A stretch of DNA of 64,000 nucleotides, taken from a bacterium (GTDB lineage: Bacteria; UBA8248). A model generated the notes under the pieces. The model did not search any database. It had not been told where the DNA came from and saw nothing but the letters and a program-made list of their open reading frames with translations. This document shows positions 1 through 64,000 of the stretch, in pieces. The DNA is taken from assembly GCA_965203325.1 (NCBI GenBank), contig OZ241875.1, positions 1-64,000 on the forward strand, read 5' to 3'. A program made the position numbers and the translations under genes. Position 1 is the first letter of the stretch; each line of letters begins with the position of its first letter.

Positions 1-419
1 GTGCGCCTGGAGAACGCTTCAGCGTCCCTGGCAACGTACATATCCTGGGACTCATGAATACTGCGGATCGCTCTCTGGCGATTGTGGACTACGCGTTGCG
101 ACGCCGATTCGCGTTCGAGACGCTCATGCCCGCGTACGGTAAAGGGAAATTCCGAGAATACCTGCTGGAAGCGGACGTTGACCGGGTGCTCGTAGACCGG
201 ATTGATCGCAACCTGTCGGAGATCAATGAACGTATCCGTGACGACAAGGACCTCGGCCCCGGCTTCCAGATCGGACACAGTTACTTCGTACCCGAGGAGT
301 CGGCGGACGAGCAGTGGTACCTGGGCATCGTTGAAACCCAGATCGCGCCCCTGCTGCGCGAATACTGGTTCGACCGTCCCGAACAAGTAAATCGACTGGT
401 CGAGGATTTGCTACGGTGA
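1..419 (+). CDS. mcrB: McrB-family AAA+ GTPase, C-terminal part (5' end outside the window)
   Basis: Frame is open from the window start (..VPGNVHILGLMNTADRS..). Has the McrB signature MNTADRS, then DYALRRRF, IGHSYF and PLLREYWFD. Stop overlaps the mcrC start (GTGA). Confidence 0.92.
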   Translation, partial: APGERFSVPGNVHILGLMNTADRSLAIVDYALRRRFAFETLMPAYGKGKFREYLLEADVDRVLVDRIDRNLSEINERIRDDKDLGPGFQIGHSYFVPEESADEQWYLGIVETQIAPLLREYWFDRPEQVNRLVEDLLR

Positions 420-1456
420 AGGTCAGGAAAATCCCCATTGCCAACATTTACTACCTCCTTTGCTACGCTTGGGACCACGTCGAAGAGCGGGATGTGGTGC
501 GGCTGGAAGAATTGGAAGGACTGGATAGAGTACACGACCTCTTGGCCAAGGTACTGGCCAAGGGCACTTTCCGGTTGCTCCGCAGGGGCATCGAGCGCGG
601 CTACCGAGAGATGCGCGAGGACCTTGCCGGGATCCGCGGAAAGATCGCCGTGGCAGAGACGGTGAAACGGGCGTTACGCGCCCGTGGTCAGGTGACTTGT
701 GACTTCGAGGAACTGTCCCACGATGTGCTGCACAACCGGATCCTGCGCTCCACGCTGAGATCACTTCTCAGGCTCACGGACTTGAATTCGAACGTGCGCG
801 CCGAAGTCCGAAGCGCCTACACGAAGCTCGATGGCGTAAGCGTAGTGCCCCTGAACCGGCGGGTGTTCCAGCAGGTTTATATCGACCGTAACCGGCGATA
901 CTATCGATTTCTTTTATCCGTGTGCAGGCTTATCCATGAGCAGTTGCTTGTCGATGAGCGCTCCGGGGAGGCCACGTTCACCGATCTTAGCGAAGAGCGG
1001 ATGGAAAGATTGTACGAGGACTTCATCATCGAGTTCTATCGCCGAGAGCAGGACCATTACCGGGTCAACCATCGCGGGCGCACTATCGTGTGGGTGGACG
1101 ATGGCACGCCCGACCACCAGCGCTCGAAGCTTCCGCGCATGGAAGCCGATGTTATTCTCGAAGCGCCGGGTCGCCGGATCATCATGGATGCCAAGTATTA
1201 CCAAGAGGCCCTAGGCGGTCGTTACGGCGGGAAACTGCATTCGAACAATCTCTACCAGCTCCTTGCCTACTTGAGAAATCGCGAGGCTACCGAAGCGCCG
1301 GGACCCAGGCACGAAGGGATCCTGCTCTACCCGACAGTCGACTCGCCTGTGGCGATCGATGTCCACCTGGAAGGCTTCCCGGTCCGTGCCCGGAGCATCG
1401 ATCTTGCCCAGGATTGGCGCAACATCCATAACCAAATGCTGGCCTTGATCGAGTAA
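416..1456 (+). CDS. mcrC: McrC-family modification-dependent restriction endonuclease subunit
   Basis: N-terminal IPIANIYYLLCYAW. PD-(D/E)xK core MEADVIL..IMDAKYY, plus NLYQLLAY and GILLYP. Coupled to mcrB. Confidence 0.92.
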   Translation: MKVRKIPIANIYYLLCYAWDHVEERDVVRLEELEGLDRVHDLLAKVLAKGTFRLLRRGIERGYREMREDLAGIRGKIAVAETVKRALRARGQVTCDFEELSHDVLHNRILRSTLRSLLRLTDLNSNVRAEVRSAYTKLDGVSVVPLNRRVFQQVYIDRNRRYYRFLLSVCRLIHEQLLVDERSGEATFTDLSEERMERLYEDFIIEFYRREQDHYRVNHRGRTIVWVDDGTPDHQRSKLPRMEADVILEAPGRRIIMDAKYYQEALGGRYGGKLHSNNLYQLLAYLRNREATEAPGPRHEGILLYPTVDSPVAIDVHLEGFPVRARSIDLAQDWRNIHNQMLALIE

Positions 1457-1628
1457 TTGAATTGTATTTCATCTGAGCGTTGTCGTTGGCATGCGCAATA
1501 ACAACTGCCAAAAACCACACCTCTGTAGCAGAGTTAAATACTTATATTGCCTATGTCGTCTGCCCATCTCTGATATGACTAGGGACGCTCTCAGATTCGC
1601 TTCTACCTAAATTTCTGAATCCGCGCTC

Positions 1629-2981
1629 TCACCCCCCCGGACGCTCGACGGTCTCGCCGTACCCCGCACGTCCGGTCACCTCGCCGTCTTCCATCACGAC
1701 TTCGCCGCGCACGAGCGTCATCACGGGCGCGCCCTTCATCGTCCAGCCGTCGAACGGCGTCCACTTGCACTTGGATACGATGTCCTCATCGCGCAGCGTC
1801 TCCTCTAAGTCCATGTCCACGACGATGAAGTCTGCATCCGCGCCCACCTGGATGCACCCCTTGCGGGGATGGATGTTGAAGACGCGCGCGGGCTGCTCGC
1901 AGCAGATGCGCACCATCTGGTTCAGGGTCAGGACGCCCTCGTTCACGGCGTTCAGCATCAGGCGCACCGTCGTCTCCACGCCCGGTATCCCGAAGGGCGC
2001 GTCGTGGATGTTCTCGAGGCCGTCCACCTTCCGCTGGCGGGGGAAGGGGCAGTGGTCGGTGCCGATGGTGTCCACCATGTCGCGTCCCAGGGCTACGCGC
2101 ATCCCGTCGCGCGTCTCCGCCGAGCGGATGACCGGCGTGAATTTCACGAACGGCCCCAGCTCTTCCAGATGCGAATGGTCGAGATAGAAATACTGGGGGC
2201 AGCTTTCGGCGAAGATTCTCGCGCCGCGCCCACGCGCAGCCTGGATGGCATCGAGCAGTACGGGCTGGCTCACGTGCGCCACCAGTACCTTGCAACCCGT
2301 GAGTTCGGCAAGCGCCACGGCGTCCAGCGTCGCCACGTACTCGCTCTCGGGGTTTCGCCAGTCGCTGATGCACATGTAGTCCGTCCGGTTATCGGCGTCT
2401 ATTTTTTCTTTCGATTTCCTGAGGATGGAGTCGCTCTCGCAGTGCAGCATCACCGTGCCGCCGAAGGAATTGACCTCGTGCATGATGTTGAGCAGCACCC
2501 CCTCGGACAGGTCGGGCACGCCGTGGAGCTCGCACATGAAGCCCTTGAAGCCCAGCGCGCCGCCCTCCCACATGGGGTGCAAGTGCTCCAGATTATCGAC
2601 GTCCAAGCCCCCGAGTTGGCCGAAATCCACCACCGAGCGCGAGTCGATGTAGGCCGTCTTGTCCTCTAGGATTTCCCGCGTGTAGACGAGCGGGTCGCTC
2701 CGGTGGTGGTCGATCACGGTGGTGATGCCGCCCCTGGCCGCCGCCTCGGTGCCCGTCGTCCAGTCCTCCCGGTCCGTGAAGCCCGGGTCCATCATGTGGA
2801 CGTGCTCATCCACCATGCCCGGCAGGAGATGGCGGCCCGCGGCGTCTATCTCTCTCGCCGCTCCCGTCTCGGCCTTATGGGTGATGGCGGCGATCCGCCC
2901 CCCCTCCACATAGACGCAGCCCTCGTAGGTGTCCGTGGGCGTCACGATTTTCGCGTTCTTGATCAAAAGCTCGGCGCTCAT
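1629..2981 (-). CDS. Cyclic amidohydrolase (dihydroorotase/allantoinase/hydantoinase family)
   Basis: Metal ligands DEHVH, FKGFM (Lys), LHCE, AHVS and GTDHCP. Also G.IQVGADADF and SKCKWTPFDG. Confidence 0.88.
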   Translation of the reverse strand: MSAELLIKNAKIVTPTDTYEGCVYVEGGRIAAITHKAETGAAREIDAAGRHLLPGMVDEHVHMMDPGFTDREDWTTGTEAAARGGITTVIDHHRSDPLVYTREILEDKTAYIDSRSVVDFGQLGGLDVDNLEHLHPMWEGGALGFKGFMCELHGVPDLSEGVLLNIMHEVNSFGGTVMLHCESDSILRKSKEKIDADNRTDYMCISDWRNPESEYVATLDAVALAELTGCKVLVAHVSQPVLLDAIQAARGRGARIFAESCPQYFYLDHSHLEELGPFVKFTPVIRSAETRDGMRVALGRDMVDTIGTDHCPFPRQRKVDGLENIHDAPFGIPGVETTVRLMLNAVNEGVLTLNQMVRICCEQPARVFNIHPRKGCIQVGADADFIVVDMDLEETLRDEDIVSKCKWTPFDGWTMKGAPVMTLVRGEVVMEDGEVTGRAGYGETVERPGG

Positions 2982-3182
2982 GCGGTTGCCCTCTTATGAT
3001 TGGCGATTCGGCATCAAACTTCGCGTGGTTCGAGAATGCAGGCATTATGACGCATAAGAGCGTTGAGCGGAAGAAGCGAGGAATTCTCAAATCGGATTTC
3101 TTGCTTTGTTTGGTCGTGATATTTTGGCAGCTGCGCCCAAAATGACAAAATGATTATCGCCAGCAATCAGGGAGGTTCTGGT

Positions 3183-4277
3183 TTGACCAAGAAATATGAA
3201 GGAAGAAAAATAGTCTTAATTTTAGGTGCGGGTTGTACCCGCAGCGAAGGAACTAGAGAAAAAAAACCTCCATTAGACAAGAATTTTTTTACAGAATCCC
3301 GCCGAACAAACAAAGAGGAAGTGGAGCCCATACGAGAGTATTTTTTAGACAATTATAATTTTGATATTTGTGATAACGAGCGGGGATATGATTCACTCGA
3401 AGATGTGATGGTGAGGTTGTTCGCAGATTCCAATGATACGTCGATGAAACAAATTGCGTATAAAAATTTCTTGAATCTTATAAAATTGTTTAATAGAAGG
3501 TTGGCGCACACTACGAACGAGATAAAACCTCACCCAAGGTCAAATTTATTTAGGATAATAGTTAGTTTTTTGAATGATGGCGCAAAACCAAAAGATTTAT
3601 CCATCATTACATTTAACCAAGATATTCAAATAGAAAAGACTCTGAACTCTATCGAGAAAATTGGAAAATATCAAAAATTTGGGCCGCTTTTGAATTTTCC
3701 ATATTGCTATAGGGTATCTCATAATCGTGAAATGTCTGCTACAAAACCAAAGGGTTCCACAGATACATTTGCTGAAGGGAAATCTAAAGATAAAGGAATT
3801 CAAATCCTGAAATTACACGGCTCCTTAAATTGGTATTCTGTTCATAAGTCGCCAAATGTAGGAGCAAACACATTGTTTAAGCGTGATAAAAAATTGCGTT
3901 ATACATCAAGAAAAACAATTCATTCAGAAATGAAATATATGGGTGGCAAAAGACGCCAATACACATTTCCAATAATTGTTCCACCAGTTCCCCACAAATC
4001 TGCAATATTTAACATAGGAATACCTCCTTTATGGGCCGAGGCATCAAAAAGGCTAAAAAATGCGACTGATGTTGTTGTATTCGGATATTCTTGCCCAGAA
4101 ATGGACTATGAGAGTTCAAATTTAATCCAAAAAACTCTTGGTTCTAAAAAATTAGAAACATTCTCGATCATAGATATATCTCCAGAGGTTATTCCTAGAT
4201 TTTGGGAACTTACAAGAAAAGAGCGGATTTTCTATTATTCTAGTGCCGATGCATACATAAATTCGAACCAAGAATAA
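3183..4277 (+). CDS. Stand-alone SIR2-like (SIR2_2) domain protein, AT-rich
   Basis: Motifs ILGAG, IITFNQD, LKLHGSLNW, IVPP and VVFGYS. Start set at TTG 3183 after GGAGG (ORF track start 3150). Spot count 15/60 GC at 3541-3600. Confidence 0.8.
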   Translation: MTKKYEGRKIVLILGAGCTRSEGTREKKPPLDKNFFTESRRTNKEEVEPIREYFLDNYNFDICDNERGYDSLEDVMVRLFADSNDTSMKQIAYKNFLNLIKLFNRRLAHTTNEIKPHPRSNLFRIIVSFLNDGAKPKDLSIITFNQDIQIEKTLNSIEKIGKYQKFGPLLNFPYCYRVSHNREMSATKPKGSTDTFAEGKSKDKGIQILKLHGSLNWYSVHKSPNVGANTLFKRDKKLRYTSRKTIHSEMKYMGGKRRQYTFPIIVPPVPHKSAIFNIGIPPLWAEASKRLKNATDVVVFGYSCPEMDYESSNLIQKTLGSKKLETFSIIDISPEVIPRFWELTRKERIFYYSSADAYINSNQE

Positions 4278-4317
4278 CACTCTCTGCTTTCTGTGACATG
4301 GTGAAATTCACTCCCCC

Positions 4318-5214
4318 CTAATTCACCCCCGTCGCTTTCGGCGCGACCCCTAGCTCCCGCCTTTTTTGAATCACGCCCGAGAGGCGGTACCATTCCGCGC
4401 GGCCGGGGTCGATGCGAGAGCCGCGCTCGATGAGGCGCGAGGCGAAGTCCGGCTCCTTGTTCAGGTAGACGAGCAGGGAGGCGAGGTTCAGGAGCACGCC
4501 CACGTCTTCGGGTGATAATTCCTCCGCCGCTCTCAGCACTTTTTCCGCCTCTTCGTAGCGGTACTGGGAGACCAGGTATCTAGCGTACCTGTTGGAGACG
4601 ACTGGGTTCTCGGGGTCGAGTTCGCGGGCATTTCTGTATGCCGCGAGCGTTTCCTCCAGATCACCCGCATCGTCCATCATCTTCGCCAGGGCGAGCCAGG
4701 CGTCCACGTTTCCGGGGTTGAGCTCAAGATCGCGGCGGACGAGCGCAAGCGCGGCCTCGTCTTTTTTCTTCTCCATGAGCGCCAGGGCGCGTTCGTAATG
4801 CGCGCTCGTCGTTTTCTGGAGAATCGAAAAACCCTCGTCCGATTCGATGATTCTCGACGTGGCGCCCAGCTTCAAATCCCGCACCTCGGCCCGGACGCCG
4901 ACGCTGAACTCAGAAGGCTCGGCCTTGCGGACCGCGACCGCTTTATCCCTGAACTCCCGGGCCACCTTGCGGAAGGGAATCCCGAGGATGGCCGTCTTGT
5001 CATACGCCTCTTTCGCCGCCTCGTAGTCGGGAAGCGTCAGCACGCGGAAAAAATGCGCCTCTTCGGGTTTTTTCACCCCTGGTCGTTTTGTTTCGAGCGC
5101 CGGCTTCTTCTCCTCCTTGGGAAGGAAGAGGGCGCGGATGTTCGCGCAGCCCGCCGGCAGCAATAACACAGACGATATGACGATGATTTCCCAGAGACGC
5201 CTGCGTTCGCGCAT
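4318..5214 (-). CDS. Lipoprotein with a parvulin/PpiC-like region and TPR repeats
   Basis: Signal peptide with lipobox LPAG-C. F..VAREF..LKLGATSRIIESDEGFSIL resembles a rotamase. Several TPR-like helices (LNPGNVDAWLALA, LDPENPVVSNRYA). Alternative start 5238. Confidence 0.65.
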   Translation of the reverse strand: MRERRRLWEIIVISSVLLLPAGCANIRALFLPKEEKKPALETKRPGVKKPEEAHFFRVLTLPDYEAAKEAYDKTAILGIPFRKVAREFRDKAVAVRKAEPSEFSVGVRAEVRDLKLGATSRIIESDEGFSILQKTTSAHYERALALMEKKKDEAALALVRRDLELNPGNVDAWLALAKMMDDAGDLEETLAAYRNARELDPENPVVSNRYARYLVSQYRYEEAEKVLRAAEELSPEDVGVLLNLASLLVYLNKEPDFASRLIERGSRIDPGRAEWYRLSGVIQKRRELGVAPKATGVN

Positions 5215-5221
5215 GGGGGAG

Positions 5222-5854
5222 CTAGGCTTCCGCGCCATCGGCGGTGGCGCGCTCGAAGGCTTGCTGAAAGATTTCCATGGGCTGCGCGCCCGTGATCCTG
5301 TATTTGCCGGCGAAATCGACCGTGGGTGTCGACTGTATTCCTGCGTTGACCGCCTCGACGTGATCCGCCCAGACGCGCTTTTCCATATCGGGGTCGGCCA
5401 TGACCTCGCGCATTATTGAAGGCTCCGCTCCCAGCCGCTCGGCGGCGGCCACGAGTACGTCAGCGTCGTCGATGCTCAGGCATTCGACCAGATGCGTTCG
5501 CTCCACGGCTTCGAGATATTCGCCCTCGCGTTCGGGAAGTTGGGCGGCGAAGGCCTTTATCGCAATCGCGCCGGGCGTGGAATGCGGGTAGGGAAAGTCG
5601 CGGCGCCCCATGAGTTCGGGATTGATCGCCTCGCCGCCGGGGTGGCTTTTCGCCATCGCCCAGTGGCCCATAATGGCTTCCTTGCGGGCCGGGCGATGGT
5701 CCGGCTCGGGCGAGAGCAGAAAGGCGCGGTATCGAATGGCGAGGCGCCCGCCGGCCTGCTCGCTCAGTGTTCGCAACCGCCCGGTCGCGATAAGGCACCA
5801 GGCTCAGTGGACGCAATAGGTATAAATGGCTTCTACGACGGATTCGTTCGGCAA
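5222..5854 (-). CDS. DsbA/FrnE-like thioredoxin-fold protein, probable selenoprotein (UxxC)
   Basis: Frame extends upstream of the ORF-track start through an in-frame TGA (5804-5806): YTYCVH-U-AWC. TTG start 5854 has a GAGGA RBS (or ATG 5869). C-terminal GIQSTPT..ITGAQP is typical of FrnE/DsbA. Confidence 0.8.
5771..5790 (-). promoter_or_regulatory. Putative bacterial SECIS hairpin
   Basis: UCGCGACC-GGGC-GGUUGCGA: 8-bp stem with one G-U pair and a G-initial tetraloop that starts 21 nt after the UGA. Confidence 0.7.
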
Positions 5855-5935
5855 TGTACCTGTCCTCATCGTTCGGCGGACTTTGGGGCGCAATCCTTTC
5901 ATTTTGAGCTATGCGGCGCAAACGCCCCGGGCGGA

Positions 5936-6616
5936 TCAGCGCAGATATTCCTGCGTATGCCGGGCGCGCGAAGAATTCCGGGAGAGACGGCCCCTCAGGG
6001 CCTCCAGATCATCCGCATCGTCCACGTCGCGCCATTCGGGAAGGAGGGCAGTCCCGACCCCGAGTGCGGCGGCTTTCTCCATCGTGTGCGGGAACACCTC
6101 GCTCGTGCTCCAGGGAATGCCGGTGAAAATTTCAGGCAGGAACCGGTTCATCCCGATCAAGTAGTAGCCCCCGTCCGCCGCGGGACCGAGCGTAATTTTG
6201 GGTTCATTCCCGCACTCCAGCTTCTCGAACGCATCTATCAGAATTTCATGCGGCAGATCCGGGAAATCCGTGCCGATGAGCACAGTATTCCTCCCGAAAG
6301 TGAGGCATCGTCCCAGCGCCGCCGCCATGCGCGCGCCTAAGTCCGCGCCCGTTTGCGCTCTGTGGAGAAAGGCGCCGGGCAGCCAGTCCGTGAGCGGAAA
6401 CTCGTCGAGTGATTCGCCTTGCTCCAGCGCCCACTCGCAGACGAGACCGACGCCCGGCCTCGCATCGCAAAGCAAGCGCGCCGTCCCGGCGGCGTCTCGC
6501 AGGAAACACGCATAAAGACGCGCGGCCCCCTCGCGCCCGAGGCTTTCTGCGAGGCGCGTCTTCACCCGGCCGGCGAGGGGCGGTTTAGCGAACAGGATGA
6601 GGGACTCGACCGGCAT
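5936..6616 (-). CDS. CofC-like transferase (DUF2064/TIGR04282 family)
   Basis: Motifs FAKPPLAGRVKTRLA, QTGADLGARM, LIGTDFP, LGPAADGGYYLIG, IPWST and DVDDADDL. Confidence 0.88.
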   Translation of the reverse strand: MPVESLILFAKPPLAGRVKTRLAESLGREGAARLYACFLRDAAGTARLLCDARPGVGLVCEWALEQGESLDEFPLTDWLPGAFLHRAQTGADLGARMAAALGRCLTFGRNTVLIGTDFPDLPHEILIDAFEKLECGNEPKITLGPAADGGYYLIGMNRFLPEIFTGIPWSTSEVFPHTMEKAAALGVGTALLPEWRDVDDADDLEALRGRLSRNSSRARHTQEYLR

Positions 6617-6725
6617 CTGCGTTCCTGTGAGATAAGAGTCTGTGGAGTAAAGCCCGGCGTCTTGTTAGAATCATACCCTCGTTTGATTATCATTTCGCGT
6701 CACACTGAGCAAAAAGGACACCAAC

Positions 6726-7169
6726 ATGGAATTCAACCAGGAGATTACCGTCGCCGCCCCCCGGGAGAAGGTGTGGGACTTCATCTGGCAGGTCGAGGAG
6801 TTCGCCGCCTGCGTGCCCGGCGTGAAGGACGTGGAGAAAATAGACGATGCGACCTACGGCGTGCGTGTCGAGCAGAAGGTAAGTTTCCTCAAGGCGAGCT
6901 TTCAGCTTCAGGTCAACATCGAGGAGGTCCGCGCGCCCGAGTACATCCGCACGGTGGGCGAGGGGAAGGACTCTAAAATCGCGGCGAGCCTCAAGCAGAA
7001 AAACGAGGTGACGCTCGAGGCCGTCTCAGAGAACGAAACCAGGGTGCGCATCGACTCGAGCGTCGACGTGTTCGGTAAGCTCGGCTCGCTGGGCTTCACC
7101 GTCATCAAGAACCAGGCGAACAAGATATTCGCCGAGTTCGCAAAGAACGTGAAGGCGAAAGTGGAGTAG
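6726..7169 (+). CDS. CoxG/SRPBCC domain protein
   Basis: APREKVWDFI..FAACVPG and VFGKLGSLG. AAGGA RBS. Confidence 0.82.
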   Translation: MEFNQEITVAAPREKVWDFIWQVEEFAACVPGVKDVEKIDDATYGVRVEQKVSFLKASFQLQVNIEEVRAPEYIRTVGEGKDSKIAASLKQKNEVTLEAVSENETRVRIDSSVDVFGKLGSLGFTVIKNQANKIFAEFAKNVKAKVE

Positions 7170-7329
7170 GGGCGGAAGCCTCCCGCCGCGCGGCGCGCCG
7201 CCGCAGTTTGCCGCACCACCGTTTGGCTGGGTTCGTCATTCCGGTGCCAGCCCCGACTGAGGAGAACAGTGATTCACTCCCGGTCGGCTCAATACGCAGA
7301 ATTACGAAGTGAGGCTTTTCCCAACCCCC

Positions 7330-7806
7330 TCACGGCCGCTTGACGATCCACTCCTCCACCAGTTCGCAGCCGCTCTCGCGGTAGAGCGCGGAGATGGGGC
7401 AGCGCCCGTGGTGCTGGCGCTTGAGTTCGGCCACCCGCTCCTCAGGCTCATCCGTGGTCAGGTGGATTTTCGCCTCCACGTAATCGAAGTTCGGGCTGAT
7501 GCCGTTGTCCGGGTCCTTGGCGCCCCGGGGGTCGGCCGTGCCGCGAACCTCCACCTCCTGGGCGATGACGTTGAAATCGAGCCCCTCGGCCACCTTGTTC
7601 GTGATGACCGTGATGCAGGCGGAAAGCGCGCCGAGCGCCAGTTCGCGCGGCGTGGGGCCCGTGTCGGTTCCCCCGCCCTGCGCCGGTTCATCGGCGACGA
7701 AGGCGTGCTTGCGCGCTTTCAGTTCCACCCGGCAGCCCTCCGCGCGCGTGGCGCGTACGCGGCGCTCCTGCTTGGCCATCACTTCCTTGTCTACGGATTC
7801 CACCAT
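7330..7806 (-). CDS. OsmC/Ohr family protein
   Basis: DEPAQGGGTDTGPTPRELALGALSAC...RCPIS, with two conserved Cys. AGGAG RBS. Confidence 0.88.
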   Translation of the reverse strand: MVESVDKEVMAKQERRVRATRAEGCRVELKARKHAFVADEPAQGGGTDTGPTPRELALGALSACITVITNKVAEGLDFNVIAQEVEVRGTADPRGAKDPDNGISPNFDYVEAKIHLTTDEPEERVAELKRQHHGRCPISALYRESGCELVEEWIVKRP

Positions 7807-7857
7807 CGGTATTTCTCCTTGGGAATATGAAAACGAATGCGTCTTCGCGAATAAAAC

Positions 7858-8919
7858 CTAGTCGAACACCACCGCCGCTCTTCCGGTCACCCGGTTTTCC
7901 AAGAGCGCCTGGAAGGCGGTTTCGGTCTCCTCGAGCGGGAAGGTCTCGGTGACGATGGGTTTGATTTTCCCCTGCTGAATCAACGCAAGCGATTGTCCAA
8001 GTTCTTCCATCGAGCAGTAGCGCGAGCCGTGAATCTCCTGCGCGTAGGTGAGAAGCTGGAGCGGGTCGACGGTGAAGTTGGGCGATACGTTGTTGTACGC
8101 CGGCGCCGGGCGGTAGCCCACGATCACCAGCTTGCCCCCGCGTCCGATGCTGGCCACGCCGGCTTCGAGCGTCTCGCGCGAGGCCACGTAGTCGATGTAG
8201 GCGTCCACCCCTCGCCCGTCGGTGAGCGAGAGGATTTCCTCCACCGTGTCGGTCTGCGCGGGGTTCAGTGTGGCGAAGGCCCCGAGTTGGGATACCATAT
8301 CGAGTTTTTTCTCCGACACGTCGATTCCGATCACGTGGCCGCCGCAAACCTGGGCCATCTGCACCGCGTGTATCGCCACGCCGCCGCCCGCGCCCACGAT
8401 CGCCACCACGTCGCCGGGTTTTATCTGCGCCTCGGCCACGCAGTTGTGGTAGGGCGTGCAGATGGCGTCCGCCGCCACGCAGGCGTCGAGCGAACTCACG
8501 CCGCCTGGAATCTTGCACAGGTTCACGGCGGGGACGGTCGTGTATTCGGCGTAGCCCCCGTCCATGACGAGGCCGACGTATCCCCGGAAATTCTCGCAAA
8601 GCGTCTCGCGCCCGCTGCGGCAATAGCGGCAGTTGTGGCAGGTGAGGTAGAAGTGGCACGTCACGTGATCGCCCACGCCCACGTTCGTGACGTGGGAGCC
8701 TGTCTCGACGACCTCGCCCGCGATCTCGTGTCCCAGGATTCGGGGATACTCATCCACCAGCCCCGGCGTGCTGCGCATGATGACCAGCGTGAGGCCCACG
8801 CCCGTGGCCTTGAGCCGCACCAGCGCGTCGTTCGGCCCCGGCTGGGGCACCGGAACTTCTTCGAACTGAAACGATCCGCCAAGCTCATGAAGCCGCATTG
8901 CTTTCATCGTGGATGCCAT
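7858..8919 (-). CDS. Zn-binding medium-chain alcohol dehydrogenase family protein
   Basis: LGHEIAG, structural Zn motif CHNCRYC..LC and Rossmann GAGGGVA. The usual catalytic Cys is absent (ATGVGLT). Confidence 0.88.
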   Translation of the reverse strand: MASTMKAMRLHELGGSFQFEEVPVPQPGPNDALVRLKATGVGLTLVIMRSTPGLVDEYPRILGHEIAGEVVETGSHVTNVGVGDHVTCHFYLTCHNCRYCRSGRETLCENFRGYVGLVMDGGYAEYTTVPAVNLCKIPGGVSSLDACVAADAICTPYHNCVAEAQIKPGDVVAIVGAGGGVAIHAVQMAQVCGGHVIGIDVSEKKLDMVSQLGAFATLNPAQTDTVEEILSLTDGRGVDAYIDYVASRETLEAGVASIGRGGKLVIVGYRPAPAYNNVSPNFTVDPLQLLTYAQEIHGSRYCSMEELGQSLALIQQGKIKPIVTETFPLEETETAFQALLENRVTGRAAVVFD

Positions 8920-9038
8920 CTCTTCGCCTCCTCAGGTCGTAACGGGCGCGCTGGCCGCGTCGAGTGGATGTATGAAATGCGCCATAGGACTGTAAGGTTT
9001 TTCATCCGCCCTGAAAAGAGGGGAGGGGTGTTGAGGGG

Positions 9039-9371
9039 CTATCGGCCGGTGCCCGATACGGCCGCTTGTTCGCTTTGCTGTGCGTCGAGTTGGAGAGTAA
9101 CCCGGATGCGCCCATCGAGGGCGGCGAGCATCTTCATCAGCCGATCCAGCGTGAAGCGCCCGAGAGACGCGTTGCGTATTCGCGAGAAATCCGCCGCGGC
9201 GAAACCGGTCATGCTCGCGGCCTTTCGCACGGTGAGGTTGCGTTCGTCCAGCACCGTGATGATTCGGGCGGCGAGGATCGCTTTGGCCTGCTTCAAATCC
9301 GCATGAGGGTCGTCGAAGTCCCGAAAGACGTTTCCGCTTCCCCGAACCAATTCGAAATCGTTTTCATTCAT
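9039..9371 (-). CDS. XRE-type HTH protein (HTH_37, HigA-like antitoxin type)
   Basis: Starts MNENDFELVRGSGNVFRDFD..KAILAARI, then HTH and RFTLDRL. GAGGAAGG RBS before ATG 9371. Confidence 0.82.
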   Translation of the reverse strand: MNENDFELVRGSGNVFRDFDDPHADLKQAKAILAARIITVLDERNLTVRKAASMTGFAAADFSRIRNASLGRFTLDRLMKMLAALDGRIRVTLQLDAQQSEQAAVSGTGR

Positions 9372-9387
9372 TGCTGTAAGTCCTTCC

Positions 9388-12234
9388 TCATGCGTCGGAG
9401 TCTTCCCCGGTAAGGCCAGGTTCTCGAACCAGAAGTTCACGGATTGGATTGAGTGATGGCAATTCGAGTGTTTTACAGAGAGCCTCATCAATTTGCATTC
9501 GAATCGGATCGCAGTCGAGTTGTGCGAGTGGTTTCAAGGTTTCTTTCGACACGATCTTATAAGTTGTAGACAGCGTATCGAGTTGCTCTGTGTTCAATTC
9601 CCGAACGTCTAGCACTGGCATTGATTCCCATGCGGGTTTCTTCATCTGCATCCAAGCACTTCGGGTTATTGCTCTTCTCCCATAGTAGAATAGCAAGCCA
9701 AGCGTTGAGTTCATCCAAAGTAACAGTGCTTGGCTCTGTTTGATGGAAAGATTTGCGGTATCGAAGGCCCACCAAGTATTGCCAAGCACTTTTGTGTTGA
9801 AACCAGTAGCAAGCACCTTTTGCGTTATTGGCCAAAGTCTTGACACCAATAGAATCTTGCCCGCCTTTGCCCAAACTGCCGTGGCGCTTTTGAGCTTGCG
9901 CCCTTCGATTGGCTTCGGTCGAGATATTAGGAAAGCATTTGGCGCTTGGGCGATTTGAAACACCCGTTTGGCGTCATGGTTCCAAAATGCAGGATAAGGA
10001 GTCCACTGTGACGCAGACCGGTCAACATCAAAGGCGTCAAAAATATCTCGAACATCATAGCCAAGTTCGCCTAGAGCATCGAGACGACAAAGTGGAATGG
10101 GTTGTTGCGATAATTCGCCGGGGATTGACAAAAGTGAATTCTTGTCCAGTGCCCAATGAACTTGGAATAGATAATGTTGATAGAATATAGCGCTCGTCCA
10201 ATTGTCTTTGTGATGCGGTCTAGGAAGGTTTGCGATCTCCCCCAAAACTCTTGCCGCAGAGCGAATAGTTACAGGTTTATTCTGATCGCTCATCTTCTTG
10301 ATTCCAGTCGAAATTCGATCTGCAAGGTCAAGGGCTTCGTGAATAGTGGCGGGATTTCGACGCAATTTGACATAGTAGGTGGAACCAGCCTTTTCGCCAC
10401 GCCTCAGCTTACGGGCCATGAATAAAAGTTCAGATAATTCAGTGTTTTCCGAGAAATTGGTGCGTAACGGATCGTGGCTCGTGATGACGACTTCGAGATG
10501 ATATCGTTCAACTATAAACTTCCGAACAGGACCCCACGCTTCTCCGGTTGCGAGAGCTATTGGCAGAACGAACGCAATACGGCCACCTGGTTTCGTGTGT
10601 TTGTCTGCCAACGGAACGAATAAAGCGCCAAGTCCAGCGGTCGTGTGGATACCGATTTTCTTGGCCTCTTTCGAGAGTGCTTTCTGGAGTTTGGGTCTAT
10701 CCTCTGGCAGTGAGCCGAAAAGCCGATTTCCGTAACGGCTACTGACGAAGGGTGGATTCATGACGCAAAGGTCAAGATTAGGAATTTGGGCATTAGTAAA
10801 TGCGGATTCTGCTGCCCCTGTTCTAACAGTGTCTAAGTGAGTGTTGTCCAGCGTAAATTGTGTTTTAATCTCACTGCCGGAAAGAAAATCTAGGCTACCT
10901 AGTCGCGCGTTCCCGTGATCCATACCAACAGGCATAACGAACAGGTTCATTTGCCGAAACGCGACCTCCGGGGCGAGCAGAGCGAGGGTCGATGCTGTCA
11001 GGTGTACCGCAGACGGCAGTATGTCATATCCGTGGACGACATTTTGCATCAGTGTACTGTGAAGTACAGACAAGTCTTTCGTATCGATGCTTCGGTCGTC
11101 CCCTGCGCGAGTTTTAATAAAATTGTCGGTGAGGGCTTGTGCGGCGGCCATAAGCAGAGTTCCAGTACCACATGCGAGATCTGCGGCTTTGAAGTCCGCA
11201 AGTTCCCGAGCACTACCGAAGTCATGAGGCCACTTGAGATCCAGAGCAACTTTCAACAACAGAGTCGCCGCCGGGACAGATGTATAGTACGTGCCAAGAT
11301 ATTTTGCGTCGTGGAGCAACCAGTGATAAATTCGTCCCATCAGGTCATGACGCAATGCAGCTTGTTCGGTGCAGATTTTTTGTGCTGCGTCGAGGAGAGA
11401 TTGAACAATCCTGGTAGTGCCTACAAATGCTGGTAGTTCATCAAGTATACGTTCCCCAAGCTGGAAGATGGGAGTGTAGTTTATGTTTTCCCAAATCCAG
11501 CGCCAATGTTCCGATGTAGCTTCAATAATGTCGTCATTCTTCGCTAATTTCCGAAGTGTATCTACGCGCTCATCATTTAATGCCAACTGCTCTTGGAATA
11601 TGAAAGCGTTCGCTAGCACGAGAGCCGATACCTTTGCAGTAGTTTCACGCCTTTCGGATGTTGCTTTCGGTTTTTCTTTTTTCGGGATGGGAGTACCCAA
11701 CAATCTGGACAGGCGGTCGCAGGAGCCAGGTTGCCCAATCCAGAGTTTTGAGATGTTTTCTAGGTGAATCGAAAGAGCTTTGGCTGTTTTTTCCACTATA
11801 TCGTTTTGTGTAAGTGATTCCTGTGCTCTTCGAAGTGCCTCCATCAGTGATGCGGGATTTCCTTCGAACCAATTTTCACTCTCGAAAGTTTCAGTAACGA
11901 GTCGGTAACGAAGTCGCGCATCTGTCAAAGTATCAATTATCTTGGTAGTTGGGGTTGTTCGTAATTGATCAGGATAAACAGTCGCGGCAGCAATATGCGC
12001 AATGCCCGCGCGAACTCGTTTACGAGCATCGTCCAGAACGACTTGTTCGGCGTTCGGCGTATCTTGGAATTTACCTTCAATGACAATTCGCAAGCCACGA
12101 AGTTGGAACAAAACATCGGGACGATGCTTACCGTGGACTTGGATCGTTTCAGCGTCTGCTGTGACTCCAAGTTCTGAGATCAATAACGCAAGTTGTGTGT
12201 TAACCACTTCTTCGCGATTGCGTTGGCTATTCAT
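9388..12234 (-). CDS. Type IIG-like restriction-modification enzyme (nuclease + amino-methyltransferase + target recognition region)
   Basis: N-terminal PD..IEGK nuclease motif. MTase motifs GTYYT (X), DLACGTG (I), GYDI (II) and NPPF (IV). Long C-terminal region. GC is lower than in the flanking genes. Confidence 0.85.
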   Translation of the reverse strand: MNSQRNREEVVNTQLALLISELGVTADAETIQVHGKHRPDVLFQLRGLRIVIEGKFQDTPNAEQVVLDDARKRVRAGIAHIAAATVYPDQLRTTPTTKIIDTLTDARLRYRLVTETFESENWFEGNPASLMEALRRAQESLTQNDIVEKTAKALSIHLENISKLWIGQPGSCDRLSRLLGTPIPKKEKPKATSERRETTAKVSALVLANAFIFQEQLALNDERVDTLRKLAKNDDIIEATSEHWRWIWENINYTPIFQLGERILDELPAFVGTTRIVQSLLDAAQKICTEQAALRHDLMGRIYHWLLHDAKYLGTYYTSVPAATLLLKVALDLKWPHDFGSARELADFKAADLACGTGTLLMAAAQALTDNFIKTRAGDDRSIDTKDLSVLHSTLMQNVVHGYDILPSAVHLTASTLALLAPEVAFRQMNLFVMPVGMDHGNARLGSLDFLSGSEIKTQFTLDNTHLDTVRTGAAESAFTNAQIPNLDLCVMNPPFVSSRYGNRLFGSLPEDRPKLQKALSKEAKKIGIHTTAGLGALFVPLADKHTKPGGRIAFVLPIALATGEAWGPVRKFIVERYHLEVVITSHDPLRTNFSENTELSELLFMARKLRRGEKAGSTYYVKLRRNPATIHEALDLADRISTGIKKMSDQNKPVTIRSAARVLGEIANLPRPHHKDNWTSAIFYQHYLFQVHWALDKNSLLSIPGELSQQPIPLCRLDALGELGYDVRDIFDAFDVDRSASQWTPYPAFWNHDAKRVFQIAQAPNAFLISRPKPIEGRKLKSATAVWAKAGKILLVSRLWPITQKVLATGFNTKVLGNTWWAFDTANLSIKQSQALLLWMNSTLGLLFYYGRRAITRSAWMQMKKPAWESMPVLDVRELNTEQLDTLSTTYKIVSKETLKPLAQLDCDPIRMQIDEALCKTLELPSLNPIRELLVREPGLTGEDSDA

Positions 12235-12535
12235 TTACTCTCCGCCACCGATTTAGAAACAAAGTCAATCCTATAACAGGCTATCGTCTTTCGAATAGCT
12301 CAGGATGGAATTTAAGAATCCTATTTTGCAAGTTAGAATAGCTTTTCGGGCAGGGCTCAAAAAATAGTTGACTCTCGACCATACCTGCTACAACATTTCT
12401 TTACCAATGCCGTTACGTCTTGTATTCAGAGCTTTTTTCTTTCGCTATTCCCCACTTTCCACGAGAATCCCCATATACCCATTCCGCCTGGACTCATGCT
12501 AAAATCCGCGAAATGCACCGCCGAGGAGAGACCAC

Positions 12536-12928
12536 TTGATCTTCAAACTGTTTTTGCTCTTCACGCTCATCCCCATCATCGAACTGATGATCCTCATCGA
12601 TCTGGGAACCTCCATCGGCCTGGCTCCGACGCTGGGAGTGGTCATCCTCACGGGTGCGCTGGGCGCATGGGCGGCGAGAACCCAGGGGTTCTACGTGGTG
12701 TCGCGCATCCAGGCGGAAATGGCGGAGGGGAGGCTTCCCGGGGCCGAGATGGTCGAGGGTGCGATGGTCCTGGTGGGCGGCGTGCTGCTCCTGACGCCCG
12801 GCCTCCTGACGGACGCCGCCGGTTTCGCCTTGATGGTCCCCGCCGTGCGGGCCGTGGTGCGGGGCTGGCTGATGCGAAAATTCGAAAAGATGATCGAAGA
12901 GGGGAAGGTGCATGTCTACCGGGGCTAG
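12536..12928 (+). CDS. fxsA: FxsA family membrane protein
   Basis: LFTLIPIIELMILI and GGVLLLTPGLLTDAAG. Confidence 0.9.
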   Translation: MIFKLFLLFTLIPIIELMILIDLGTSIGLAPTLGVVILTGALGAWAARTQGFYVVSRIQAEMAEGRLPGAEMVEGAMVLVGGVLLLTPGLLTDAAGFALMVPAVRAVVRGWLMRKFEKMIEEGKVHVYRG

Positions 12929-13859
12929 GGTGGAGCGCATCGGGCCGGAGCACCGCCATTCGCTGACCGCCCTCGCGGCGGAGGCCTTCGGGCTTTCGCG
13001 CGAAGAGGTAGATGCCGGTTTCGGCGCGCCGGGCACGAAGGTCTGGCTCGCCTGGCCGGGAGAGGGCGAAGACGAGACCCCGGCGGGCTACTGCCGCATG
13101 GTGGTGAACCGGGAGGCGAGAGCAAGGAGCAGGGCCTGCATCGACGCGCTCTACGTGCGGCCCGAAGCCCGCAAGGCGGGTTACGCCCGTCATCTGCTGG
13201 AGGCGGCCCTCGCCGAGGCGCGCAAAAACGGCCTGGGCGGCATCTGGGCGTATCTGCCCGTATCGCTTCCGGGGCGTTTTATATATCTGAGCGGCGGGCG
13301 GAAGGTGCGCGATCTCCGCTTCCTGAAGCATGACGCGCTCACGGAGTTGGGAGAACCGCGTCTGCCGGCGGGCTACCGTCTTCGCGCGGCGGCCCTTCCG
13401 GAGGACGGGCAATACCTCGCCGATCTGTTCAACGAGATTTTCCCGAACATGTGGAACTTCATGCCGCATACGCCCGAGACGATCACCGCCTGGTACGACG
13501 CGCCGGATACGGACCCGGAAAACTCGTTCATTCTCGAATTTTCTAACGGCGAATCAGGAAGCCCCCAGGGTGCGGGGATGGCGATACTGGCGGTCGACCC
13601 GAGCCGCTTGGCCATGGGCGACAAAGCCGTCTACATCCCCGACCTCGGCGTCATGCGCGGCCACCGGAGACGCGGGCTGGGCCGCTTGCTGATCCAGGCT
13701 TCCGCCCAGAGGGCGCAGGCGTGCGGCGCGGAGGCGCTCGAACTCATCGTCTCCGCAGAAGATCAGGATGTGCGCGCGTTCTACCAGGGTCTGGGATTCA
13801 ACGAAGTAGGGGTCATCAGCGTGTATGAGTGGCTCTGCAGTGACTTAGAATCTACTTGA
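12912..13859 (+). CDS. Tandem GNAT acetyltransferase
   Basis: Two acetyl-CoA binding motifs (LYVRPEARKAGYARHLL; LGVMRGHRRRGLGRLL) and FYQGLGF. Start may be GTG 12930. Confidence 0.82.
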   Translation: MSTGARVERIGPEHRHSLTALAAEAFGLSREEVDAGFGAPGTKVWLAWPGEGEDETPAGYCRMVVNREARARSRACIDALYVRPEARKAGYARHLLEAALAEARKNGLGGIWAYLPVSLPGRFIYLSGGRKVRDLRFLKHDALTELGEPRLPAGYRLRAAALPEDGQYLADLFNEIFPNMWNFMPHTPETITAWYDAPDTDPENSFILEFSNGESGSPQGAGMAILAVDPSRLAMGDKAVYIPDLGVMRGHRRRGLGRLLIQASAQRAQACGAEALELIVSAEDQDVRAFYQGLGFNEVGVISVYEWLCSDLEST

Positions 13860-13888
13860 ATAAAAATATGCAACATATTGTTATTGAG

Positions 13889-15151
13889 TTATAAATTACT
13901 TTTTATGTAGCTCGATACTTCCTCGCGTCTCACCTCGGTCTGTCGGCTCTCGTTCATGTGGCGGACGCTCACCACCCCTTTGGCCGTCTCGTCGTCGCCC
14001 AAGAGCAGCACGAACGCCGCACCCGAGCGGTCGGCGCGCCTCATCTGGCTTTTCATGCTGCCCCCGCCGAAGGAGCGTTCGGTGCGAATCCCCCCCGCGC
14101 GCAGTTCTGCGGCGAGTCCGAAGACTTGGGGCTCTGCGGCGTCGCCGAGTGCGACGATGTAGACTTGTGGTTCCTCATTCTGGGCTGGGGCCTTTTCTCC
14201 TGCTAACTGCAAGAGACGCTCCACGCCGACCGCGAAGCCGATTCCCGGCGTGGGCGGGCCGCCCAGCTCCTCCATGAGACCGTCGTACCGCCCTCCGCCG
14301 CACACCGCGTTCTGCGCTCCGAGGCTCTGGCTCGTCACCTCGAACACGGTGAGGCAGTAGTAGTCGAGGCCGCGGACGAGCCTCGGGTTGATTTCATAAG
14401 CGACGCCCGCGCTCTCGATGAGCTCGCAAACGCTCTCCAGATGCGCCCGGCAGTCATCGTTCCAGAACGCGTCTATCCTCGGCGCGCGCGCGATGATCTC
14501 CTGGTGGTCCGGGTTCTTGCTGTCCAGAAAGCGAAGCGGGTTGCGCTCGACCCGTTCGGCGATTTCGGCGCCCAAGTGCTTCGTTTCTGCTCTGAGATAA
14601 TCCTGGAGAGCGGCGGCGTAGGCCGGGCGGCATTCCGCATCGCCCAGGTTGTTGATCTGGAGCGCCAGGCCCTCGACCCCCATTTTATCGAGAAATTCCA
14701 TAAGCATCACGATGAGTTCGGCGTCGACCGCCGGGTCCACCGAGCCGAACACCTCGGCGTCTATCTGGTGGAACTGCCGCAGGCGGCCCGCCTGGGGACG
14801 CTCGTAGCGGAACATGGGGCCGATGCAGAAGAGCTTGGAGACGCCGGGTCGGTTGTGGAGGCCGTTTTGCATGTAGGCGCGGCAGATCGAGGCGGTCGCC
14901 TCGGGGCGCAGGGTGATGGAGTCGCCCCCCTTGTCTTCGAAGGTATACATCTCCTTGGAGACGATGTCGGTCTCCTCGCCGATGCCGCGCGCGAAGAGTT
15001 CGGTGCGCTCGAACACGGGCACTCTTATTTCCCCGTAGCCGTAGCGCGCGAAAATCTCTCTCGCTAGCCGCTCGGCGCCATGCCACCGCAAGGATTCTTC
15101 GGGCAGGATGTCTTTCACGCCGCGCACCGCCGTGAGCCTGGGCCGCGCCAT
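13889..15151 (-). CDS. hisS: Histidine--tRNA ligase
   Basis: RGVKDILP, KEMYTF, LRPEATAS, FRYERPQAGRLRQFHQ, LVRGLDYY and GGGRYDGL. ATG 15151 follows GGAGG. Confidence 0.97.
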   Translation of the reverse strand: MARPRLTAVRGVKDILPEESLRWHGAERLAREIFARYGYGEIRVPVFERTELFARGIGEETDIVSKEMYTFEDKGGDSITLRPEATASICRAYMQNGLHNRPGVSKLFCIGPMFRYERPQAGRLRQFHQIDAEVFGSVDPAVDAELIVMLMEFLDKMGVEGLALQINNLGDAECRPAYAAALQDYLRAETKHLGAEIAERVERNPLRFLDSKNPDHQEIIARAPRIDAFWNDDCRAHLESVCELIESAGVAYEINPRLVRGLDYYCLTVFEVTSQSLGAQNAVCGGGRYDGLMEELGGPPTPGIGFAVGVERLLQLAGEKAPAQNEEPQVYIVALGDAAEPQVFGLAAELRAGGIRTERSFGGGSMKSQMRRADRSGAAFVLLLGDDETAKGVVSVRHMNESRQTEVRREEVSSYIKSNL

Positions 15152-15153
15152 CG

Positions 15154-15903
15154 CTATCCTCCAAGAGCCGCTTCGAGCAGGCGGGGCAGGGCGACGCCCG
15201 AGGGCTCCTGCACCGCCTCGCTCATGTACGGGCTGATGTCCGTCGGCTCGGGGTTCACCTCGAGCACGAACGCGCCGCCTCGCGAGGCCGTCATGGGCAT
15301 GGAGGCGGCCGGCTGCACCGCGGCGGAAGTGCCCGCCACGATCAGGTAATCGCAATCATCCACCGCAACGAGCGCCCGGCGCAACTGCTCGGGGTCGAGC
15401 ATCTCGCCGAACCACACCACGTGGGGGCGCAGGAGGCTCTCGCACGCCTCACACTTCGGGGGCAGGGGGTCGATCGGCACGTCGCGGTTCTCCCACGCGA
15501 GCGTGTAGCGCTCACAGCCTGGGTTCGTGCAGCGGACGCGCCAGATGTTGCCGTGCAGCTCCACGATTTCGCGCGTCCCGGCGACGCGGTGTAAGTTGTC
15601 GATGTTCTGCGTGATGAGTGCGAAGCGCGCGAAGTGCTCCTCAAGCGAGGCGATGGCGTAATGGCCCGGGTTGGGCGCCAGGGGTTCGAGCACCTCGCGG
15701 CGGTAGTTGTAAAACTCCCAGACGAGTTTCGGGTCGGCGCGAAAGGCCTCAGGGGTGGCCAGCGAGGTGGCGCTGTACTCGCGCCACAGACCGCCCGCCC
15801 CCCGGAAGGTGGGCACGCCGCTCTCCGCACTCACGCCCGCCCCGGTCAGGATGACCACCGATTCCGCCTCCTTGAGGGCGTCTATCGCGCGTTGGCTGAA
15901 CAT
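15154..15903 (-). CDS. cobB: NAD-dependent protein deacylase (sirtuin, CobB-like)
   Basis: LTGAGVSAESGVPTFR, ITQNID, ELHGN, Zn Cys pairs, LRPHVVWFGE and GTS..VQPAA. Has the Y..R motif (FYNYRR). Confidence 0.93.
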   Translation of the reverse strand: MFSQRAIDALKEAESVVILTGAGVSAESGVPTFRGAGGLWREYSATSLATPEAFRADPKLVWEFYNYRREVLEPLAPNPGHYAIASLEEHFARFALITQNIDNLHRVAGTREIVELHGNIWRVRCTNPGCERYTLAWENRDVPIDPLPPKCEACESLLRPHVVWFGEMLDPEQLRRALVAVDDCDYLIVAGTSAAVQPAASMPMTASRGGAFVLEVNPEPTDISPYMSEAVQEPSGVALPRLLEAALGG

Positions 15904-16025
15904 CGTTTTCTCCCGGATGAGTCCGGTACCCGGCTGTGAACCGAATTGTTTCTCACCATCTATGCCGGCACGAAACTTCGGAGAAGGTAGTCCATCGGCC
16001 CCGCGTGCGCAAACGGGGATGGAAG

Positions 16026-16054
16026 TTGACACGCGCGCGGATGCCGCCTAGCTT
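16026..16054 (+). promoter_or_regulatory. Putative sigma70 promoter
   Basis: TTGACA-N17-TAGCTT upstream of the TPP enzyme. Confidence 0.5.
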
Positions 16055-16095
16055 TGGCGGGCTTTGTTTCTATGGGGGAACCGGAGGAGTTTCAG

Positions 16096-17799
16096 GTGGC
16101 GCGAAACGGATCGCAGGTCCTGCTCGATGCGCTTAAGGAAAACGGCGCGGAATACATCTTTGGCATTCCGGGCACGCTCACGCTGCCGGTCTACGACGCG
16201 ATGATCGACGGCGCGGGCGCGACGCCGGTCGTCACGCGCCACGAGCAGGGGGCGGGTTTCGCGGCGGACGGCTACGCCAAGGTGTCCGGTAAGACGGGTG
16301 TGGTCTTCACCGTGCCGGGGCCGGGCGGCACGAACCTCGCCACCGCGCTTCGCTCGGCATTCGAGGACGCGGTTCCCGTCGTCGCGGTGACGGCCACCCT
16401 CGCCGACAACATGCGGGACAGGAGCGCCATCCACGACGTGGACATGGAAAAGGCGCTCGCGGGCTGCGTCAAAAAGGCGTTCACGCCCGATTCGGTCGCG
16501 GGCATAGAGCCCGCCGTGGAGGCCGCGTTCCGCTGGGCGGAGGCGGGAAGGCCGGGGCCTGTGCAGGTGGTGATGAAGGCGGACCTGTTCCAGGCCGAAG
16601 AGGAGCGGGTGATCATAAAACCCGAATTCGAGGGGCCGCCGGCCACGCCTCCGGTCGATGAGCGCGCGCTCGATGAGATCGCAGAGTCGCTCCTGGCGGC
16701 CAGGCGTCCCGTGATATATGCGGGCAATGGTGTTGTAACCGCCCGCTGTGAGAGAGAGGTGCAGCTTCTGGCTTCGAAGCTGGGCGCACCCGTCGTCACC
16801 TCCGTGAAAGGGCGGGGGATTCTGTCCGAAGCCGATCCGCTCTCCTTCGGCCTGGTGCATTTCCTGGGCTGTGAGGAGATGCTCGAAGAGGCGGATTCGT
16901 GTCTGGCCCTAGGGACGGGTTTCGGGCAGTTCGCCACGTTCTACTTCAAGGCGCCGATGCCGAAGAATCTCGTTCAGATCGACATCGACCCCGAGCGGGT
17001 CGGCCGGAATTACCCGGCATCGGTGGGCCTGGTGAGTGATCTCAAGCCCGCACTCGACGGCCTGCTCAAGCGAATCGCAGACGCGGATGATGCCGCCCTC
17101 ACAGAAGGACACGTTCGCGTGCGCGAGGGGAAAAGGCGCTATGAGGAGAGGCTGCGCTCGTTTTTGACAGAACCGGCCGAGCCGCCCTTCCACGGTCTTT
17201 TCGTGATGAAGACGCTGCGCGAGAATACCTCGCCCGATACGATTTTCGTCTCCGATTCCTCCGCCACCCAGAGCTGGCTCATGGAGCAGGCGTTTACGAT
17301 TCACCGCCCCAGGAGCATCCTGCTATCGGAAGCCTACCAGTCGATGGGCTACGCCGTGGGCGCGGCGGTCGGGGCGAAGCTCGGCGCGCCCGAGCGGCCG
17401 GTGTGCGCAATCGTGGGGGACGGCAGCTTTACGATGACCTGCGGCGAACTGGCCACGGCGGCGGCGCTCGGTTTGTCGATCACCTACCTCATTTTCAACG
17501 ACGGGGAATACAACGCGCTCAGACACTCGCAAAAGCACGTGTTCGGCGAGCGCTACATCGCCACTTCTCTCAACAACCCCGACTTCCCGAATCTCGCGCG
17601 CGCGTTCGGCGCGCATGGTCACAAAGTGGAATCGGCGGAGGCGTTGGGGAGCGCCATCCGGGATGCGCAGTCGGGGGGCGGCGTGCACGTCATCGACTGT
17701 CCGATCGACCGGGACGTGCTCTCTTCGAGATGGACGCGGACGGTGAAATCCTTCCGTGGCGGGGCCGCCACCGCGCCGCCACCCGACGCGGGCGACTGA
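16096..17799 (+). CDS. Thiamine pyrophosphate-dependent enzyme (acetolactate synthase-like)
   Basis: FGIPG, RHEQGAGFAADGYA, GPGGTN and the TPP motif GDGSF..FNDG. GTG start after GGAGGA. Confidence 0.9.
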   Translation: MARNGSQVLLDALKENGAEYIFGIPGTLTLPVYDAMIDGAGATPVVTRHEQGAGFAADGYAKVSGKTGVVFTVPGPGGTNLATALRSAFEDAVPVVAVTATLADNMRDRSAIHDVDMEKALAGCVKKAFTPDSVAGIEPAVEAAFRWAEAGRPGPVQVVMKADLFQAEEERVIIKPEFEGPPATPPVDERALDEIAESLLAARRPVIYAGNGVVTARCEREVQLLASKLGAPVVTSVKGRGILSEADPLSFGLVHFLGCEEMLEEADSCLALGTGFGQFATFYFKAPMPKNLVQIDIDPERVGRNYPASVGLVSDLKPALDGLLKRIADADDAALTEGHVRVREGKRRYEERLRSFLTEPAEPPFHGLFVMKTLRENTSPDTIFVSDSSATQSWLMEQAFTIHRPRSILLSEAYQSMGYAVGAAVGAKLGAPERPVCAIVGDGSFTMTCGELATAAALGLSITYLIFNDGEYNALRHSQKHVFGERYIATSLNNPDFPNLARAFGAHGHKVESAEALGSAIRDAQSGGGVHVIDCPIDRDVLSSRWTRTVKSFRGGAATAPPPDAGD

Positions 17800-17826
17800 T
17801 TCGAGACCTTTGCGCACGGGTTGGTC

Positions 17827-20349
17827 TCACCGGTAATAAACAGCTCTGCGTTTCCTCTTTATGCGGCTTGAAAATTCAGGCGCAAGGCTCCTGCGAAACG
17901 CGCGCCATCCGGCGGCGCCGCTGGCGGGCCAGGCTTCGGACGCGCGGAACCGCTCGACGGAAAGGTGTCTCCCATCGGGGTCGCCGCCCGCCTGAACGCG
18001 GAGCATCCCGCCGCGCCAGGGGCGATACACCCCCAGCCTTCGCTGCCTTCTACTCGTCTCCCGCCACAGGTCGGCTTTCATCCATTTCACCCGCTGGGGA
18101 GCGGCCACGAGGGCGCGGGGCGGACGCGCTTCGAGCCAGTCGAGGACTTCCCGTTTTCTCATCAAACTCTCGGGCAGGCGCACGAGGTCGTATCTCTTGC
18201 CCCGAAACCACTTTGCGTTGAAAGCCGGGTATCTCGATCGCAGCATGAGCAGCCAGCGCGAGCCGGTGGTTTCGACCTCGAATCCCCTCACGTCTCCTCC
18301 CCAGGAACGCAAGGAAACCCGCGCTCCGGCTCCGCTCATCCGCCAGATGGTGCGTGGGGAATGCCGCCTCCTGAAGCGGGAGTTATACGGCGCGGAAGCG
18401 CCGAGGTCGTTGATGCGAAACACGTTTTCGACCCGGATGCCCGTGGCGAACGCATTCGCGGCGAGCCGGTCTTTGGGATACCTGGAGAGGCTGAGCATCG
18501 CGCGCCAGGTCAATTGATTCTCCCGGCGCATCAGGGGAGCGAGCACGTTCCCCCAGGCGTTGAAGCCGCCGGCCCGGCTTCCGGAACCATCCACCACCAA
18601 ACCCTTTCCATCGGGGAGGCGCAAGAAGAAGGCGTCCGTGCCTCCGGCGTCGGGCAGGAGCAGCGTCGTGCGCTTCGGAGTCACGGGCCGTGCGCCGGCG
18701 TCGGGGAGGAGCAGGAAAAAGGTGAGGCCGCACACGCCCGCCCAGGCGAGTCTCCGCCGCCGCGCGCGTCTTGAGCGCAAGCCCAGGGCCATGAGTGCGT
18801 AGATCGAGGCGACGAGCCAGACCTGGGGACTCGGCGCGACGATGCTGGCCCACGGGATTTCAGAAGAGTAAGTCGACACGAGAATCATGAATTGCGCGAG
18901 AGCGCCGGTGAGCCACGTGGCGGGGAGCAGGAGCACGGCTCCGACTGCCGGTATGACGGCGGCGAGAGCGCTCGTAACGAAAGACAGCGGCACGAGCAGC
19001 GAGGCGACGGGGATGAGCAGGAAATTCACGAGCAGGCCGATGGGGTGGGCCTGGTGGAAATGGAGCGCCGTCAGCGGCGTGACCGCGGCGGTGACGACCA
19101 ATTGGATAATGGCGAGTTGGTGCGCCCGCGCGAACCACCACCCTTTCTCCCATATCCTCAGGCGCGCCTCCGGCCGCGGTAGCCTGTCCGCCGCCAGGAT
19201 GATGGCGCTCACCGCCACGAAGGAGAGCTGGAAACCCACGTCCCAGATGAAGCCGGGCTCGACCAGCAGGATGAGCAGGGCGGCGAGCAGGACGGAGTGG
19301 ATCGCGCTTCCCGGCCGCTCCAGGAGCCGGGTGAATAGGTAGGTGACGATCATGATCGTGGCGCGCACGGTCGATATCCGGGCGCCGCTCAGAAGCGCAA
19401 AGAGAATCACGAGGGGGATGACGCCCAGCGATGCGAGTTTGGACGGCGTGAGCACGAACGGGCGCAGGGGAAAAACCCAGGGCGGGAGCCTGCGCAGAAC
19501 GCCTTGCAGGGCGAAGAAGAAAAAAGCGGCGATGAAGCCCACGTGCAGGCCGCTGATGGCGAGCAGATGCGCCGCGCCCGACCTCCTGAAGGCGTCCTTG
19601 AGTTCAAGGTCGAGCCCCGCGCGCAGGCCGATGGTCATCGCTTCGATGAGACCGGCGGCGCGTTCGGGGTAGACGGCGCGCATGTGGGCGCTCATGCGCT
19701 CGCGGAACTGGAACAAAAGCCGCCGCCAGCCCCATTTTTCCCTTGGTTCCAAAACGTGGAGGCTGCGCACGGAACTGTATCCGACGGCGTGGACACCCCG
19801 GAGGCGCAGGAATTCGCGGTAGTCGAACGCGCCGGGGTTCTTGAAGCGCTCGGGAGGCCTCAGGCGCACGCGCCGGATGAGCAGCCTGTCGCCTACTTCT
19901 GGAACCTTTTCGAGCCGTGAGGCCAGCGTGAGCCGCACGACGCCGGTCATGGGAACCTCGACGCCGCGTATGAGGGCGCGTTCCACGTCGAGGTAGATGC
20001 GCGGCCTGGGCTTCTCGCCGTCGTTTCGCTCCACGGGCCGGGAGAGATGGCCCGTGACGTTCATGCGCTCGTAGGGGATCTGCCGCAGGAGGTGATGCGC
20101 GGGCGTCGCGAAGCGATGGAGCGCGGGCGCGGCGATAGAGGCGGCGAATCCCAGGAGCAGGAGGAGCGCCGCGAGGACGCCCTGCCTCTTCCCCCGGATG
20201 CGGCGGCTCAGGGCGAGCAGGACCGAGAAGGCCAATACGAGCGCAGCGGTGAGGATGGAGGCGGCCTCTCCCCGCTCGAAGTCGAAGGAAAGCCCGCCCG
20301 TCAACAGACCCGCGATGTAGCCGACAGCCAGCAGATGCAGGGGGTGCAC
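17827..20349 (-). CDS. comEC: ComEC/Rec2 DNA uptake channel protein
   Basis: NPGAFDY, SGAAHLLAISGLHVG, RATIM and DVGFQLSF, with many TM segments. The C-terminal beta-lactamase-like domain is degenerate. Confidence 0.9.
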   Translation of the reverse strand: MHPLHLLAVGYIAGLLTGGLSFDFERGEAASILTAALVLAFSVLLALSRRIRGKRQGVLAALLLLLGFAASIAAPALHRFATPAHHLLRQIPYERMNVTGHLSRPVERNDGEKPRPRIYLDVERALIRGVEVPMTGVVRLTLASRLEKVPEVGDRLLIRRVRLRPPERFKNPGAFDYREFLRLRGVHAVGYSSVRSLHVLEPREKWGWRRLLFQFRERMSAHMRAVYPERAAGLIEAMTIGLRAGLDLELKDAFRRSGAAHLLAISGLHVGFIAAFFFFALQGVLRRLPPWVFPLRPFVLTPSKLASLGVIPLVILFALLSGARISTVRATIMIVTYLFTRLLERPGSAIHSVLLAALLILLVEPGFIWDVGFQLSFVAVSAIILAADRLPRPEARLRIWEKGWWFARAHQLAIIQLVVTAAVTPLTALHFHQAHPIGLLVNFLLIPVASLLVPLSFVTSALAAVIPAVGAVLLLPATWLTGALAQFMILVSTYSSEIPWASIVAPSPQVWLVASIYALMALGLRSRRARRRRLAWAGVCGLTFFLLLPDAGARPVTPKRTTLLLPDAGGTDAFFLRLPDGKGLVVDGSGSRAGGFNAWGNVLAPLMRRENQLTWRAMLSLSRYPKDRLAANAFATGIRVENVFRINDLGASAPYNSRFRRRHSPRTIWRMSGAGARVSLRSWGGDVRGFEVETTGSRWLLMLRSRYPAFNAKWFRGKRYDLVRLPESLMRKREVLDWLEARPPRALVAAPQRVKWMKADLWRETSRRQRRLGVYRPWRGGMLRVQAGGDPDGRHLSVERFRASEAWPASGAAGWRAFRRSLAPEFSSRIKRKRRAVYYR

Positions 20350-20449
20350 GTTCTCTCCATGTAAGGAATACGCCTATCCTACACCAAAATGCGCCGCGCG
20401 CACATTCCGGGGTTGTGGAAAAACCCGGAGAGAGGAAATTTGTTTTTGT

Positions 20450-20473
20450 GTAGGTCGGACATATATGTCCGAC
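20450..20473 (+). repeat. GTAG-type REP-like palindrome
   Basis: GTAG followed by the perfect palindrome GTCGGACAT-AT-ATGTCCGAC. Confidence 0.75.
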
Positions 20474-20590
20474 ATAGTATGCGGCCCGTCGCAGGGCGGC
20501 GAAAAACCAGGGACGATGGGATGGACGCCTCCTTCCGGCAGTTTAGAATGTGGCGAGGTAACGTCACACACCGCCCGGAAGGAGACGACC

Positions 20591-21616
20591 ATGGAAGGAG
20601 TCTACATCATCGGCATCGATCTGGCGAAGAACAGTTTTCAACTCCACGGGGCGCGGGCGGACGGTTCGGTCGCGTACCGCAGGAAGCTGACGCGCGCGAA
20701 GGTGCTGGGCTTTCTGGCCTCGCAGCCGCGTTGCGTGGTGGCGATGGAGGCGTGCGCGGGGGCGCACCATTGGGGCCGGGCGCTCGGTCGTCTCGGCCAC
20801 GAGGTGAAGCTGCTGCCGCCGGCCTACGTGAAGCCCTACGTGAAGCGCCACAAGAACGACGCGGCGGACGCGGAGGCGATTAGCGAGGCGGCCACTCGCC
20901 CGACGATACGTCCGGTGGCGGTAAAGAGCGAGGAACAGCAGACGCACGGGATGCTGTACCGGGCGCGCGATTTGCTGGTGGGTCACCGGACCCGGACGAT
21001 CAACGCCTTGCGGAGTCATCTGGCGGAGTTCGGGGTCGTCGCGCGTCAGGGGCCCGTTGGCCTCACGAGATTGGTGGTTGCGGTTCGGGGAGCGGAATCG
21101 GGTCTGCCCGAGGCGGTCCGGGAGCTGGGCGAGGTTCTGCTGGAGGAGATCGCCGGCCTGAAGGCGAAGATAGAGGAGTTGGAGAGGCGGCTGTGCGCGA
21201 GCGTCCGCGATGACGAGGAGGCGCAGCGGCTGATGAGCATTCCGGGGGTCGGGCCGATAACGGCGTCGGCGATCCGGGCGTTCGCGCCGCCGATGGAGAA
21301 CTTCCGTCGGGGCCGGGACTTCTCGGCCTGGCTGGGTCTGGTCCCCCGGCAGCACACCACGGGGGGCAAGCCCCGCCTGGGGCGGATATCGAAGATGGGC
21401 CAGCGCGACGTGAGGCGGCTGTTGATCATGTGCGCGATGTCGGTGATTCGCCAGGCCGTTCGGCGCGGCGCGCCGCGGGGTTCGTGGCTGGCCCGGATGC
21501 TGGCGCGCAAGCCTCGTATGCTCGTCGCGGTGGCGCTGGCCAACAAGATGGCGCGCATCGCGTGGGCGCTGCTGCGGAACAAGGAGTTCTACAGGGAACC
21601 GGCGCCCCTCGCCTGA
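20591..21616 (+). CDS. IS110-family DEDD recombinase/transposase
   Basis: IGIDLAK, AMEAC and KNDAADA (D-E-D-D). Also SIPGVG, WLGLVPRQHTTGG and VALANKMARIAW. ATG follows AAGGAG. Confidence 0.96.
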   Translation: MEGVYIIGIDLAKNSFQLHGARADGSVAYRRKLTRAKVLGFLASQPRCVVAMEACAGAHHWGRALGRLGHEVKLLPPAYVKPYVKRHKNDAADAEAISEAATRPTIRPVAVKSEEQQTHGMLYRARDLLVGHRTRTINALRSHLAEFGVVARQGPVGLTRLVVAVRGAESGLPEAVRELGEVLLEEIAGLKAKIEELERRLCASVRDDEEAQRLMSIPGVGPITASAIRAFAPPMENFRRGRDFSAWLGLVPRQHTTGGKPRLGRISKMGQRDVRRLLIMCAMSVIRQAVRRGAPRGSWLARMLARKPRMLVAVALANKMARIAWALLRNKEFYREPAPLA

Positions 21617-21871
21617 GCGGCGCGCGGATAGAGTCGGGAGGAATGTGAGCCGGTCGGAGGAAGGGTAAGGGCAAACGGTCATCGAGACGGGATCGGGGCA
21701 ACCAGGTACATGCGACGAGCGAACCACCGAGCTCGCCGGGACGATTCGGACCCGATCCGCGCATCTCCATACGGGCCCGCGGCCAGCATGAAGCGCCGCA
21801 ACGAAGAGGCCGAATGTACGACTGAGCCGAACCGCTTTGCGCCGAACCCTCCAAAAAACCGCTTGCATTCC
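21617..21871 (+). ncRNA. Putative bridge/seek RNA region of the IS1111-type element (ends approximate)
   Basis: Stem GGATCGGG/CCCGATCC encloses an internal loop with TACATGCG and GGGACG (target matches). A second region has ATGTACGA (circle-junction match). Confidence 0.72.
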
Positions 21872-21887
21872 AAGGGGGCGTCCATGT

Positions 21888-21908
21888 ACGCATATATGCG
21901 TCCCCTAC
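21888..21908 (-). repeat. Right part of the inverted GTAG REP interrupted by the IS
   Basis: The empty site reads GGGACGCAT-AT-ATGCGTCCC-CTAC. Its left part is at 20510-20515. Confidence 0.8.
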
Positions 21909-22018
21909 ATCAGGCTCACGACCGGAACGACCCGCGAGAGAAAACACGTGGTCAGCTTCGACTGAGGGTGGTAGGCTTCGCCCCGGACCAATGGAAGGGT
22001 TCTTTTCAGAGGATGACG

Positions 22019-23017
22019 ATGCGCAGGCGCACCCTGGGGGACACGGGAATATCGGTGTCCGAGATAGGTTTCGGCACGGGCGGAATCAGCCGCCTGATGG
22101 TGGGAGATGACCGTGAGGCGCAGCTTCGCGCGGTGCGCGGCGCACTGGACGGGGGCGTGAACTTCTTCGACACGGCGATGGGCTACGGGAGCGGCAAATC
22201 GGAAGCCAACCTGGGCGCCGCGCTCAAGCGATTGGGGGCCGAAGTCGTCCTCACGACGAAGATCCGCTTGAGCGTCCAAGAGCGCGAAGCGCCCGAAGCG
22301 GCGGTTGTCGCCTCGGTGGAGAAGAGCCTCGAACGGTTGGGGCGACCATACATCGACCTGATCCAGATCCACAACTACGTGGCCCCCGAGCGGAGCTGGC
22401 CGGTGGGGGAGGTGGCCTTCGATCTCTCCGATATCTATCGTGTCGGCGGCGTGCTGGATGGTTTCAAGGAACTGCGCGATCGCGGGCTCGTGCGCTTTTT
22501 CGGGTTCACCGGGGTCGGGCATCCCGCCGCGCTGGCCGAGATGGTTGACAGCGGCGAGTTCCACACCGTGCAGGCGTATTTCAATCTGCTCAACCCGAGC
22601 GCGGCCTATCCGGTGCCCGAGGGTTTCAGCGCGGTGGATTACGGCCTGCTCATCGAGCGCGCAGCGGAAGTCGGAATGGGGGTGCTGGCGATTCGCGCCC
22701 TGGCATTGGGTGCGCTGACCGCCGAACCGAATTTCTTGGGTTTTCTGGACGAGCACCCGCCGGTTCTCTCGCTGGGTTCTGAATACGATAAAGACGTGGC
22801 GCGCGCAGAGAAACTCGCGTTCCTCGTTCGCGAGGGATGCACGCTGGCGCAGGCCGCGCTTCGATTCGTCTTAAGCCACGATGAGGTCTCCTGCGCGCTG
22901 GTGGGTTTCTCGGGCGAGGAGCAACTCGCAGAAGCCCTCACCGGTGCAGACGCCGGTCCTCTGAGAAGAGATGACATGCAGAGACTTGAAAAAATTTGGC
23001 AAAACGACTTCGCCTAG
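22019..23017 (+). CDS. Aldo/keto reductase
   Basis: RRTLGDTGISVSEIGFG, NFFDTAMGYG, TTK, SLERLG..IDLIQIH and LAQAALRF. GAGGA RBS. Confidence 0.92.
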   Translation: MRRRTLGDTGISVSEIGFGTGGISRLMVGDDREAQLRAVRGALDGGVNFFDTAMGYGSGKSEANLGAALKRLGAEVVLTTKIRLSVQEREAPEAAVVASVEKSLERLGRPYIDLIQIHNYVAPERSWPVGEVAFDLSDIYRVGGVLDGFKELRDRGLVRFFGFTGVGHPAALAEMVDSGEFHTVQAYFNLLNPSAAYPVPEGFSAVDYGLLIERAAEVGMGVLAIRALALGALTAEPNFLGFLDEHPPVLSLGSEYDKDVARAEKLAFLVREGCTLAQAALRFVLSHDEVSCALVGFSGEEQLAEALTGADAGPLRRDDMQRLEKIWQNDFA

Positions 23018-23044
23018 CCAGAGAACGAACCGATCGCTGAATTC

Positions 23045-24292
23045 ATGGACACTCCCCAAAAAGCGCGCATGAGCCAGGCGTCCCTGTGGGTGCTGAGCTT
23101 CTCCCAGCTTCCCATCATGCTCGTCTACGCCAACTACCCGACCGCCATCCCGATCCTGAAGGCGGAATGGTCCCTCACCAATGCGGACGCCGGCGTTATT
23201 TATTTTGCCTTTTACGTGGGCTACGTCGTCGCCTCCGCCGTGCTCACCGGGGCGACCGACTATTTCAGCGCGAGAACGATATATCTCTTCTCGGCCGCCT
23301 GGCTCGGCCTCACGAACCTCATGTTTCCCTTCTTCGCCGAGGGTCTTTGGACGGCCGCCCTGCTGCGGTGCGCGTGCGGCGTGGGGCTTGCGGGCGTGTT
23401 CGGTCCGGGATTGCGCCTCGTGGCCGAGAACGCCTCGCCGGGAATGCGTGCGAAGACTGTGTCCGGTTACGCTTTCTTCTTCAGTTTCAGCGTTTCGGTT
23501 TCGATGTTCCTGACGGGCTACCTGCTCCCCGATTTCGGCTGGCGCTTCACCTTCGCCGCGGGTTCGCTCGGCCCGGTTGTCGGCATCTTGATGGTGTTGC
23601 TCTGGGTGTCCGACCCTGGAAGGGAGGAGGCGGAAAGCGGGGAGAAATTCACCTTCCCCCGCCTGCCGCTCAGGTGCTGGGTGCTCATCGGCTCCTACGT
23701 CATGCACCGCTGGGAGTTGTTCGCCTTCAGGGGGTGGGGCGTCACGTTCCTGGCCTCGGCGTTCGTGGCGCATGGCCTTCCGAGAGGTGACGCCGTGGAC
23801 AACGCGGCGACGGCCCTGGCGTTCATGATCGCGATTTCCGCTTTTTCGAACTTCATCGGCGCATGGTCGGCCGACAGGTTCGGGCGGCTCTCGAGCATCG
23901 GGGGCAGTATGTTCTTGAGCGGCGCAATGACGTACGGGATAGGCTATCTCTTTCACGCGCCGATACCGGTTCTGCTGATCGTGGCGCTTGTCTGGGCGGT
24001 AACGATGGCCGTGGATGCGACGGTATTCCTGGTCGTGATGAGCGAAATCGCGCCAAAGCGCCACCTGGGCACGGCGCTGGGCTGCCTGGCCGGGTTCGGC
24101 TTCCTGTTCGGCGCGCTCTCCTCCATCGAAGTGGGCTATATTCTGGACATCACGAACCCCGGCTCCCGGGGCGAGGTTCTGCCCACCGAGTGGACGGCGG
24201 CCTGGGCTTCGGTGGGCGTGGCCGTCTGGATTGGTCTGGGCGGAATCGTCTGGCTTTCGCGTATACTGAAGAGGCGGGCGCAGGATGCTTGA
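23045..24292 (+). CDS. MFS transporter
   Basis: About 12 hydrophobic segments. Motif A-like GATDYFSAR and GAWSADRFGR. Confidence 0.88.
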   Translation: MDTPQKARMSQASLWVLSFSQLPIMLVYANYPTAIPILKAEWSLTNADAGVIYFAFYVGYVVASAVLTGATDYFSARTIYLFSAAWLGLTNLMFPFFAEGLWTAALLRCACGVGLAGVFGPGLRLVAENASPGMRAKTVSGYAFFFSFSVSVSMFLTGYLLPDFGWRFTFAAGSLGPVVGILMVLLWVSDPGREEAESGEKFTFPRLPLRCWVLIGSYVMHRWELFAFRGWGVTFLASAFVAHGLPRGDAVDNAATALAFMIAISAFSNFIGAWSADRFGRLSSIGGSMFLSGAMTYGIGYLFHAPIPVLLIVALVWAVTMAVDATVFLVVMSEIAPKRHLGTALGCLAGFGFLFGALSSIEVGYILDITNPGSRGEVLPTEWTAAWASVGVAVWIGLGGIVWLSRILKRRAQDA

Positions 24293-24355
24293 ATTCCGGT
24301 TGCGAAGCCGATACGCTCCCGCGCCAGTGAGGAGATTCGTGAATTTATCGCGGAA

Positions 24356-26161
24356 ATGAATGAGGGACAAGAAATCTTGAGCGAGCTTTTGGAGAAAGGA
24401 AGAACCCACGACTGCGGAACGCTTCGCGCTTCCGACATCGGCGCAGAGGTCGTTCTGATGGGCTGGGCGGGGTCGAACCGCGACCACGGCGGGCTGATTT
24501 TCATCGACTTGCGCGATCGCTACGGCGTCACCCAGGTGGTGGCCGACCCCTCCTATGACGAGGCCTCCCATGCCCTCGCCGAGCGGGTGCGCGGCGAATG
24601 GGTGCTCGCCGTTCAGGGGGTCGTCATCGAACGTCCCGAGGGGATGGCGAACCCGAATCTCGACACCGGTGAAATCGAGGTCCGGATAACGAAGCTCGAA
24701 GTCCTGAGCGAGGCGAGAACGCCCCCCTTCGAGATAGAAGACGATTCAGACGCCGGCGAAGCGCTGCGCCTCCAGTACCGCTACCTGGACCTCAGGCGCT
24801 CCGCGTTGCGCGAGAACTTCATCAGGCGCCATCAGGCGACACAGGTGATCCGAAATTTCCTGACGGAAAATCACTTCGTCGACGTCGAAACGCCAGTGCT
24901 CACGAGGAGCACGCCCGAGGGGGCGCGGGATTATCTGGTGCCGAGCCGCCTCGCGCGCGGGAGTTTTTTCGCACTCCCCCAGAGTCCCCAGATGTTCAAG
25001 CAGATTCTCATGGTCGCAGGCTTCGATCGCTACTACCAGATCGTCAAATGCTTCCGGGACGAGGACCTGCGCGCCGACAGACAGCCCGAGTTCACGCAGA
25101 TCGACGTCGAATGCTCCTTCCTGAACCGCGATACCTTTTTCGGACTCATGGAAGGTCTGGTGGCCAGGATATGGAAAGAGGTGGGCGGGGTCGAAATCGA
25201 GACGCCCTTCGAGCGGGTCCCCTACGCGGATGCGATAGCGCAGTACGGCACCGACAGGCCGGACAGGCGCTTCGGCATGAAGCTGGCCACGTTCACCGAC
25301 GTGGCGGGGGCGAGCGAGTTCAAGGTGTTCAAGGGGGCGGTGGAAAAAGGGGGCGTGGCGCGCGCCATGGCGGGACCGGGCATGGCGTCGGCCTCGAGAA
25401 AAGAGATAGACGACATCATCGCGCGCGCACAGGAGTTGGGCGCGGGCGGTCTCGCCTGGGCGAAGCGCACCGAAAACGGGTATGAGTCGAACATCACCAA
25501 GTTCTTTCTGGACGGCCAGTTGGAGGAGATCGGCGCGCGAGCGGGCGTCGAGGTCGGTGATCTCCTGATGATGGTGACCGATGCGCCGGCGGTGAGCGCA
25601 TCGGTGCTGGGCCAACTACGCGATGAAATCGGCGCGCGCCTGGGGCTCGTCTCCCGCGGCGATGGGGAATTCGATTTCTGCTGGGTCGTGGATTTCCCGC
25701 TTCTCGAATACGACGAGGCGGAGAAGCGGTTTCACGCGCTGCACCACCCCTTCACCGCGCCCGTGCCCGAGGACGTAGCACTTTTCGATTCCGACCCCGG
25801 CGCCATCCGCTCCCAGGCCTACGACATGGTGGTGAACGGGAATGAGATCGGCGGCGGCAGCCAGCGTATCCACCAGCGCGAGGTGCAACAGAAGATGTTC
25901 GCCGCCCTGGACATGGACGAAGACGAGGCGCAGCGGCGCTTCGGCTTCTTCATGGAAGCGCTCGAATTCGGCACGCCGCCTCACGGGGGGATCGCGTTCG
26001 GCCTGGACCGCATCATGATGCTGCTGACGGGCGCTCCCTCCATACGCGACGTCATCGCGTTCCCCAAGACACAGAAAGCCACCTGCCTGATGACCGGCGC
26101 GCCGGCCTCTGTCGAACGTCTCCAGCTCCGGGAGCTGGGCATCGACGGGGCGTTCCGGTAG
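24356..26161 (+). CDS. aspS: Aspartate--tRNA(Asp/Asn) ligase, probably non-discriminating
   Basis: RTHDCG, RDHGG, RPEG, LPQSPQMFKQ, FRDEDLRADRQPEF and PPHGGIAFGLDR. Confidence 0.97.
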   Translation: MNEGQEILSELLEKGRTHDCGTLRASDIGAEVVLMGWAGSNRDHGGLIFIDLRDRYGVTQVVADPSYDEASHALAERVRGEWVLAVQGVVIERPEGMANPNLDTGEIEVRITKLEVLSEARTPPFEIEDDSDAGEALRLQYRYLDLRRSALRENFIRRHQATQVIRNFLTENHFVDVETPVLTRSTPEGARDYLVPSRLARGSFFALPQSPQMFKQILMVAGFDRYYQIVKCFRDEDLRADRQPEFTQIDVECSFLNRDTFFGLMEGLVARIWKEVGGVEIETPFERVPYADAIAQYGTDRPDRRFGMKLATFTDVAGASEFKVFKGAVEKGGVARAMAGPGMASASRKEIDDIIARAQELGAGGLAWAKRTENGYESNITKFFLDGQLEEIGARAGVEVGDLLMMVTDAPAVSASVLGQLRDEIGARLGLVSRGDGEFDFCWVVDFPLLEYDEAEKRFHALHHPFTAPVPEDVALFDSDPGAIRSQAYDMVVNGNEIGGGSQRIHQREVQQKMFAALDMDEDEAQRRFGFFMEALEFGTPPHGGIAFGLDRIMMLLTGAPSIRDVIAFPKTQKATCLMTGAPASVERLQLRELGIDGAFR

Positions 26162-26170
26162 GGCGCCCGG

Positions 26171-27163
26171 GTGTCGGCGAAGAAGAAGAGGACGCGCAGG
26201 GCCCGGGACGACGCGCGCACGCTCGACCTCGAGAAAATCTTGAGAAGCGGCGATGCGCGCCACGAGACGCCCGAAGGGTTCCGCTCCGGCTTCATCGCCA
26301 TCATCGGCCGCCCGAACGTGGGCAAATCCACCCTGCTGAACCGCATCCTGGGCGAAAAACTCGCCATCGTCACACGAAAGCCCGGAACCACGAGGCGCAG
26401 GCTTCTCGGCGTTCTGAACGCCGAAAACGCGCAGGCGGCTTTTTTCGATACGCCCGGTCTCGAACGCCCCGCCTCGAAACTCGGACGCTTTCTGCTCGAA
26501 GAGGTGAAGGCCGCCTGCGCGGGCGCGGATCTCGCCCTGTTCATGACGGACGACGCGGAAGGGGAGGTGGACGAAAACGCGCTCGCCTTGATTGAGGATG
26601 CGGGCGTGCCCGCGTTTCTCGTCATCAACAAGGTGGACCGGTTGAAGGACAAGACGAAACTCCTGCCCGTTCTGGCGAAATACGCCGAAGACGAGGGGTT
26701 CAAGAGCGCCTATCCCGTCTCGGCGCTCAAGGGGGACAACGTGGAGCCGCTGGTTCAGGATATCATCCAGGCGCTTCCCGAGGGCCCCAGATATTTCTCT
26801 CCCGACATGACGACGGACGTGAGCGAAGCGCTCCTGATAGAGGAATTCGTTCGCGAGCAGGTGTACCGCCTGCTGCACAAGGAGATCCCCTACGCCGTGG
26901 CGGTGAAGGTGCGCGAGATGGAGCGCGCCGAGCGTTCCGGCCTGTTGCACGTCGAGGCGGAAATCTACGTGGAGCGGAAGAGCCAGCGGGGCATTCTGGT
27001 GGGCAAGGGAGGCAGCCGGATCAAGAAGATCGGGGAATTATCGAGAAAGGAGATCGAACGGCGGCTGGGCGAGCAGATATATCTCGGCCTCAAGGTGGGC
27101 ATCAAGCCGAACTGGCGGCAAAAGGATGCCGCGCTTTCCGAACTCGGTTATGAGAATGTCTAG
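26171..27163 (+). CDS. era: GTPase Era
   Basis: GRPNVGKSTL, DTPG, NKVD, EIPY and a KH domain (VGKGG). Confidence 0.96.
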   Translation: MSAKKKRTRRARDDARTLDLEKILRSGDARHETPEGFRSGFIAIIGRPNVGKSTLLNRILGEKLAIVTRKPGTTRRRLLGVLNAENAQAAFFDTPGLERPASKLGRFLLEEVKAACAGADLALFMTDDAEGEVDENALALIEDAGVPAFLVINKVDRLKDKTKLLPVLAKYAEDEGFKSAYPVSALKGDNVEPLVQDIIQALPEGPRYFSPDMTTDVSEALLIEEFVREQVYRLLHKEIPYAVAVKVREMERAERSGLLHVEAEIYVERKSQRGILVGKGGSRIKKIGELSRKEIERRLGEQIYLGLKVGIKPNWRQKDAALSELGYENV

Positions 27164-27165
27164 GC

Positions 27166-27354
27166 TTAGCGGTTCTGGGCGCGCATGCGCTTTTTGTGCG
27201 CGGCGAGTATCTTCCTCTTGCGCTTTACGCTCGGCTTCTCATAGTACTCGCGCTTTTTGATCTCGGTGAGAATGCCTGATTTTTCGCATTGTTTCTTGAA
27301 TTGCTTCAAAGCCTTGTCGATGGATTCACCCTCGTGTACTTTGACTCCCGGCAT
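27166..27354 (-). CDS. rpsU: 30S ribosomal protein S21
   Basis: [47 protein letters not shown]. Confidence 0.96.
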
Positions 27355-27481
27355 ATTGGTTTCGTTCCTCCCGTTTGCGGTAACTGGCGTTAGAAAATAG
27401 AATCGTTCCGGTCGCAAACTATCTCTTATCCGCCCGGTTTCGTCAAGACCCCCAAAAGAAGACCTGTCGGGAGGCGTTTTC

Positions 27482-28234
27482 TTGGCCATTCATAGCGACG
27501 AAGCCATCGTCCTGGGCGCGCGCCCGTTCTCGAACACGAGCCTGATAGTTACGTTTCTGACCAAAGAGCAGGGGAAGGTGCGCCTGGTGGCCAAGGGCGC
27601 GCGATCGGCGAAGTCGAGAATGGGCGTGGGACTCGAACCGGCGAGCGTGAATCATGTCGAGTGGAGCCGGCGCACGGGTTCCGGTTTGGGGACGATGCGA
27701 AAATGCGAGACGACACGGGTTTATCAAAGACTCTGGAAGAACTATGAGGCCATGCGGATGTCGTCGCGTCTATTGAAGATACTCGATGCGGTGTTGGGCG
27801 TGGACGAGGGTGAGCGCGCGCACTACCTGTTGCTCAAATCCTCGCTCGAAGCACTGGAGGCGGGCGCGGGCGCGGCGAGCATGGAGGGGGTCTTCCTCCT
27901 CATGCTGCTCAAGACGATGGGTCTCGACCCGGGCCTTGATTATTGCGCGGCGTGCGAAAAAAGACCGGGGAGCGAGACGGCGCGTTTCGATATCGCCACG
28001 GGCGAGCTTCGCTGCGCGAGGTGTCCGGAACCCGCTGCGCGCGAGATGCGCCTGCGCGCCGGCGCCGTCGCCGCGATGAGAGAGGTTTTTCGCCTGACGC
28101 CTGAGAAGTGTTTTTCCATCCGGTTCGCCGCGCCCCTGGAACGTGAGGTCATCGGGTGTGCGGAGGCGTTTCTGCAATATCACGGTGGCAAGAGCTTGCC
28201 GAGACGCTCCGGCCAAACCTCCGTTTCGCGTTGA
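27482..28234 (+). CDS. recO: DNA repair protein RecO
   Basis: N-terminal OB fold ([22 protein letters not shown]) and Zn finger CAAC..CARC. Confidence 0.9.
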
Positions 28235-28259
28235 CGGAATCCCGCCGGAGGAGTATTTG
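28231..28259 (+). promoter_or_regulatory. Putative sigma70 promoter for argS
   Basis: TTGACG-N17-TATTTG. Confidence 0.4.
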
Positions 28260-28291
28260 TTCCCTCGTTTCGGGGGTGATTTTTCGATGAG

Positions 28292-29971
28292 GTGGATGTG
28301 CTGAAACAATTGATGGTTCCCATATTCGAGAACGCATTCGAAAGCGCGCGCGCGGCGGGCGACCTGACTTCGGGGGAGAAACCCGCGGTCGTCATCGAGA
28401 CGCCGCCGAACGAGGCGTTCGGCGATTTCTCCTGCAACATCGCGATGACGCTGGCGAAGGCCGAGCGCAAGGCGCCCCTGTTGATTGCGGAGCAAATCGT
28501 CAAGCACTTCGATGCGCCCGAAGGGTTTTTCACTGACGTCCGAATCGAACAGCCCGGCTTCATCAACCTGTATCTCGATGGAGAACTTCTGTGCGCGAAG
28601 CTCACCGACATATTGTCCGCACCGGATGATTTTGGAAAAAACGAATCGGGAGCGGGCAAATCGGTTCACTTGGAATTCGTGAGCGCGAATCCCACGGGGC
28701 CGCTTCACGTCGGCCACGGACGGGGCGCCGCGCTGGGCGACGTTCTGGGGCGCGTGCTGGAGGCTTCGGGTTTTCGCGTGCACCGGGAGTATTACATCAA
28801 CGACGCGGGCAACCAGATAGAGACGCTGGCGAAATCGGCCTACGCGCGTTATCTCCAGGACGTGAAGGGAGAAGATGTTCCCTTTCCCGAAGACGCCTAC
28901 CAGGGGGAATACATTCGCGAGATCGTGAAATCCGCGAAATTCCGCGAGGGCCTCGATACGCCGGAAGATGAGGAAGCGCTCCTCTCGCAGGCGGGCGCCA
29001 TCGCCAAGGATTTGATCCTGAAAGACATCGAAAAATCCCTCGCCGAGTTCCGGGTTCGCTTCGATAAATGGTTCAGCGAGTCTTCCTTGTTCACGGAAAA
29101 CGGGAATAAGGTCGAGGAGGCGATCGCCGCGCTTGAGGCGAACGAGAAACTCTACGAGAAAGACGGGGCCAGGTGGCTCGCATCGAGCGCGTACGGCGAT
29201 GAGAAGGACCGCGTCGTTGTGCGGGACGACGGCCGCCCGACCTATCTGGCCTCGGACATCGCCTATCATCATCTCAAGTATGAGCGCGGCTTCGATCGCT
29301 ACATCAACATCTGGGGGGCGGATCATCACGGGTATTTGCCCAGGGTGCGCGCGTCGATGGAGATGCTCGGCCATGACCCCGAGAAGCTCGACGTCCTTTT
29401 CGTTCAGTTCGTGAGCCTGCGCCGCGGCGGCGAGGCGGTGCAGATGAGCACGCGCTCGGGCGAGTTCGAGGAGTTATCCACGGTGGTGGACGAGGTGGGC
29501 GTGGACGCGGCGCGTTTTTTCTTCCTGATGCGGAGCGCGGACGCGGCGCTGGAGTTCGATCTCGATTTGGCGAAAGAGCAAAGCAGCGAGAATCCGGTCT
29601 ATTACGTGCAATACGCACACGCGCGCGTATGCAGTATATTCAGGCAGGCGGAGGAGGAGGGCGTGCCGCTCGATAGTCGCGATGCTCCGCCGCCCGGCGT
29701 GCTCATGCTGGCCGAGGAGCGCGGGCTCATGAAGAATCTCCTCGAATGGCCGGACGTGGTGCGGACTGCGGCGGAGAGACTCGAACCTCACCACGTCCCG
29801 TTCGGCCTCATCGCTCTCGCCAAACAATTCCATGCCTACTATAATCGCAACCGTATATTGGGGCAGGACGAGGAACTCACCCGCGCTCGTCTGTGCCTTG
29901 CCAGGTGTGTGCAGGTCGTCTTGAGGAACGGTTTGAATTTGCTGGGAGTTTCCGCTCCCGATAAGATGTAG
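28292..29971 (+). CDS. argS: Arginine--tRNA ligase
   Basis: EFVSANPTGPLHVGH, EYYINDAG, WGADHHGY, MSTRSG and YYVQYAHAR. Confidence 0.97.
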   Translation: MDVLKQLMVPIFENAFESARAAGDLTSGEKPAVVIETPPNEAFGDFSCNIAMTLAKAERKAPLLIAEQIVKHFDAPEGFFTDVRIEQPGFINLYLDGELLCAKLTDILSAPDDFGKNESGAGKSVHLEFVSANPTGPLHVGHGRGAALGDVLGRVLEASGFRVHREYYINDAGNQIETLAKSAYARYLQDVKGEDVPFPEDAYQGEYIREIVKSAKFREGLDTPEDEEALLSQAGAIAKDLILKDIEKSLAEFRVRFDKWFSESSLFTENGNKVEEAIAALEANEKLYEKDGARWLASSAYGDEKDRVVVRDDGRPTYLASDIAYHHLKYERGFDRYINIWGADHHGYLPRVRASMEMLGHDPEKLDVLFVQFVSLRRGGEAVQMSTRSGEFEELSTVVDEVGVDAARFFFLMRSADAALEFDLDLAKEQSSENPVYYVQYAHARVCSIFRQAEEEGVPLDSRDAPPPGVLMLAEERGLMKNLLEWPDVVRTAAERLEPHHVPFGLIALAKQFHAYYNRNRILGQDEELTRARLCLARCVQVVLRNGLNLLGVSAPDKM

Positions 29972-30000
29972 TCAGCATCCGCCCAGGAAACGAGAAGTCC

Positions 30001-30798
30001 ATGAAGTCCCGGCAGCGCGCATCCGCGAAACCCTACAGGATCGTTTTCGGTAAAGTGCAGGCGGGCGTTTTTGCGCTCGTTCTCCTCGCGGGAATGGGGG
30101 CGTCCTTCGGCTTCGGCTACCTCTGGGGCACCAGCGGCGCGTCGAGTAAAAAGGTCGTGGCCGAGGTCAAGCCTGAACCGGAGGCCGGGAAAAAGGGCGA
30201 GAGAAAAGAGGCGGAGCGCGTGGAGATCGCCGCGCTGAAAAAAACGCCCGAACGCGAAGCGCAAACAGAGACGGCGAAGAAGCCCGCAGATGTCATCCAG
30301 CCGAAATTTTACCAGGACTTGCTCAAGGAGAACGAGGAAAACGAGCAGCCCATCGAACCGATCAAGCTGCCGGAGGTGAAAAAAGAAATACCCCCGAAGC
30401 CGGCTCCCCCGCTCGCGGCGGCGGTGGAGGAACCTCCCGAGAAGGAAAAGCCTCGCGAGGAGAAAGCTGACGAGAAGAAAGAAAGTACGAACGGCGTCGG
30501 CAACGAAACCCCGAGGCAGGCAGAAGCGAATGCAGGTACTTCGAAACCCTGGACGAAGGCGAGCGGATATACGATTCAGGTGGTTTCCGTCAAAAAATTC
30601 GACGAGGCGCTTCGGGTCGTCCGAAAGCTGCGGGACGCGGGCTTTCAACCCTTTATCAAGAATGTCGATCTCGGCGCCAGGGGCAAGTGGTACCGCGTCC
30701 GGGTGGGGCACTACCGGGACAAGGCGGAGGCCCAAAAGACGCTCTCCCGGATGCGGGCGAGGACAAAGCTGCAACGGGCCAGGATTTTGGCAATATAA
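30001..30798 (+). CDS. SPOR domain (FtsN-like) membrane protein
   Basis: N-terminal TM segment, charged linker, C-terminal YTIQV..WYRVRVG. Directly follows argS. Confidence 0.85.
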   Translation: MKSRQRASAKPYRIVFGKVQAGVFALVLLAGMGASFGFGYLWGTSGASSKKVVAEVKPEPEAGKKGERKEAERVEIAALKKTPEREAQTETAKKPADVIQPKFYQDLLKENEENEQPIEPIKLPEVKKEIPPKPAPPLAAAVEEPPEKEKPREEKADEKKESTNGVGNETPRQAEANAGTSKPWTKASGYTIQVVSVKKFDEALRVVRKLRDAGFQPFIKNVDLGARGKWYRVRVGHYRDKAEAQKTLSRMRARTKLQRARILAI

Positions 30799-30851
30799 AG
30801 TATATTTGAATACAATGTTTTGTGGTTTGTTTGCTATAAACGACTTTAAGC

Positions 30852-30880
30852 TTGACACCTGCGCTTCGCATTCCTAAGAT
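30852..30880 (+). promoter_or_regulatory. Putative sigma70 promoter for the lipA operon
   Basis: TTGACA-N17-TAAGAT preceded by an AT-rich UP-like tract (30795-30850). Confidence 0.7.
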
Positions 30881-30914
30881 GAGCCTCCCGATTCCCGGGA
30901 CTGGAGGCAATTCG

Positions 30915-31898
30915 ATGGCTTCTCGACGCTTTCCGCCCTGGCTTGTAAAGCGGCTGCCGAATCCGAGCCGGTCGCACGAAGTCAAGGCGCTGATGCGCAA
31001 CAAGCATCTGCACACCGTATGCGAGGAAGCCCGTTGCCCGAACCTGTTCGAGTGTTTTTCCCGCAATACGGCCACCTTCATGATTGGCGGGGACGTCTGC
31101 ACGAGAACTTGCGGTTATTGCGCCGTCACGAAGGGCGCGCCCGAGCCTTTGGACGTAAACGAGCCGCTGCACGTGGCGGAGGCCGCGAAAGGCTTGGGCT
31201 TAAAGCACGTAGTCGTCACGATGGTGAATCGCGACGATTTGCCCGATGGCGCAGCCGGCCACGTGGTGGCGACGATTGAGGCGATTCGCGAATTGCTGCC
31301 GGAGACCACGGTAGAGGTTTTGGTGAGTGATTTCATGGGAGATTTCGACGCGGTCGAGCGGGTGGTTCGCGCAGCGCCCGATGTTTTCAACCATAACATC
31401 GAGACGGTCAGGAGGCTGTTCAAGAGCACGCGCCCGAACGGCGATTACGAACGCTCGCTGCGCGTCATCGGCATGGCGAGGGAGATCGACCCGGAAATGA
31501 TGACGAAAAGCGGCGTCATGGTCGGCATGGGCGAAACCGAAGAGGACGTACTCTCCCTGATGGATGATTTGAGGGATGAAAGGGTGGATTGCCAGATAAT
31601 GACGATCGGGCAGTATCTCTCGCCCAAGAAGAAGGCGATTCCCGTTCGCGAATACATTCACCCGGATGTCTATGCGCGCTACCGTCTGGCGGGCGAGGCG
31701 AGGGGTTTCGCGCACGTGTTCGCCGGTCCTTTCGTGAGAAGCTCCTACAATGCGGAGGAGGCCCTGCACGCCTCCCGGGGATTGAAGGAGGGGAAGTTGC
31801 AAGGAGACCCCGAGGGCCGCGCTTTTATGACGAGCGACGGCTCGGGCCGGAACGTCCCGGCGCCCTCCCGTCACCTGATATCCTTGCCGGTCAGTTGA
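30915..31898 (+). CDS. lipA: Lipoyl synthase
   Basis: TVCEEARCPNLFEC, CTRTCGYC and VRSSY. ATG follows GGAGG. Confidence 0.96.
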   Translation: MASRRFPPWLVKRLPNPSRSHEVKALMRNKHLHTVCEEARCPNLFECFSRNTATFMIGGDVCTRTCGYCAVTKGAPEPLDVNEPLHVAEAAKGLGLKHVVVTMVNRDDLPDGAAGHVVATIEAIRELLPETTVEVLVSDFMGDFDAVERVVRAAPDVFNHNIETVRRLFKSTRPNGDYERSLRVIGMAREIDPEMMTKSGVMVGMGETEEDVLSLMDDLRDERVDCQIMTIGQYLSPKKKAIPVREYIHPDVYARYRLAGEARGFAHVFAGPFVRSSYNAEEALHASRGLKEGKLQGDPEGRAFMTSDGSGRNVPAPSRHLISLPVS

Positions 31899-31910
31899 GG
31901 ATTTTTGAAC

Positions 31911-33107
31911 ATGCATGAGTTCCAGCGCATTACCCGCCTGCCTCCCTACGTCTTTGCAGGCGTAGACGAGTTGAAGATCGAGGCCCGCCGCCGGGGTGAC
32001 GACATCATCGATTTCGGTATGGGGAACCCCGACCTCGCCACCCCGCCGCACATCGTGGAAAAACTCGTGGAAGCGGCGACGAACCCCAGAAATCATCGCT
32101 ATAGCGCTTCGCGCGGCATCACCCGGCTGAGAGCGGCCATCGCCGATTGGTATGGCCGCCGCTACGATGTGAATATCGACCCCGAAGAGGAGTCCATCGT
32201 CACCATCGGCGTGAAGGAGGGGCTCTCGCATCTGGCTTTGGCCATCACGAACCCGGGCGATTTGGTCATGGTGCCGAGCCCGACATACCCCATCCATACC
32301 TACGCCATGGTGCTGGCGAACGGCAACGTGGTCCATGTGCCGCTCTCCCAGGGGGATGATTTCTTCGAAAACATGACCGACATCATCCGCCCGATATGGC
32401 CGCGGCCGAAAATCCTCGTATTGAGTTTTCCGCACAACCCCACCACGGTTTGCGTGGACCTCGATTTTTTCGAAAAAGTCGTCGCCTTCGCGAAAGAATA
32501 CAACCTCATCGTGGTCCATGATTTCGCCTATGCCGACTTAGGGTTCGACGGCTACGAGCCGCCCAGCATTTTGCAGGTGAAGGGAGCGAAGGATGTGAGC
32601 GTGGAATTTTTCTCGCTCTCCAAGAGCTACTCCATGCCGGGATGGCGGATAGGCTTCGCCGTGGGGAACCGGGAGATCATCGGCGCACTCAGGCGCATCA
32701 AGAGCTATCTCGATTACGGCGCGTTCCAGCCCATCCAGATTGCTTCCATCATCGCGCTCAACGGCTCCCAGGAGTGCGTCGAGGAGATCCGCCAGATTTA
32801 TGAGAATCGCCGGGATGCGCTGTGCAACGGACTGGAGAGAATCGGCTGGCCCGTTCAGAAACCCAGAGGCACGATGTTCGTATGGGCGGAGATTCCTCAA
32901 CAGTACAGGGAGATGGGTTCTCTGGAATTTTCGAAATTCCTGTTGAGGGAAACCGAGGTGGCCGTCTCGCCCGGCATTGGTTTCGGCGAGTTGGGCGACG
33001 GGCACGTCCGCTTCGCTCTCGTGGAGAATGAGCACCGGACACGTCAGGCGCTCAGAAATCTCCGTTCCCTGTTTCAGGAGAAAGCGCCCAGGCGAGCGGC
33101 GAGCTAG
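31911..33107 (+). CDS. alaC: Class I/II aminotransferase, AlaC-like
   Basis: [36 protein letters not shown] and RIKSYLDYG. Confidence 0.85.
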
Positions 33108-33133
33108 TTCGCCGTCCGCGGGGTAAAGATGAC

Positions 33134-34462
33134 ATGACGAAAATTTGCGTCGGCATATTGGGTCTGGGCACGGTCGGAAGCGGTGTGGTGAACTTGCTCG
33201 ATGAGCAGCGGGAGTTGATCAAAAGGCGCCTCGGCGTGGAGGTGTGCGTCTCCAGAATTGCGGATCGCAGCGTTTTCACCAAGAAAAAGACGGCGCGCGG
33301 GGTGGCTCCCGAGAATATCGGGACGGATTTCGAAGCCGTCATCGACGCGCCCGAGGTGCACGTGATCGCGGAACTGATTGGCGGTACGGATGATGCCAGA
33401 CGCCACATCCTGCGGGCGATCGGCAAGAAAAAGCCGGTGGTGACCGCAAACAAGGCGGTGCTCGCGGTTCACGGGGAAGAGATATTCGCCGAGGCGGAGA
33501 AGGCGGGTTGCCCGCTGGGTTTCGAGGCGTCCGTCGCAGGCGGCATTCCGATTGTCAGAAACTTACGCGAGGCTTTCGCGGCGGATAGAATCGAGAGGCT
33601 CGCCGGTATCCTGAACGGCACGTGCAACTATATCCTGAGCCGCATGACGGAGGTAGGCGCGGATTTCGGCGAAACGCTCAAGAGCGCTCAGGAACTCGGC
33701 TATGCGGAAGCCGATCCGGCATTTGATATCGACGGCGTCGATGCCTCGCACAAGATAGCAATCCTGGCGAACCTGGCCTATGGCACGCCCGTGGATGTCG
33801 AGGAATATCACACCGAAGGGATACGCCACATCACTTCCGTCGACATCGACATCGCCAAGGAGCTCGGCTTCCGAATCAAGCTCATCGCCACGGCTCAGGA
33901 GAAAGACGGGAAACTCGATATCCGCGTTCATCCGATGATGCTTCCCGAAAGCCACCCCCTCTCGCAGGTGGGCGGGGTCTACAACGCGGTGGCGGTCGCG
34001 GGAGTGAATGCCGGGCCGCAGGTTTTCATCGGCAAAGGCGCGGGTTCAGAGGCGACGGCTTCCGCCGTCGTGGGCGATATCATCGAAGTGGCGAGGTGGC
34101 TGAAAAACGGTGGCGACTCGCGGATTCCCGCCGCCGCTTTTTTGCCGGATCAGCGCGCGCGCCTCGACATCCTGACGCCCCGGGAAATTTCGACACGCTT
34201 CTACGTTCGCTTTGCGGCTTTGGACAAGCCGGGGGTGTTGAGCCGTATCTCCGGCGTTTTCGGCGATCACGACATCAGCCTCGAAACCGTCGTCCAGAAG
34301 GGCCGCGCCGACGAAGACGGCTATGCCCGTCTGGTGTTGCTCACCCACAAGGCGACGGAGGAGAACATGCAAAACGCACTCGGGGTAATTTCCCGCCTCG
34401 ACGTGGTGCAGCCTTCTTACGCGCTCGTGCGTGTGGAATCGGACGGCATGGCGTTCATGTGA
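33134..34462 (+). CDS. hom: Homoserine dehydrogenase with ACT domain
   Basis: GLGTVG, VVTANKA, FEASVAGGIP, GILNGTCNYIL, GYAEADP and DKPGVL. Confidence 0.96.
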   Translation: MTKICVGILGLGTVGSGVVNLLDEQRELIKRRLGVEVCVSRIADRSVFTKKKTARGVAPENIGTDFEAVIDAPEVHVIAELIGGTDDARRHILRAIGKKKPVVTANKAVLAVHGEEIFAEAEKAGCPLGFEASVAGGIPIVRNLREAFAADRIERLAGILNGTCNYILSRMTEVGADFGETLKSAQELGYAEADPAFDIDGVDASHKIAILANLAYGTPVDVEEYHTEGIRHITSVDIDIAKELGFRIKLIATAQEKDGKLDIRVHPMMLPESHPLSQVGGVYNAVAVAGVNAGPQVFIGKGAGSEATASAVVGDIIEVARWLKNGGDSRIPAAAFLPDQRARLDILTPREISTRFYVRFAALDKPGVLSRISGVFGDHDISLETVVQKGRADEDGYARLVLLTHKATEENMQNALGVISRLDVVQPSYALVRVESDGMAFM

Positions 34463-34487
34463 TCGAGCAGACAAGGGTTCATCCCTG

Positions 34488-35738
34488 ATGCGGAAAATCT
34501 TGATGGTTCTCGCACGCGGCCTGGCCGACAGGCCGGTGGCGGACTTTGGTGGTGAAACGCCTTTGCAGAGGGCGCGCACGCCTGGCTTGGATCGCCTGGC
34601 CAATATGGGATTTTCCGGCCTGTGGTCTCCAACGCCTGAAGATGCGTATCCTTCTCTGGATGGATTTCTCAAGAAATTTTACGGCTCCTCCGGGGCACTC
34701 TCTTCCGGCCTGATGATGGCCGCCGCTGCCGGCCATCTTCCGGAAACGGGAGAAGCCGTCTTCCGGCTCAATTTCGTGTGCTTGAAGCCCGGCGCTACGA
34801 GCGTCGTCATGCTCGACCCGACGGGCTTCGGCGTCACGGACGAGGAGAACCGCGAACTCATCGCTTACCTGGAGCGGCAGATGCCGCCGGATGAGGGGGA
34901 ATCCTTCCGCTACGAATCCCTGGGCGGCTGTGAGGCGCTTCTCTTTTACAAGCGTGCGGGCGCGCCGCTTCCGCAAGAATCTTTCCGTGGCTTCTCGCCC
35001 CCGTATGCGATTACCGGAAGCCCCATCGGAGACCATATGCCGGTAGCGGAGGCGGCCCGGCGCTTCGTTCATTTCGTCAACGATTCCCAGATGGTGCTCT
35101 CCACCCACTCAGGCTTGAGGGAAAAGGCGCAAACCCGCATGTTCGCTGCAAACTCCGTTTGGCTTTGGGGAGGCGGCCTCGCCGCAGAGGACGGGCGGAT
35201 GTCGGAAAAAACCGGAGGCAGGAGTTCCGCCCTGATAACAGACTCGCAACTCGCTAAGGGTTTTGCCAAACTAGGCGGCGCGGATGTATATGAGCCGGGG
35301 GAGGAGACGCCCGTTACGGTGAGCGAGGCGCTTTCGAGCCATGATTTCGTCTGCCTGATAGAGGATGCGGACGACGTGTCCCCCTGGCGCGAACCGGAGG
35401 AGAAAATCAAGGCCATCGAGAAGTTCGACGCCGGGCTCATCTCGCCCCTGTTGGGAAGGCTGAGCGAGCCTTGCCGCATACTCGTGGCGGTGGATCATGG
35501 ATTCAGCGTGGAATCCCAGGAATGGACTGCCGATGCCGTCCCGTTCGCCATCGCGGATTTCGATGGAGAGAATTTGACGCAGCCGAAGCGTCCGGGAGGG
35601 TTGGCCGCTCTTTGGGAGTTGATGCGTGGCGGAGAAGGAAAACAAAAAAATTCGGCCGTCGGTTTTTCCGAAGAACTCGGGGGAGCGGGGCGCGTCTATT
35701 CGCTGAATGCAGTGAAAAAGCGGTTGTTCGCCGGGTGA
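34488..35738 (+). CDS. ApgM-like (cofactor-independent phosphoglycerate mutase family) protein, degenerate metal site
   Basis: GLADRP..GETPLQRARTPGLDRLA, AVFRLNFV, ANSVWLWGGG, KIKAIEKFD, DH and VPF. Confidence 0.78.
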   Translation: MRKILMVLARGLADRPVADFGGETPLQRARTPGLDRLANMGFSGLWSPTPEDAYPSLDGFLKKFYGSSGALSSGLMMAAAAGHLPETGEAVFRLNFVCLKPGATSVVMLDPTGFGVTDEENRELIAYLERQMPPDEGESFRYESLGGCEALLFYKRAGAPLPQESFRGFSPPYAITGSPIGDHMPVAEAARRFVHFVNDSQMVLSTHSGLREKAQTRMFAANSVWLWGGGLAAEDGRMSEKTGGRSSALITDSQLAKGFAKLGGADVYEPGEETPVTVSEALSSHDFVCLIEDADDVSPWREPEEKIKAIEKFDAGLISPLLGRLSEPCRILVAVDHGFSVESQEWTADAVPFAIADFDGENLTQPKRPGGLAALWELMRGGEGKQKNSAVGFSEELGGAGRVYSLNAVKKRLFAG

Positions 35739-35748
35739 TGGGGATAAA

Positions 35749-36957
35749 ATGAGTCTGGTCGTAAAAAAATTCGGTGGTACCTCGGTCGCGAACCTGGAAA
35801 AGATTCGCGGCGTGGTCAAGCGAGTCTCGGGGGCGAGAAGTTCCTGGGAGCACATCATCGTCGTGGTGAGCGCGATGGCGGGGGAAACCGACAAGCTCAT
35901 CCGGTTCGCGCATGCGCTTTCGCCTCAGCCGGTGGGGCGGGAGATGGATTTGCTGCTCACCTCGGGGGAGCGCATTGCGAGTTCGCTTTTGGCCATCGCC
36001 CTCGATGCGGTTGGAATCCCGGCCATATCCCTGACGGGCGGGCAGGCGGGCATTCTGACGGAAGGCGACCATACCCGCGCCCGCGTGCGCTCCATCCGCC
36101 CGGCGAGGGTTGTAAAGGAACTCGAGGAGGGGAAGGTGGTCGTCGCCGCGGGCTTTCAGGGCGTCGATGCGTTCGATGAGGAGACGACGCTGGGGCGCGG
36201 GGGCTCCGACCTCACCGCCGTGGCCTTGGCTGCGGCGCTTGAAGCGGACCGCTGTGAGATTTATACCGATGTGGACGGGGTGTACACGGCCGACCCGCGC
36301 CTTGTGCCCGACGCGAAGCGCATGGAGCAGATATCGTTTGAGGAGATGATGGAACTCGCGTCCCTGGGCGCGAAAGTGCTGCAGGCGCGCTCTGTGGATC
36401 TGGCGGCGAAGTATGACCTGCCGCTCGTCGTCCGGTCCGCGTTTGATGAAGGAGAGGGAACGTTGATCATTCCAGAGTCGACGGGAATCGAGTCTCCCGC
36501 CGTTCGCGGCGTGAGCTGCGATTCGAAGCAATCGAAACTCACGATTAGCGCCGTGCCCGACAGGCCCGGCATCGCCGCCGCTCTCTTCGGCCGTTTGGCC
36601 GAGAAATCCATCATGGTGGACATGATCGTCCAGAACGTGAGTGAAAACGGCATGACGGACATCTCCATCACGGTGAACAGCGACATGGCGCAGCAAGCCG
36701 AGCAAATCATGGTGGAATCGAATGAATCCTTCGGCGGAGCCGCCATCTCCCGCGATGACGACATCGCGAAAGTCTCCGTCGTGGGCGTGGGCATGAAGAG
36801 CCAGGCCGGCGTGGCGGCGCGCGTTTTCTCCGCTTTGGCGAGAAGCCGCATCAACATCATGATGATCTCGACTTCCGAGATTTCCATATCCGTCGTGGTG
36901 GGCCAGGCGGACTCCGAGAATTCGGTGCGCGTCCTTCATAAGGAGTTTATCGGTTGA
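35749..36957 (+). CDS. lysC: Aspartate kinase
   Basis: [32 protein letters not shown] and two ACT domains. Confidence 0.96.
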
Positions 36958-37931
36958 GCGATGCGTTGACGTTTCAGGAAGTGATCATGGGGCTGGAGAA
37001 GTTCTGGTCGCAAAAAGGATGCGTCATCCAGCAGCCATACGACATCGAGGTGGGCGCGGGCACCATGAACCCGGCCACTTTTCTGCGCGCCCTCGGCCCC
37101 GAGCCCTGGAAGGTGGCCTACGTCGAGCCCAGCAGGAGGCCCACGGACGGCCGCTACGGTGAGAACCCGAACAGGCTGCAGCATTATTATCAATATCAGG
37201 TGATTCTGAAACCCTCGCCCATCGACGTGCAGGAGCAGTATCTCGAAAGTCTGGAGAGTTTGGGAATCGACCCGCTCGAGCACGATATCCGCTTCGTCGA
37301 AGACGACTGGGAATCCCCCAACCTGGGCGCTTGGGGTCTGGGCTGGGAGGTGTGGCTCGACGGTATGGAGGTCACGCAGTTCACGTATTTTCAACAGGCG
37401 GGCGGGCTGGACCTGGAAATGGTGTCCGCGGAATTGACTTATGGAATCGAGCGCATCGCCATGTACTTACAAGAGGTGGAAAGCGTGTATGACCTCATCT
37501 GGGCGCGGGATACCGATGACGGAGTCATCAAATACGCCGACGTGCACCATCAGACGGAAGTGGAGTTCAGCCATTACAATTTCGAGGAAGCGGACGTAAA
37601 AATCCATTTTGATATATTTGATAAATACGAGGCCGAAGGGTTGCGTCTCGTGGAGAAGGGCCTCACGTTTCCCGCCTACGATCACGCCCTCAAGTGTTCG
37701 CACACCTTCAATCTTCTGGATGCGCGAGGAGCCATCAGCGTGAGTGAGCGGGCGCGCTATATCGGCAGAATCAGAAAAATGGCGCGTGCGTGCGCCGAGA
37801 GCTATCTGAAATCCCGCTATGAGGCCGGTTTCCCTCTCATCAGGGACGAAGCGCAGCGAAAGGAACATCTCGATCTTTACGCCGCTCAATTCGATACGGA
37901 AGAAGCGAAGTCGAACGTGGGCGAGGAATAG
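36954..37931 (+). CDS. glyQ: Glycine--tRNA ligase alpha subunit
   Basis: [26 protein letters not shown] and [19 protein letters not shown]. Confidence 0.98.
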
Positions 37932-37942
37932 AGGGTTTCAGT

Positions 37943-40141
37943 TTGGGCAAAGAACTGCTTTTTGAAATCGGGACCGAGGAGATCCCCTCGACCTACATGC
38001 CGGGGATGATAGCTGCGCTCAAGGACCGGGCGGAGGCGGCGTTTGACGAGGCGCGCCTTGATTGCGAAGGTCTGGAGACGTTCGGGACGCCCAGAAGGCT
38101 CGTCTTGCATGTAGCCGATTTGGCGGAGCGCCAGAAACCGCTTCAAGAGGAGATACTGGGCCCGCCGGTGAAAAATGCGTTCGATGAAGACGGGAATCCG
38201 ACGAAAGCGGCTCTCGGCTTCGCCCGGACGAATGGGGTGGAGGTGTCCGAGCTCAAGCAGGTGGACACGCCCAAGGGCGCGCGCCTGATGTATTTCAGGG
38301 AAGACTTGGGGGATGAGGCCGGGACCGTGCTGGGGTCTTTGCTCTCGAAACTGGTTCAGGAATTGCCGTCTCCCAAATCCATGCGTTGGGGAGTGGGCAA
38401 GTTTTCTTTTGTTCGGCCCGTGCAATGGATTCTGGCCCTTTATGGGCAAGAATGCATCGATGGTCCTGCACCGGATGAGGATACATCGCTCCCGCTATTT
38501 TCTTCAGTCACGTACGGGCATAGGTTTCATCAGAATAAACAATTAAATATCAATAATTATCAGGAATATATTCATGTACTACATAAGAACATTGTGGAGC
38601 CTGTCGTCGATGACGGAAAGGGCGGCGGGCGGGTTCCCATGGTGCGAGCGGACGTCCTGGAGGTAGCCGGGTCCCTGGACGCCGAGCCGGCGGCGGACCC
38701 GGAGGCCGTGGAGCGTTTGGTGGAGAAGGTGGCGCATCTGGTGGAGTGGCCGTTTCCTGTGGCGTGCGGCTTCGATGAAAAATTTCTCGATCTCCCGGGT
38801 GAAGTCATCATCTCTACCCTGGAGGTGCACCAAAGATGTTTTGCGCTCAGGGAAAAGGGAGGGGAGAGGCTCATTCCTTCCTTCATCGGCGTGAGCAACA
38901 CCCATGCGAAGGACATGAGCGTCGTGCGGAAAGGATATGAACGCGTCGTGCGCGCGAGGTTGGAGGACGCGGAATTTTACTGGCGCCAGGACCTCGCGAC
39001 ACCCCTCGCCGAAATGGCGGAGGAGCTCAAGGGCGTGGTTTATCACCCGAGGCTGGGCACGAGTTGGGACAAGGTGGAGCGGTTCAGACGCCTGGGCGCG
39101 TGGCTTTGCGAAAAACTCGCGCCGGAAGACGGCGCGTTGGCGAAAACCGTGGACGAGGCGGCATATCTCTGCAAGGCGGATTTAACCAGCGGCATGGTGT
39201 ATGAATTCCCGGAGCTTCAGGGCGTCATGGGCCGGCGCTATGCCGAGCGCGAGGGCAGGAGCGAGGCGGTATCCCGCGCCATATATGAGCATTATCTCCC
39301 CAGAGGCGAGGGAGACGATCTCCCTGGAGACCGCGCAGGCGCCATCGTGGGGCTCGCAGACCGTATGGACACCATCGTCGGCATGTTGGGGTTGGGCTAC
39401 CTGCCAAGCGGCTCGGAAGACCCTTATGCGCTGAGGCGTGCGGCGAATGCCATTTTGCTCATTCTGGAGGAGCGGGGTTTCAGAATCTCACTGCCCGAAT
39501 GGGTGGAAGTCGCGAGCGAGCCTCTGGCGGATAAGTTCAAGGGAGATTCCGCCGAGGCGGCTGAAAGGATTCTGGGTTTTCTGCGCAACCGGGTGTCCGC
39601 CTATCTTTCGCGTGGCGGCGCGCGAGGCGATCTGGTGGAAGCGGTGCTCGCTGCGGGAGAGGATTCCGGCTGGCGTGACGTGCTGGACGCGCGGGCGCGG
39701 CTTCGCGCACTAGAGCGGCTGGCCTCGAGCGAAGAGACCTTCGAGCCGCTCACGACGACCTTCAAGCGGGTGAGCAACATCATCCGGCAGGCGAAAGAGG
39801 GCGGTGAGCATGATGAGGCGACCAGCCTGGATGAGCTTCTTCTCGTGGATGACGCCGAGAAGAAGCTGAACGCATCTTTGTGCGCGGTTTCAGAAACAGT
39901 AGAGAAAGCGTTGGCGAACGTGCAGGCAGGAGACGCCGCCTCTTTGGAGGAAGCTTATGTTTCGGCGAATACCTCCATTGCGGAAATTCGTCCGGTGGTG
40001 GATGATTTTTTCGACGAGGTGATGGTGATGGCCGAGGACGCCGCCTTGCGGAGAAACCGCCTTGCGCTGATGGCCGACGTCGGCGCGCTGTTTTCGGCGA
40101 ATGCGGATTTCACAAAAATTCAATTGAGGGCGACGAGATAA
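37943..40141 (+). CDS. glyS: Glycine--tRNA ligase beta subunit
   Basis: LLFEIGTEEIP, TPRRL, KSMRWG, EFPELQGVMG, GSEDPYALRR and RRNRLAL. Confidence 0.97.
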   Translation: MGKELLFEIGTEEIPSTYMPGMIAALKDRAEAAFDEARLDCEGLETFGTPRRLVLHVADLAERQKPLQEEILGPPVKNAFDEDGNPTKAALGFARTNGVEVSELKQVDTPKGARLMYFREDLGDEAGTVLGSLLSKLVQELPSPKSMRWGVGKFSFVRPVQWILALYGQECIDGPAPDEDTSLPLFSSVTYGHRFHQNKQLNINNYQEYIHVLHKNIVEPVVDDGKGGGRVPMVRADVLEVAGSLDAEPAADPEAVERLVEKVAHLVEWPFPVACGFDEKFLDLPGEVIISTLEVHQRCFALREKGGERLIPSFIGVSNTHAKDMSVVRKGYERVVRARLEDAEFYWRQDLATPLAEMAEELKGVVYHPRLGTSWDKVERFRRLGAWLCEKLAPEDGALAKTVDEAAYLCKADLTSGMVYEFPELQGVMGRRYAEREGRSEAVSRAIYEHYLPRGEGDDLPGDRAGAIVGLADRMDTIVGMLGLGYLPSGSEDPYALRRAANAILLILEERGFRISLPEWVEVASEPLADKFKGDSAEAAERILGFLRNRVSAYLSRGGARGDLVEAVLAAGEDSGWRDVLDARARLRALERLASSEETFEPLTTTFKRVSNIIRQAKEGGEHDEATSLDELLLVDDAEKKLNASLCAVSETVEKALANVQAGDAASLEEAYVSANTSIAEIRPVVDDFFDEVMVMAEDAALRRNRLALMADVGALFSANADFTKIQLRATR

Positions 40142-40208
40142 TCGGAGTTGTTTTCAGCCACCCATATCTATTGTGCAGACGCGCGAGGGGCGCGGGAGGA
40201 TGCAGGTG

Positions 40209-42857
40209 ATGACGGAGAAGATGATTTATTCCTTTGGTGCCGGGCGAACCGACGGCAGCGCCGATATGCGTAATCTGCTGGGTGGCAAGGGCGCGAATCT
40301 CGCGGAGATGGCGAGTCTGGACATACCAGTGCCGCCGGGCTTTACCATCACCACGCAGGTTTGTGTCGATTACCTGAAAGAAAACGCGCTTCCCGGGGGC
40401 CTCTGGGAGGGCGTGAAGGAGCAGATGGCGCGTCTCGAAGAGGCGATGGGGGCGCAATTCGGCGGCGATGAGAATCCGCTTTTGGTGAGCGTGCGCTCGG
40501 GTGCGCGCGATTCGATGCCGGGCATGATGGATACCGTTCTGAATCTCGGGATGAACGACAAGACGGTCGCCGCCCTCGAGAAAAAATCGGGCAACCGGCG
40601 CTTCGCATACGACAGCTATCGCAGGTTCATCAACATGTTCGGCAACGTGGTTCTCGAAATGGAGCACCACGACTTCGAATCGAAGATCGAGGCCATGAAA
40701 CAGCGCAAAGGCGCCGGGTCCGATCTGGATCTGACGGCGGACGACCTGGTCGAACTGGTGAATGAATACGCCGCCCTTGTCGAAGAAAAAACGGGTGCGA
40801 GTTTCCCCCAGGACCCTTACGAGCAACTCCGGCTGGCCATCGAGGCGGTGTTCAAATCCTGGAACAACGATCGCGCCTTCACCTACCGCAGGCTGTATCA
40901 CATTCCCCATGACTGGGGCACCGCCGTGAACGTGCAGTGCATGGTGTACGGCAATATGGGGGAGGATTGCGGCACCGGGGTCGCTTTCTCGCGCAACCCC
41001 GCGACGGGCGAGGATGTCCTCTATGGCGAGATTCTCTTCAACGCCCAGGGTGAAGACGTGGTGGCCGGCATCCGGACGCCCGAGCCCATCGAAAGCCTCA
41101 AGGCGAAGATGCCCGAATGTTACGCCGAGTTTGAAGGCATCACCGAGAAGCTCGAAGCGCATTACAAAGACATGCAGGACATGGAGTTCACGATTCAGAA
41201 CGGGCGTCTTTTCATGCTCCAGACGAGAAACGGAAAGCGAACCGCGGCGGCGGCCGTGCGAATCGCCATCCAGTTGGTGAGGGAAGGCGTGATAGACAGG
41301 CGAACCGCTTTGAAAATGGTGGACCCCGACAGCCTGGATCAGTTGCTGCATCCGATGATCGACGCCGAGGGGGAATTGAAAGTAGTGGCCACGGGTCTGG
41401 CCGCGTCGCCCGGGGCCGCGGTGGGCCGGGTGGTCTTCACCGCGGCGGATGCGGTCGAGCGGGCAGAAGCGGGGGACCCCGTGATTCTCGTGCGCCAGGA
41501 GACGAGCCCCGAAGACATCAACGGGATGAACGTATCTCAGGGCATTCTTACGGCGCGGGGCGGACTCACCTCGCACGCGGCCGTCGTTGCGAGACAGATG
41601 GGGAAATGCTGCGTCACAGGGTGCAGCGCCTTGAACGTGAAGGCCGACGAGAAGGTGATCCTCGTGAACGGCGAGACGGTGTCGGAAGGTGATCATATTT
41701 CCTTGAACGGTACTACCGGAGAGGTGATTCTGGGTGAGGCGAAGCTCAAGCAGCCCGAGCTTTCGGGGGATTTCGCCACCCTGATGGAATGGGCGGACGA
41801 GCTCCGAACTTTGGGCGTTCGCGCCAACGCCGATACGGTGATGGATAGCGAGGCGGCCATCAAATTCGGCTGCGAGGGAATCGGCCTGTGCCGCACGGAG
41901 CACATGTTCTTCGAGGGAGAGCGCATCGACTACGTGCGCGCGATGATTCTGGCATCTACCGAGGAGGGGAGGCGGGATGCGCTTGATCACCTCCTGCCCA
42001 TGCAGCGCGAGGATTTCGTCGGCATCTTCGAGGTGATGAAAGAAAGGCCTGTGACGATCAGGCTGCTGGATCCGCCGCTTCACGAGTTCTTGCCCAAAAC
42101 GAAAGAAGACATGGAGCATGTGGCCAAGCTGCTGGGTGTGGACCCCGACGCGGTGCGCCATGCCACCGAGGCGACCGAAGAGCAGAATCCCATGCTGGGC
42201 CACCGGGGTTGTCGTCTGGTGGTCACCTATCCTGAAATCGCCGAAATGCAGGTGCGCGCCATCATCGAGGCGGCTTGCGAGATGAAATCGCGAGGCGTGG
42301 ACGTGTTGCCTGAAATCATGATTCCGCTCACCTCGGGCATAGGGGAATGGGAGTTCAATCGCGACATCGTGCACGACATCGCCGGAAAGGTGATTGAGGA
42401 AAAAGGCGTCACGCCCCGGTATCTCACGGGCACGATGATCGAAATTCCCAGGGCTTGCCTCCTGGCGGGAGAGATTGCCGACAGCGCGGAATTCTTCAGT
42501 TTCGGCACGAACGATCTGACGCAGTTGACCTATGGCTTGAGCCGTGACGACGCGGGCTGGTTCCTGCCCAAATACATCGAAAAAGAGCTGATTCCCAGAG
42601 ATCCGTTCGTGGCCGTCGACCGCGAGGGAGTGGGTGAGATGGTGCAAATCGGCATCGAGCGCGGCCGCGCGAGACGGGAGAATCTCGAGGTGGGCATCTG
42701 CGGGGAGCATGGCGGGGAACCCACCTCGGTCGAGTTTTGTCACATGATGAAAATGGATTACGTCTCTTGCGCGCCGTACCGGGCCCCGATCGCGAGGCTC
42801 GCCGCCGCTCAGGCGACCATCACGCACGGCTCATACCAGACTGTCGAAATCCATTGA
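40209..42857 (+). CDS. ppdK: Pyruvate, phosphate dikinase
   Basis: LLGGKGANLAEM, SMPGMMDT, GGLTSHAAVVAR, GIGLCRTEHMF, FSFGTNDLTQ and GICGEHGG. Start within a few codons. Confidence 0.97.
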   Translation: MTEKMIYSFGAGRTDGSADMRNLLGGKGANLAEMASLDIPVPPGFTITTQVCVDYLKENALPGGLWEGVKEQMARLEEAMGAQFGGDENPLLVSVRSGARDSMPGMMDTVLNLGMNDKTVAALEKKSGNRRFAYDSYRRFINMFGNVVLEMEHHDFESKIEAMKQRKGAGSDLDLTADDLVELVNEYAALVEEKTGASFPQDPYEQLRLAIEAVFKSWNNDRAFTYRRLYHIPHDWGTAVNVQCMVYGNMGEDCGTGVAFSRNPATGEDVLYGEILFNAQGEDVVAGIRTPEPIESLKAKMPECYAEFEGITEKLEAHYKDMQDMEFTIQNGRLFMLQTRNGKRTAAAAVRIAIQLVREGVIDRRTALKMVDPDSLDQLLHPMIDAEGELKVVATGLAASPGAAVGRVVFTAADAVERAEAGDPVILVRQETSPEDINGMNVSQGILTARGGLTSHAAVVARQMGKCCVTGCSALNVKADEKVILVNGETVSEGDHISLNGTTGEVILGEAKLKQPELSGDFATLMEWADELRTLGVRANADTVMDSEAAIKFGCEGIGLCRTEHMFFEGERIDYVRAMILASTEEGRRDALDHLLPMQREDFVGIFEVMKERPVTIRLLDPPLHEFLPKTKEDMEHVAKLLGVDPDAVRHATEATEEQNPMLGHRGCRLVVTYPEIAEMQVRAIIEAACEMKSRGVDVLPEIMIPLTSGIGEWEFNRDIVHDIAGKVIEEKGVTPRYLTGTMIEIPRACLLAGEIADSAEFFSFGTNDLTQLTYGLSRDDAGWFLPKYIEKELIPRDPFVAVDREGVGEMVQIGIERGRARRENLEVGICGEHGGEPTSVEFCHMMKMDYVSCAPYRAPIARLAAAQATITHGSYQTVEIH

Positions 42858-42870
42858 GCAGGATTTCCCT

Positions 42871-44031
42871 TTGACGGTACACCTCTCCGCCGAGCGGAAA
42901 AACGAGTTGATGAGCCAGGCACTCTCTCTCGCGGGGCGCGCGGAGGGAATGACGAGCCCGAACCCGCTCGTCGGGGCCATTGTTCTTGACGCCGACGGAG
43001 AGATAGTGGGCCGGGGCTGGCACCAAAAGGCAGGGGAGCCGCACGCAGAAGTTCTGGCTCTTGAGGAAGCGGGCGGGCGGGCACGAGGCGGTATCTTGTT
43101 CGTCACGCTGGAGCCGTGTTCTCACCAGGGCAGAACGCCCCCTTGCGCGCCTGCTGTGGTGGAGGCGGGCGTCGCTCACGTCATCGCCGCTGTTCTGGAC
43201 CCGAATCCGCAAGTGCAGGGAAAGGGATTTGCGCACTTGCGCGCGCATGGGGTCGGGGTGGAGACCGGCATCATGGTCGAGGAGGCGGTACGCCTGAATG
43301 AAGTATATTTTCACTGGTGGCGGCGTGGTCGGCCTTTTCTGACGCTTAAGGCCGCGGCAAGTCTGGACGGCAAAATCGCCACCCGGAGCGGGCAGAGCAG
43401 GTGGATAACGGGCGAGGAGGCGAGAGACGCGGGCCATCAATTCAGGAACAAGGTGGATGCCATCCTGGTAGGCGTGGAGACAGTGCTGAAGGACAACCCG
43501 TTGCTCACCGCGCGGCCAGGCGGCGCCGAGGGCAAGCCGCTCATGAGAGTCGTGCTGGACTCGAAACTCAGGACGCCCGCCCATGCCCGCATACTCGCGC
43601 CCCGGTCGGGGAGTTCCACCATCCTCGCGGCTACGGACGCGGCGCCCCCGGCGAAGGAAGAGGCGCTGCGCGAGGCGGGTGCGGAAATCATTCGAGGGGA
43701 AGCGGACCCCGAAGGCCGGGTGTCGCTCGCTCCGCTTTTGGAGTTGTTGGGAAGCCGCGGCGTTCGCCATATCCTCGCCGAAGGCGGCGGGCGGGTGCAC
43801 GGTTCCTTCCTTCGGGAAGGCCTGGCGGATCGGCTCCTGTATTTTCTGGCGCCCCTGGTCGTGGGGGACCATGAGGCGCCGGGCGCGGTTTCAGGCCTTG
43901 ATGAAGAGAAATTGCAATCTCTGCCCGGGTTATTTAATGTAACACATGAAGTTATGGGGAGTGATTTGTTGATTCAAGGATATTTCAAAAGACCGATTTG
44001 GAAAGATGTTGAGGAGTGGACAGGTGTTTAG
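42871..44031 (+). CDS. ribD: Bifunctional pyrimidine deaminase/reductase RibD
   Basis: PNPLVGA, HAE, LEPCSHQGRTPPC, SLDGKIA and EGGG. Confidence 0.96.
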   Translation: MTVHLSAERKNELMSQALSLAGRAEGMTSPNPLVGAIVLDADGEIVGRGWHQKAGEPHAEVLALEEAGGRARGGILFVTLEPCSHQGRTPPCAPAVVEAGVAHVIAAVLDPNPQVQGKGFAHLRAHGVGVETGIMVEEAVRLNEVYFHWWRRGRPFLTLKAAASLDGKIATRSGQSRWITGEEARDAGHQFRNKVDAILVGVETVLKDNPLLTARPGGAEGKPLMRVVLDSKLRTPAHARILAPRSGSSTILAATDAAPPAKEEALREAGAEIIRGEADPEGRVSLAPLLELLGSRGVRHILAEGGGRVHGSFLREGLADRLLYFLAPLVVGDHEAPGAVSGLDEEKLQSLPGLFNVTHEVMGSDLLIQGYFKRPIWKDVEEWTGV

Positions 44032-44674
44032 CGGAATTGTTGAGGCCATCGGCGCGATTCGTGCATTGAAAAAAGACGCCAAAGGCGCGCGGATCACCAT
44101 CGAGGCGCCGGGCGTTTTGAGCGGCGTGCGGCTCGGCGATTCGATTGCGCTCAATGGCGCCTGCATAACGGTTGTTGATTTTGACGACAGGAAGTTTGAA
44201 GCCGATTTGTCCGTCGAGACGCTGAGGCGTACGAATCTGGGAGAGCTGGTTGTCGGCGACCGATGCAACCTGGAGCGCGCCATGGCGCTGGGAGAACGGC
44301 TTGGGGGGCATCTCGTGAGCGGTCATGTGGACGGCGTGGGCAGAATCAAGAGCAGAAAAAATGAGGGCGACTCGATTTGGCTCACATTCGAGGCTCCGGT
44401 GGAGGTGATGCGCTATGTCGTCTATAAAGGTTCTATAGCAGTCGATGGAATCAGCTTGACGGTGGCGGCGTGCGATGGGGAGACTTTTTCTGTGTCGATC
44501 ATCCCGCATACGAGCGAGCAGACGACGCTCACGGAGAAGGAAGACGGCGCCGCGGTGAACCTGGAGGCGGATTTGATCGGGAAATACGTGGAGAAGCTGC
44601 TCGCGCCCCACGCGGATTCGAGGTCTCGAGACGGCATCACGATGGAAAAGTTAAAGGAGCAAGGCTATGCCTGA
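44024..44674 (+). CDS. ribE: Riboflavin synthase
   Basis: GTG start MFSGIVE, GDSIALNGAC, NLERA, GGHLVSGHVD and KGSIAVDGISLT. Confidence 0.95.
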   Translation: MFSGIVEAIGAIRALKKDAKGARITIEAPGVLSGVRLGDSIALNGACITVVDFDDRKFEADLSVETLRRTNLGELVVGDRCNLERAMALGERLGGHLVSGHVDGVGRIKSRKNEGDSIWLTFEAPVEVMRYVVYKGSIAVDGISLTVAACDGETFSVSIIPHTSEQTTLTEKEDGAAVNLEADLIGKYVEKLLAPHADSRSRDGITMEKLKEQGYA

Positions 44675-45899
44675 GCCGGGGGAGGAAAGAAACTTCGACG
44701 AAAATCCTTTCTCGACGATTGAAGAGGCGATCGGCGATATTCGCGAAGGGCGCATCGTCGTCCTCGTGGATGATGAGGATCGTGAAAACGAGGGCGATTT
44801 CATCCTCGCGGCCGAGAAGGTGACTCCGGAAGTAATCAACTTCATGACGAAACACGCGCGCGGTTTGGTTTGTCTCGCGCTCACGCCCGAGAAAGTGGAA
44901 TCTCTGGGTCTGCCCATGATGGTGCCCAGCGGCGAAAACGGCTCCGCTTTCGGCACGGCTTTTACGGTTTCCATCGAGGCTCGTGAAGGCGTTACGACGG
45001 GCATCAGCGCTTTCGACAGGGCCCACACCATACAAACGGCGATACAGCAAGACGCCAGGCCGTCGGACCTGGTGACGCCCGGCCACGTTTTCCCGCTGCG
45101 GGCGCAGCCGGGGGGCGTACTCCGGCGAGCGGGCCACACGGAGGGCACGGTGGATCTGGCCCGCCTGGCCGGCCTGCAGCCCGCGGGTGTTCTTTGCGAG
45201 GTCTTGAATGAAGACGGCTCGATGGCGCGTCTGCCCAACCTGCGGAAGATAGCGAAAAAAAATAATCTCTCCCTCGTGACCATCAAGGATCTCATCGCTT
45301 ACCGCATGCGGCACGATCGTCTCGTGGAGCGTGTGGAGGAGGCTGAGATGCCGACGGCGTTCGGCACTTTCAAGGTATATGCGTACCACAATCAAAGCAG
45401 CGGCAGGATTCACGCCGCTTTGGTGATGGGCGAGTTGAACCCGGACGAACCCACCCATATTCGGGTGCAGCCGGTGAACGCCATCTGGGACTTGTTGGCG
45501 CTTTTGCGATCTGATTGCCCGGACAGGATCAGAAACGCGCTGGCCAAAATTCAGGAGGCGGGTAAGGGGGTGTTGGTTTTCTTGCAGCCCGATTCGATGG
45601 GAGAGGAATTTTCCAGGAAAGAGAAGGTTTCTCCCGGCCCGCGTGAAGTGGAGCAGAAAATCGGAATCAAGAGCGCGCCGCTCGAAGGGTTGCGCGATTA
45701 CGGCATAGGGGCCCAAATACTCGTCGATTTGGGTTTGCGGCGGATTCGGATCATGACGAACGATGAGCGCAGGATTGTGGCGCTCGAAGGTTATGGCCTC
45801 GAACTCGAAGACAGGGTGGCGGTGGACATGGAGCCACCCTTGCCGTCTTTGCAGAAGAAGAGGAAGGACGGCAGGGAATCCTACTTGCAGCGTCCGTAA
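44667..45899 (+). CDS. ribB: DHBP synthase fused to a degenerate GTP cyclohydrolase II domain (RibBX-like)
   Basis: DDEDRENEGD, AFTVSIEA, PGHVFPL and RAGHTE. The C-terminal domain lacks the usual Zn motif but keeps RDYGIGAQIL. Confidence 0.92.
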   Translation: MPEPGEERNFDENPFSTIEEAIGDIREGRIVVLVDDEDRENEGDFILAAEKVTPEVINFMTKHARGLVCLALTPEKVESLGLPMMVPSGENGSAFGTAFTVSIEAREGVTTGISAFDRAHTIQTAIQQDARPSDLVTPGHVFPLRAQPGGVLRRAGHTEGTVDLARLAGLQPAGVLCEVLNEDGSMARLPNLRKIAKKNNLSLVTIKDLIAYRMRHDRLVERVEEAEMPTAFGTFKVYAYHNQSSGRIHAALVMGELNPDEPTHIRVQPVNAIWDLLALLRSDCPDRIRNALAKIQEAGKGVLVFLQPDSMGEEFSRKEKVSPGPREVEQKIGIKSAPLEGLRDYGIGAQILVDLGLRRIRIMTNDERRIVALEGYGLELEDRVAVDMEPPLPSLQKKRKDGRESYLQRP

Positions 45900-45919
45900 C
45901 ATAGGGGTGTGGAGAGGAA

Positions 45920-46420
45920 ATGGATAATCCGGTGGCGGGTGATCTGAATGGACGGGGACTGCGGATCGGCCTCGTCTCGTCGCGTTTCAACGATTTCATC
46001 GTGACGCACCTCGTCCGGGGGGCCGAGACGGCTTTGCGGCAATGCGGCGTATCCGGGACCGATATTGCGCTCGTACAGGTGCCGGGTTCGTTCGAGCTTC
46101 CGGCGGCTGCGATGCGGATGGCGAAATCGCAGAAATATGACGCCATCGTATGCCTGGGCTGCGTGATACGGGGCGCAACGTCTCACTACGATCTGGTGTG
46201 CGCCGAGGCGACGAAGGGCATCGCCCAGGTGGGTACTCAGACGGGAGTGCCGACCATTTTCGCCGTCGTCACGACGGACACGATTGAGCAGGCCATCGAG
46301 CGCTCGGGAACGAAGATGGGAAACAAGGGATACGAGGGCGGGCTGGCGGCCGTGGAGATGGCGAACTTGTTTTCGAAAATGGATGCGGATGGGAACGACG
46401 CTCCCGAAGAGGGAAAGTGA
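45920..46420 (+). CDS. ribH: 6,7-dimethyl-8-ribityllumazine synthase
   Basis: [25 protein letters not shown] and [14 protein letters not shown]. Confidence 0.97.
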
Positions 46421-46833
46421 TGGTGGAGAACAGAAAGGCGGGGCGAGAGCTTGCGTTTCAAATCCTGTATCACACCGACCGCACCGGAAGTCTGACGCCG
46501 GAGGAGGTGGAGCGCTATTGGCGGTTGCATCCGGCGGATGAGAGTTCAAAAATGTTCGCCGACAGGTTGATGGCGCTCATTCTGGAGAAAGACCGGCAGA
46601 TTAACGATTTGCTCAACGAAGCGAGCGAGAGTTGGTCGCTTGAGCGCATGGATGCCGTATCGAGGAGCATATTGCGTTTGGGCGTTTGTGAAATGTACTT
46701 TGTTCTGGATATCCCGCCTGCGGTCACGATGGATGAAGCGATTCGCCTGGCCAAACGATACGGACCGGAAAATGCGCCCGGCTTCGTGAACGGTATTCTG
46801 GATCGCCTCTATCAAGAGAAAACGGCGGTATAA
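46420..46833 (+). CDS. nusB: Transcription antitermination factor NusB
   Basis: RELAFQILY, WSLERM, ILRLG, EAIRLAKRY and FVNGILD. Confidence 0.93.
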   Translation: MVENRKAGRELAFQILYHTDRTGSLTPEEVERYWRLHPADESSKMFADRLMALILEKDRQINDLLNEASESWSLERMDAVSRSILRLGVCEMYFVLDIPPAVTMDEAIRLAKRYGPENAPGFVNGILDRLYQEKTAV

Positions 46834-46836
46834 GAG

Positions 46837-47391
46837 GTGATACGACTTCGCTTGTTTCCCCAGGGACTGCATGAGGTGAAAAGTTTTGCCGCCGTTTGCA
46901 TGTTCGCGGTGGAGCATTTTCCGTTTCAAGGGCGATTGCTGCAAATCGACCGCTTGCTGGAGAGCGAGGTGAGCGGTCTCATCGAGCAGGGCAAATTGAG
47001 CGGCGCCTGGGAGTCGCAAGCCATGTTTGCCTCGAAGGGGCGGCTCGCGCCTGAGTATGTGTTGTTCGCAGGTGTCGGCTCTATGGAAGACTTGACCCTC
47101 ACAAAGCTCTACCGGCATGCGAAGGATATTTTTGGAAGGATGATGAGGGCGTCGGCGAAGAATTTATCGATGCAGGTTTCCGGTTTCGCGCAGCTTCCCG
47201 ATGACTTCACTCCCGTGGCCACGGAGATTATGAACGGTGCGATACGAGGCGTCATCGGAAATCCCTGGGATGTCGATATTCTTGTTTGCGAACCAGATGA
47301 TGAGAAATATGACGAATTGATTATGCTGAGTGAGCAAATTGCTTTCAGCAGTGTGAAGAATCGTGAACTCTCCTTGGAGGTTTTGATTTGA
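46837..47391 (+). CDS. Hypothetical protein resembling the peptidase M17 N-terminal (macro-like) domain
   Basis: PFQG....ID..L...VS.LI..GKLSG and VLFAGVG. No catalytic M17 domain. Confidence 0.5.
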   Translation: MIRLRLFPQGLHEVKSFAAVCMFAVEHFPFQGRLLQIDRLLESEVSGLIEQGKLSGAWESQAMFASKGRLAPEYVLFAGVGSMEDLTLTKLYRHAKDIFGRMMRASAKNLSMQVSGFAQLPDDFTPVATEIMNGAIRGVIGNPWDVDILVCEPDDEKYDELIMLSEQIAFSSVKNRELSLEVLI

Positions 47392-47924
47392 GCGGGGCGC
47401 CTTTGAGGACAGTTCACGATATCCGTTTCGCTCTGTTGATATGCATTTTTCTGTCAGCGGGCTGCGGCTACGAACTCGAAGGGACCTTACGACCCAAGAA
47501 ACTCGAAGCAGTGCAGACCATTTCGATATCACCATTCCTGAACCATACGGACGAGCCGGGCCTTGGACGCGCCGTTACGAAAGCGATGAGAGGAAGGTTC
47601 CTGCGGGACGGCCGCCTCCGGGTTTCCGACTCTCCCGATGCGGACGTCGCTCTCGAAGGTGTTGTGCGCGAATATCGTCTCTCTCCAATCGGCTTCACCC
47701 AGGCTGACAGGGTTCAGCGATACCGCGTCGTGGTGCGCACGCGAATACGTCTGCACGACAAAGGGCGGAAGAAATTGCTCATCAATCAGGATTTGGAGTC
47801 TTATGCCGAATTCGCTGTTTCATCCTCAATAGCGCAAAGTGACATGAGCCGCTCGAACGCCCATCAACAGGCAGCCGACTCTTTATCGAAAGACGTCGTC
47901 AGCCTCGTGTTAGAGGGTTTTTAG
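47388..47924 (+). CDS. lptE: LptE-family lipoprotein
   Basis: Lipobox AG-CGY, FLNHTDEPGL and DADVALEG. Lies upstream of holA. Confidence 0.82.
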   Translation: MSGAPLRTVHDIRFALLICIFLSAGCGYELEGTLRPKKLEAVQTISISPFLNHTDEPGLGRAVTKAMRGRFLRDGRLRVSDSPDADVALEGVVREYRLSPIGFTQADRVQRYRVVVRTRIRLHDKGRKKLLINQDLESYAEFAVSSSIAQSDMSRSNAHQQAADSLSKDVVSLVLEGF

Positions 47925-47925
47925 A

Positions 47926-48969
47926 TTGGCCTCGGGCCGAAAAAAGCCGAAGAGTTCTCTGGCAGCGCTCTCCGATGTCCAAAACGCGCCGACGCAACCC
48001 GTATACCTTTTGGAAGGCAAAGACTCTTTTTTGCGGGATGAATACCTGCGCGTCATTCGACGCAAGGTTCTTGGCGACGGGCCGGATGATTTCACCCATG
48101 ACCGTTTCGACTGGGCCGAGGCCGATGCGCCCGCCATCATCACCATCGCCCAGACGATGCCGTTTATGGCGGAGAAGCGCCTCATTGAAATCCTCAATTT
48201 CACCAGGCCGGGCGAGAGAGATGAGTCCATCTTCCTCTCTTATCTCGAGAACCCATCCGCGTCCACGGTTCTGGTCTTTTGCGTGGAAAACGTCGACATG
48301 CGCACCACTTTCTTCCAGCGCCTGGTTAAGGCGAGCGCGCATTGTCGGGTGGATATCCTGGAGGGGGAGGAATTAAAGAAATGGCTTCACGGGCGCGCCG
48401 TGGAGTTGGGGTTCGAGTTGCGGCCGGAGGCCGCCGATATGTTGGTCGCTATGGTCAAACCCTCCATGATGAGGCTCAGCACCGAACTCGAGAAAATCGC
48501 TTCCTATTTGATGCCGGGAACGGTGGCCGGTGCGGAGGAGATTCGCGAAATCGTCGGCCACTCCAGAGAAGAATTGCTGTATAAGCTGGGTGATTCACTC
48601 AGCCAGGGGAGTTTGGGTGGAACCCTCGCTCTCTTGCGCCGGATGATGGAAACCGAACATCCCGTCGTTTTCATCGGGTTGTTGCGCAATTTGATTCGGC
48701 GTTGGACGATTTCAAAGTCCTTGATTAGAAGTGGCCGGGGCGCCCAGGGAATCTCTCAGACGCTGGGTCTGCAGCCCTTTGTGGCGAGGAGGCTCGAGAG
48801 TCAGGTGAGGGGATTGCGTTCCGCTTACTTGCGCGAGTTATACGGGAAGCTGCTTCAGGTGGACCGCAAGCTCAAGCGGACGAGCGACATGAAGGTCGCC
48901 CGTCAGACGCTGGAATTGTTTTTGGTGGATGTGCGATCCTCCAGAAGCGGGCCGCACAAGGTTGTTTAG
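47926..48969 (+). CDS. holA: DNA polymerase III delta subunit
   Basis: PVYLLEG, QTMPFMAEKRL, ELEKI and DRKLK. Conserved lptE-holA-rpsT context. Confidence 0.9.
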   Translation: MASGRKKPKSSLAALSDVQNAPTQPVYLLEGKDSFLRDEYLRVIRRKVLGDGPDDFTHDRFDWAEADAPAIITIAQTMPFMAEKRLIEILNFTRPGERDESIFLSYLENPSASTVLVFCVENVDMRTTFFQRLVKASAHCRVDILEGEELKKWLHGRAVELGFELRPEAADMLVAMVKPSMMRLSTELEKIASYLMPGTVAGAEEIREIVGHSREELLYKLGDSLSQGSLGGTLALLRRMMETEHPVVFIGLLRNLIRRWTISKSLIRSGRGAQGISQTLGLQPFVARRLESQVRGLRSAYLRELYGKLLQVDRKLKRTSDMKVARQTLELFLVDVRSSRSGPHKVV

Positions 48970-49227
48970 TTATTTCGAAGAGGCCGCATGAACCCGCTTG
49001 GCCAATCTTCCCGCGTGTCTCGACGCTGTTTTTTTGTGGATAATTCCTTTGGTGGCTGCGCGATCCAATTGCGACTGGGCTTTTCTCAGCAACTCTTCAG
49101 GGTTTTCTTCGCTATTCACCAGGACTTGTTTGATGGTATTGCGAAATTGAGTCCGAATAGCGCGGTTTCTGGCGCGGCGAACGATATTCTGGCGATTGCG
49201 CTTCTTGGCCGAACGAATATGTGGCAA
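48970..49227 (-). CDS. rpsT: 30S ribosomal protein S20
   Basis: HIRSAKKRNRQ..RRARN and LDRAATKGIIHK. Confidence 0.96.
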   Translation of the reverse strand: MPHIRSAKKRNRQNIVRRARNRAIRTQFRNTIKQVLVNSEENPEELLRKAQSQLDRAATKGIIHKKTASRHAGRLAKRVHAASSK

Positions 49228-49290
49228 TTTGTTTCATTCTCCGTAAAGATGGTTGAAATGTCTCTCTTGAGGCTGTTCCGCAGCCCCGGT

Positions 49291-49318
49291 AAAATACCAC
49301 GGAACAAAGGGTTGTCAA
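49291..49318 (-). promoter_or_regulatory. Putative sigma70 promoter for rpsT
   Basis: TTGACA-N16-TATTTT with an extended -10 TG. Confidence 0.55.
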
Positions 49319-49345
49319 GCTCACCGCCCTGGTGTCAGGAACCCT

Positions 49346-51025
49346 GTGACCACGCCACCTGAATCCTCTAATCCGGGACGAGAAGAAAATACTTTTGCCG
49401 CTGCGCCGGCAGGGAATGGCGATTCCTCGCCGGAAGAGAGTATTTCCAGGTTTGCGGGTCCCGTCAGCCTGGCCACTCTCCTCAGTCGCGTTGCGGGTTT
49501 TTTCCGGGATTTGCTCATCGCCAAATTTTTTGGCGCCGCGATGATGGCCGATGCCTTTTTCGTCGCATTTGCGATTCCCAATCTTTTCAGGCGCATGTTC
49601 ATGGAAGGGGCTCTGAGCTCCTCGTTTCTTCCTGTTTACTCCGATGTGCGAGAGCAATCCGGGATCAAAGAAGCAAAAAAATTCGCCGGCGGCATGTTGG
49701 TGTTTCTCATCTTCGCGGGGAGTGCGGGTTGCGCGATAGGGATTTGGTTCGCTGACCCTTTGATGAGAGTGCTGGCGCCTGGTTTTTCGAGCAACCCGGA
49801 AAAACTGGATCTCGCGGCGCAACTCACCAGAATTATGTTTCCGTTCATTATTTTTATCGGCCTGTGGGCGGTCGCAGCCGGTATGTTGAACGCGGCGCGC
49901 CGCTTTTTCGTGCCCGCTTTCGCACCCGCGCTCCAGAACGTGGTTATCATCTTTGCTCTTTTGCTGGCGGATTTTTGGGCAAACAGGGCGGAAGCCATCC
50001 GCTGGCTCGCCTGGGCCGTCGTCATTGGCGGGGCGGCGCAATTTTTCTTCCAACTCCCCTTCATGGGGAAATTACGAATTTTACCGCTTCCCTCTATTCC
50101 TTGGAGGGTGGAGGGTGTCGGTCGATGTCTGGCGCTGATGGGGCCGGCGGCTCTAGGAGGTGTTGTTTTTCAGGTCAATGTTCTCGTTGACAGGTGGCTG
50201 GCTTCGTTCCTGGCGGAAGGCTCCATTTCTTATCTCTACTATGCGAACCGATTGGTTCAGCTCCCTCATGGCATATTGAGTCTCGCGGTGGTGTCCGCCG
50301 TTTTGCCGGTTTTGGCTGATTATGCGGCGCAAAACAGGGAAAATTCCGCATCTGGAGATTCCGAGCGGGGCGCCATGCTCGAGGCGGGGAGGTTGACCCT
50401 GTTCATCACCATTCCCTCTTCATTCGGCCTGATGGTTTTGGCCCACCCGATCATGGAGGTTATTTTCGAGCGGGGCGCCTTTACGCAAACCCATACCGCT
50501 GCGAGCGCAGCCGCGCTGCGGGCTTATGCGGCGGGGTTGATGTTTTTCGGGATCACGAGACTTTTGGCCGGGGTGTTTCACGCTCGATTGAACACGAGTT
50601 TTCCGGTGAAGTGCGCCAATATCGCTGTCCTCGCCAACGTGGCCCTCAGCGTCGCCCTGATGTTCCCTCTCGGGTTTATCGGCCTCGCGCTCGCCACGTC
50701 GTGCTCAAGCGCCTTAAACGCGGTGCTGTTACTGCGAGGCGTCATGCGCGAGTGGAGCGATTTTCCGAAAAGGGAGTTGGCTCATTCCCTGAGCAGGCTT
50801 CTGGGGCTTGGAATCTTGACGGGGGTTCTCGCATATTTCGTTCATCTTCAACTCGTTCATCTGCAATTGTGGGATGCGCAGCACTCGTCGGCCCTCAAAT
50901 TGGCGATGATGATGCTCGAGGTATCCATGGCCGCCTGCTTCTATATTTTCATGGCGAAAAAAATCGATGCTTCTTCGTATGAAACCTGGCGCCGTTTCAC
51001 TCGCCTCACATGGAGAAAATCCTGA
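49346..51025 (+). CDS. murJ: Lipid II flippase MurJ
   Basis: SRVAGFFRD, ADAFFVAFAIPNLFRR..EG and LYYANRLVQLP. Confidence 0.95.
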   Translation: MTTPPESSNPGREENTFAAAPAGNGDSSPEESISRFAGPVSLATLLSRVAGFFRDLLIAKFFGAAMMADAFFVAFAIPNLFRRMFMEGALSSSFLPVYSDVREQSGIKEAKKFAGGMLVFLIFAGSAGCAIGIWFADPLMRVLAPGFSSNPEKLDLAAQLTRIMFPFIIFIGLWAVAAGMLNAARRFFVPAFAPALQNVVIIFALLLADFWANRAEAIRWLAWAVVIGGAAQFFFQLPFMGKLRILPLPSIPWRVEGVGRCLALMGPAALGGVVFQVNVLVDRWLASFLAEGSISYLYYANRLVQLPHGILSLAVVSAVLPVLADYAAQNRENSASGDSERGAMLEAGRLTLFITIPSSFGLMVLAHPIMEVIFERGAFTQTHTAASAAALRAYAAGLMFFGITRLLAGVFHARLNTSFPVKCANIAVLANVALSVALMFPLGFIGLALATSCSSALNAVLLLRGVMREWSDFPKRELAHSLSRLLGLGILTGVLAYFVHLQLVHLQLWDAQHSSALKLAMMMLEVSMAACFYIFMAKKIDASSYETWRRFTRLTWRKS

Positions 51026-51996
51026 GCAATGGGGAGCATGCGGTGAGGAAGGAAAAGTTTTTGACTGAAGAGCACGAAAAAAATAATCCGGTTTCGCTGG
51101 ATACGAGCCTGGTCGATATTTTAAGGACTTTCAGGGATTTCCTTCTTATCGAGCGCCGCCGTGCGGTGAACACCGTCGAGAGTTACGGGCGCGACGTCGA
51201 ATCGTTTTTCTGTTGGCTCCAGGAAAACGGGGACGTTTCACCGGCGAATTGGTCGAAGAACATCGTCATTGATTATCTCAAGGATAAGCGGGAGAAGGGG
51301 AAATCGGACACCACGCTGCGGCGGCACCTGGCGTCCATTCGCGCGCTCGCCAGATTGTTGGTTCGCGACGGGTACGCAAAGGAGGATTTTACGGCGGACA
51401 TTGCGCAACCTGCAAAATGGAAGCGTTTGCCCAAGACCCTTTCGCAAGAAGAGATGTCAAAGATTTTGCTGGCGCCTGACGGCAAAACACCGCAGGCGGT
51501 GCGGGACAAGGCGATGTTCGAGCTTTTGTACGCCACCGGCATGCGCGTCAGTGAGATCATTCGACTCAAACTCAACCAGATTGAACTTGAATCGGGTTTT
51601 TGCATTGTTCACGGAAAGGGAGATAAGTCCCGGCTTGTTCCCATAGGAGATGAAGCGAAAGATATGCTTGCGGATTATCTTGGCGCCGCTCGACAAAGTC
51701 TGCTACGCGCCCGGAAATCGGATTATGTATTTCTCACGGGCCGGGGAGGACCCATGACCCGGCAAGCTTTTTGGGCGCGGGTCAAGAGATGGGCCAAAGA
51801 AGCAGGCGTGGGCAAAAGCGTGAGTCCCCATGTGTTTCGACACAGCTTTGCAACTCATTTGCTCAATCACGGGGCCGATCTGCGGGCCGTTCAGGCGATG
51901 CTCGGGCATTCGGATATTTCCACCACCGAGGTCTACACGCATGTTGATAGGCAAAAACTGCGGGGACTCTTGGACAAGAGCCACCCGAGGGGGTAG
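51010..51996 (+). CDS. xerD: Tyrosine recombinase XerD
   Basis: LPKTLS, YATGMRVSE, GKGDK.RLVP, MTRQAFW, SPHVFRHSFATHLL and LGHSDISTTEVYTH. Start may be downstream (e.g. TTG 51061). Confidence 0.92.
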   Translation: MEKILSNGEHAVRKEKFLTEEHEKNNPVSLDTSLVDILRTFRDFLLIERRRAVNTVESYGRDVESFFCWLQENGDVSPANWSKNIVIDYLKDKREKGKSDTTLRRHLASIRALARLLVRDGYAKEDFTADIAQPAKWKRLPKTLSQEEMSKILLAPDGKTPQAVRDKAMFELLYATGMRVSEIIRLKLNQIELESGFCIVHGKGDKSRLVPIGDEAKDMLADYLGAARQSLLRARKSDYVFLTGRGGPMTRQAFWARVKRWAKEAGVGKSVSPHVFRHSFATHLLNHGADLRAVQAMLGHSDISTTEVYTHVDRQKLRGLLDKSHPRG

Positions 51997-52019
51997 GAAA
52001 TAAAAATAAAGTTCTTTTG

Positions 52020-52048
52020 TTGACGCCTGAAATTCTGGGGCGTACGAT
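52020..52048 (+). promoter_or_regulatory. Putative sigma70 promoter for the phoH operon
   Basis: TTGACG-N17-TACGAT after an A-tract. Confidence 0.6.
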
Positions 52049-52130
52049 CAAATGGCGCATGGAGCTTGGATTTTCTTTTCGAAAGACGACACATGCAAAT
52101 ACGGGGAGCCTGAATCTTTTGGCGACAAGG

Positions 52131-53075
52131 ATGGCTGCAAGCCCGCTGGCCGGGCCGGATAGGCTGGTTCATATCATTGGGAATCGGGATGAATCTCTCA
52201 AGGCCGTAGAGAGGGCGTTTGACGTAAAAATCAGACTTGCGTCAGAGGGGTTCGTCGTTGAAGGCCCGCCCGATGCCGCCGAGAAGGCCCGACTGTTCCT
52301 GGATGAGTTGACGGAATGCGTGGAGGAAGGATTTCGGTTCGATCCGTTGAACGTCAAGACGCTGGCTCAGGCCGTTGCGGTTGAGCAAGACGTTACGCTT
52401 CGTTCCCTGGTGACGAATCGGATATCGGTTTCATCGAAGAAACGATACGTCGTTCCCAAGGGCCCGGTCCAGAGTGAATACATCAGGGCGATTCGTGAAA
52501 AAGGGGTGACATTCGGAATCGGGCCGGCCGGAACGGGGAAAACCTATCTGGCCATGGCTTTGGCGGTTTCCGGATTACTGGAGAAGGCATACGCTCGTAT
52601 TGTGTTGACGAGGCCGGTTGTGGAGGCAGGCGAGAAGCTCGGGTTTTTACCTGGTGATTTGCAGGAGAAGGTGAACCCATATCTCAGGCCGCTGTTTGAC
52701 GCGCTGAACGATATGGTGGAATTCGAACGGGTGGAGCGTTTCATTCAAAGGGGTGAGATAGAGATAGCGCCGCTCGCATATATGAGGGGCCGTTCGCTGA
52801 ATGATTCTTTCATCATATTGGATGAAGCGCAGAACACGACGCCCGAGCAGATGAAAATGTTCCTCACCCGCCTCGGCACCCGGAGCAAAGCGGTCGTGAC
52901 GGGGGACATTACGCAAATCGATTTGCCCGAAACCTCCGGCTGCGGGCTGATTCACGCTCAAGACGTCTTGGGAGATTTAGAAGAGGTTTCTTTCGTCTAT
53001 TTCAGCGAACGAGATGTGGTTCGCACGCAATTGGTGAGAAAAATCGTTTCTGCATACGAGGCCCACAGTTTATAG
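52131..53075 (+). CDS. PhoH-family ATPase (YbeZ-like)
   Basis: GPAGTGKT, RPVVEAGEKLGFLPG, YMRGRSL, LDEAQN and TGDITQIDL. Start uncertain (52119 or 52131). Confidence 0.93.
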   Translation: MAASPLAGPDRLVHIIGNRDESLKAVERAFDVKIRLASEGFVVEGPPDAAEKARLFLDELTECVEEGFRFDPLNVKTLAQAVAVEQDVTLRSLVTNRISVSSKKRYVVPKGPVQSEYIRAIREKGVTFGIGPAGTGKTYLAMALAVSGLLEKAYARIVLTRPVVEAGEKLGFLPGDLQEKVNPYLRPLFDALNDMVEFERVERFIQRGEIEIAPLAYMRGRSLNDSFIILDEAQNTTPEQMKMFLTRLGTRSKAVVTGDITQIDLPETSGCGLIHAQDVLGDLEEVSFVYFSERDVVRTQLVRKIVSAYEAHSL

Positions 53076-53174
53076 GCGAGTTCTCCGAAGAGCGCTTGCA
53101 ATGCCGGGGGCGTTCACATATAGCCGATACGTCCACGATCCCTTCATAGCTGAAGGATTCTGGAGGTTGATCGC

Positions 53175-55664
53175 GTGATCCATCGAGCCGGCGTCGGGAA
53201 AACTGCCGGAAAACCCAAAAACATCTTTTTGCGTCTACTGGCGTCGGCGAGACGGTCGCTCGTGGATTGCGCCCTGGCGTTTGCCAACACGAGGGCTTAT
53301 CCATGGATTCTGGGCGGAACGCTCGCCGTTGTGCTCTCGTTTCTGCTCACAACCGATCTTTCGGCGCCACGCGTGTCTTTCGAGGTGGGCGATGTCGTTC
53401 CCAGGGACATTAAAGCTCCGCAAGATATGCGCGTGGTCGATCCCATCGCCACGAATGCGAAGCGCCAGGCAGCCAGAGAAAAAGTCCTGCCTCGTTACGA
53501 TATTGACACCCAACTTTCACAAGTTGTCCTTACCAGGTTGAATGGCGCATTTGAATCCATTCAACGGTCGGTAGACAAAGAACTTGAGAAAGTAAAAGCC
53601 GAGCAATTGAAGAAACGGGCCAAGCAGAAGAGCCGGACTATTTTCTCCGAGTCGGAAGCATATCGGGAAATGTACGCTACTCCCACATTCGTCAAGGCCG
53701 AGAGCGCCTTTCACAAGCTCGTGGGAGATAAGGTTCCGAAGGAATTGGCCGTTTGGTTGAGAAACGAGAGGTTCGCGAACTGGATTCGGGAAGATATCTC
53801 CAAATTGTTGAAGGCGGCGTATGCGCATCAAATCGTGAGTGACAAGCAATTATACGCCACCCATGCGGCGAAAGGGATTACGGCGCGTGACATTAGGACA
53901 GGGAATCGCGTTTCCGTCAGCCGGTCTGTGAATCCCCTGGAGCTAAGGCAGGTAGATACATTACTCAAACAAGAAGCTCGAAAAATACTTCCCCAACAAA
54001 TGCCTCAGAAAGTCGGGGCTTTGCTAATTGCTCAAACCTTGAAAATGATTCGACCGACGCTGACATTCAACAACAGGGCGACACTTGAGAGCAGAGAAAA
54101 GGTTGCAGCCTCCGTCCCCCCTGTTTCCGAGGTGCTCAAGCAAGGGGAGATGATCGTTCGCGAGGGAGAACGTTTGAGCGAAGGACAAATTGTAAAACTC
54201 AAGAGTTTGCAGAAAATCTACCGACAAAGTCATGTGATAGGCAATTTCACCGGCACGGCTTTGGTGGTTTTCATTCTCCTCATTCTGGCATGGGTTTGTG
54301 TGCAGAAATACGATGTGAGTTTTTTGTCATCGCAAAAAAACGTCACACTTTTTGTAATACTGCTTTTGAGCCAAGCCGTTTTGCTGAAATTGGGCATTCT
54401 CTTTAGCGAAGTGTTGCATGAAACTTTCCGGGGGATCCCACTCCACTCGTTTTACTATATCATTCCATTTTGCTCCGCTTCTCTTCTTGCCGCCGTTTTG
54501 CTGGGACGCTCATCGGCGGTATTGATGGCAGTTTTCTCCGCCGTTCTGACCGGACTGATTTTGCCGAATCACATCAATTTCAGCCTCGTCGCCCTCGGCG
54601 GCGGCGTGCTGGCGGCCATCCGATGGAAAGAATATCGGCGCAGGACTTCCGTGCTCATCGTGGCGTTCATCCTGGGTTTGTTGGGCGCTGCGCTCGCCCT
54701 GGGTTTCAATATGCAAGAGGGTTTCAGCGCCGCAATCACGCAGTGGACGGATATTCCCATCGCCTTGCTCGGCGGCCTTTCGAACGTCATCATCGTCGCG
54801 GGGGCCATGCCCCTGCTCGAGTCGATTTTCAAACTCACGACCGATATGCGTCTTCTGGAGTTGGCCGACCAGAATCACCCGCTATTGAGAAAGATGGTCG
54901 TCAGCGCGCCGGGCACCTATCACCACAGCCTTCTTGTAGGCAACCTGGCGGAGGAGGCGTCCGAGGCGATCGGCGCGAACCCGCTTCTGACCCGTGTAGG
55001 TGCGTATTTCCACGATATCGGCAAGATGATGAAACCGGAATATTTCATCGAAAACCAGGGGCGGGAAAACCGTCACGATAGACTGAAGCCCAACATGAGT
55101 GCGCTCATCCTGGTCAGCCATGTAAAAGAGGGAGTGGAACTCGCCAAAAGCCATCAACTGCCCAAAGAGATTATCGATTTGATTCAGCAACATCATGGCA
55201 CATCCTTGATTCGGTTCTTTTACGAGAAAGCGAAGAAGGAAAATGGGGATAGCGTGACAGAAGAGTTTTTCCGCTACCCGGGGCCAAGACCTCAGACGAG
55301 AGAGGCGGGCATCCTGATGCTGGCTGATATGGTGGAGGCATCGTCGCACTCGCTTTCGGATCATTCTCATGGGCGCCTCACCGCTTTGGTAGATAGAATT
55401 GTCCAGAGTGCTTTTGCAGAGGGGCAATTGGACAATTGCAGCCTCACGCTCAGGGATTTGAGCAACATTCAAAACGCCTTCATGCGTGTTTTGGTTGGTA
55501 TTCATCATCACCGGATTCATTATCCAGGGCAGGAAGACGCTCCTAAGAAAGGAGCTGCGAATGGAAGTCCTCATCAAAAACCAGCAAAAGCTGTTCGCGC
55601 TGGATCACAAAGCGCTGAAGCAACGTTTGGAAGTCATACGGAAAGCTCTCCGGTCCGGAGATGA
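53175..55664 (+). CDS. 7TM-HD phosphohydrolase (PgpH-like)
   Basis: Large extracytoplasmic domain and TM bundle. APGTYHHS, YFHDIGK, HHGT, YPGPRPQ and MLAD. Confidence 0.92.
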   Translation: MIHRAGVGKTAGKPKNIFLRLLASARRSLVDCALAFANTRAYPWILGGTLAVVLSFLLTTDLSAPRVSFEVGDVVPRDIKAPQDMRVVDPIATNAKRQAAREKVLPRYDIDTQLSQVVLTRLNGAFESIQRSVDKELEKVKAEQLKKRAKQKSRTIFSESEAYREMYATPTFVKAESAFHKLVGDKVPKELAVWLRNERFANWIREDISKLLKAAYAHQIVSDKQLYATHAAKGITARDIRTGNRVSVSRSVNPLELRQVDTLLKQEARKILPQQMPQKVGALLIAQTLKMIRPTLTFNNRATLESREKVAASVPPVSEVLKQGEMIVREGERLSEGQIVKLKSLQKIYRQSHVIGNFTGTALVVFILLILAWVCVQKYDVSFLSSQKNVTLFVILLLSQAVLLKLGILFSEVLHETFRGIPLHSFYYIIPFCSASLLAAVLLGRSSAVLMAVFSAVLTGLILPNHINFSLVALGGGVLAAIRWKEYRRRTSVLIVAFILGLLGAALALGFNMQEGFSAAITQWTDIPIALLGGLSNVIIVAGAMPLLESIFKLTTDMRLLELADQNHPLLRKMVVSAPGTYHHSLLVGNLAEEASEAIGANPLLTRVGAYFHDIGKMMKPEYFIENQGRENRHDRLKPNMSALILVSHVKEGVELAKSHQLPKEIIDLIQQHHGTSLIRFFYEKAKKENGDSVTEEFFRYPGPRPQTREAGILMLADMVEASSHSLSDHSHGRLTALVDRIVQSAFAEGQLDNCSLTLRDLSNIQNAFMRVLVGIHHHRIHYPGQEDAPKKGAANGSPHQKPAKAVRAGSQSAEATFGSHTESSPVRR

Positions 55665-56043
55665 CGGGTTCAGCGTCGTATTCATTCGAGACGAGGAGAT
55701 GCGGGCGTTAAATTCTCGATATCGGCGGGAAGATGAAACAACGGATGTCTTGGCTTTCCCGCCGGCTGATTTCTTTCCGTTCGTGGGTGAACAAAAAGGG
55801 GAAGAGACATTTTTAGGAGAAGTGGTCATCTGCGTGGATGAGGTGCTTCGCCAGGCGGAGGCCGAGGCGGTGGATTACGGAGTCTTGGCGGAGCGTCTGC
55901 TCGTACATGGCTTTCTGCACCTCAAGGGGTATGACCATTACACGGAGTCTGAATCTGCGCGCATGGGTGAGGAAGAAAAAAGAGTAGCCTTTCTGCTTGA
56001 CGGAGGATGGCTCTATCGGCAAAAGCGAGAAAATGGCGAATAG
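55561..56043 (+). CDS. ybeY: rRNA maturation endoribonuclease YbeY
   Basis: LNSRYR..TDVLAF, LGEVVI and HGFLHLKGYDH. ATG 55561 follows AAGGAG. Confidence 0.93.
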   Translation: MEVLIKNQQKLFALDHKALKQRLEVIRKALRSGDDGFSVVFIRDEEMRALNSRYRREDETTDVLAFPPADFFPFVGEQKGEETFLGEVVICVDEVLRQAEAEAVDYGVLAERLLVHGFLHLKGYDHYTESESARMGEEEKRVAFLLDGGWLYRQKRENGE

Positions 56044-56223
56044 ATAACTGGGGGTGCATAGCACAGGAATTTTGCGTCAATCGCACATTGTTTCTCGTTG
56101 GAGAGAACTTAATCTCTTGCCCGTTCTCGTTGGGGTGAGGGTGATTTCCGGGAATTCAGAAACGGCCTGCAATCGAATCCGCCCCGATTTTGAAATCTGA
56201 AACCTGATGGACTTGGTAGTGAT

Positions 56224-56622
56224 ATGGGTAGCCTTCGACTCATCATCGGCTTGATTTTGGCATTGGCGATATCGAGCTTCGGCGTCATCAACATGAAGCC
56301 GGTGACCGTTGCCTATTATCAGGGCAGCGTCAACTTGCCTCTTTTTTATGTTCTGTTGGCCGTGTTTGTATGCGGGTTCATGGTGGCATGGTTTGGCGGG
56401 GCATTGGACAGATTGAAGTTCAGGAGTCAGATAGGAAAATTAAAGCGGGAAGTCAAGACGCTGGAGAATAATCTGGATGAGGCGCGGGAGCAAAGCGGCA
56501 AGCTTCTTACGATGGGAAATACGCAAATCGATGAATCCGTCACCGCACGTGATGAGCCCACGTCAAAAACGGATTCGAAGTCTCAGATCAGCCTGTCCCC
56601 CCGCGAATCGAAGGCGGAATAG
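56224..56622 (+). CDS. LapA-domain membrane protein
   Basis: Two TM segments around F...N..PV.V...LPL, followed by a coiled coil. Confidence 0.7.
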   Translation: MGSLRLIIGLILALAISSFGVINMKPVTVAYYQGSVNLPLFYVLLAVFVCGFMVAWFGGALDRLKFRSQIGKLKREVKTLENNLDEAREQSGKLLTMGNTQIDESVTARDEPTSKTDSKSQISLSPRESKAE

Positions 56623-56624
56623 GC

Positions 56625-59309
56625 ATGTCCCCTCCTAAAGGCACCCTGCAAGCCAGGAAAGAAAAAAATACATCCGGCAAAAGTAACCCTGGCCCTTCTC
56701 CTGCGATGCGCCAATATCTGGAAATGAAAAGACGCTACCCGGACGCGATACTGTTTTTCCAGTTGGGTGATTTTTTCGAAATGTTCTATGAAGACGCGAA
56801 ACTCGGGGCGAAAGTGTTGGAACTCGCGTTAACATCGCGCCAGAGTGATGACAAGGGACCTATCCCGATGTGTGGTGTGCCTTGTCATTCGGCCTCCTCC
56901 TATTGTGGGCGATTGCTGGAAGCGGGCTACAAAGTCGCCATATGTGAGCAGGTGGAAGACGCAAGAGAAAGTAAGGGAGTTGTAAAACGTGAGGTAACTC
57001 GAGTCCTGACCCCAGGCACTTCGATTGCCGACCTCGAGTTGCTTGATAGCAAGGAATCTCAATACTTGGCGGGGATCACCGTATCGGCCAGAGAAGGAGA
57101 GACGCTTTGGGGAATGGCATGGCTCGATAGTTCGACCGGTGAGTTTTGTGCAACGCAGGTGGAAGGCGATGCTGCCGAGACGCTGATTTATAATCAATTG
57201 GAGAGGCTCTCTCCTCGCGAACTTATTTTCCCGGATGCATTTTCCCCTCCAGATGGGTTGAAAAACAAAATTGATGAGCTAAGCATTCATGTTGAAAAAA
57301 GACCGGACGCCACTTTTTGTGAGTCACTTGATGCCAAAAGCCTGGGTCCCGCATTTGCGGATGAAGCGAATGTTCTGGCGTATCCGGTAGCAGCAGATTC
57401 CGCCGTAGGTGTTTTAACGTATCTCAAAGAAAACCAGCCTGGAGATTTTCCCCATCTCAAGCCTGTCTTTTTCTCTAGACTCTCAGACTCCATGATTCTC
57501 GATACAGCCACGTTGCGAAATTTGGAAATTACCCGTTCGGCAGTGGATCGGGGGAAACGGGGCACTCTGTTCGGTTTGCTGGATGAAACGTCAACGGGTA
57601 TGGGGGGACGGCTGCTGAAAAAATGGGTGCTTTCACCATTGATTCAAAAAAAAGCCATCGAATATCGCGCCGAATCAGTAGAAGAACTCGTGAACAATTC
57701 CGAAATCCTGAATAGACTCAAAAAAACCCTTGAACCTATTCAAGATATCGAGCGGCTTCTCGGACGCGTGGGTTCTCAGACTGCGAATGCCCGAGATATA
57801 GCTGGCCTGGGCGGATCTTTGGCCATATTGCCGGAAGTTTATGAGGCGCTCGAAGGGATGGCTTCTGAATTGTTTTGTTCCGTCCGGTCGGGCTGGGATT
57901 CACTCGAGGACGTAGCGTTGGAACTGAAGAACGCGATTGTAGATGACCCGCCCGTTTCCATTCGAGAAGGTGGAATATTTCGAACTGATTACGACCCGGA
58001 ACTTGCCCGCCTGAGAAAGGCGCAGCAGGAGGGTGATTCGTGGCTCAAGAATTACGAAAGCGGGGAAAAAGAACGAACGGGGCTGCCTCTGAAAATCGGG
58101 TTCAACCGCGTTTTTGGATATTATCTGGAGATTCCCAAACGCTTCAGTGAGCAGGCGCCGATGGAATATACGCGCAAGCAGACCCTCGTTTCTGCCGAGC
58201 GATACATCACTTCCGAGTTGAAAAAGATGGAAGAAGACCTACTCGGCGCGGAGGAAAAAGCCCATCACCTCGAGTTCATGCTTTTCGGGCGCTTAAGAAC
58301 GCAAATATCTCAACACGCCAAGCGAATACTTGCCGCCGCCGAGAGGATAGCGATTCTGGATGCCGTTTTGTCCATGGCACTCGTTGCGCGCAAATTCGGA
58401 TATGTCAGACCCCGAATTATGGATTCTACCGATCTGGAAATCATGGAGGGGAGGCATCCCGTCATAGAGGCGGAGAATCCTGGTCTCTCTTTCGTGCCGA
58501 ACGATTTGTCGATCCGTGACGACCGCCGAATACTCATTATCACAGGGCCGAATATGGCCGGTAAATCCACTTACCTGCGCCAAACGGCACTCATCATTCT
58601 AATGGCGCAGATTGGCAGTTTCGTACCAGCCAAGAGCGCGAAAATCGGTTTGGTTGACAGGGTGTTCACTCGCGTTGGTGCGCATGACCGACTTTTGGAG
58701 GGGCAAAGCACCTTCATGGTGGAGATGGTGGAAACGGCCACCATATTAAGAGAGTCGACCCGGAAGAGTTTCATCGTCCTGGACGAGGTCGGGCGAGGTA
58801 CGAGCACCTATGATGGCGTCAGCATTGCATGGTCAATTGTTGAGTATCTTCATAACAAGGTCCAGCACAGGGCGAGGACTTTGTTTGCGACCCATTATCA
58901 TGAGTTGGCCGAACTCTCAAAAGAGCTCGCTTGCGTGAAAAACTTGACGGTCGAGGTCCGGGAGTGGGGCGATGAAATCGTTTTCTTGCGAAAAGTAACC
59001 GATGGCAGTTGCGATAGAAGCTACGGCATTCAGGTAGGCAGGCTGGCGGGACTTCCGGAAGAGGTTATCGACCGAGCCAAGACGTTGCTCTCCAGATTTG
59101 AGAGTACGGAGACGACCTCTCGTTCCAGCGACGAAAAATCCAATCTGGAAAATCGCTGGGACAATGGGCAATTGCCTTTGTTTTCAGGAACAGAATCGAA
59201 AATTGAAAATTTGTTGAAAAGCATCGATCCGGATTCCATGACACCTCGCCAAGCTCTCGAAACCCTGTATGAACTCAGGGAAATCATGGCAAACGTTGAG
59301 CAGCGATAA
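56625..59309 (+). CDS. mutS: DNA mismatch repair protein MutS
   Basis: GDFFEMF, ITGPNMAGKST, STFMVEM, DEVGRGTST, FATHYHEL and SYGIQV. Confidence 0.97.
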   Translation: MSPPKGTLQARKEKNTSGKSNPGPSPAMRQYLEMKRRYPDAILFFQLGDFFEMFYEDAKLGAKVLELALTSRQSDDKGPIPMCGVPCHSASSYCGRLLEAGYKVAICEQVEDARESKGVVKREVTRVLTPGTSIADLELLDSKESQYLAGITVSAREGETLWGMAWLDSSTGEFCATQVEGDAAETLIYNQLERLSPRELIFPDAFSPPDGLKNKIDELSIHVEKRPDATFCESLDAKSLGPAFADEANVLAYPVAADSAVGVLTYLKENQPGDFPHLKPVFFSRLSDSMILDTATLRNLEITRSAVDRGKRGTLFGLLDETSTGMGGRLLKKWVLSPLIQKKAIEYRAESVEELVNNSEILNRLKKTLEPIQDIERLLGRVGSQTANARDIAGLGGSLAILPEVYEALEGMASELFCSVRSGWDSLEDVALELKNAIVDDPPVSIREGGIFRTDYDPELARLRKAQQEGDSWLKNYESGEKERTGLPLKIGFNRVFGYYLEIPKRFSEQAPMEYTRKQTLVSAERYITSELKKMEEDLLGAEEKAHHLEFMLFGRLRTQISQHAKRILAAAERIAILDAVLSMALVARKFGYVRPRIMDSTDLEIMEGRHPVIEAENPGLSFVPNDLSIRDDRRILIITGPNMAGKSTYLRQTALIILMAQIGSFVPAKSAKIGLVDRVFTRVGAHDRLLEGQSTFMVEMVETATILRESTRKSFIVLDEVGRGTSTYDGVSIAWSIVEYLHNKVQHRARTLFATHYHELAELSKELACVKNLTVEVREWGDEIVFLRKVTDGSCDRSYGIQVGRLAGLPEEVIDRAKTLLSRFESTETTSRSSDEKSNLENRWDNGQLPLFSGTESKIENLLKSIDPDSMTPRQALETLYELREIMANVEQR

Positions 59310-59436
59310 CAGCAGGGCCAGGTCGCAGCGCATAATCCGGAAGTGCTTCACGGACATGAAGCCAGGGAAGTCAAACAAGGTATTGAGAGCTTTTTTCATA
59401 TGCGATAGCATTGAATTTCAAGGCCAAGGGGAGCAT

Positions 59437-60042
59437 ATGTTATCTAACGCCCGGAAAACATTTGTTCTTAGGAAACTTGCCATAGCCATCTGTATGATTT
59501 TCGCTTTGGCGGGACCGGCGATTTCCGCAACAGATAGCCAAGATGGAATTCGGATAAAAGATATTATTGTTATCAAGAAGAATGGGCGGTTGCTTGTTTT
59601 TGGTTCTCTTTTGGGTGCATTTTCGCCGAAATTGTTGGAAGCTATTCATAGCGGTGTAACGACGAAGTTCATCTTTGACGTAAGTCTCTTGCGCACTCGC
59701 AAGCTGATTTATGATTTGGAAGTCACCTCGCGGCAATTACATCACCAAGTGAAATATAGCGCCTTGAAAAAAACATACACTTTTCATCTCAAAGAAGGGG
59801 AAAAAGAGATCGAGAGAAAAGTGACGAAAAGCCAAGGCGAAATGACGGACTGGATGCGCGAGCTGAATGGCGCGCCCATTGTCCCTGGCAAGGTCTTGCC
59901 CCCAAATAGTCGATACTATGTCAAAATCAGAGCGCGGATGAATCATGTTGATTTTGTTTTTCCCTTTAATTACTTGCTTGCTTTTTGGGGGAAGCAGTCT
60001 GATTGGAGCTATTCCCAGACATTTAGTTCTGAAGGAATGTGA
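59437..60042 (+). CDS. DUF4390-like exported protein
   Basis: Signal peptide and L.EAIHSGV...F.F motif. Conserved position upstream of ntrY-like kinases. GGGGAG RBS. Confidence 0.72.
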   Translation: MLSNARKTFVLRKLAIAICMIFALAGPAISATDSQDGIRIKDIIVIKKNGRLLVFGSLLGAFSPKLLEAIHSGVTTKFIFDVSLLRTRKLIYDLEVTSRQLHHQVKYSALKKTYTFHLKEGEKEIERKVTKSQGEMTDWMRELNGAPIVPGKVLPPNSRYYVKIRARMNHVDFVFPFNYLLAFWGKQSDWSYSQTFSSEGM

Positions 60043-60045
60043 ATT

Positions 60046-62307
60046 GTGCATCCAACGCGACTGAATCAGGAGATCTCTTCGCGCCGACGAAGAACACTTC
60101 TGCGATCCTTCATCGCTTTGATCATCATTGCGACTCTTTCGTTTACGGCTTGGATTTACTTCAAAGAGCTTGAGCCGGAAGTCCCACTGTTAAACAATGT
60201 TGTCGTATTTGCGCTAGTGAATCTGAGCATCATTCTGCTCATGGTGGTTATTCTCCTGGTAGCAAAGCACTTGGTGCGTCTTTACTACGAGGGGAGAACG
60301 GGTGCCGGTCGTTCACGCTTGCAATTAAAACTCGTATTGGCGTTTGTCGGATTTACGCTCATCCCTGTAGTGGCTCTTTTCGTGGTGGCCAGCGGTTTGA
60401 TTAACCAAAGTTTTAATGCTTTGTTCAACATGAACGTGGAGAGAGCGCTCAAAGGCTCTTTCGAGGTGGCTCAAACGTATTATCGCGAGGTGGAGCGAAA
60501 CACGCTGTTCAGCGCGAGTCGCCTTGCGCTGACGTTGGAGAAGACACGACCTGATATAATAACGAACTCCAAGGCGGCTGAAAAAACATTGGAGGCCGAG
60601 AGAAAGAACTTGGGGGTGGATTTCATCCAACTCTACGATAGGGAGCGGAAGGAGATCGTATCGGTCAGGCGCCCGGGGTTGGCGCAAGCCACAACGTTTT
60701 CGCCACTGGTGGGATACGTAGATCAAGTGATTGATGGGGAGTCGCGCTCAAGTATAGAGAATTGGGAAAAAGGAGATGTCATCTATGGCGTGGCGCCTTT
60801 GAAGAGTCAAAAAAAAGTGGTGGGGTTTATCGTCGTATCCAAATACGTGCCTGATCGACTTGTGGCGAAGATCAGAGGCATATCGGACTCCTTTGTGAAC
60901 TATAAAGAGTTGGAACTGTCCAAGAATCCAATCAAAGCAAACTACATCATTACTTTCTTGGTGGTTACTTTGCTCATTCTCTTTGCGGCCATCTGGTTCG
61001 GCTTCTACCTCGCTCGAGGGATTACGGTTCCCATTGAGAAATTGGCGGAAGCTACAAGGGCGGTGTCGGATGGCGACCTCGAACATCGCGTGGATGCGCA
61101 GGCAGATGGCGAAGTGGGGATTTTGGTCAACGCATTTAACAGCATGACGGAGGAATTGTTGGCCAACAAGGAAAAAATCGAAGAATCTTCTGAAATCTTG
61201 AGCCGTTCCAACCTGGAAATCGACAGAAGACGCAGGTATATGGAAGCGATGCTCGAAAATATCGGAGCGGGTGTAATATCAATCAATCGCCGAGGGCGCG
61301 TTACTATCCTCAACAAAGCAGCCGGGGAGTTGCTGAGGATTGAACCGCAGAATGCCGTAGGGCAAATGTTCAGCGAGGTTTTCGAAAGCACACATCTTGA
61401 GCCTGTTCGTCAGTTGATGCGCTCTATGCGAGCCCGAGAACACCAAAGCGCTTCGGAGCAAGTGGAGGTCATGATTGATGGCCGTGTGCTGACACTACGC
61501 GCGAGCTTGACTCTGCTGAAGAGCGCAGATGGCGGCAGACTTGGTGCCGTCATTGTGTTTGATGATATGACGGCTTTGATACGGGCTCAAAAAGTGGCCG
61601 CATGGCAGGAAGTGGCCCGTGGCATCGCGCACGAGATCAAAAATCCACTTACGCCGATTCAACTTTCTGCTCAGAGAATGAGACGAAAATTTGATAATGA
61701 GGCCTATGATTTTACCGAAGTATTTGAATCTTGCACGGATACTATTATCAATCAGGTAACAAGCCTGATTGATATGGTGGATGAATTCAGCCGATTCGCT
61801 CGCATGCCGGAGCCGAGATTGAGGCTCTGCGGGTTTGTCCCCCTCATTGAGGATGTTGCAAATTTATATCGTGGCAGGAAGGGGGATGTGAAATTTTCGA
61901 TTCATATCGATGTTGGGAATGCTGCTGTCATGGCGGATCCCGAGCAGTTGCAGCGCGTGTTTATCAATTTATTGGAAAATGCCTTTGAATCCCACGATGT
62001 CGAGGGCGAGATTGATTTGCAAGCGTGGAGTGATAAAGACAGAAATATGATAGTTGTTGAAGTTGCCGACCAGGGGCAAGGTATATCGGAAGATGTGAAA
62101 GGCCATATATTCTCGCCTTACTTTTCGACAAAGGATAGAGGCACCGGGTTGGGCTTGGCTATATGTCACCGCATTGTGGCGGATCACAATGGAACAATAG
62201 GCGTGCGAGATAACCATCCGTCTGGTTCCATTTTTCGCGTAACGTTGCCACTGGCGCCTGCTGTGGACATCACGCCCGAAAAGCAAAGGACGGCTTCCAT
62301 TGGATAA
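60046..62307 (+). CDS. ntrY: NtrY-like sensor histidine kinase (HAMP, PAS)
   Basis: TM segments, HAMP and PAS. AWQEVARGIAHEIKNPLTPIQLSA, EFSRFARMP, DQGQG and GTGLGL. Confidence 0.92.
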   Translation: MHPTRLNQEISSRRRRTLLRSFIALIIIATLSFTAWIYFKELEPEVPLLNNVVVFALVNLSIILLMVVILLVAKHLVRLYYEGRTGAGRSRLQLKLVLAFVGFTLIPVVALFVVASGLINQSFNALFNMNVERALKGSFEVAQTYYREVERNTLFSASRLALTLEKTRPDIITNSKAAEKTLEAERKNLGVDFIQLYDRERKEIVSVRRPGLAQATTFSPLVGYVDQVIDGESRSSIENWEKGDVIYGVAPLKSQKKVVGFIVVSKYVPDRLVAKIRGISDSFVNYKELELSKNPIKANYIITFLVVTLLILFAAIWFGFYLARGITVPIEKLAEATRAVSDGDLEHRVDAQADGEVGILVNAFNSMTEELLANKEKIEESSEILSRSNLEIDRRRRYMEAMLENIGAGVISINRRGRVTILNKAAGELLRIEPQNAVGQMFSEVFESTHLEPVRQLMRSMRAREHQSASEQVEVMIDGRVLTLRASLTLLKSADGGRLGAVIVFDDMTALIRAQKVAAWQEVARGIAHEIKNPLTPIQLSAQRMRRKFDNEAYDFTEVFESCTDTIINQVTSLIDMVDEFSRFARMPEPRLRLCGFVPLIEDVANLYRGRKGDVKFSIHIDVGNAAVMADPEQLQRVFINLLENAFESHDVEGEIDLQAWSDKDRNMIVVEVADQGQGISEDVKGHIFSPYFSTKDRGTGLGLAICHRIVADHNGTIGVRDNHPSGSIFRVTLPLAPAVDITPEKQRTASIG

Positions 62308-64000
62308 GGGCCATGTGCTTATCGTCGATGATGAGCGTGAAATACTCGTGAGCCTGGAAGATGTCTTGCTGGATGAAGGGTATCGCGTAGAACGGGCCGA
62401 GTCCGGAGAAACTGCTCTTCAGTTGGTCCGGACCGAAGCTCCCGATGTGGTTCTGGTTGATGTGTGGATGCCCGGCATTGATGGAATCAAGACTTTACAA
62501 GCAGTGAAAGAGTCCAACGCAGATATCGAAGTCGTCCTGATGTCGGGCCACGGCAATATTGAGACCGCAGTGGCCGCAACAAAGTCAGGCGCTTTTAATT
62601 TCATTGAAAAACCTCTATCCATTGATACGGTTTTGCGCATAGTCGATTCCGCCGTTCAAGCGCGAAGGGCCAAGGATATTAAGGCGAATAATGTTGGCGA
62701 CGTGATACTTGACGGTGCCAGCAAGCATGTTCAGAGGGTTCGAAGGGCAATCAGGAGAGCGGCGAAAGATATTGGGCCCTTGCTGATTGCAGGTGAAAGG
62801 GGAACCGGCAAGCGTTTTGTCGCAAGGGCGATCCACGAGAACGGCGCCGGAAAAGAAGAAGGCTTTCGGCCTGTTCATTGCCGTTCGCTGTTTCCAATGG
62901 CGGAGATAGGCGAATGGGAAGATGCCCTGGAGCGGCTGGTGCCCGATACCTTTCAAGGGACTATATATCTGGATGGTCTGGAACAGTTGCCCATGGCGGG
63001 GCGTGAAAAATTTCTTGTTCAATTTCTTGAGCGCATAGAGGATTCAAAGCGTTTAATCGTATCCGTTGATTACATAGGAACCCCAAAGGATAAGGCTTAC
63101 GTGCAAGCCTTATCTGATAAAATTGGCGCGGATGTAATACACTTGCCCCCTTTGCGCGAACGCAAAGGGGATATTTTGCCGTTAGCAAACAGATTCTTGA
63201 GTGAATGCGTTGAAGTTGGCGGGCATGAAAAGGAATTTCCTGAGGATGTCATTGCGGTTCTGGAAGACTATGACTGGCCGGGCAATATTGCTGAACTAAA
63301 AGGTGCAGTGACCAAAGCGGCATCCACATCGCAAGGATCGGAGATTCACATCGACCACTTGCCGGACACGATACGCGAGACTTCTGATTTCGAGGTGAGC
63401 ACCTCAAAAAATGATACCCCGTCCAATTTTAATGTGGCCAGAACGCAGTGGGAGAGACAGTACCTCGCCTTCCATCTGGAGGAGCACGGTTGGGATATCA
63501 ATAAGACCGCCAAGGCGGTGGGCATGACGAAACCTGCTTTAATGCGAAAAATTAAAACATACAATATAGAGCCCATATTGCCGGCGTCGACGACGCTAAG
63601 GGAATCAAATCAGAGGAGCATTTCGAAAAGTGTCGTATTGTATGGCCGGGGGCTTCACTCAGGGCTGAAAACCGGATTGATCATCGAGCCTCTGCCACCG
63701 GGGAGCGGGATACAATTCGGCAACCTGACAAGCCCCGATACTGTGAGGGCGAGTGTCGATTTCGTGGATGGCACCAACCATGCGACAAACTTGCGCAATG
63801 GGACTGTGACTGCTCGAACGATTGAGCATCTCATGAGCGCGCTGCACGCATACAAGATAAGCAATATACTCATCAAAATGAGTGAGGAAGTGCCCGTCAT
63901 GGATGGGTCGGCAGTGGAGTTTTGTCGCTTGCTTGAAGAAGCAGGCATTGAAGATCAGAAAGAAAAACGCGAGGACTTGTGGATTGATAAGGCATATGAG
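62300..64000 (+). CDS. Fusion of an NtrX-like response regulator (REC, degenerate AAA+, Fis-type HTH) and LpxC; runs off the 3' end
   Basis: Translated by hand: 567 codons with no stop from TTG 62300. Regulator part has VLIVDDE, VDVWMPGIDG, MSGHG, FIEKP, GERGTGK, LPPLRERKGDI, WPGNIAEL and an HTH. From 63611 it has QRSISKSV..GRGLHSG, TIEHLMSAL and EVPVMDGSA (LpxC). Confidence 0.9.
   Translation, partial: MDKGHVLIVDDEREILVSLEDVLLDEGYRVERAESGETALQLVRTEAPDVVLVDVWMPGIDGIKTLQAVKESNADIEVVLMSGHGNIETAVAATKSGAFNFIEKPLSIDTVLRIVDSAVQARRAKDIKANNVGDVILDGASKHVQRVRRAIRRAAKDIGPLLIAGERGTGKRFVARAIHENGAGKEEGFRPVHCRSLFPMAEIGEWEDALERLVPDTFQGTIYLDGLEQLPMAGREKFLVQFLERIEDSKRLIVSVDYIGTPKDKAYVQALSDKIGADVIHLPPLRERKGDILPLANRFLSECVEVGGHEKEFPEDVIAVLEDYDWPGNIAELKGAVTKAASTSQGSEIHIDHLPDTIRETSDFEVSTSKNDTPSNFNVARTQWERQYLAFHLEEHGWDINKTAKAVGMTKPALMRKIKTYNIEPILPASTTLRESNQRSISKSVVLYGRGLHSGLKTGLIIEPLPPGSGIQFGNLTSPDTVRASVDFVDGTNHATNLRNGTVTARTIEHLMSALHAYKISNILIKMSEEVPVMDGSAVEFCRLLEEAGIEDQKEKREDLWIDKAYE

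Follow-up and report, generated by a model that had tools for sequence, protein, structure and literature searches.

An intact IS1111-group element in a host repeat

Positions 20516-21890 of the window (the whole stretch of 64,000 nucleotides analyzed here) are an intact insertion sequence of the IS1111 group of the IS110 family, which measures 1375 bp when the CG at its junctions is counted once (Table 1). This extent is based on the alignment of the flanks of two copies and of uninterrupted paralogues of the repeat that both copies interrupt. The genome is assembled as one contig of 4.39 Mb, and the second copy in it is 100% identical over window positions 20510-21909. Identity between the copies starts at GGGACG/ATGGG and stops at ...GCGTCCCCTACA, and in the same alignment the flanks farther out are unrelated. 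These two identical copies are the only intact elements in the genome. Decayed fragments of related transposase genes are also present (e.g., G000:C1:1296253-1296851 and others at loci L032-L036), and one of them has a partial guide-RNA region downstream. Judging by the public sequencing runs that contain the stretch, the host is a sponge-associated bacterium.

The transposase gene product matches Pfam families PF01548 (DEDD_Tnp_IS110, 3.8e-15) and PF02371 (Transposase_20, 1.3e-24) and scores 326.9 bits against the NCBIfam model NF033542, 'IS110 family RNA-guided transposase', for which the cut-off is 140. Plasmid genes annotated as IS5075 and IS4321 family transposases encode proteins with 41.6-41.9% identity to the product over 98% of its length, and the relatives of the product in the PDB by sequence are the transposases of ISCro4 (9t56) and IS621 (8wt6). 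The candidate catalytic residues are D10, E53, D90 and D93 (DEDD). The segment GLVPRQHTTG at residues 249-258 fits the motif GL-P----S/T-G, which together with a length of 330-350 amino acids is described as typical of IS1111 transposases (PMC11187229). The reading frame and all of the motifs are intact.

The arrangement of the ends is that of the IS1111 group, with subterminal inverted repeats, a short left end and a longer right end, as in elements described in PMC11187229 and PMC11208160. The non-coding sequence comprises 274 nt downstream of the transposase gene and 75 nt upstream. The inverted repeats are subterminal and within 7-17 bp, and the terminal extensions beyond them are short, at 7 and 3 nt with the CG counted on the left. 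A promoter-like sequence, TGGACG-16-TAGAAT (9 of 12 positions), occurs at 20522-49, upstream of the transposase gene, and overlaps the left subterminal inverted repeat.

Table 1 Features of the element, its predicted guide RNA and the adjoining host repeat (window coordinates)
Feature	Position	Strand	Sequence and remarks
Host compound REP-like repeat	20409..20513	+	Outside the element; ends at the left target half (...AAAAACCAGGGA); multicopy in own genome
Core dinucleotide, left junction	20514..20515	+	CG; same CG at right junction; assignment to element or target ambiguous
Left end, 75 nt	20516..20590	+	Tip ATGGGA, subterminal inverted repeat, promoter-like site, ribosome-binding site
Subterminal inverted repeat, left	20521-29		ATGGACGCC; 9 bp
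Transposase gene	20591..21616	+	341 aa; PF01548 and PF02371
Seek/bridge RNA, long form (predicted)	21676..21834	+	~160 nt; bounded by basal stem; RNA ends predicted
Basal stem (helix 1)	21676-81 / 21829-34		CGGTCA / GAACCG; 4 pairs in the window copy
Target arm	21690..21758	+	Outer stem, 2-3 bp stem and inner hairpin
Outer stem of target arm	21690-97 / 21751-58		GGATCGGG / CCCGATCC; 8 bp
Short stem of target arm	21702-04 / 21747-49		CCA / (C)GG; 2-3 bp
5' target guide	21706..21714	+	GTACATGCG (TACATG+CG); tracks reverse complement of core and right flank
Inner hairpin of target arm	21716-20 / 21731-35		CGAGC / GCTCG
3' target guide	21738..21745	+	GGGA+CG, then AU; identical to left target and core; pairs with bottom strand
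Left-tip guide	21765..21770	+	CTCCAT; complements left tip ATGGGA (4 Watson-Crick pairs, 1 G.U, 1 mismatch)
Donor-arm stems	21774..21811	+	GGCC 21774-77 / 21808-11; GCGGC 21779-83 / 21795-99
Right-tip guide	21814..21821	+	ATGTA+CG(+A); identical to the element's last bases and core
Right end	21863..21888	+	Conserved TTGCAT 21863-68 (putative -35 of junction promoter), inverted repeat, tip GTA
Subterminal inverted repeat, right	21877-85		GGCGTCCAT; 9 bp
Core and right target half	21889..21909	+	CG 21889-90, then CATATATGCGTCCCCTACA; host repeat, not element, from 21891

Both copies occupy one and the same position of a palindrome, GGGA/CG/CATATATGCGTCCC, with flanks that read ...GGGACG on the left and CATATATGCGTCCCCTACA on the right. 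Uninterrupted paralogues of the repeat read ...AAAAACCAGGGACGCATATATG... (e.g., locus L026), and compared with these no bases have been added beyond the shared CG. The insertion is therefore site-specific and without target duplication. The flanks of both copies and the uninterrupted repeats bear out the two target halves that an earlier note, made from the letters of the window, had assumed. The repeat itself is laid out as a TGTAGG-palindrome, a spacer of ~25 nt and GGGnCGCATrTATGCGnCCC-CTACA, and occupies 20409-20515 and 21891-21909 in the window.

Genome-wide there are 72 intact GGGnCGCATrTATGCGnCCC palindromes, in which n is C in 39, T in 30, G in 2 and mixed in 1. The variant with n=A (A/T) is found in 0 of these 72 intact palindromes, and besides the two occupied sites a single free GGGACGCATATA site exists in the genome. 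The element is thus found in an uncommon single-base variant of a repeat that is itself abundant. Two identical copies at one position of this variant speak for recent movement as well as for site specificity.

Guide segments covary with targets and element ends

Relatives of the element were gathered by a scan of one genome per species, which yielded 80 loci at 49-85% identity. Ends were assigned by a rule derived on the left from the core followed by ATGGnn and TGGAyGCC..., and on the right from ...TCCA followed by nnnn and the core. Based on this rule, ends and flanks were defined in 56 of 82 elements (the 80 loci, the window copy and its twin); the other 26, in which an end fell outside the contig or the inverted repeat was weak, were excluded. 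From these a non-redundant set of 40 elements was compiled, with one element per distinct target loop and at least 7 nt of flank. The non-coding regions of the relatives align well, and four short variable blocks stand between conserved blocks. Each block was cut by alignment column, and the match to the element's own target or end (cognate) was compared with the match to those of other elements (non-cognate) in 20,000 permutations.

All four segments covary with the targets or ends. The 3' target guide, compared in the same sense with the left flank, matches at 4.65 of 7 positions in cognate and 1.97 in non-cognate comparisons, and the 5' target guide matches the reverse complement of the right flank at 5.45 of 7 and 3.67, respectively. 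For the right-tip guide and the last five bases of the element the values are 4.97 of 5 and 3.80, and for the left-tip guide and the reverse complement of the first six bases 4.97 of 6 and 4.46. In each of these four tests the cognate value was reached in 0 of 20,000 permutations (n = 40). Since the relatives share ancestry, these counts overstate independence and are not to be read as probabilities; many separate switches are visible nonetheless.

At the level of single elements, at least 4 of the last 5 nt of the 3' target guide match in 31 of 40 (35 of 40 with G.U pairs allowed), and the core matches in 38. The 5' target guide reaches at least 5 of 7 in 34 of 40, with the complement of the core directly after it in 28. 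The right-tip guide is identical to the tip at 5 of 5 positions in 39 of 40 elements, and to the core in 39 of 40, despite a tip that varies among relatives (TGTA, TATA, TAGA, CAGA, CACA, TACA, CAAA and others). At least 5 of 6 positions of the left-tip guide agree in 31 of 40. The dinucleotide at the junctions equals the core encoded by the guides in 38 of 40 relatives on the left (3' target guide) and in 39 of 40 on the right (right-tip guide).

Several switches can be followed between close relatives. The window guide GGGACG goes with the target GGGA/CG, and the guide GGGCCG of a relative with 85% identity (L043) goes with GGGC/CG. Similarly, AAGGGC in L114 goes with GCCCTT and ATGGGC in its near-twin L122 with GCCCAT. 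Switches in the left-tip guide include CGCCAT with ATGGCG (L068) and GCAT with ATGC.

The strings that the earlier note had named are all found where it had placed them: GGATCGGG and CCCGATCC, CGAGC and GCTCG, TACATGCG (21707-14), GGGACG (21738-43), ATGTACGA (21814-21) and CATCTCCATACG (21762-73). Covariation across homologues, on which it had made its reading depend, was examined, and the guides do change with the targets and ends. A pairing with two bulges between CATCTCCATACG and the left end CGATGGGATG that ran through the core had also been proposed, and here the comparison narrows the claim, as covariation backs only the pairing of CTCCAT (21765-70) with the six bases at the start of the left end. 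We rejected a left-tip guide that covers the core, because the position that would face the first core base in the bulged pairing is complementary in only 11 of 40 elements.

Could such matches be coincidences of short words in G+C-rich DNA? Taken alone, each 8-mer is about as frequent in the 64-kb window as expected: ATGTACGA occurs 2 times against 0.68 expected and TACATGCG once against 0.78. The short matches are thus unremarkable by themselves, and it is their position and covariation that lift them above chance. All four segments are in the register that the 40 relatives predict, and the cognate match beats all 20,000 permutations, which leaves coincidence a negligible probability.

Four of the relatives have unusual surroundings. 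The one in L058 has landed within the right-end inverted repeat of a different IS1111-type element, at a site that its guides fit. In L084 a tandem repeat of the tip follows the right tip. In L044 and L072 the right end directly adjoins a stretch identical to the internal guide region of the same element, which suggests recombination between an end and DNA encoding the matching guide.

A conserved structure of the predicted RNA in the right end

A consensus fold was computed with RNAalifold on 44 sequences (alignment A3), and the basal stem was added separately. The fold consists of the outer stem, a short CCA/UGG stem, the inner hairpin and two downstream stems. Based on this structure, 93.1% of the alignment cells are paired, compared with 22-43% when the partners are slid by 1-3 columns. 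Changes on both sides are seen in 18 of 30 pairs, and 0 of 500 shuffles reach any of five measures. Pairing reaches 94-98% in helices 2-4, where 12 of 15 pairs have changed on both sides, and 99% in helix 6, where 3 of 5 have done so. The basal helix 1 is the weakest (76% paired, 3 of 6 pairs compensatory). Helix 5 (GGCC/GGCC) is invariant and so says nothing either way. Several stems include G.U pairs, which would be A.C on the other strand, and this fits transcription of the + (transposase) strand. Folded as a single sequence the region is no more stable than shuffles (z = +0.87), and an Rfam scan of 20300-22100 at E values up to 10 returned only a spurious 12.8-bit match. The right end has a conserved secondary structure with an internal loop between stems, which is backed by compensatory changes.

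If the right end acted only as DNA, through binding sites for protein, the matches would come from repeated ends and flanks and no guide RNA would be needed to explain them. ATGTACG would then simply be a second copy of the right tip within the element, and it fits this explanation that expression is seen only as contigs in RNA libraries and that Rfam has no match. A duplex-DNA site, however, has no need of stems that stay paired through two-sided changes (18 of 30 pairs) and that use G.U pairs. Moreover, the target, which lies outside the element, covaries with segments that complement its opposite strands, and a requirement for the RNA has been shown experimentally for the family, as described in PMC11187229 and PMC11208160. 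We therefore regard a purely DNA-based role as highly improbable. The earlier note had recognized in this region an IS110/IS1111 guide RNA with a target loop and donor segments, and this is upheld by guides that covary, stems that compensate and a protein of the IS110 family. It is very probable that the right-end region of the element encodes a structured seekRNA or bridge RNA of ~160 nt, on the transposase strand, which would guide recombination at the shared CG.

Variants in public sequencing runs

The stretch is present in metagenome runs from sponges, corals and biofilms, and the contigs of 4 runs were compared with window positions 20400-22000. Among contigs from RNA libraries, one of 341 nt in run X20 (21581-21900) and one of 240 nt in run X19 (21621-21849) cover the non-coding region, and in run X18 a contig of 278 nt joins 21577-21738 to 21808-21899. 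These are a weak hint of expression, as the libraries may hold DNA and the contigs carry neither strand nor ends. Parts of the transposase gene have no contig cover in the RNA libraries, and this carries no weight.

Variants at guide bases are seen in runs X3, X18, X19 and X20 (sponge, coral), in which the best contig differs at ~13 positions over 320 nt overall. Several contigs have T at 21709 and T or C at 21706, giving TATATGCG, and these variants make the 5' guide perfect for CATATA sites. At 21741, X20 has C (GGGCCG) and X19 has T (GGGTCG), which are the two common variants of the repeat.

No circle junction (right end joined to left end) and no empty site were found among the contigs of the 4 runs, and the absence of a junction decides nothing in either direction. 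It would also fit another explanation, in which the RNA gene is real and the element is a silent relic whose two copies arose by segmental duplication, with no perfect site left. The genome in fact contains 0 exact matches to the guide-ideal GGGACGCATGTA, and each of the occupied sites departs at one base from what the 5' target guide would match (CATATA rather than the ideal CATGTA). One guide-target mismatch is, however, within the range of the relatives, and an intact frame with intact motifs and two copies without a single difference are not what a relic would lead one to expect. On either side the two copies cease to be identical no more than a few bases from the repeat, and their outer flanks are unrelated, which argues for two insertions and not a duplication. 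We thus consider a silent relic unlikely and retain the reading of a guide RNA that belongs to an intact element.

Comparison with known elements

The closest match is to the IS1111 seekRNAs of ISEc11, ISKpn4, ISPa11 and ISPst6 (Siddiquee et al. 2024, PMC11187229). In the IS1111 group as described there, the RNA lies downstream of the gene, with the top-strand match 5' of the bottom-strand match. Like the element in the window, the four have the RNA downstream of the transposase gene, and in their target loops a top-strand guide 5' of a bottom-strand guide, the two overlapping at the insertion point. They also share subterminal inverted repeats, a 341-aa transposase and a -35 box in the right end able to form a junction promoter. 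The description of ISPa11 includes a REP-like repeat as target, and close relatives of the four, as of the element here, are reported to have acquired new targets in nature through altered guides. The elements differ in primary sequence and in target; this comparison is by description, and the nearest named relatives that were measured are IS5075 and IS4321 (~42% protein identity). A further difference concerns the right-tip and left-tip guides, which show covariation here and do not appear in the Results of PMC11187229, where recognition of the ends is attributed largely to the flanks and ends.

An IS5075 copy on a plasmid (L145) has the same order of guides. On the 5' side of its loop, 9 nt are perfectly complementary to the right flank together with the two bases that precede it, and the right tip is repeated farther 3'.

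The IS621 bridge RNA (Durrant et al. 2024, PMC11208160; Hiraizumi et al. 2024, PMC11208158) is similar in that one RNA has target-binding and donor-binding parts, each with two guides for opposite strands that overlap a 2-nt core. The recombinase of IS621 likewise combines a DEDD/RuvC-like domain with a Tnp domain (PDB 8wt6 is a detectable relative). Unlike in IS621, the RNA here is in the right end rather than the left end, and the order of guides is reversed in each part, so that the 5' side pairs with the top strand. Here and in the relatives the core reads CG, TG or AG, whereas it is CT in IS621, and the subterminal inverted repeats are long. All four guides of IS621 are described as including the core (PMC11208160); in contrast, the left-tip guide here does not cover it. 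In our structural reading, the donor guides would lie between the basal stem, the target arm and the donor stem instead of in a simple internal loop. Assignment to the IS621 type (IS110 group) was also tested, and the position of the RNA in the right end and the reversed guide order place the element in the IS1111 group instead. The guide order is that of IS1111 elements in the target arm and, by this analysis, also in the donor part.

ISPpu9 and ISPpu10 of Pseudomonas putida (Pares-Guillen et al. 2025, PMC12288879) are likewise IS110/IS1111 elements in REP sequences. That genome, like the one studied here, is described as carrying further copies of the small-RNA genes that go with such elements, at places that have no transposase. 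Organism and sequence are not the same, and in our genome the orphan copies flank an unrelated gene of 350 amino acids.

Guide-RNA homologues without a transposase

That gene (G000 3861453-3862502) lies between two inverted, full-length seekRNA-like copies, each of which ends in a right-end-like inverted repeat (locus L004 1497-3133, equivalent to G000:C1:3861120-3862756). The copies that flank its two paralogues (G000:C1:1997899-1998945 and 4228091-4229137) are truncated, and the same arrangement is found in one genome of the same genus. The protein has 260 homologue matches, so that its kin are widespread, and belongs to no Pfam, NCBIfam or Atlas family. We considered the 350-aa reading frame as a functional partner of the RNA and rejected it, as RNA-like sequence was found at 0 of 20 loci of more distant homologues. 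Given this and the lack of a family, the gene is read as a lineage-specific passenger between decayed right ends.

Proposed mechanism

Based on the mechanism published for the family, transcription of the RNA, its binding by the transposase and its directing of recombination would proceed here as follows. The seekRNA is probably processed from the transposase transcript, as has been proposed in PMC11187229; no promoter-like or terminator-like site was found in the non-coding region downstream of the gene, which fits such processing. In the target arm (21690-21758) an internal loop would be held by the 8-bp stem and the small hairpin, and in the donor arm the left-end tip would be the partner of CTCCAT. 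In complex with the DEDD transposase, the RNA would lead the circular form of the element, in which CG links the right end to the left end, to a GGGA/CG/CATrTA variant of the repeat. Recombination would take place at the shared CG, with GGGACGCATATATG as the insertion target and ...GGCGTCCATGTA-CG-ATGGGATGGACGCC... as the predicted circle junction.

Joined in this way, the ends would read TTGCAT-18 nt-TACGAT, a putative junction promoter by analogy with Pjunc of ISEc11 (PMC11187229). In the -10 box, positions 2, 5 and 6 come from the invariant A of the right tip and AT of the left tip. Junction promoters are described for the family in PMC11187229 and PMC12288879.

The bases that follow the core in the two bottom-strand guides form a further pattern. 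In 39 of 40 elements the core of the 3' target guide is followed by A, mostly as part of AU, with which every left end begins. At the corresponding place in the right-tip guide, A is found in 22 of 40 and another base in 18, and in 16 of these 18 that base is the first base of the right flank (0 of 20,000 permutations). In 18 of 40, then, 1-2 bases of the right target come after the right tip and the core in this guide. These extensions recall the handshake guides described for IS621 (PMC11208158), here on the bottom-strand guides. It is possible, although we hold it to be somewhat doubtful, that the bottom-strand guides spell both recombinant junctions and that the RNA is a three-way junction in which the basal stem encloses the target and donor arms.

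Implications

The element was put forward in the earlier note as a new programmable recombinase orthologue. This is correct only insofar as it adds one more member to a family that had already been described and already been reprogrammed in the laboratory. Programmability of this element is suggested by the natural retargeting seen among its relatives. We conclude that it is a natural example of the system described in 2024 and not a new kind, and the understanding of how such elements work is unchanged.

What the analysis provides is an orthologue whose ends, core, natural target and four guide segments are placed with single-base precision, and which discriminates single-base variants of a genomic repeat in its host. 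Its 40 naturally retargeted relatives could be mined for design rules, with a guide length of ~5-7 nt in addition to the core, the acceptance of G.U pairs and positions that have to remain constant for the junction promoter as candidates. If the extensions after the core do reflect the recombinant junctions, 'handshake' pairing in this subfamily would fall on the bottom-strand guides, with an order of strand exchange mirrored relative to IS621 or with a dedicated role in excision. Combined with the single-base changes in guides from the sponge and coral runs, which follow the variants of the repeat, this would amount to a natural set of rules for retargeting the subfamily.

Follow-up and report, generated by a model that had tools for sequence, protein, structure and literature searches.

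Results

Organization of the locus

The DNA analysed is a stretch of 64,000 nucleotides (the window) from a sponge-associated bacterium. At its end lies a gene that joins an NtrX-like response regulator to LpxC (Table 1). This gene stands directly behind a gene for an NtrY-type sensor histidine kinase, whose stop overlaps the start of the fusion gene by 8 nt, and the module begins with a gene for a DUF4390 protein. The longest DUF4390 ORF overlaps mutS. A hydrophobic signal-like stretch comes after an ATG inside it, at 59437, and this ATG appears a likelier start than that of the longest ORF. The neighbours of the locus are mutS and purM, and no protease or adaptor gene was seen linked to it in this neighbourhood.

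Table 1. Features of the locus and domains of the fusion protein
Feature	Position	Strand	Evidence and remarks
DUF4390 (PlrP-like) protein gene, first of module	59269..60042	+	PF14334, E 4.1e-26
NtrY-type sensor histidine kinase, 753 aa	60046..62307	+	NtrY_N, HAMP, PAS, HisKA, HATPase_c
NtrX-like::LpxC fusion gene	62300..64000 (window part, residues 1-567)	+	ends at genome position 64432
REC domain	62315..62641 (residues 6-114)	+	PF00072, E 2e-28
Degenerate AAA+ core and lid	62714..63394 (residues 139-365)	+	Sigma54_activat, AAA_lid_14
Fis-type HTH	63446..63562 (residues 383-421)	+	HTH_8 PF02954, E 3.8e-5, over cut-off
Variable linker HTH-LpxC	63563..63610 (residues 422-437)	+	no stop, no conserved start codon
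LpxC domain	63611..64000 (residues 438-567 in window; runs to 710)	+	PF03331

The fusion ORF begins with TTG and stays open through the window end; in the genome its stop codon is at 64430-64432, which gives 710 codons and a protein of 710 aa. The order of the domains is REC, degenerate AAA+, Fis-type HTH, a linker of about 14 residues and a complete LpxC.

The fusion is genuine

The fusion is a genuine in-frame gene and not an assembly error. The junction is covered by contigs of four runs, each from a different study, and no insertion or deletion was reported across 63200-64000 in any of them; two of the runs, from two studies, span this interval in single contigs, and the two further runs cover the junction. 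The only in-frame start-type codons near the junction are an ATG and a TTG, 23 and 11 codons ahead of the LpxC N-terminus. Neither is preceded by a Shine-Dalgarno-like motif, and runs X4 and X9 have TCG in place of the TTG (63578-80). Comparison of 26 loci revealed no conserved internal start for LpxC: eight of them have no ATG, GTG or TTG anywhere from -25 to +7 codons around the LpxC N-terminus. The frame is still open in relatives down to 40% identity. It could be argued that the fusion reflects a sequencing or assembly error, or that LpxC is translated from an internal start, given the TTG 11 codons upstream, a relative (G015) in which the fusion gene is split across two frames, and a short-form locus (L026) in which a GTG with a good Shine-Dalgarno sequence (GGAGG) lies 12 codons ahead of the LpxC domain and could yield a separate LpxC product; however, against the intact contigs, the missing motif at a TTG that two runs replace, the loci without any start-type codon and the open frame of distant relatives, this explanation is hardly credible. 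The gene product is one polypeptide, an NtrX-derived response regulator whose C-terminal output is the only LpxC of the cell.

The earlier note on this DNA had read the frame as uninterrupted to the window end, from a receiver with an intact phospho-acceptor into LpxC, with no stop and no clear ribosome binding site plus start at the junction and with DUF4390 and NtrY upstream. All of this was borne out. A stop with a separate start, which it had named as the sign of two genes, did not appear in the reads or close relatives: in 49 of the 51 phylum genomes, matches at E<=1e-60 were obtained, and every one lies in a frame of 356-757 aa, the shortest of them truncated by contig ends. In a 50th (G051) a contig end truncates a frame with REC and LpxC, so that 50/51 hold LpxC in an extended frame.

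The LpxC domain

The LpxC domain in the genome matches positions 1-267 of the 268 of PF03331 (E 2.8e-84, 283.5 bits against a curated cut-off of 27 bits) and contains no stops. The catalytic Glu-His pair E509-H510 is encoded within the window at 63824-63829, where the earlier note had placed it, and the HKxxD motif that it expected further downstream was found as H668, K669 and D672, past the window end together with D676 and H695. These residues, as well as T622 and F623, are identical in P. aeruginosa LpxC according to the alignment (zinc-ligand and catalytic roles as assigned in E. coli LpxC). Among 86 non-redundant fused proteins the zinc and catalytic residues are conserved in 86/86, the sole exception being T622 (Thr in 85, Ser in 1). 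A profile search for a stand-alone lpxC elsewhere in the genome, the second copy that might have accompanied a truncated or inactive domain, found none, and the fused copy is the only LpxC. Since lpxA and lpxB are found in the same genome, the lipid A pathway is in use. The fused LpxC is thus full length with intact catalytic residues, and deacetylase activity is predicted.

Structural models agree with this. The model of the short-form orthologue P0040, whose LpxC domain is 80% identical to that of the window protein, superposes on A. aeolicus LpxC with a TM of 0.94-0.95 and an rmsd of 1.6 A, and residues 440-710 of the window protein are modeled with pLDDT mostly of 84-98, falling to about 65 near 630-640. 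Eight residues mark the fused LpxCs against the stand-alone ones (T458, G459, H516, Y518, K526, C542, L648 and T657); the K526 position is Glu or Asp in 68 of 85 stand-alone LpxCs. As the eight are mostly present also in four apparently stand-alone LpxCs within the fused clade, they may be a signature of the clade and not a docking surface.

The regulator part and the linker

Among solved structures, residues 1-433 are best matched by Brucella abortus NtrX (5m7n, E 1.9e-52, aligned over 5-421), which shares with the fusion the REC-AAA+-HTH order and the absence of the GAFTGA loop (PDB 5m7n/5m7o/5m7p). The phospho-acceptor Asp is D54 (62459-62461, in VDVWMP), and the other key residues D10, D11, S82, F101 and K104 are present. 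Conservation among the 86 proteins is almost complete: D54 in 84, K104 in 85, Ser or Thr at 82 in all 86 and an aromatic residue at 101 in 84. The dN/dS of REC is 0.058 versus 0.056 for LpxC in 16 orthologues of the same genus. Therefore the receiver is intact and as constrained as the enzyme.

The AAA+ module is degenerate. Its Sigma54_activat match is weak (residues 139-240, E 1e-10, covering no more than positions 3-115 of the 168 in the profile), followed by AAA_lid_14 at 286-365. Walker A is kept (GERGTGK; GxxGxGK), whereas Walker B is DG instead of the DE of Brucella NtrX; DE occurs in 0/35 long forms versus 40/65 stand-alone relatives. A GAFTGA-like motif is likewise found in 0/35 long forms versus 19/65 of the nearest stand-alone regulators, the GAFTGA/L1 loop region being deleted by about 19 residues. 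The genome does contain rpoN. The AAA+ and HTH regions of the earlier note are thus present, but the AAA+ module as a working sigma54 activator is rejected, because it has no GAFTGA loop and has DG in place of DE. The HTH aligns with the C-terminal HTH of NtrX.

In the 16 orthologues dN/dS is 0.17-0.20 for AAA+ (core 0.20) and 0.11 for the HTH. Purifying selection thus still acts on both regions in the genus, and the long form surely has functions that a minimal receiver-enzyme model does not cover. The linker has a dN/dS of 0.59 and a pLDDT below 50 at 427-432. In the AlphaFold2 models the domains are confident and the linker between them is disordered; the pTM, an indirect hint of domain packing, is 0.75 for the short and 0.56 for the long form. 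Rigid allosteric coupling is unlikely across a linker of such length, disorder and variability. A complex prediction for REC and LpxC did not support a contact, a result that counts neither way.

Spread and evolution of the family

By record labels the family occurs in Nitrospinota, Thermodesulfobacteriota, Binatia and "delta proteobacteria", and it has two forms: the long REC-AAA+-HTH-LpxC and a short REC-LpxC without AAA+ and HTH. The full middle is absent in 51 of the 86 non-redundant members, most of which have neither domain and a few an HTH remnant; a short form of 458 aa occurs even within the same genus (G008). One branch of the LpxC tree (support 100) parts 85 stand-alone proteins from 88 fused ones and 4 others. 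The long forms are scattered among the short ones in this tree, and well-supported branches force at least 10 changes. The AAA+/HTH middle was lost several times, while the REC-LpxC pairing survives: the repeated deletions took out the middle and never REC. Three of the four apparently stand-alone proteins in the fused clade begin with Met and a short N-terminus, so fission seems to be tolerated.

The kinase gene accompanies both forms. In L016, L017, L018, L025 and L026 the gene immediately before the fusion is an ntrY orthologue, and the same holds for 46 of 53 evaluable loci of other genomes, 31 of these 46 being complete short forms. The gene is not adjacent in the remaining 7; L019 and L041 likewise have no adjacent ntrY, and in G036 a distance of about 220 kb on the same contig separates it from the fusion. 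DUF4390 ORFs occupy the same position in L016, L017, L025 and L026, and in L018 ntrY is preceded by mutS. Short REC-LpxC genes, too, are still found behind DUF4390 and NtrY genes.

Discussion

LpxC commits the cell to lipid A. Lipopolysaccharide synthesis is controlled at this enzyme, which has long been pursued as an antibiotic target. Its known regulation is by proteolysis in enterobacteria, where stand-alone E. coli LpxC is controlled by FtsH/LapB, and by transcription in a few species. A receiver fused to LpxC, if regulatory, would add a third mode to these, and a far more direct one. The domain architecture suggests that lipid A synthesis may be switched directly by phosphorylation. Phosphotransfer from NtrY to the fused receiver we infer from the gene linkage to ntrY; we also infer that phosphorylation acts on LpxC, and in which direction.

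Some form of NtrY-dependent control of LpxC is probable. We propose that NtrY, a membrane kinase on which the periplasmic DUF4390 protein probably acts as a modulator, would set the phosphorylation state of D54, and that this state would gate LpxC catalysis within the same protein. The chances of such direct gating we put a little short of even. The likeliest route would be that REC docks on the enzyme and releases it across the flexible linker, similarly to CheB, whose receiver docks on and releases its methylesterase domain. The order of REC, flexible linker and enzyme is also that of PleD/WspR and RpfG; this serves as a working analogy for how the fusion may act. The idea of the earlier note that phosphorylation tunes the deacetylase is strengthened by the short forms, which keep only REC and LpxC behind ntrY, and by a receiver as constrained as LpxC with nearly invariant phospho-switch residues. 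The AAA+ and HTH would be dispensable for this core function; in long forms the dead AAA+ and the HTH may add oligomerisation or DNA binding.

Alternatively, phosphorylation could set the amount or location of LpxC and not its chemistry. REC would then be a phosphorylation-dependent degron or adaptor, for which the single-domain regulators CpdR and RssB are the model, or LpxC would be held at NtrY on the membrane; either variant would supplant FtsH/LapB control of the E. coli type. The linkage of REC, LpxC and NtrY fits this equally well, a linker that is flexible and variable would serve an adaptor on a tether no less than a docking inhibitor, and proteolysis of LpxC is the known control logic in E. 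coli. The LapB zinc-ribbon family (PF18073) was not found in the genome, an absence that says little, since this profile also hit 10 of 14 control genomes, among them Gram-positives. With only mutS and purM as neighbours, and no linked protease or adaptor gene, we consider this explanation unlikely.

We judge it just as unlikely that the linkage is passive, a matter of co-expression with the NtrYX module or a frozen accident, with phosphorylation having no effect on LpxC and REC signalling to other partners or, through the HTH, to DNA. The constraint on AAA+ and HTH (dN/dS 0.11-0.20) indicates that the long form may still regulate in its own right, and apparent stand-alone LpxCs do exist inside the fused clade. 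However, a neutral fusion should break often, because one stop and one start suffice, and yet 50/51 genomes of the phylum and groups labelled as several phyla keep it. REC was never lost though the middle was repeatedly deleted, and in short forms it has no other output domain, yet the switch residues and, in 31 of them, the kinase neighbour are kept.

A further possibility is a trigger enzyme, in which LpxC senses substrate or product and relays this to the HTH; transcription by the NtrX part would then follow lipid A flux. Only about 14 residues separate HTH and LpxC in the window protein, and the HTH is conserved within the genus; but retention of REC-LpxC in the 51 of 86 members that are without the full middle would go unexplained, and this very improbable mechanism would be at most an extra of long forms. 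The related suggestion of the earlier note, that enzyme state feeds back on DNA binding, does not hold as a core function, many members having no HTH.

Returning to control by phosphorylation, we propose, more tentatively still than direct gating, that REC-LpxC is the minimal form of a widespread envelope homeostat in which a periplasm-facing NtrY and its partner DUF4390 would switch LpxC post-translationally, through phosphorylation of the built-in receiver. If true, it would replace FtsH/LapB control of the E. coli type in Nitrospinota and the groups labelled Binatia, Thermodesulfobacteriota and delta proteobacteria, and would be the first case in which an essential enzyme of lipid biosynthesis is the direct target of a two-component phosphorylation. 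NtrY/NtrX, whose signal and output are poorly defined, would gain a concrete biochemical output. In some lineages the receiver is the only thing fused to LpxC, still behind a sensor-kinase gene, and these short forms offer a natural minimal construct.

Several known systems resemble parts of this arrangement. As in NtrY/NtrX, the regulator gene lies directly behind ntrY, but NtrX ends after the HTH, whereas the fusion adds 273 residues of LpxC. In R. sphaeroides, according to the available text of PMC7240162, NtrYX is linked with the envelope and with expression of lpxC: its loss raises lpxC mRNA 8.8-fold and increases LPS, indirectly. The order DUF4390, ntrY-like kinase, ntrX-like regulator is that of Bordetella PlrP-PlrS-PlrR, an NtrYX subset with DUF4390, in which PlrP restrains PlrS phosphatase activity according to genetic evidence (PMC13001219). 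In contrast to Bordetella, with rsmB upstream, mutS is upstream here and the regulator carries an enzyme. The available part of PMC13001219 traces DUF4390 across proteobacteria only, and the terms 'LpxC', 'fused' and 'lipid A' have no occurrence in it. Compared with stand-alone LpxC of E. coli, P. aeruginosa and A. aeolicus, the fold, catalytic set and pathway position are the same, but the fused enzyme has a 437-residue N-terminal signalling extension and forms a separate clade with its own conserved residues. The literature searched holds no description of the fusion or of LpxC as a response-regulator output domain.

A further parallel is unfused. The available text of PMC3333781, which also cites proteolytic control of the E. 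coli LpxC level, gives lpxC as the single mapped target of the D. vulgaris DNA-binding response regulator DVU2934, and in S. fumaroxidans lpxC adjoins an operon orthologous to DVU2931/DVU2934. There, too, a response regulator is dedicated to lpxC, but as the product of a separate gene and at the level of transcription. An arrangement of this type is a plausible candidate for the unfused precursor state. The family would record a stepwise whittling of a transcription factor to a phospho-switch on its former target.

Architecture of the fusion gene

The genome that holds the window (G000) consists of one contig of 4.39 Mb, is 95.5% complete and begins with these 64 kb, so the gene that leaves the window without a stop could be followed to its end. 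The positions proposed in the earlier note agree with our data: translation and Pfam place the start of LpxC at 63611, alignment to the Pseudomonas aeruginosa enzyme puts the Glu-His pair at 63824-63829, and the phospho-acceptor of the receiver domain (REC) lies inside the VDVWMP motif. The downstream sequence completes the LpxC domain, and its HKxxD motif is identical to that of P. aeruginosa LpxC.

Features of the fusion gene and of the encoded protein
Feature	Position	Strand	Evidence and remarks
Fusion gene	TTG 62300 to stop 64430-64432 (genome position)	+	710 residues; open through window edge
Receiver domain	residues 6-114		Pfam on window part, E 2e-28
Sigma54-interaction AAA+ domain	residues 139-240		Pfam, weak and partial, E 1e-10, profile positions 3-115 of 168
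AAA+ lid	residues 286-365		Pfam on window part
Fis-type HTH	residues 383-421		Pfam on window part
LpxC	from residue 438		Pfam; complete in genome (profile 1-267 of 268, E 2.8e-84)

The two halves of the protein have clear structural relatives. The solved structure nearest to residues 1-433 is that of Brucella abortus NtrX at full length (5m7n; alignment over 5-421, E 1.9e-52), and residues 430-710 align with P. aeruginosa LpxC from end to end (E 6e-47). The Glu-His pair, Thr-Phe, HKxxD, the second Asp and the C-terminal His, all of which we take to have catalytic roles, are identical in both enzymes. A profile search of the genome for a second lpxC returned only the fused copy. Since lpxA and lpxB are both found in G000, the fused LpxC must, as judged from the gene complement, be its working enzyme.

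The AlphaFold2 model of the 710-aa protein, built from a family alignment of 86 rows, has confident domains (mean pLDDT 88.5, pTM 0.56) and low confidence only at residues 364-375 and in the linker at 427-432. For a short-form orthologue (P0040) consisting of REC and LpxC the mean pLDDT is 89.6 and the pTM 0.75, the latter hinting at a preferred domain arrangement in the model; its enzyme part superposes on Aquifex aeolicus LpxC with a TM score of 0.94-0.95 and an rmsd of 1.6 Å. For a complex between REC (1-132) and LpxC (433-710), predicted from 86-row alignments, the scores were 0.11 and 0.08 (mark 0.32); they speak neither for nor against binding of the two.

The end of the sensor kinase gene ntrY (stop codon 62305-62307) and the start of the fusion (TTG) share 8 nt, an overlap that suggests translational coupling. 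The public gene calls begin at a GTG five codons past the TTG and yield 705 aa instead of 710. Directly past the window, 3' of the fusion, lies a purM-like gene (L001:3685-4740), so labeled because AIR synthase domains were detected in the orthologous ORF of locus L025; same-strand ORFs of about 350 and 220 aa follow in 13 of 16 listed loci.

The fusion is real

The earlier note had asked for reads across the junction. Logan contigs from 4 runs of 4 studies were available for 63200-64000, two spanning the whole interval and two covering the junction, and no insertion or deletion across it is reported in any of them. The frame is also free of stops in relatives down to 40% identity: the linker sequence varies freely among them, and the frame stays intact. 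The fusion is therefore real.

One could argue that LpxC is nevertheless made as a separate protein from an internal start. The window does hold a TTG at 63578-63580, but it has no SD-like motif and is TCG in 2 of the 4 runs. Among 26 loci no conserved start codon was found near the junction: in 8 the stretch from -25 to +7 codons around the LpxC N-terminus is devoid of ATG, GTG and TTG, and only 3 have a start-type codon with an SD-like motif ahead of it. We therefore rejected separate translation for G000 and most relatives. The only one of the 26 loci where it could plausibly occur is the short form of G023:C34 (L026), in which GGAGG and then an in-frame GTG stand 12 codons ahead of the LpxC domain.

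In G015, a genome of the same genus as G000 (8-Mb assembly, 70 contigs), the fusion gene at L027 (C19, locus coordinates about 1256-3794) is read in two overlapping frames and is split near LpxC residue 643; this is a frameshift, which reflects either a sequencing error or a pseudogene.

Distribution of the fused LpxC

The phylum was sampled with 51 genomes, G000 included. At E<=1e-60 the fusion protein is matched in 49 of them, and in each of these LpxC is part of a longer open frame (356-757 aa, the shortest cut by contig ends). In the 50th (G051) a single frame, likewise cut by a contig end, encodes REC and the N-terminal half of LpxC, and in the 51st (G031, 93% complete) no LpxC of any sort was found. 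No stand-alone lpxC was seen among the 51 genomes. In public records the family members are named "UDP-3-O-acyl-N-acetylglucosamine deacetylase" or "NtrX", with taxon labels that include Nitrospinae/Nitrospinota, Nitrospina sp., Tectomicrobia and Thermodesulfobacteriota. The sequence of window 62900-64000, or a near-identical one, occurs in sponge metagenome or marine metagenome runs of 8 studies; none of the 24 runs listed is of RNA. The organism probably belongs to Nitrospinota and lives in association with sponges.

The architecture extends beyond the phylum. A 731-aa form is the only LpxC of G036, a genome outside it. Species-representative genomes were also scanned, with a distant long form as query. 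At 56 further loci LpxC shares one frame with REC or with REC plus AAA+; another 2 have only AAA+ joined to LpxC, and at 5 LpxC stands by itself, 3 of these being cut by a contig end. Submitter labels were tallied for 57 loci (the 56 fused ones minus L138 and L182, which read as LpxC alone, plus the two AAA+-LpxC frames and locus L041): Binatia (14), "Deltaproteobacteria" (12), Thermodesulfobacteriota (11), Myxococcota (7) and a few others. One REC-LpxC gene (L143) lies on a 7.5-kb contig of a bin labeled Mycobacterium sp. MAG; because its protein groups with the short forms of Binatia and delta-proteobacteria, this label is probably a binning error.

Long forms, short forms and the LpxC tree

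The 268 gathered proteins comprise 97 with REC and LpxC (short form), 75 with REC, AAA+ (HTH) and LpxC (long form), 67 with REC and AAA+ only, 20 with LpxC only and 9, mostly truncated, with AAA+ plus LpxC. There are intermediates: REC and AAA+ core joined to LpxC without the HTH, and REC with an HTH remnant joined to LpxC. A species of the same genus as G000 (G008) encodes a 458-aa protein that has lost the AAA+ domain and, apart from its last helix, the HTH; in another genus (G023) the deletion has a different breakpoint and left no HTH remnant.

A FastTree phylogeny of 177 LpxC domains was computed; it is unrooted, its sampling was chosen by similarity to the query sequences, and two long-branch warnings fell among the outgroup rows. 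A related-locus search with an alignment as query, in which 77 of 79 frames were stand-alone LpxCs, supplied sequences that served only as this outgroup. A branch with support 100 places 85 stand-alone LpxCs, drawn from many phyla, on one side and 88 fused plus 4 apparently stand-alone ones on the other. On the fused side the two forms are intermingled, and at least 10 changes of the "short" label are required by well-supported branches. Taken at face value, the tree implies that the fusion arose once and that its middle part was lost many times independently. Inside the fused clade, P0163, P0181 and P0193 are LpxCs of 283-292 aa with a Met start and a short N-terminus; they retain most of the clade-specific residues and are possibly secondary fissions.

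Residues were called clade-specific if present in at least 85% of the fused and at most 15% of the 85 stand-alone LpxCs, which gave positions 458, 459, 516, 518, 526, 542, 648 and 657 of the window's fusion protein (the first five at window 63671-63877). The sharpest is Lys526, in place of which 68 of the 85 stand-alone enzymes have Glu or Asp. They were considered as a possible docking surface, but the apparently stand-alone members of the clade share most of them, so this comparison does not tell such a surface from a signature of the clade. A MAG labeled Nitrospira sp. (L068, 3273-5444) has a stand-alone lpxC, which falls in the stand-alone clade, and about 340 nt upstream of this gene an ORF with a receiver domain; this may be an unfused regulator-lpxC neighborhood.

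Conservation of the receiver, the enzyme and the middle part

Filtering of 149 complete fused proteins left a non-redundant set of 86 (35 long, 51 short), in which residues were surveyed. REC keeps the phospho-acceptor D54 in 84, K104 in 85, Ser/Thr82 in all and an aromatic residue at 101 in 84 of the 86; the catalytic residues of LpxC are kept in all, save that T622 is Ser in one. Among 16 orthologues of the genus, purifying selection on REC equals that on LpxC (dN/dS 0.06 each).

The kinase gene is kept as well. Within the phylum the order DUF4390, ntrY, fusion, purM is common to long and short forms. Outside it, the gene that immediately precedes the fusion encodes a NtrY homologue in 46 of the 53 loci with enough upstream sequence, and 31 of these 46 are complete short forms with no other output domain. 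An adjacent ntrY is missing in the remaining 7, and also at loci L019 and L041; the NtrY orthologue of G036 (38% identity over 9-743) lies on the same contig, about 220 kb from the fusion. What every reduction leaves in place is REC, LpxC and the gene for the kinase.

In the middle part of the fusion protein Walker A is kept and Walker B reads Asp-Gly; none of the 35 non-redundant long forms has an Asp-Glu Walker B or a GAFTGA-like loop, about 19 residues of the loop region being deleted. In the 65 nearest stand-alone REC-AAA+ regulators Asp-Glu occurs in 40 and GAFTGA in 19. Since rpoN is found in G000, the loss of sigma54-activator features is specific to the fusion protein. Judged by its motifs, the AAA+ module does not function as an activator of sigma54. 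It is still not junk, as its dN/dS in the same 16 orthologues indicates (AAA+ core 0.20, lid 0.17, HTH 0.11); the inter-domain linkers have 0.41 and 0.59.

Discussion

Our comparisons indicate that the fusion of a NtrX-type regulator to LpxC is a real, ancient and widespread architecture. For a receiver that retains its kinase and its switch residues, and to which only LpxC is attached, the simplest output is LpxC. The earlier note suggested that phosphorylation of REC could tune the deacetylase: the real fusion, the intact REC and LpxC and the linkage to ntrY bear this reading out in part, and the phospho-control itself is what we infer from them.

The manner in which REC acts on LpxC can likewise only be proposed. 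In CheB the receiver occludes or releases the enzyme attached to it, and REC of the fusion protein could dock on LpxC in the same way. Alternatively, phosphorylation could direct the turnover or localization of LpxC. The linker is disordered and 25-60 residues long, which argues against rigid coupling of REC and LpxC and would suit either route equally. The zinc ribbon of LapB (PF18073) was not found in G000 by a search whose control matched 10 of 14 genomes, Gram-positives among them, so that this absence counts for little; the generic TPR profile PF13432, also used to look for LapB, gave 40 unspecific matches.

Links between such regulators and lpxC have been reported in unfused systems. Deletion of ntrYX in Rhodobacter sphaeroides raises lpxC mRNA 8.8-fold and increases LPS, and no NtrX site is reported at lpxC (PMC7240162). 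In Desulfovibrio vulgaris lpxC is the only mapped target of the DNA-binding response regulator DVU2934 (PMC3333781; also PMC4114195, bioRxiv 10.1101/2021.11.05.467447), and in Syntrophobacter fumaroxidans lpxC abuts the operon orthologous to that of DVU2934 (PMC3333781). In a Caulobacter ChvGI/NtrYX preprint lpxC is listed only in a ChvI regulon. It is probable that LpxC is a former target of the NtrX-type regulator to which it is now joined. No protein of the receiver-LpxC or NtrX-LpxC type was described in the full-text literature searched, which covers few subscription journals; what is new here is LpxC as the putative output of a response regulator.

In Bordetella, genetic evidence has led to the proposal that the DUF4390 protein PlrP holds back the phosphatase activity of PlrS, a NtrY homologue, in a paper that mentions neither LpxC nor fusions (PMC13001219). 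In the window, the longest DUF4390 ORF (from 59269) shares its first 41 nt with mutS, which ends at 59309. Within this ORF, an ATG at 59437, followed by a hydrophobic stretch resembling a signal peptide, is probably the true start and would fit a periplasmic PlrP-like protein.
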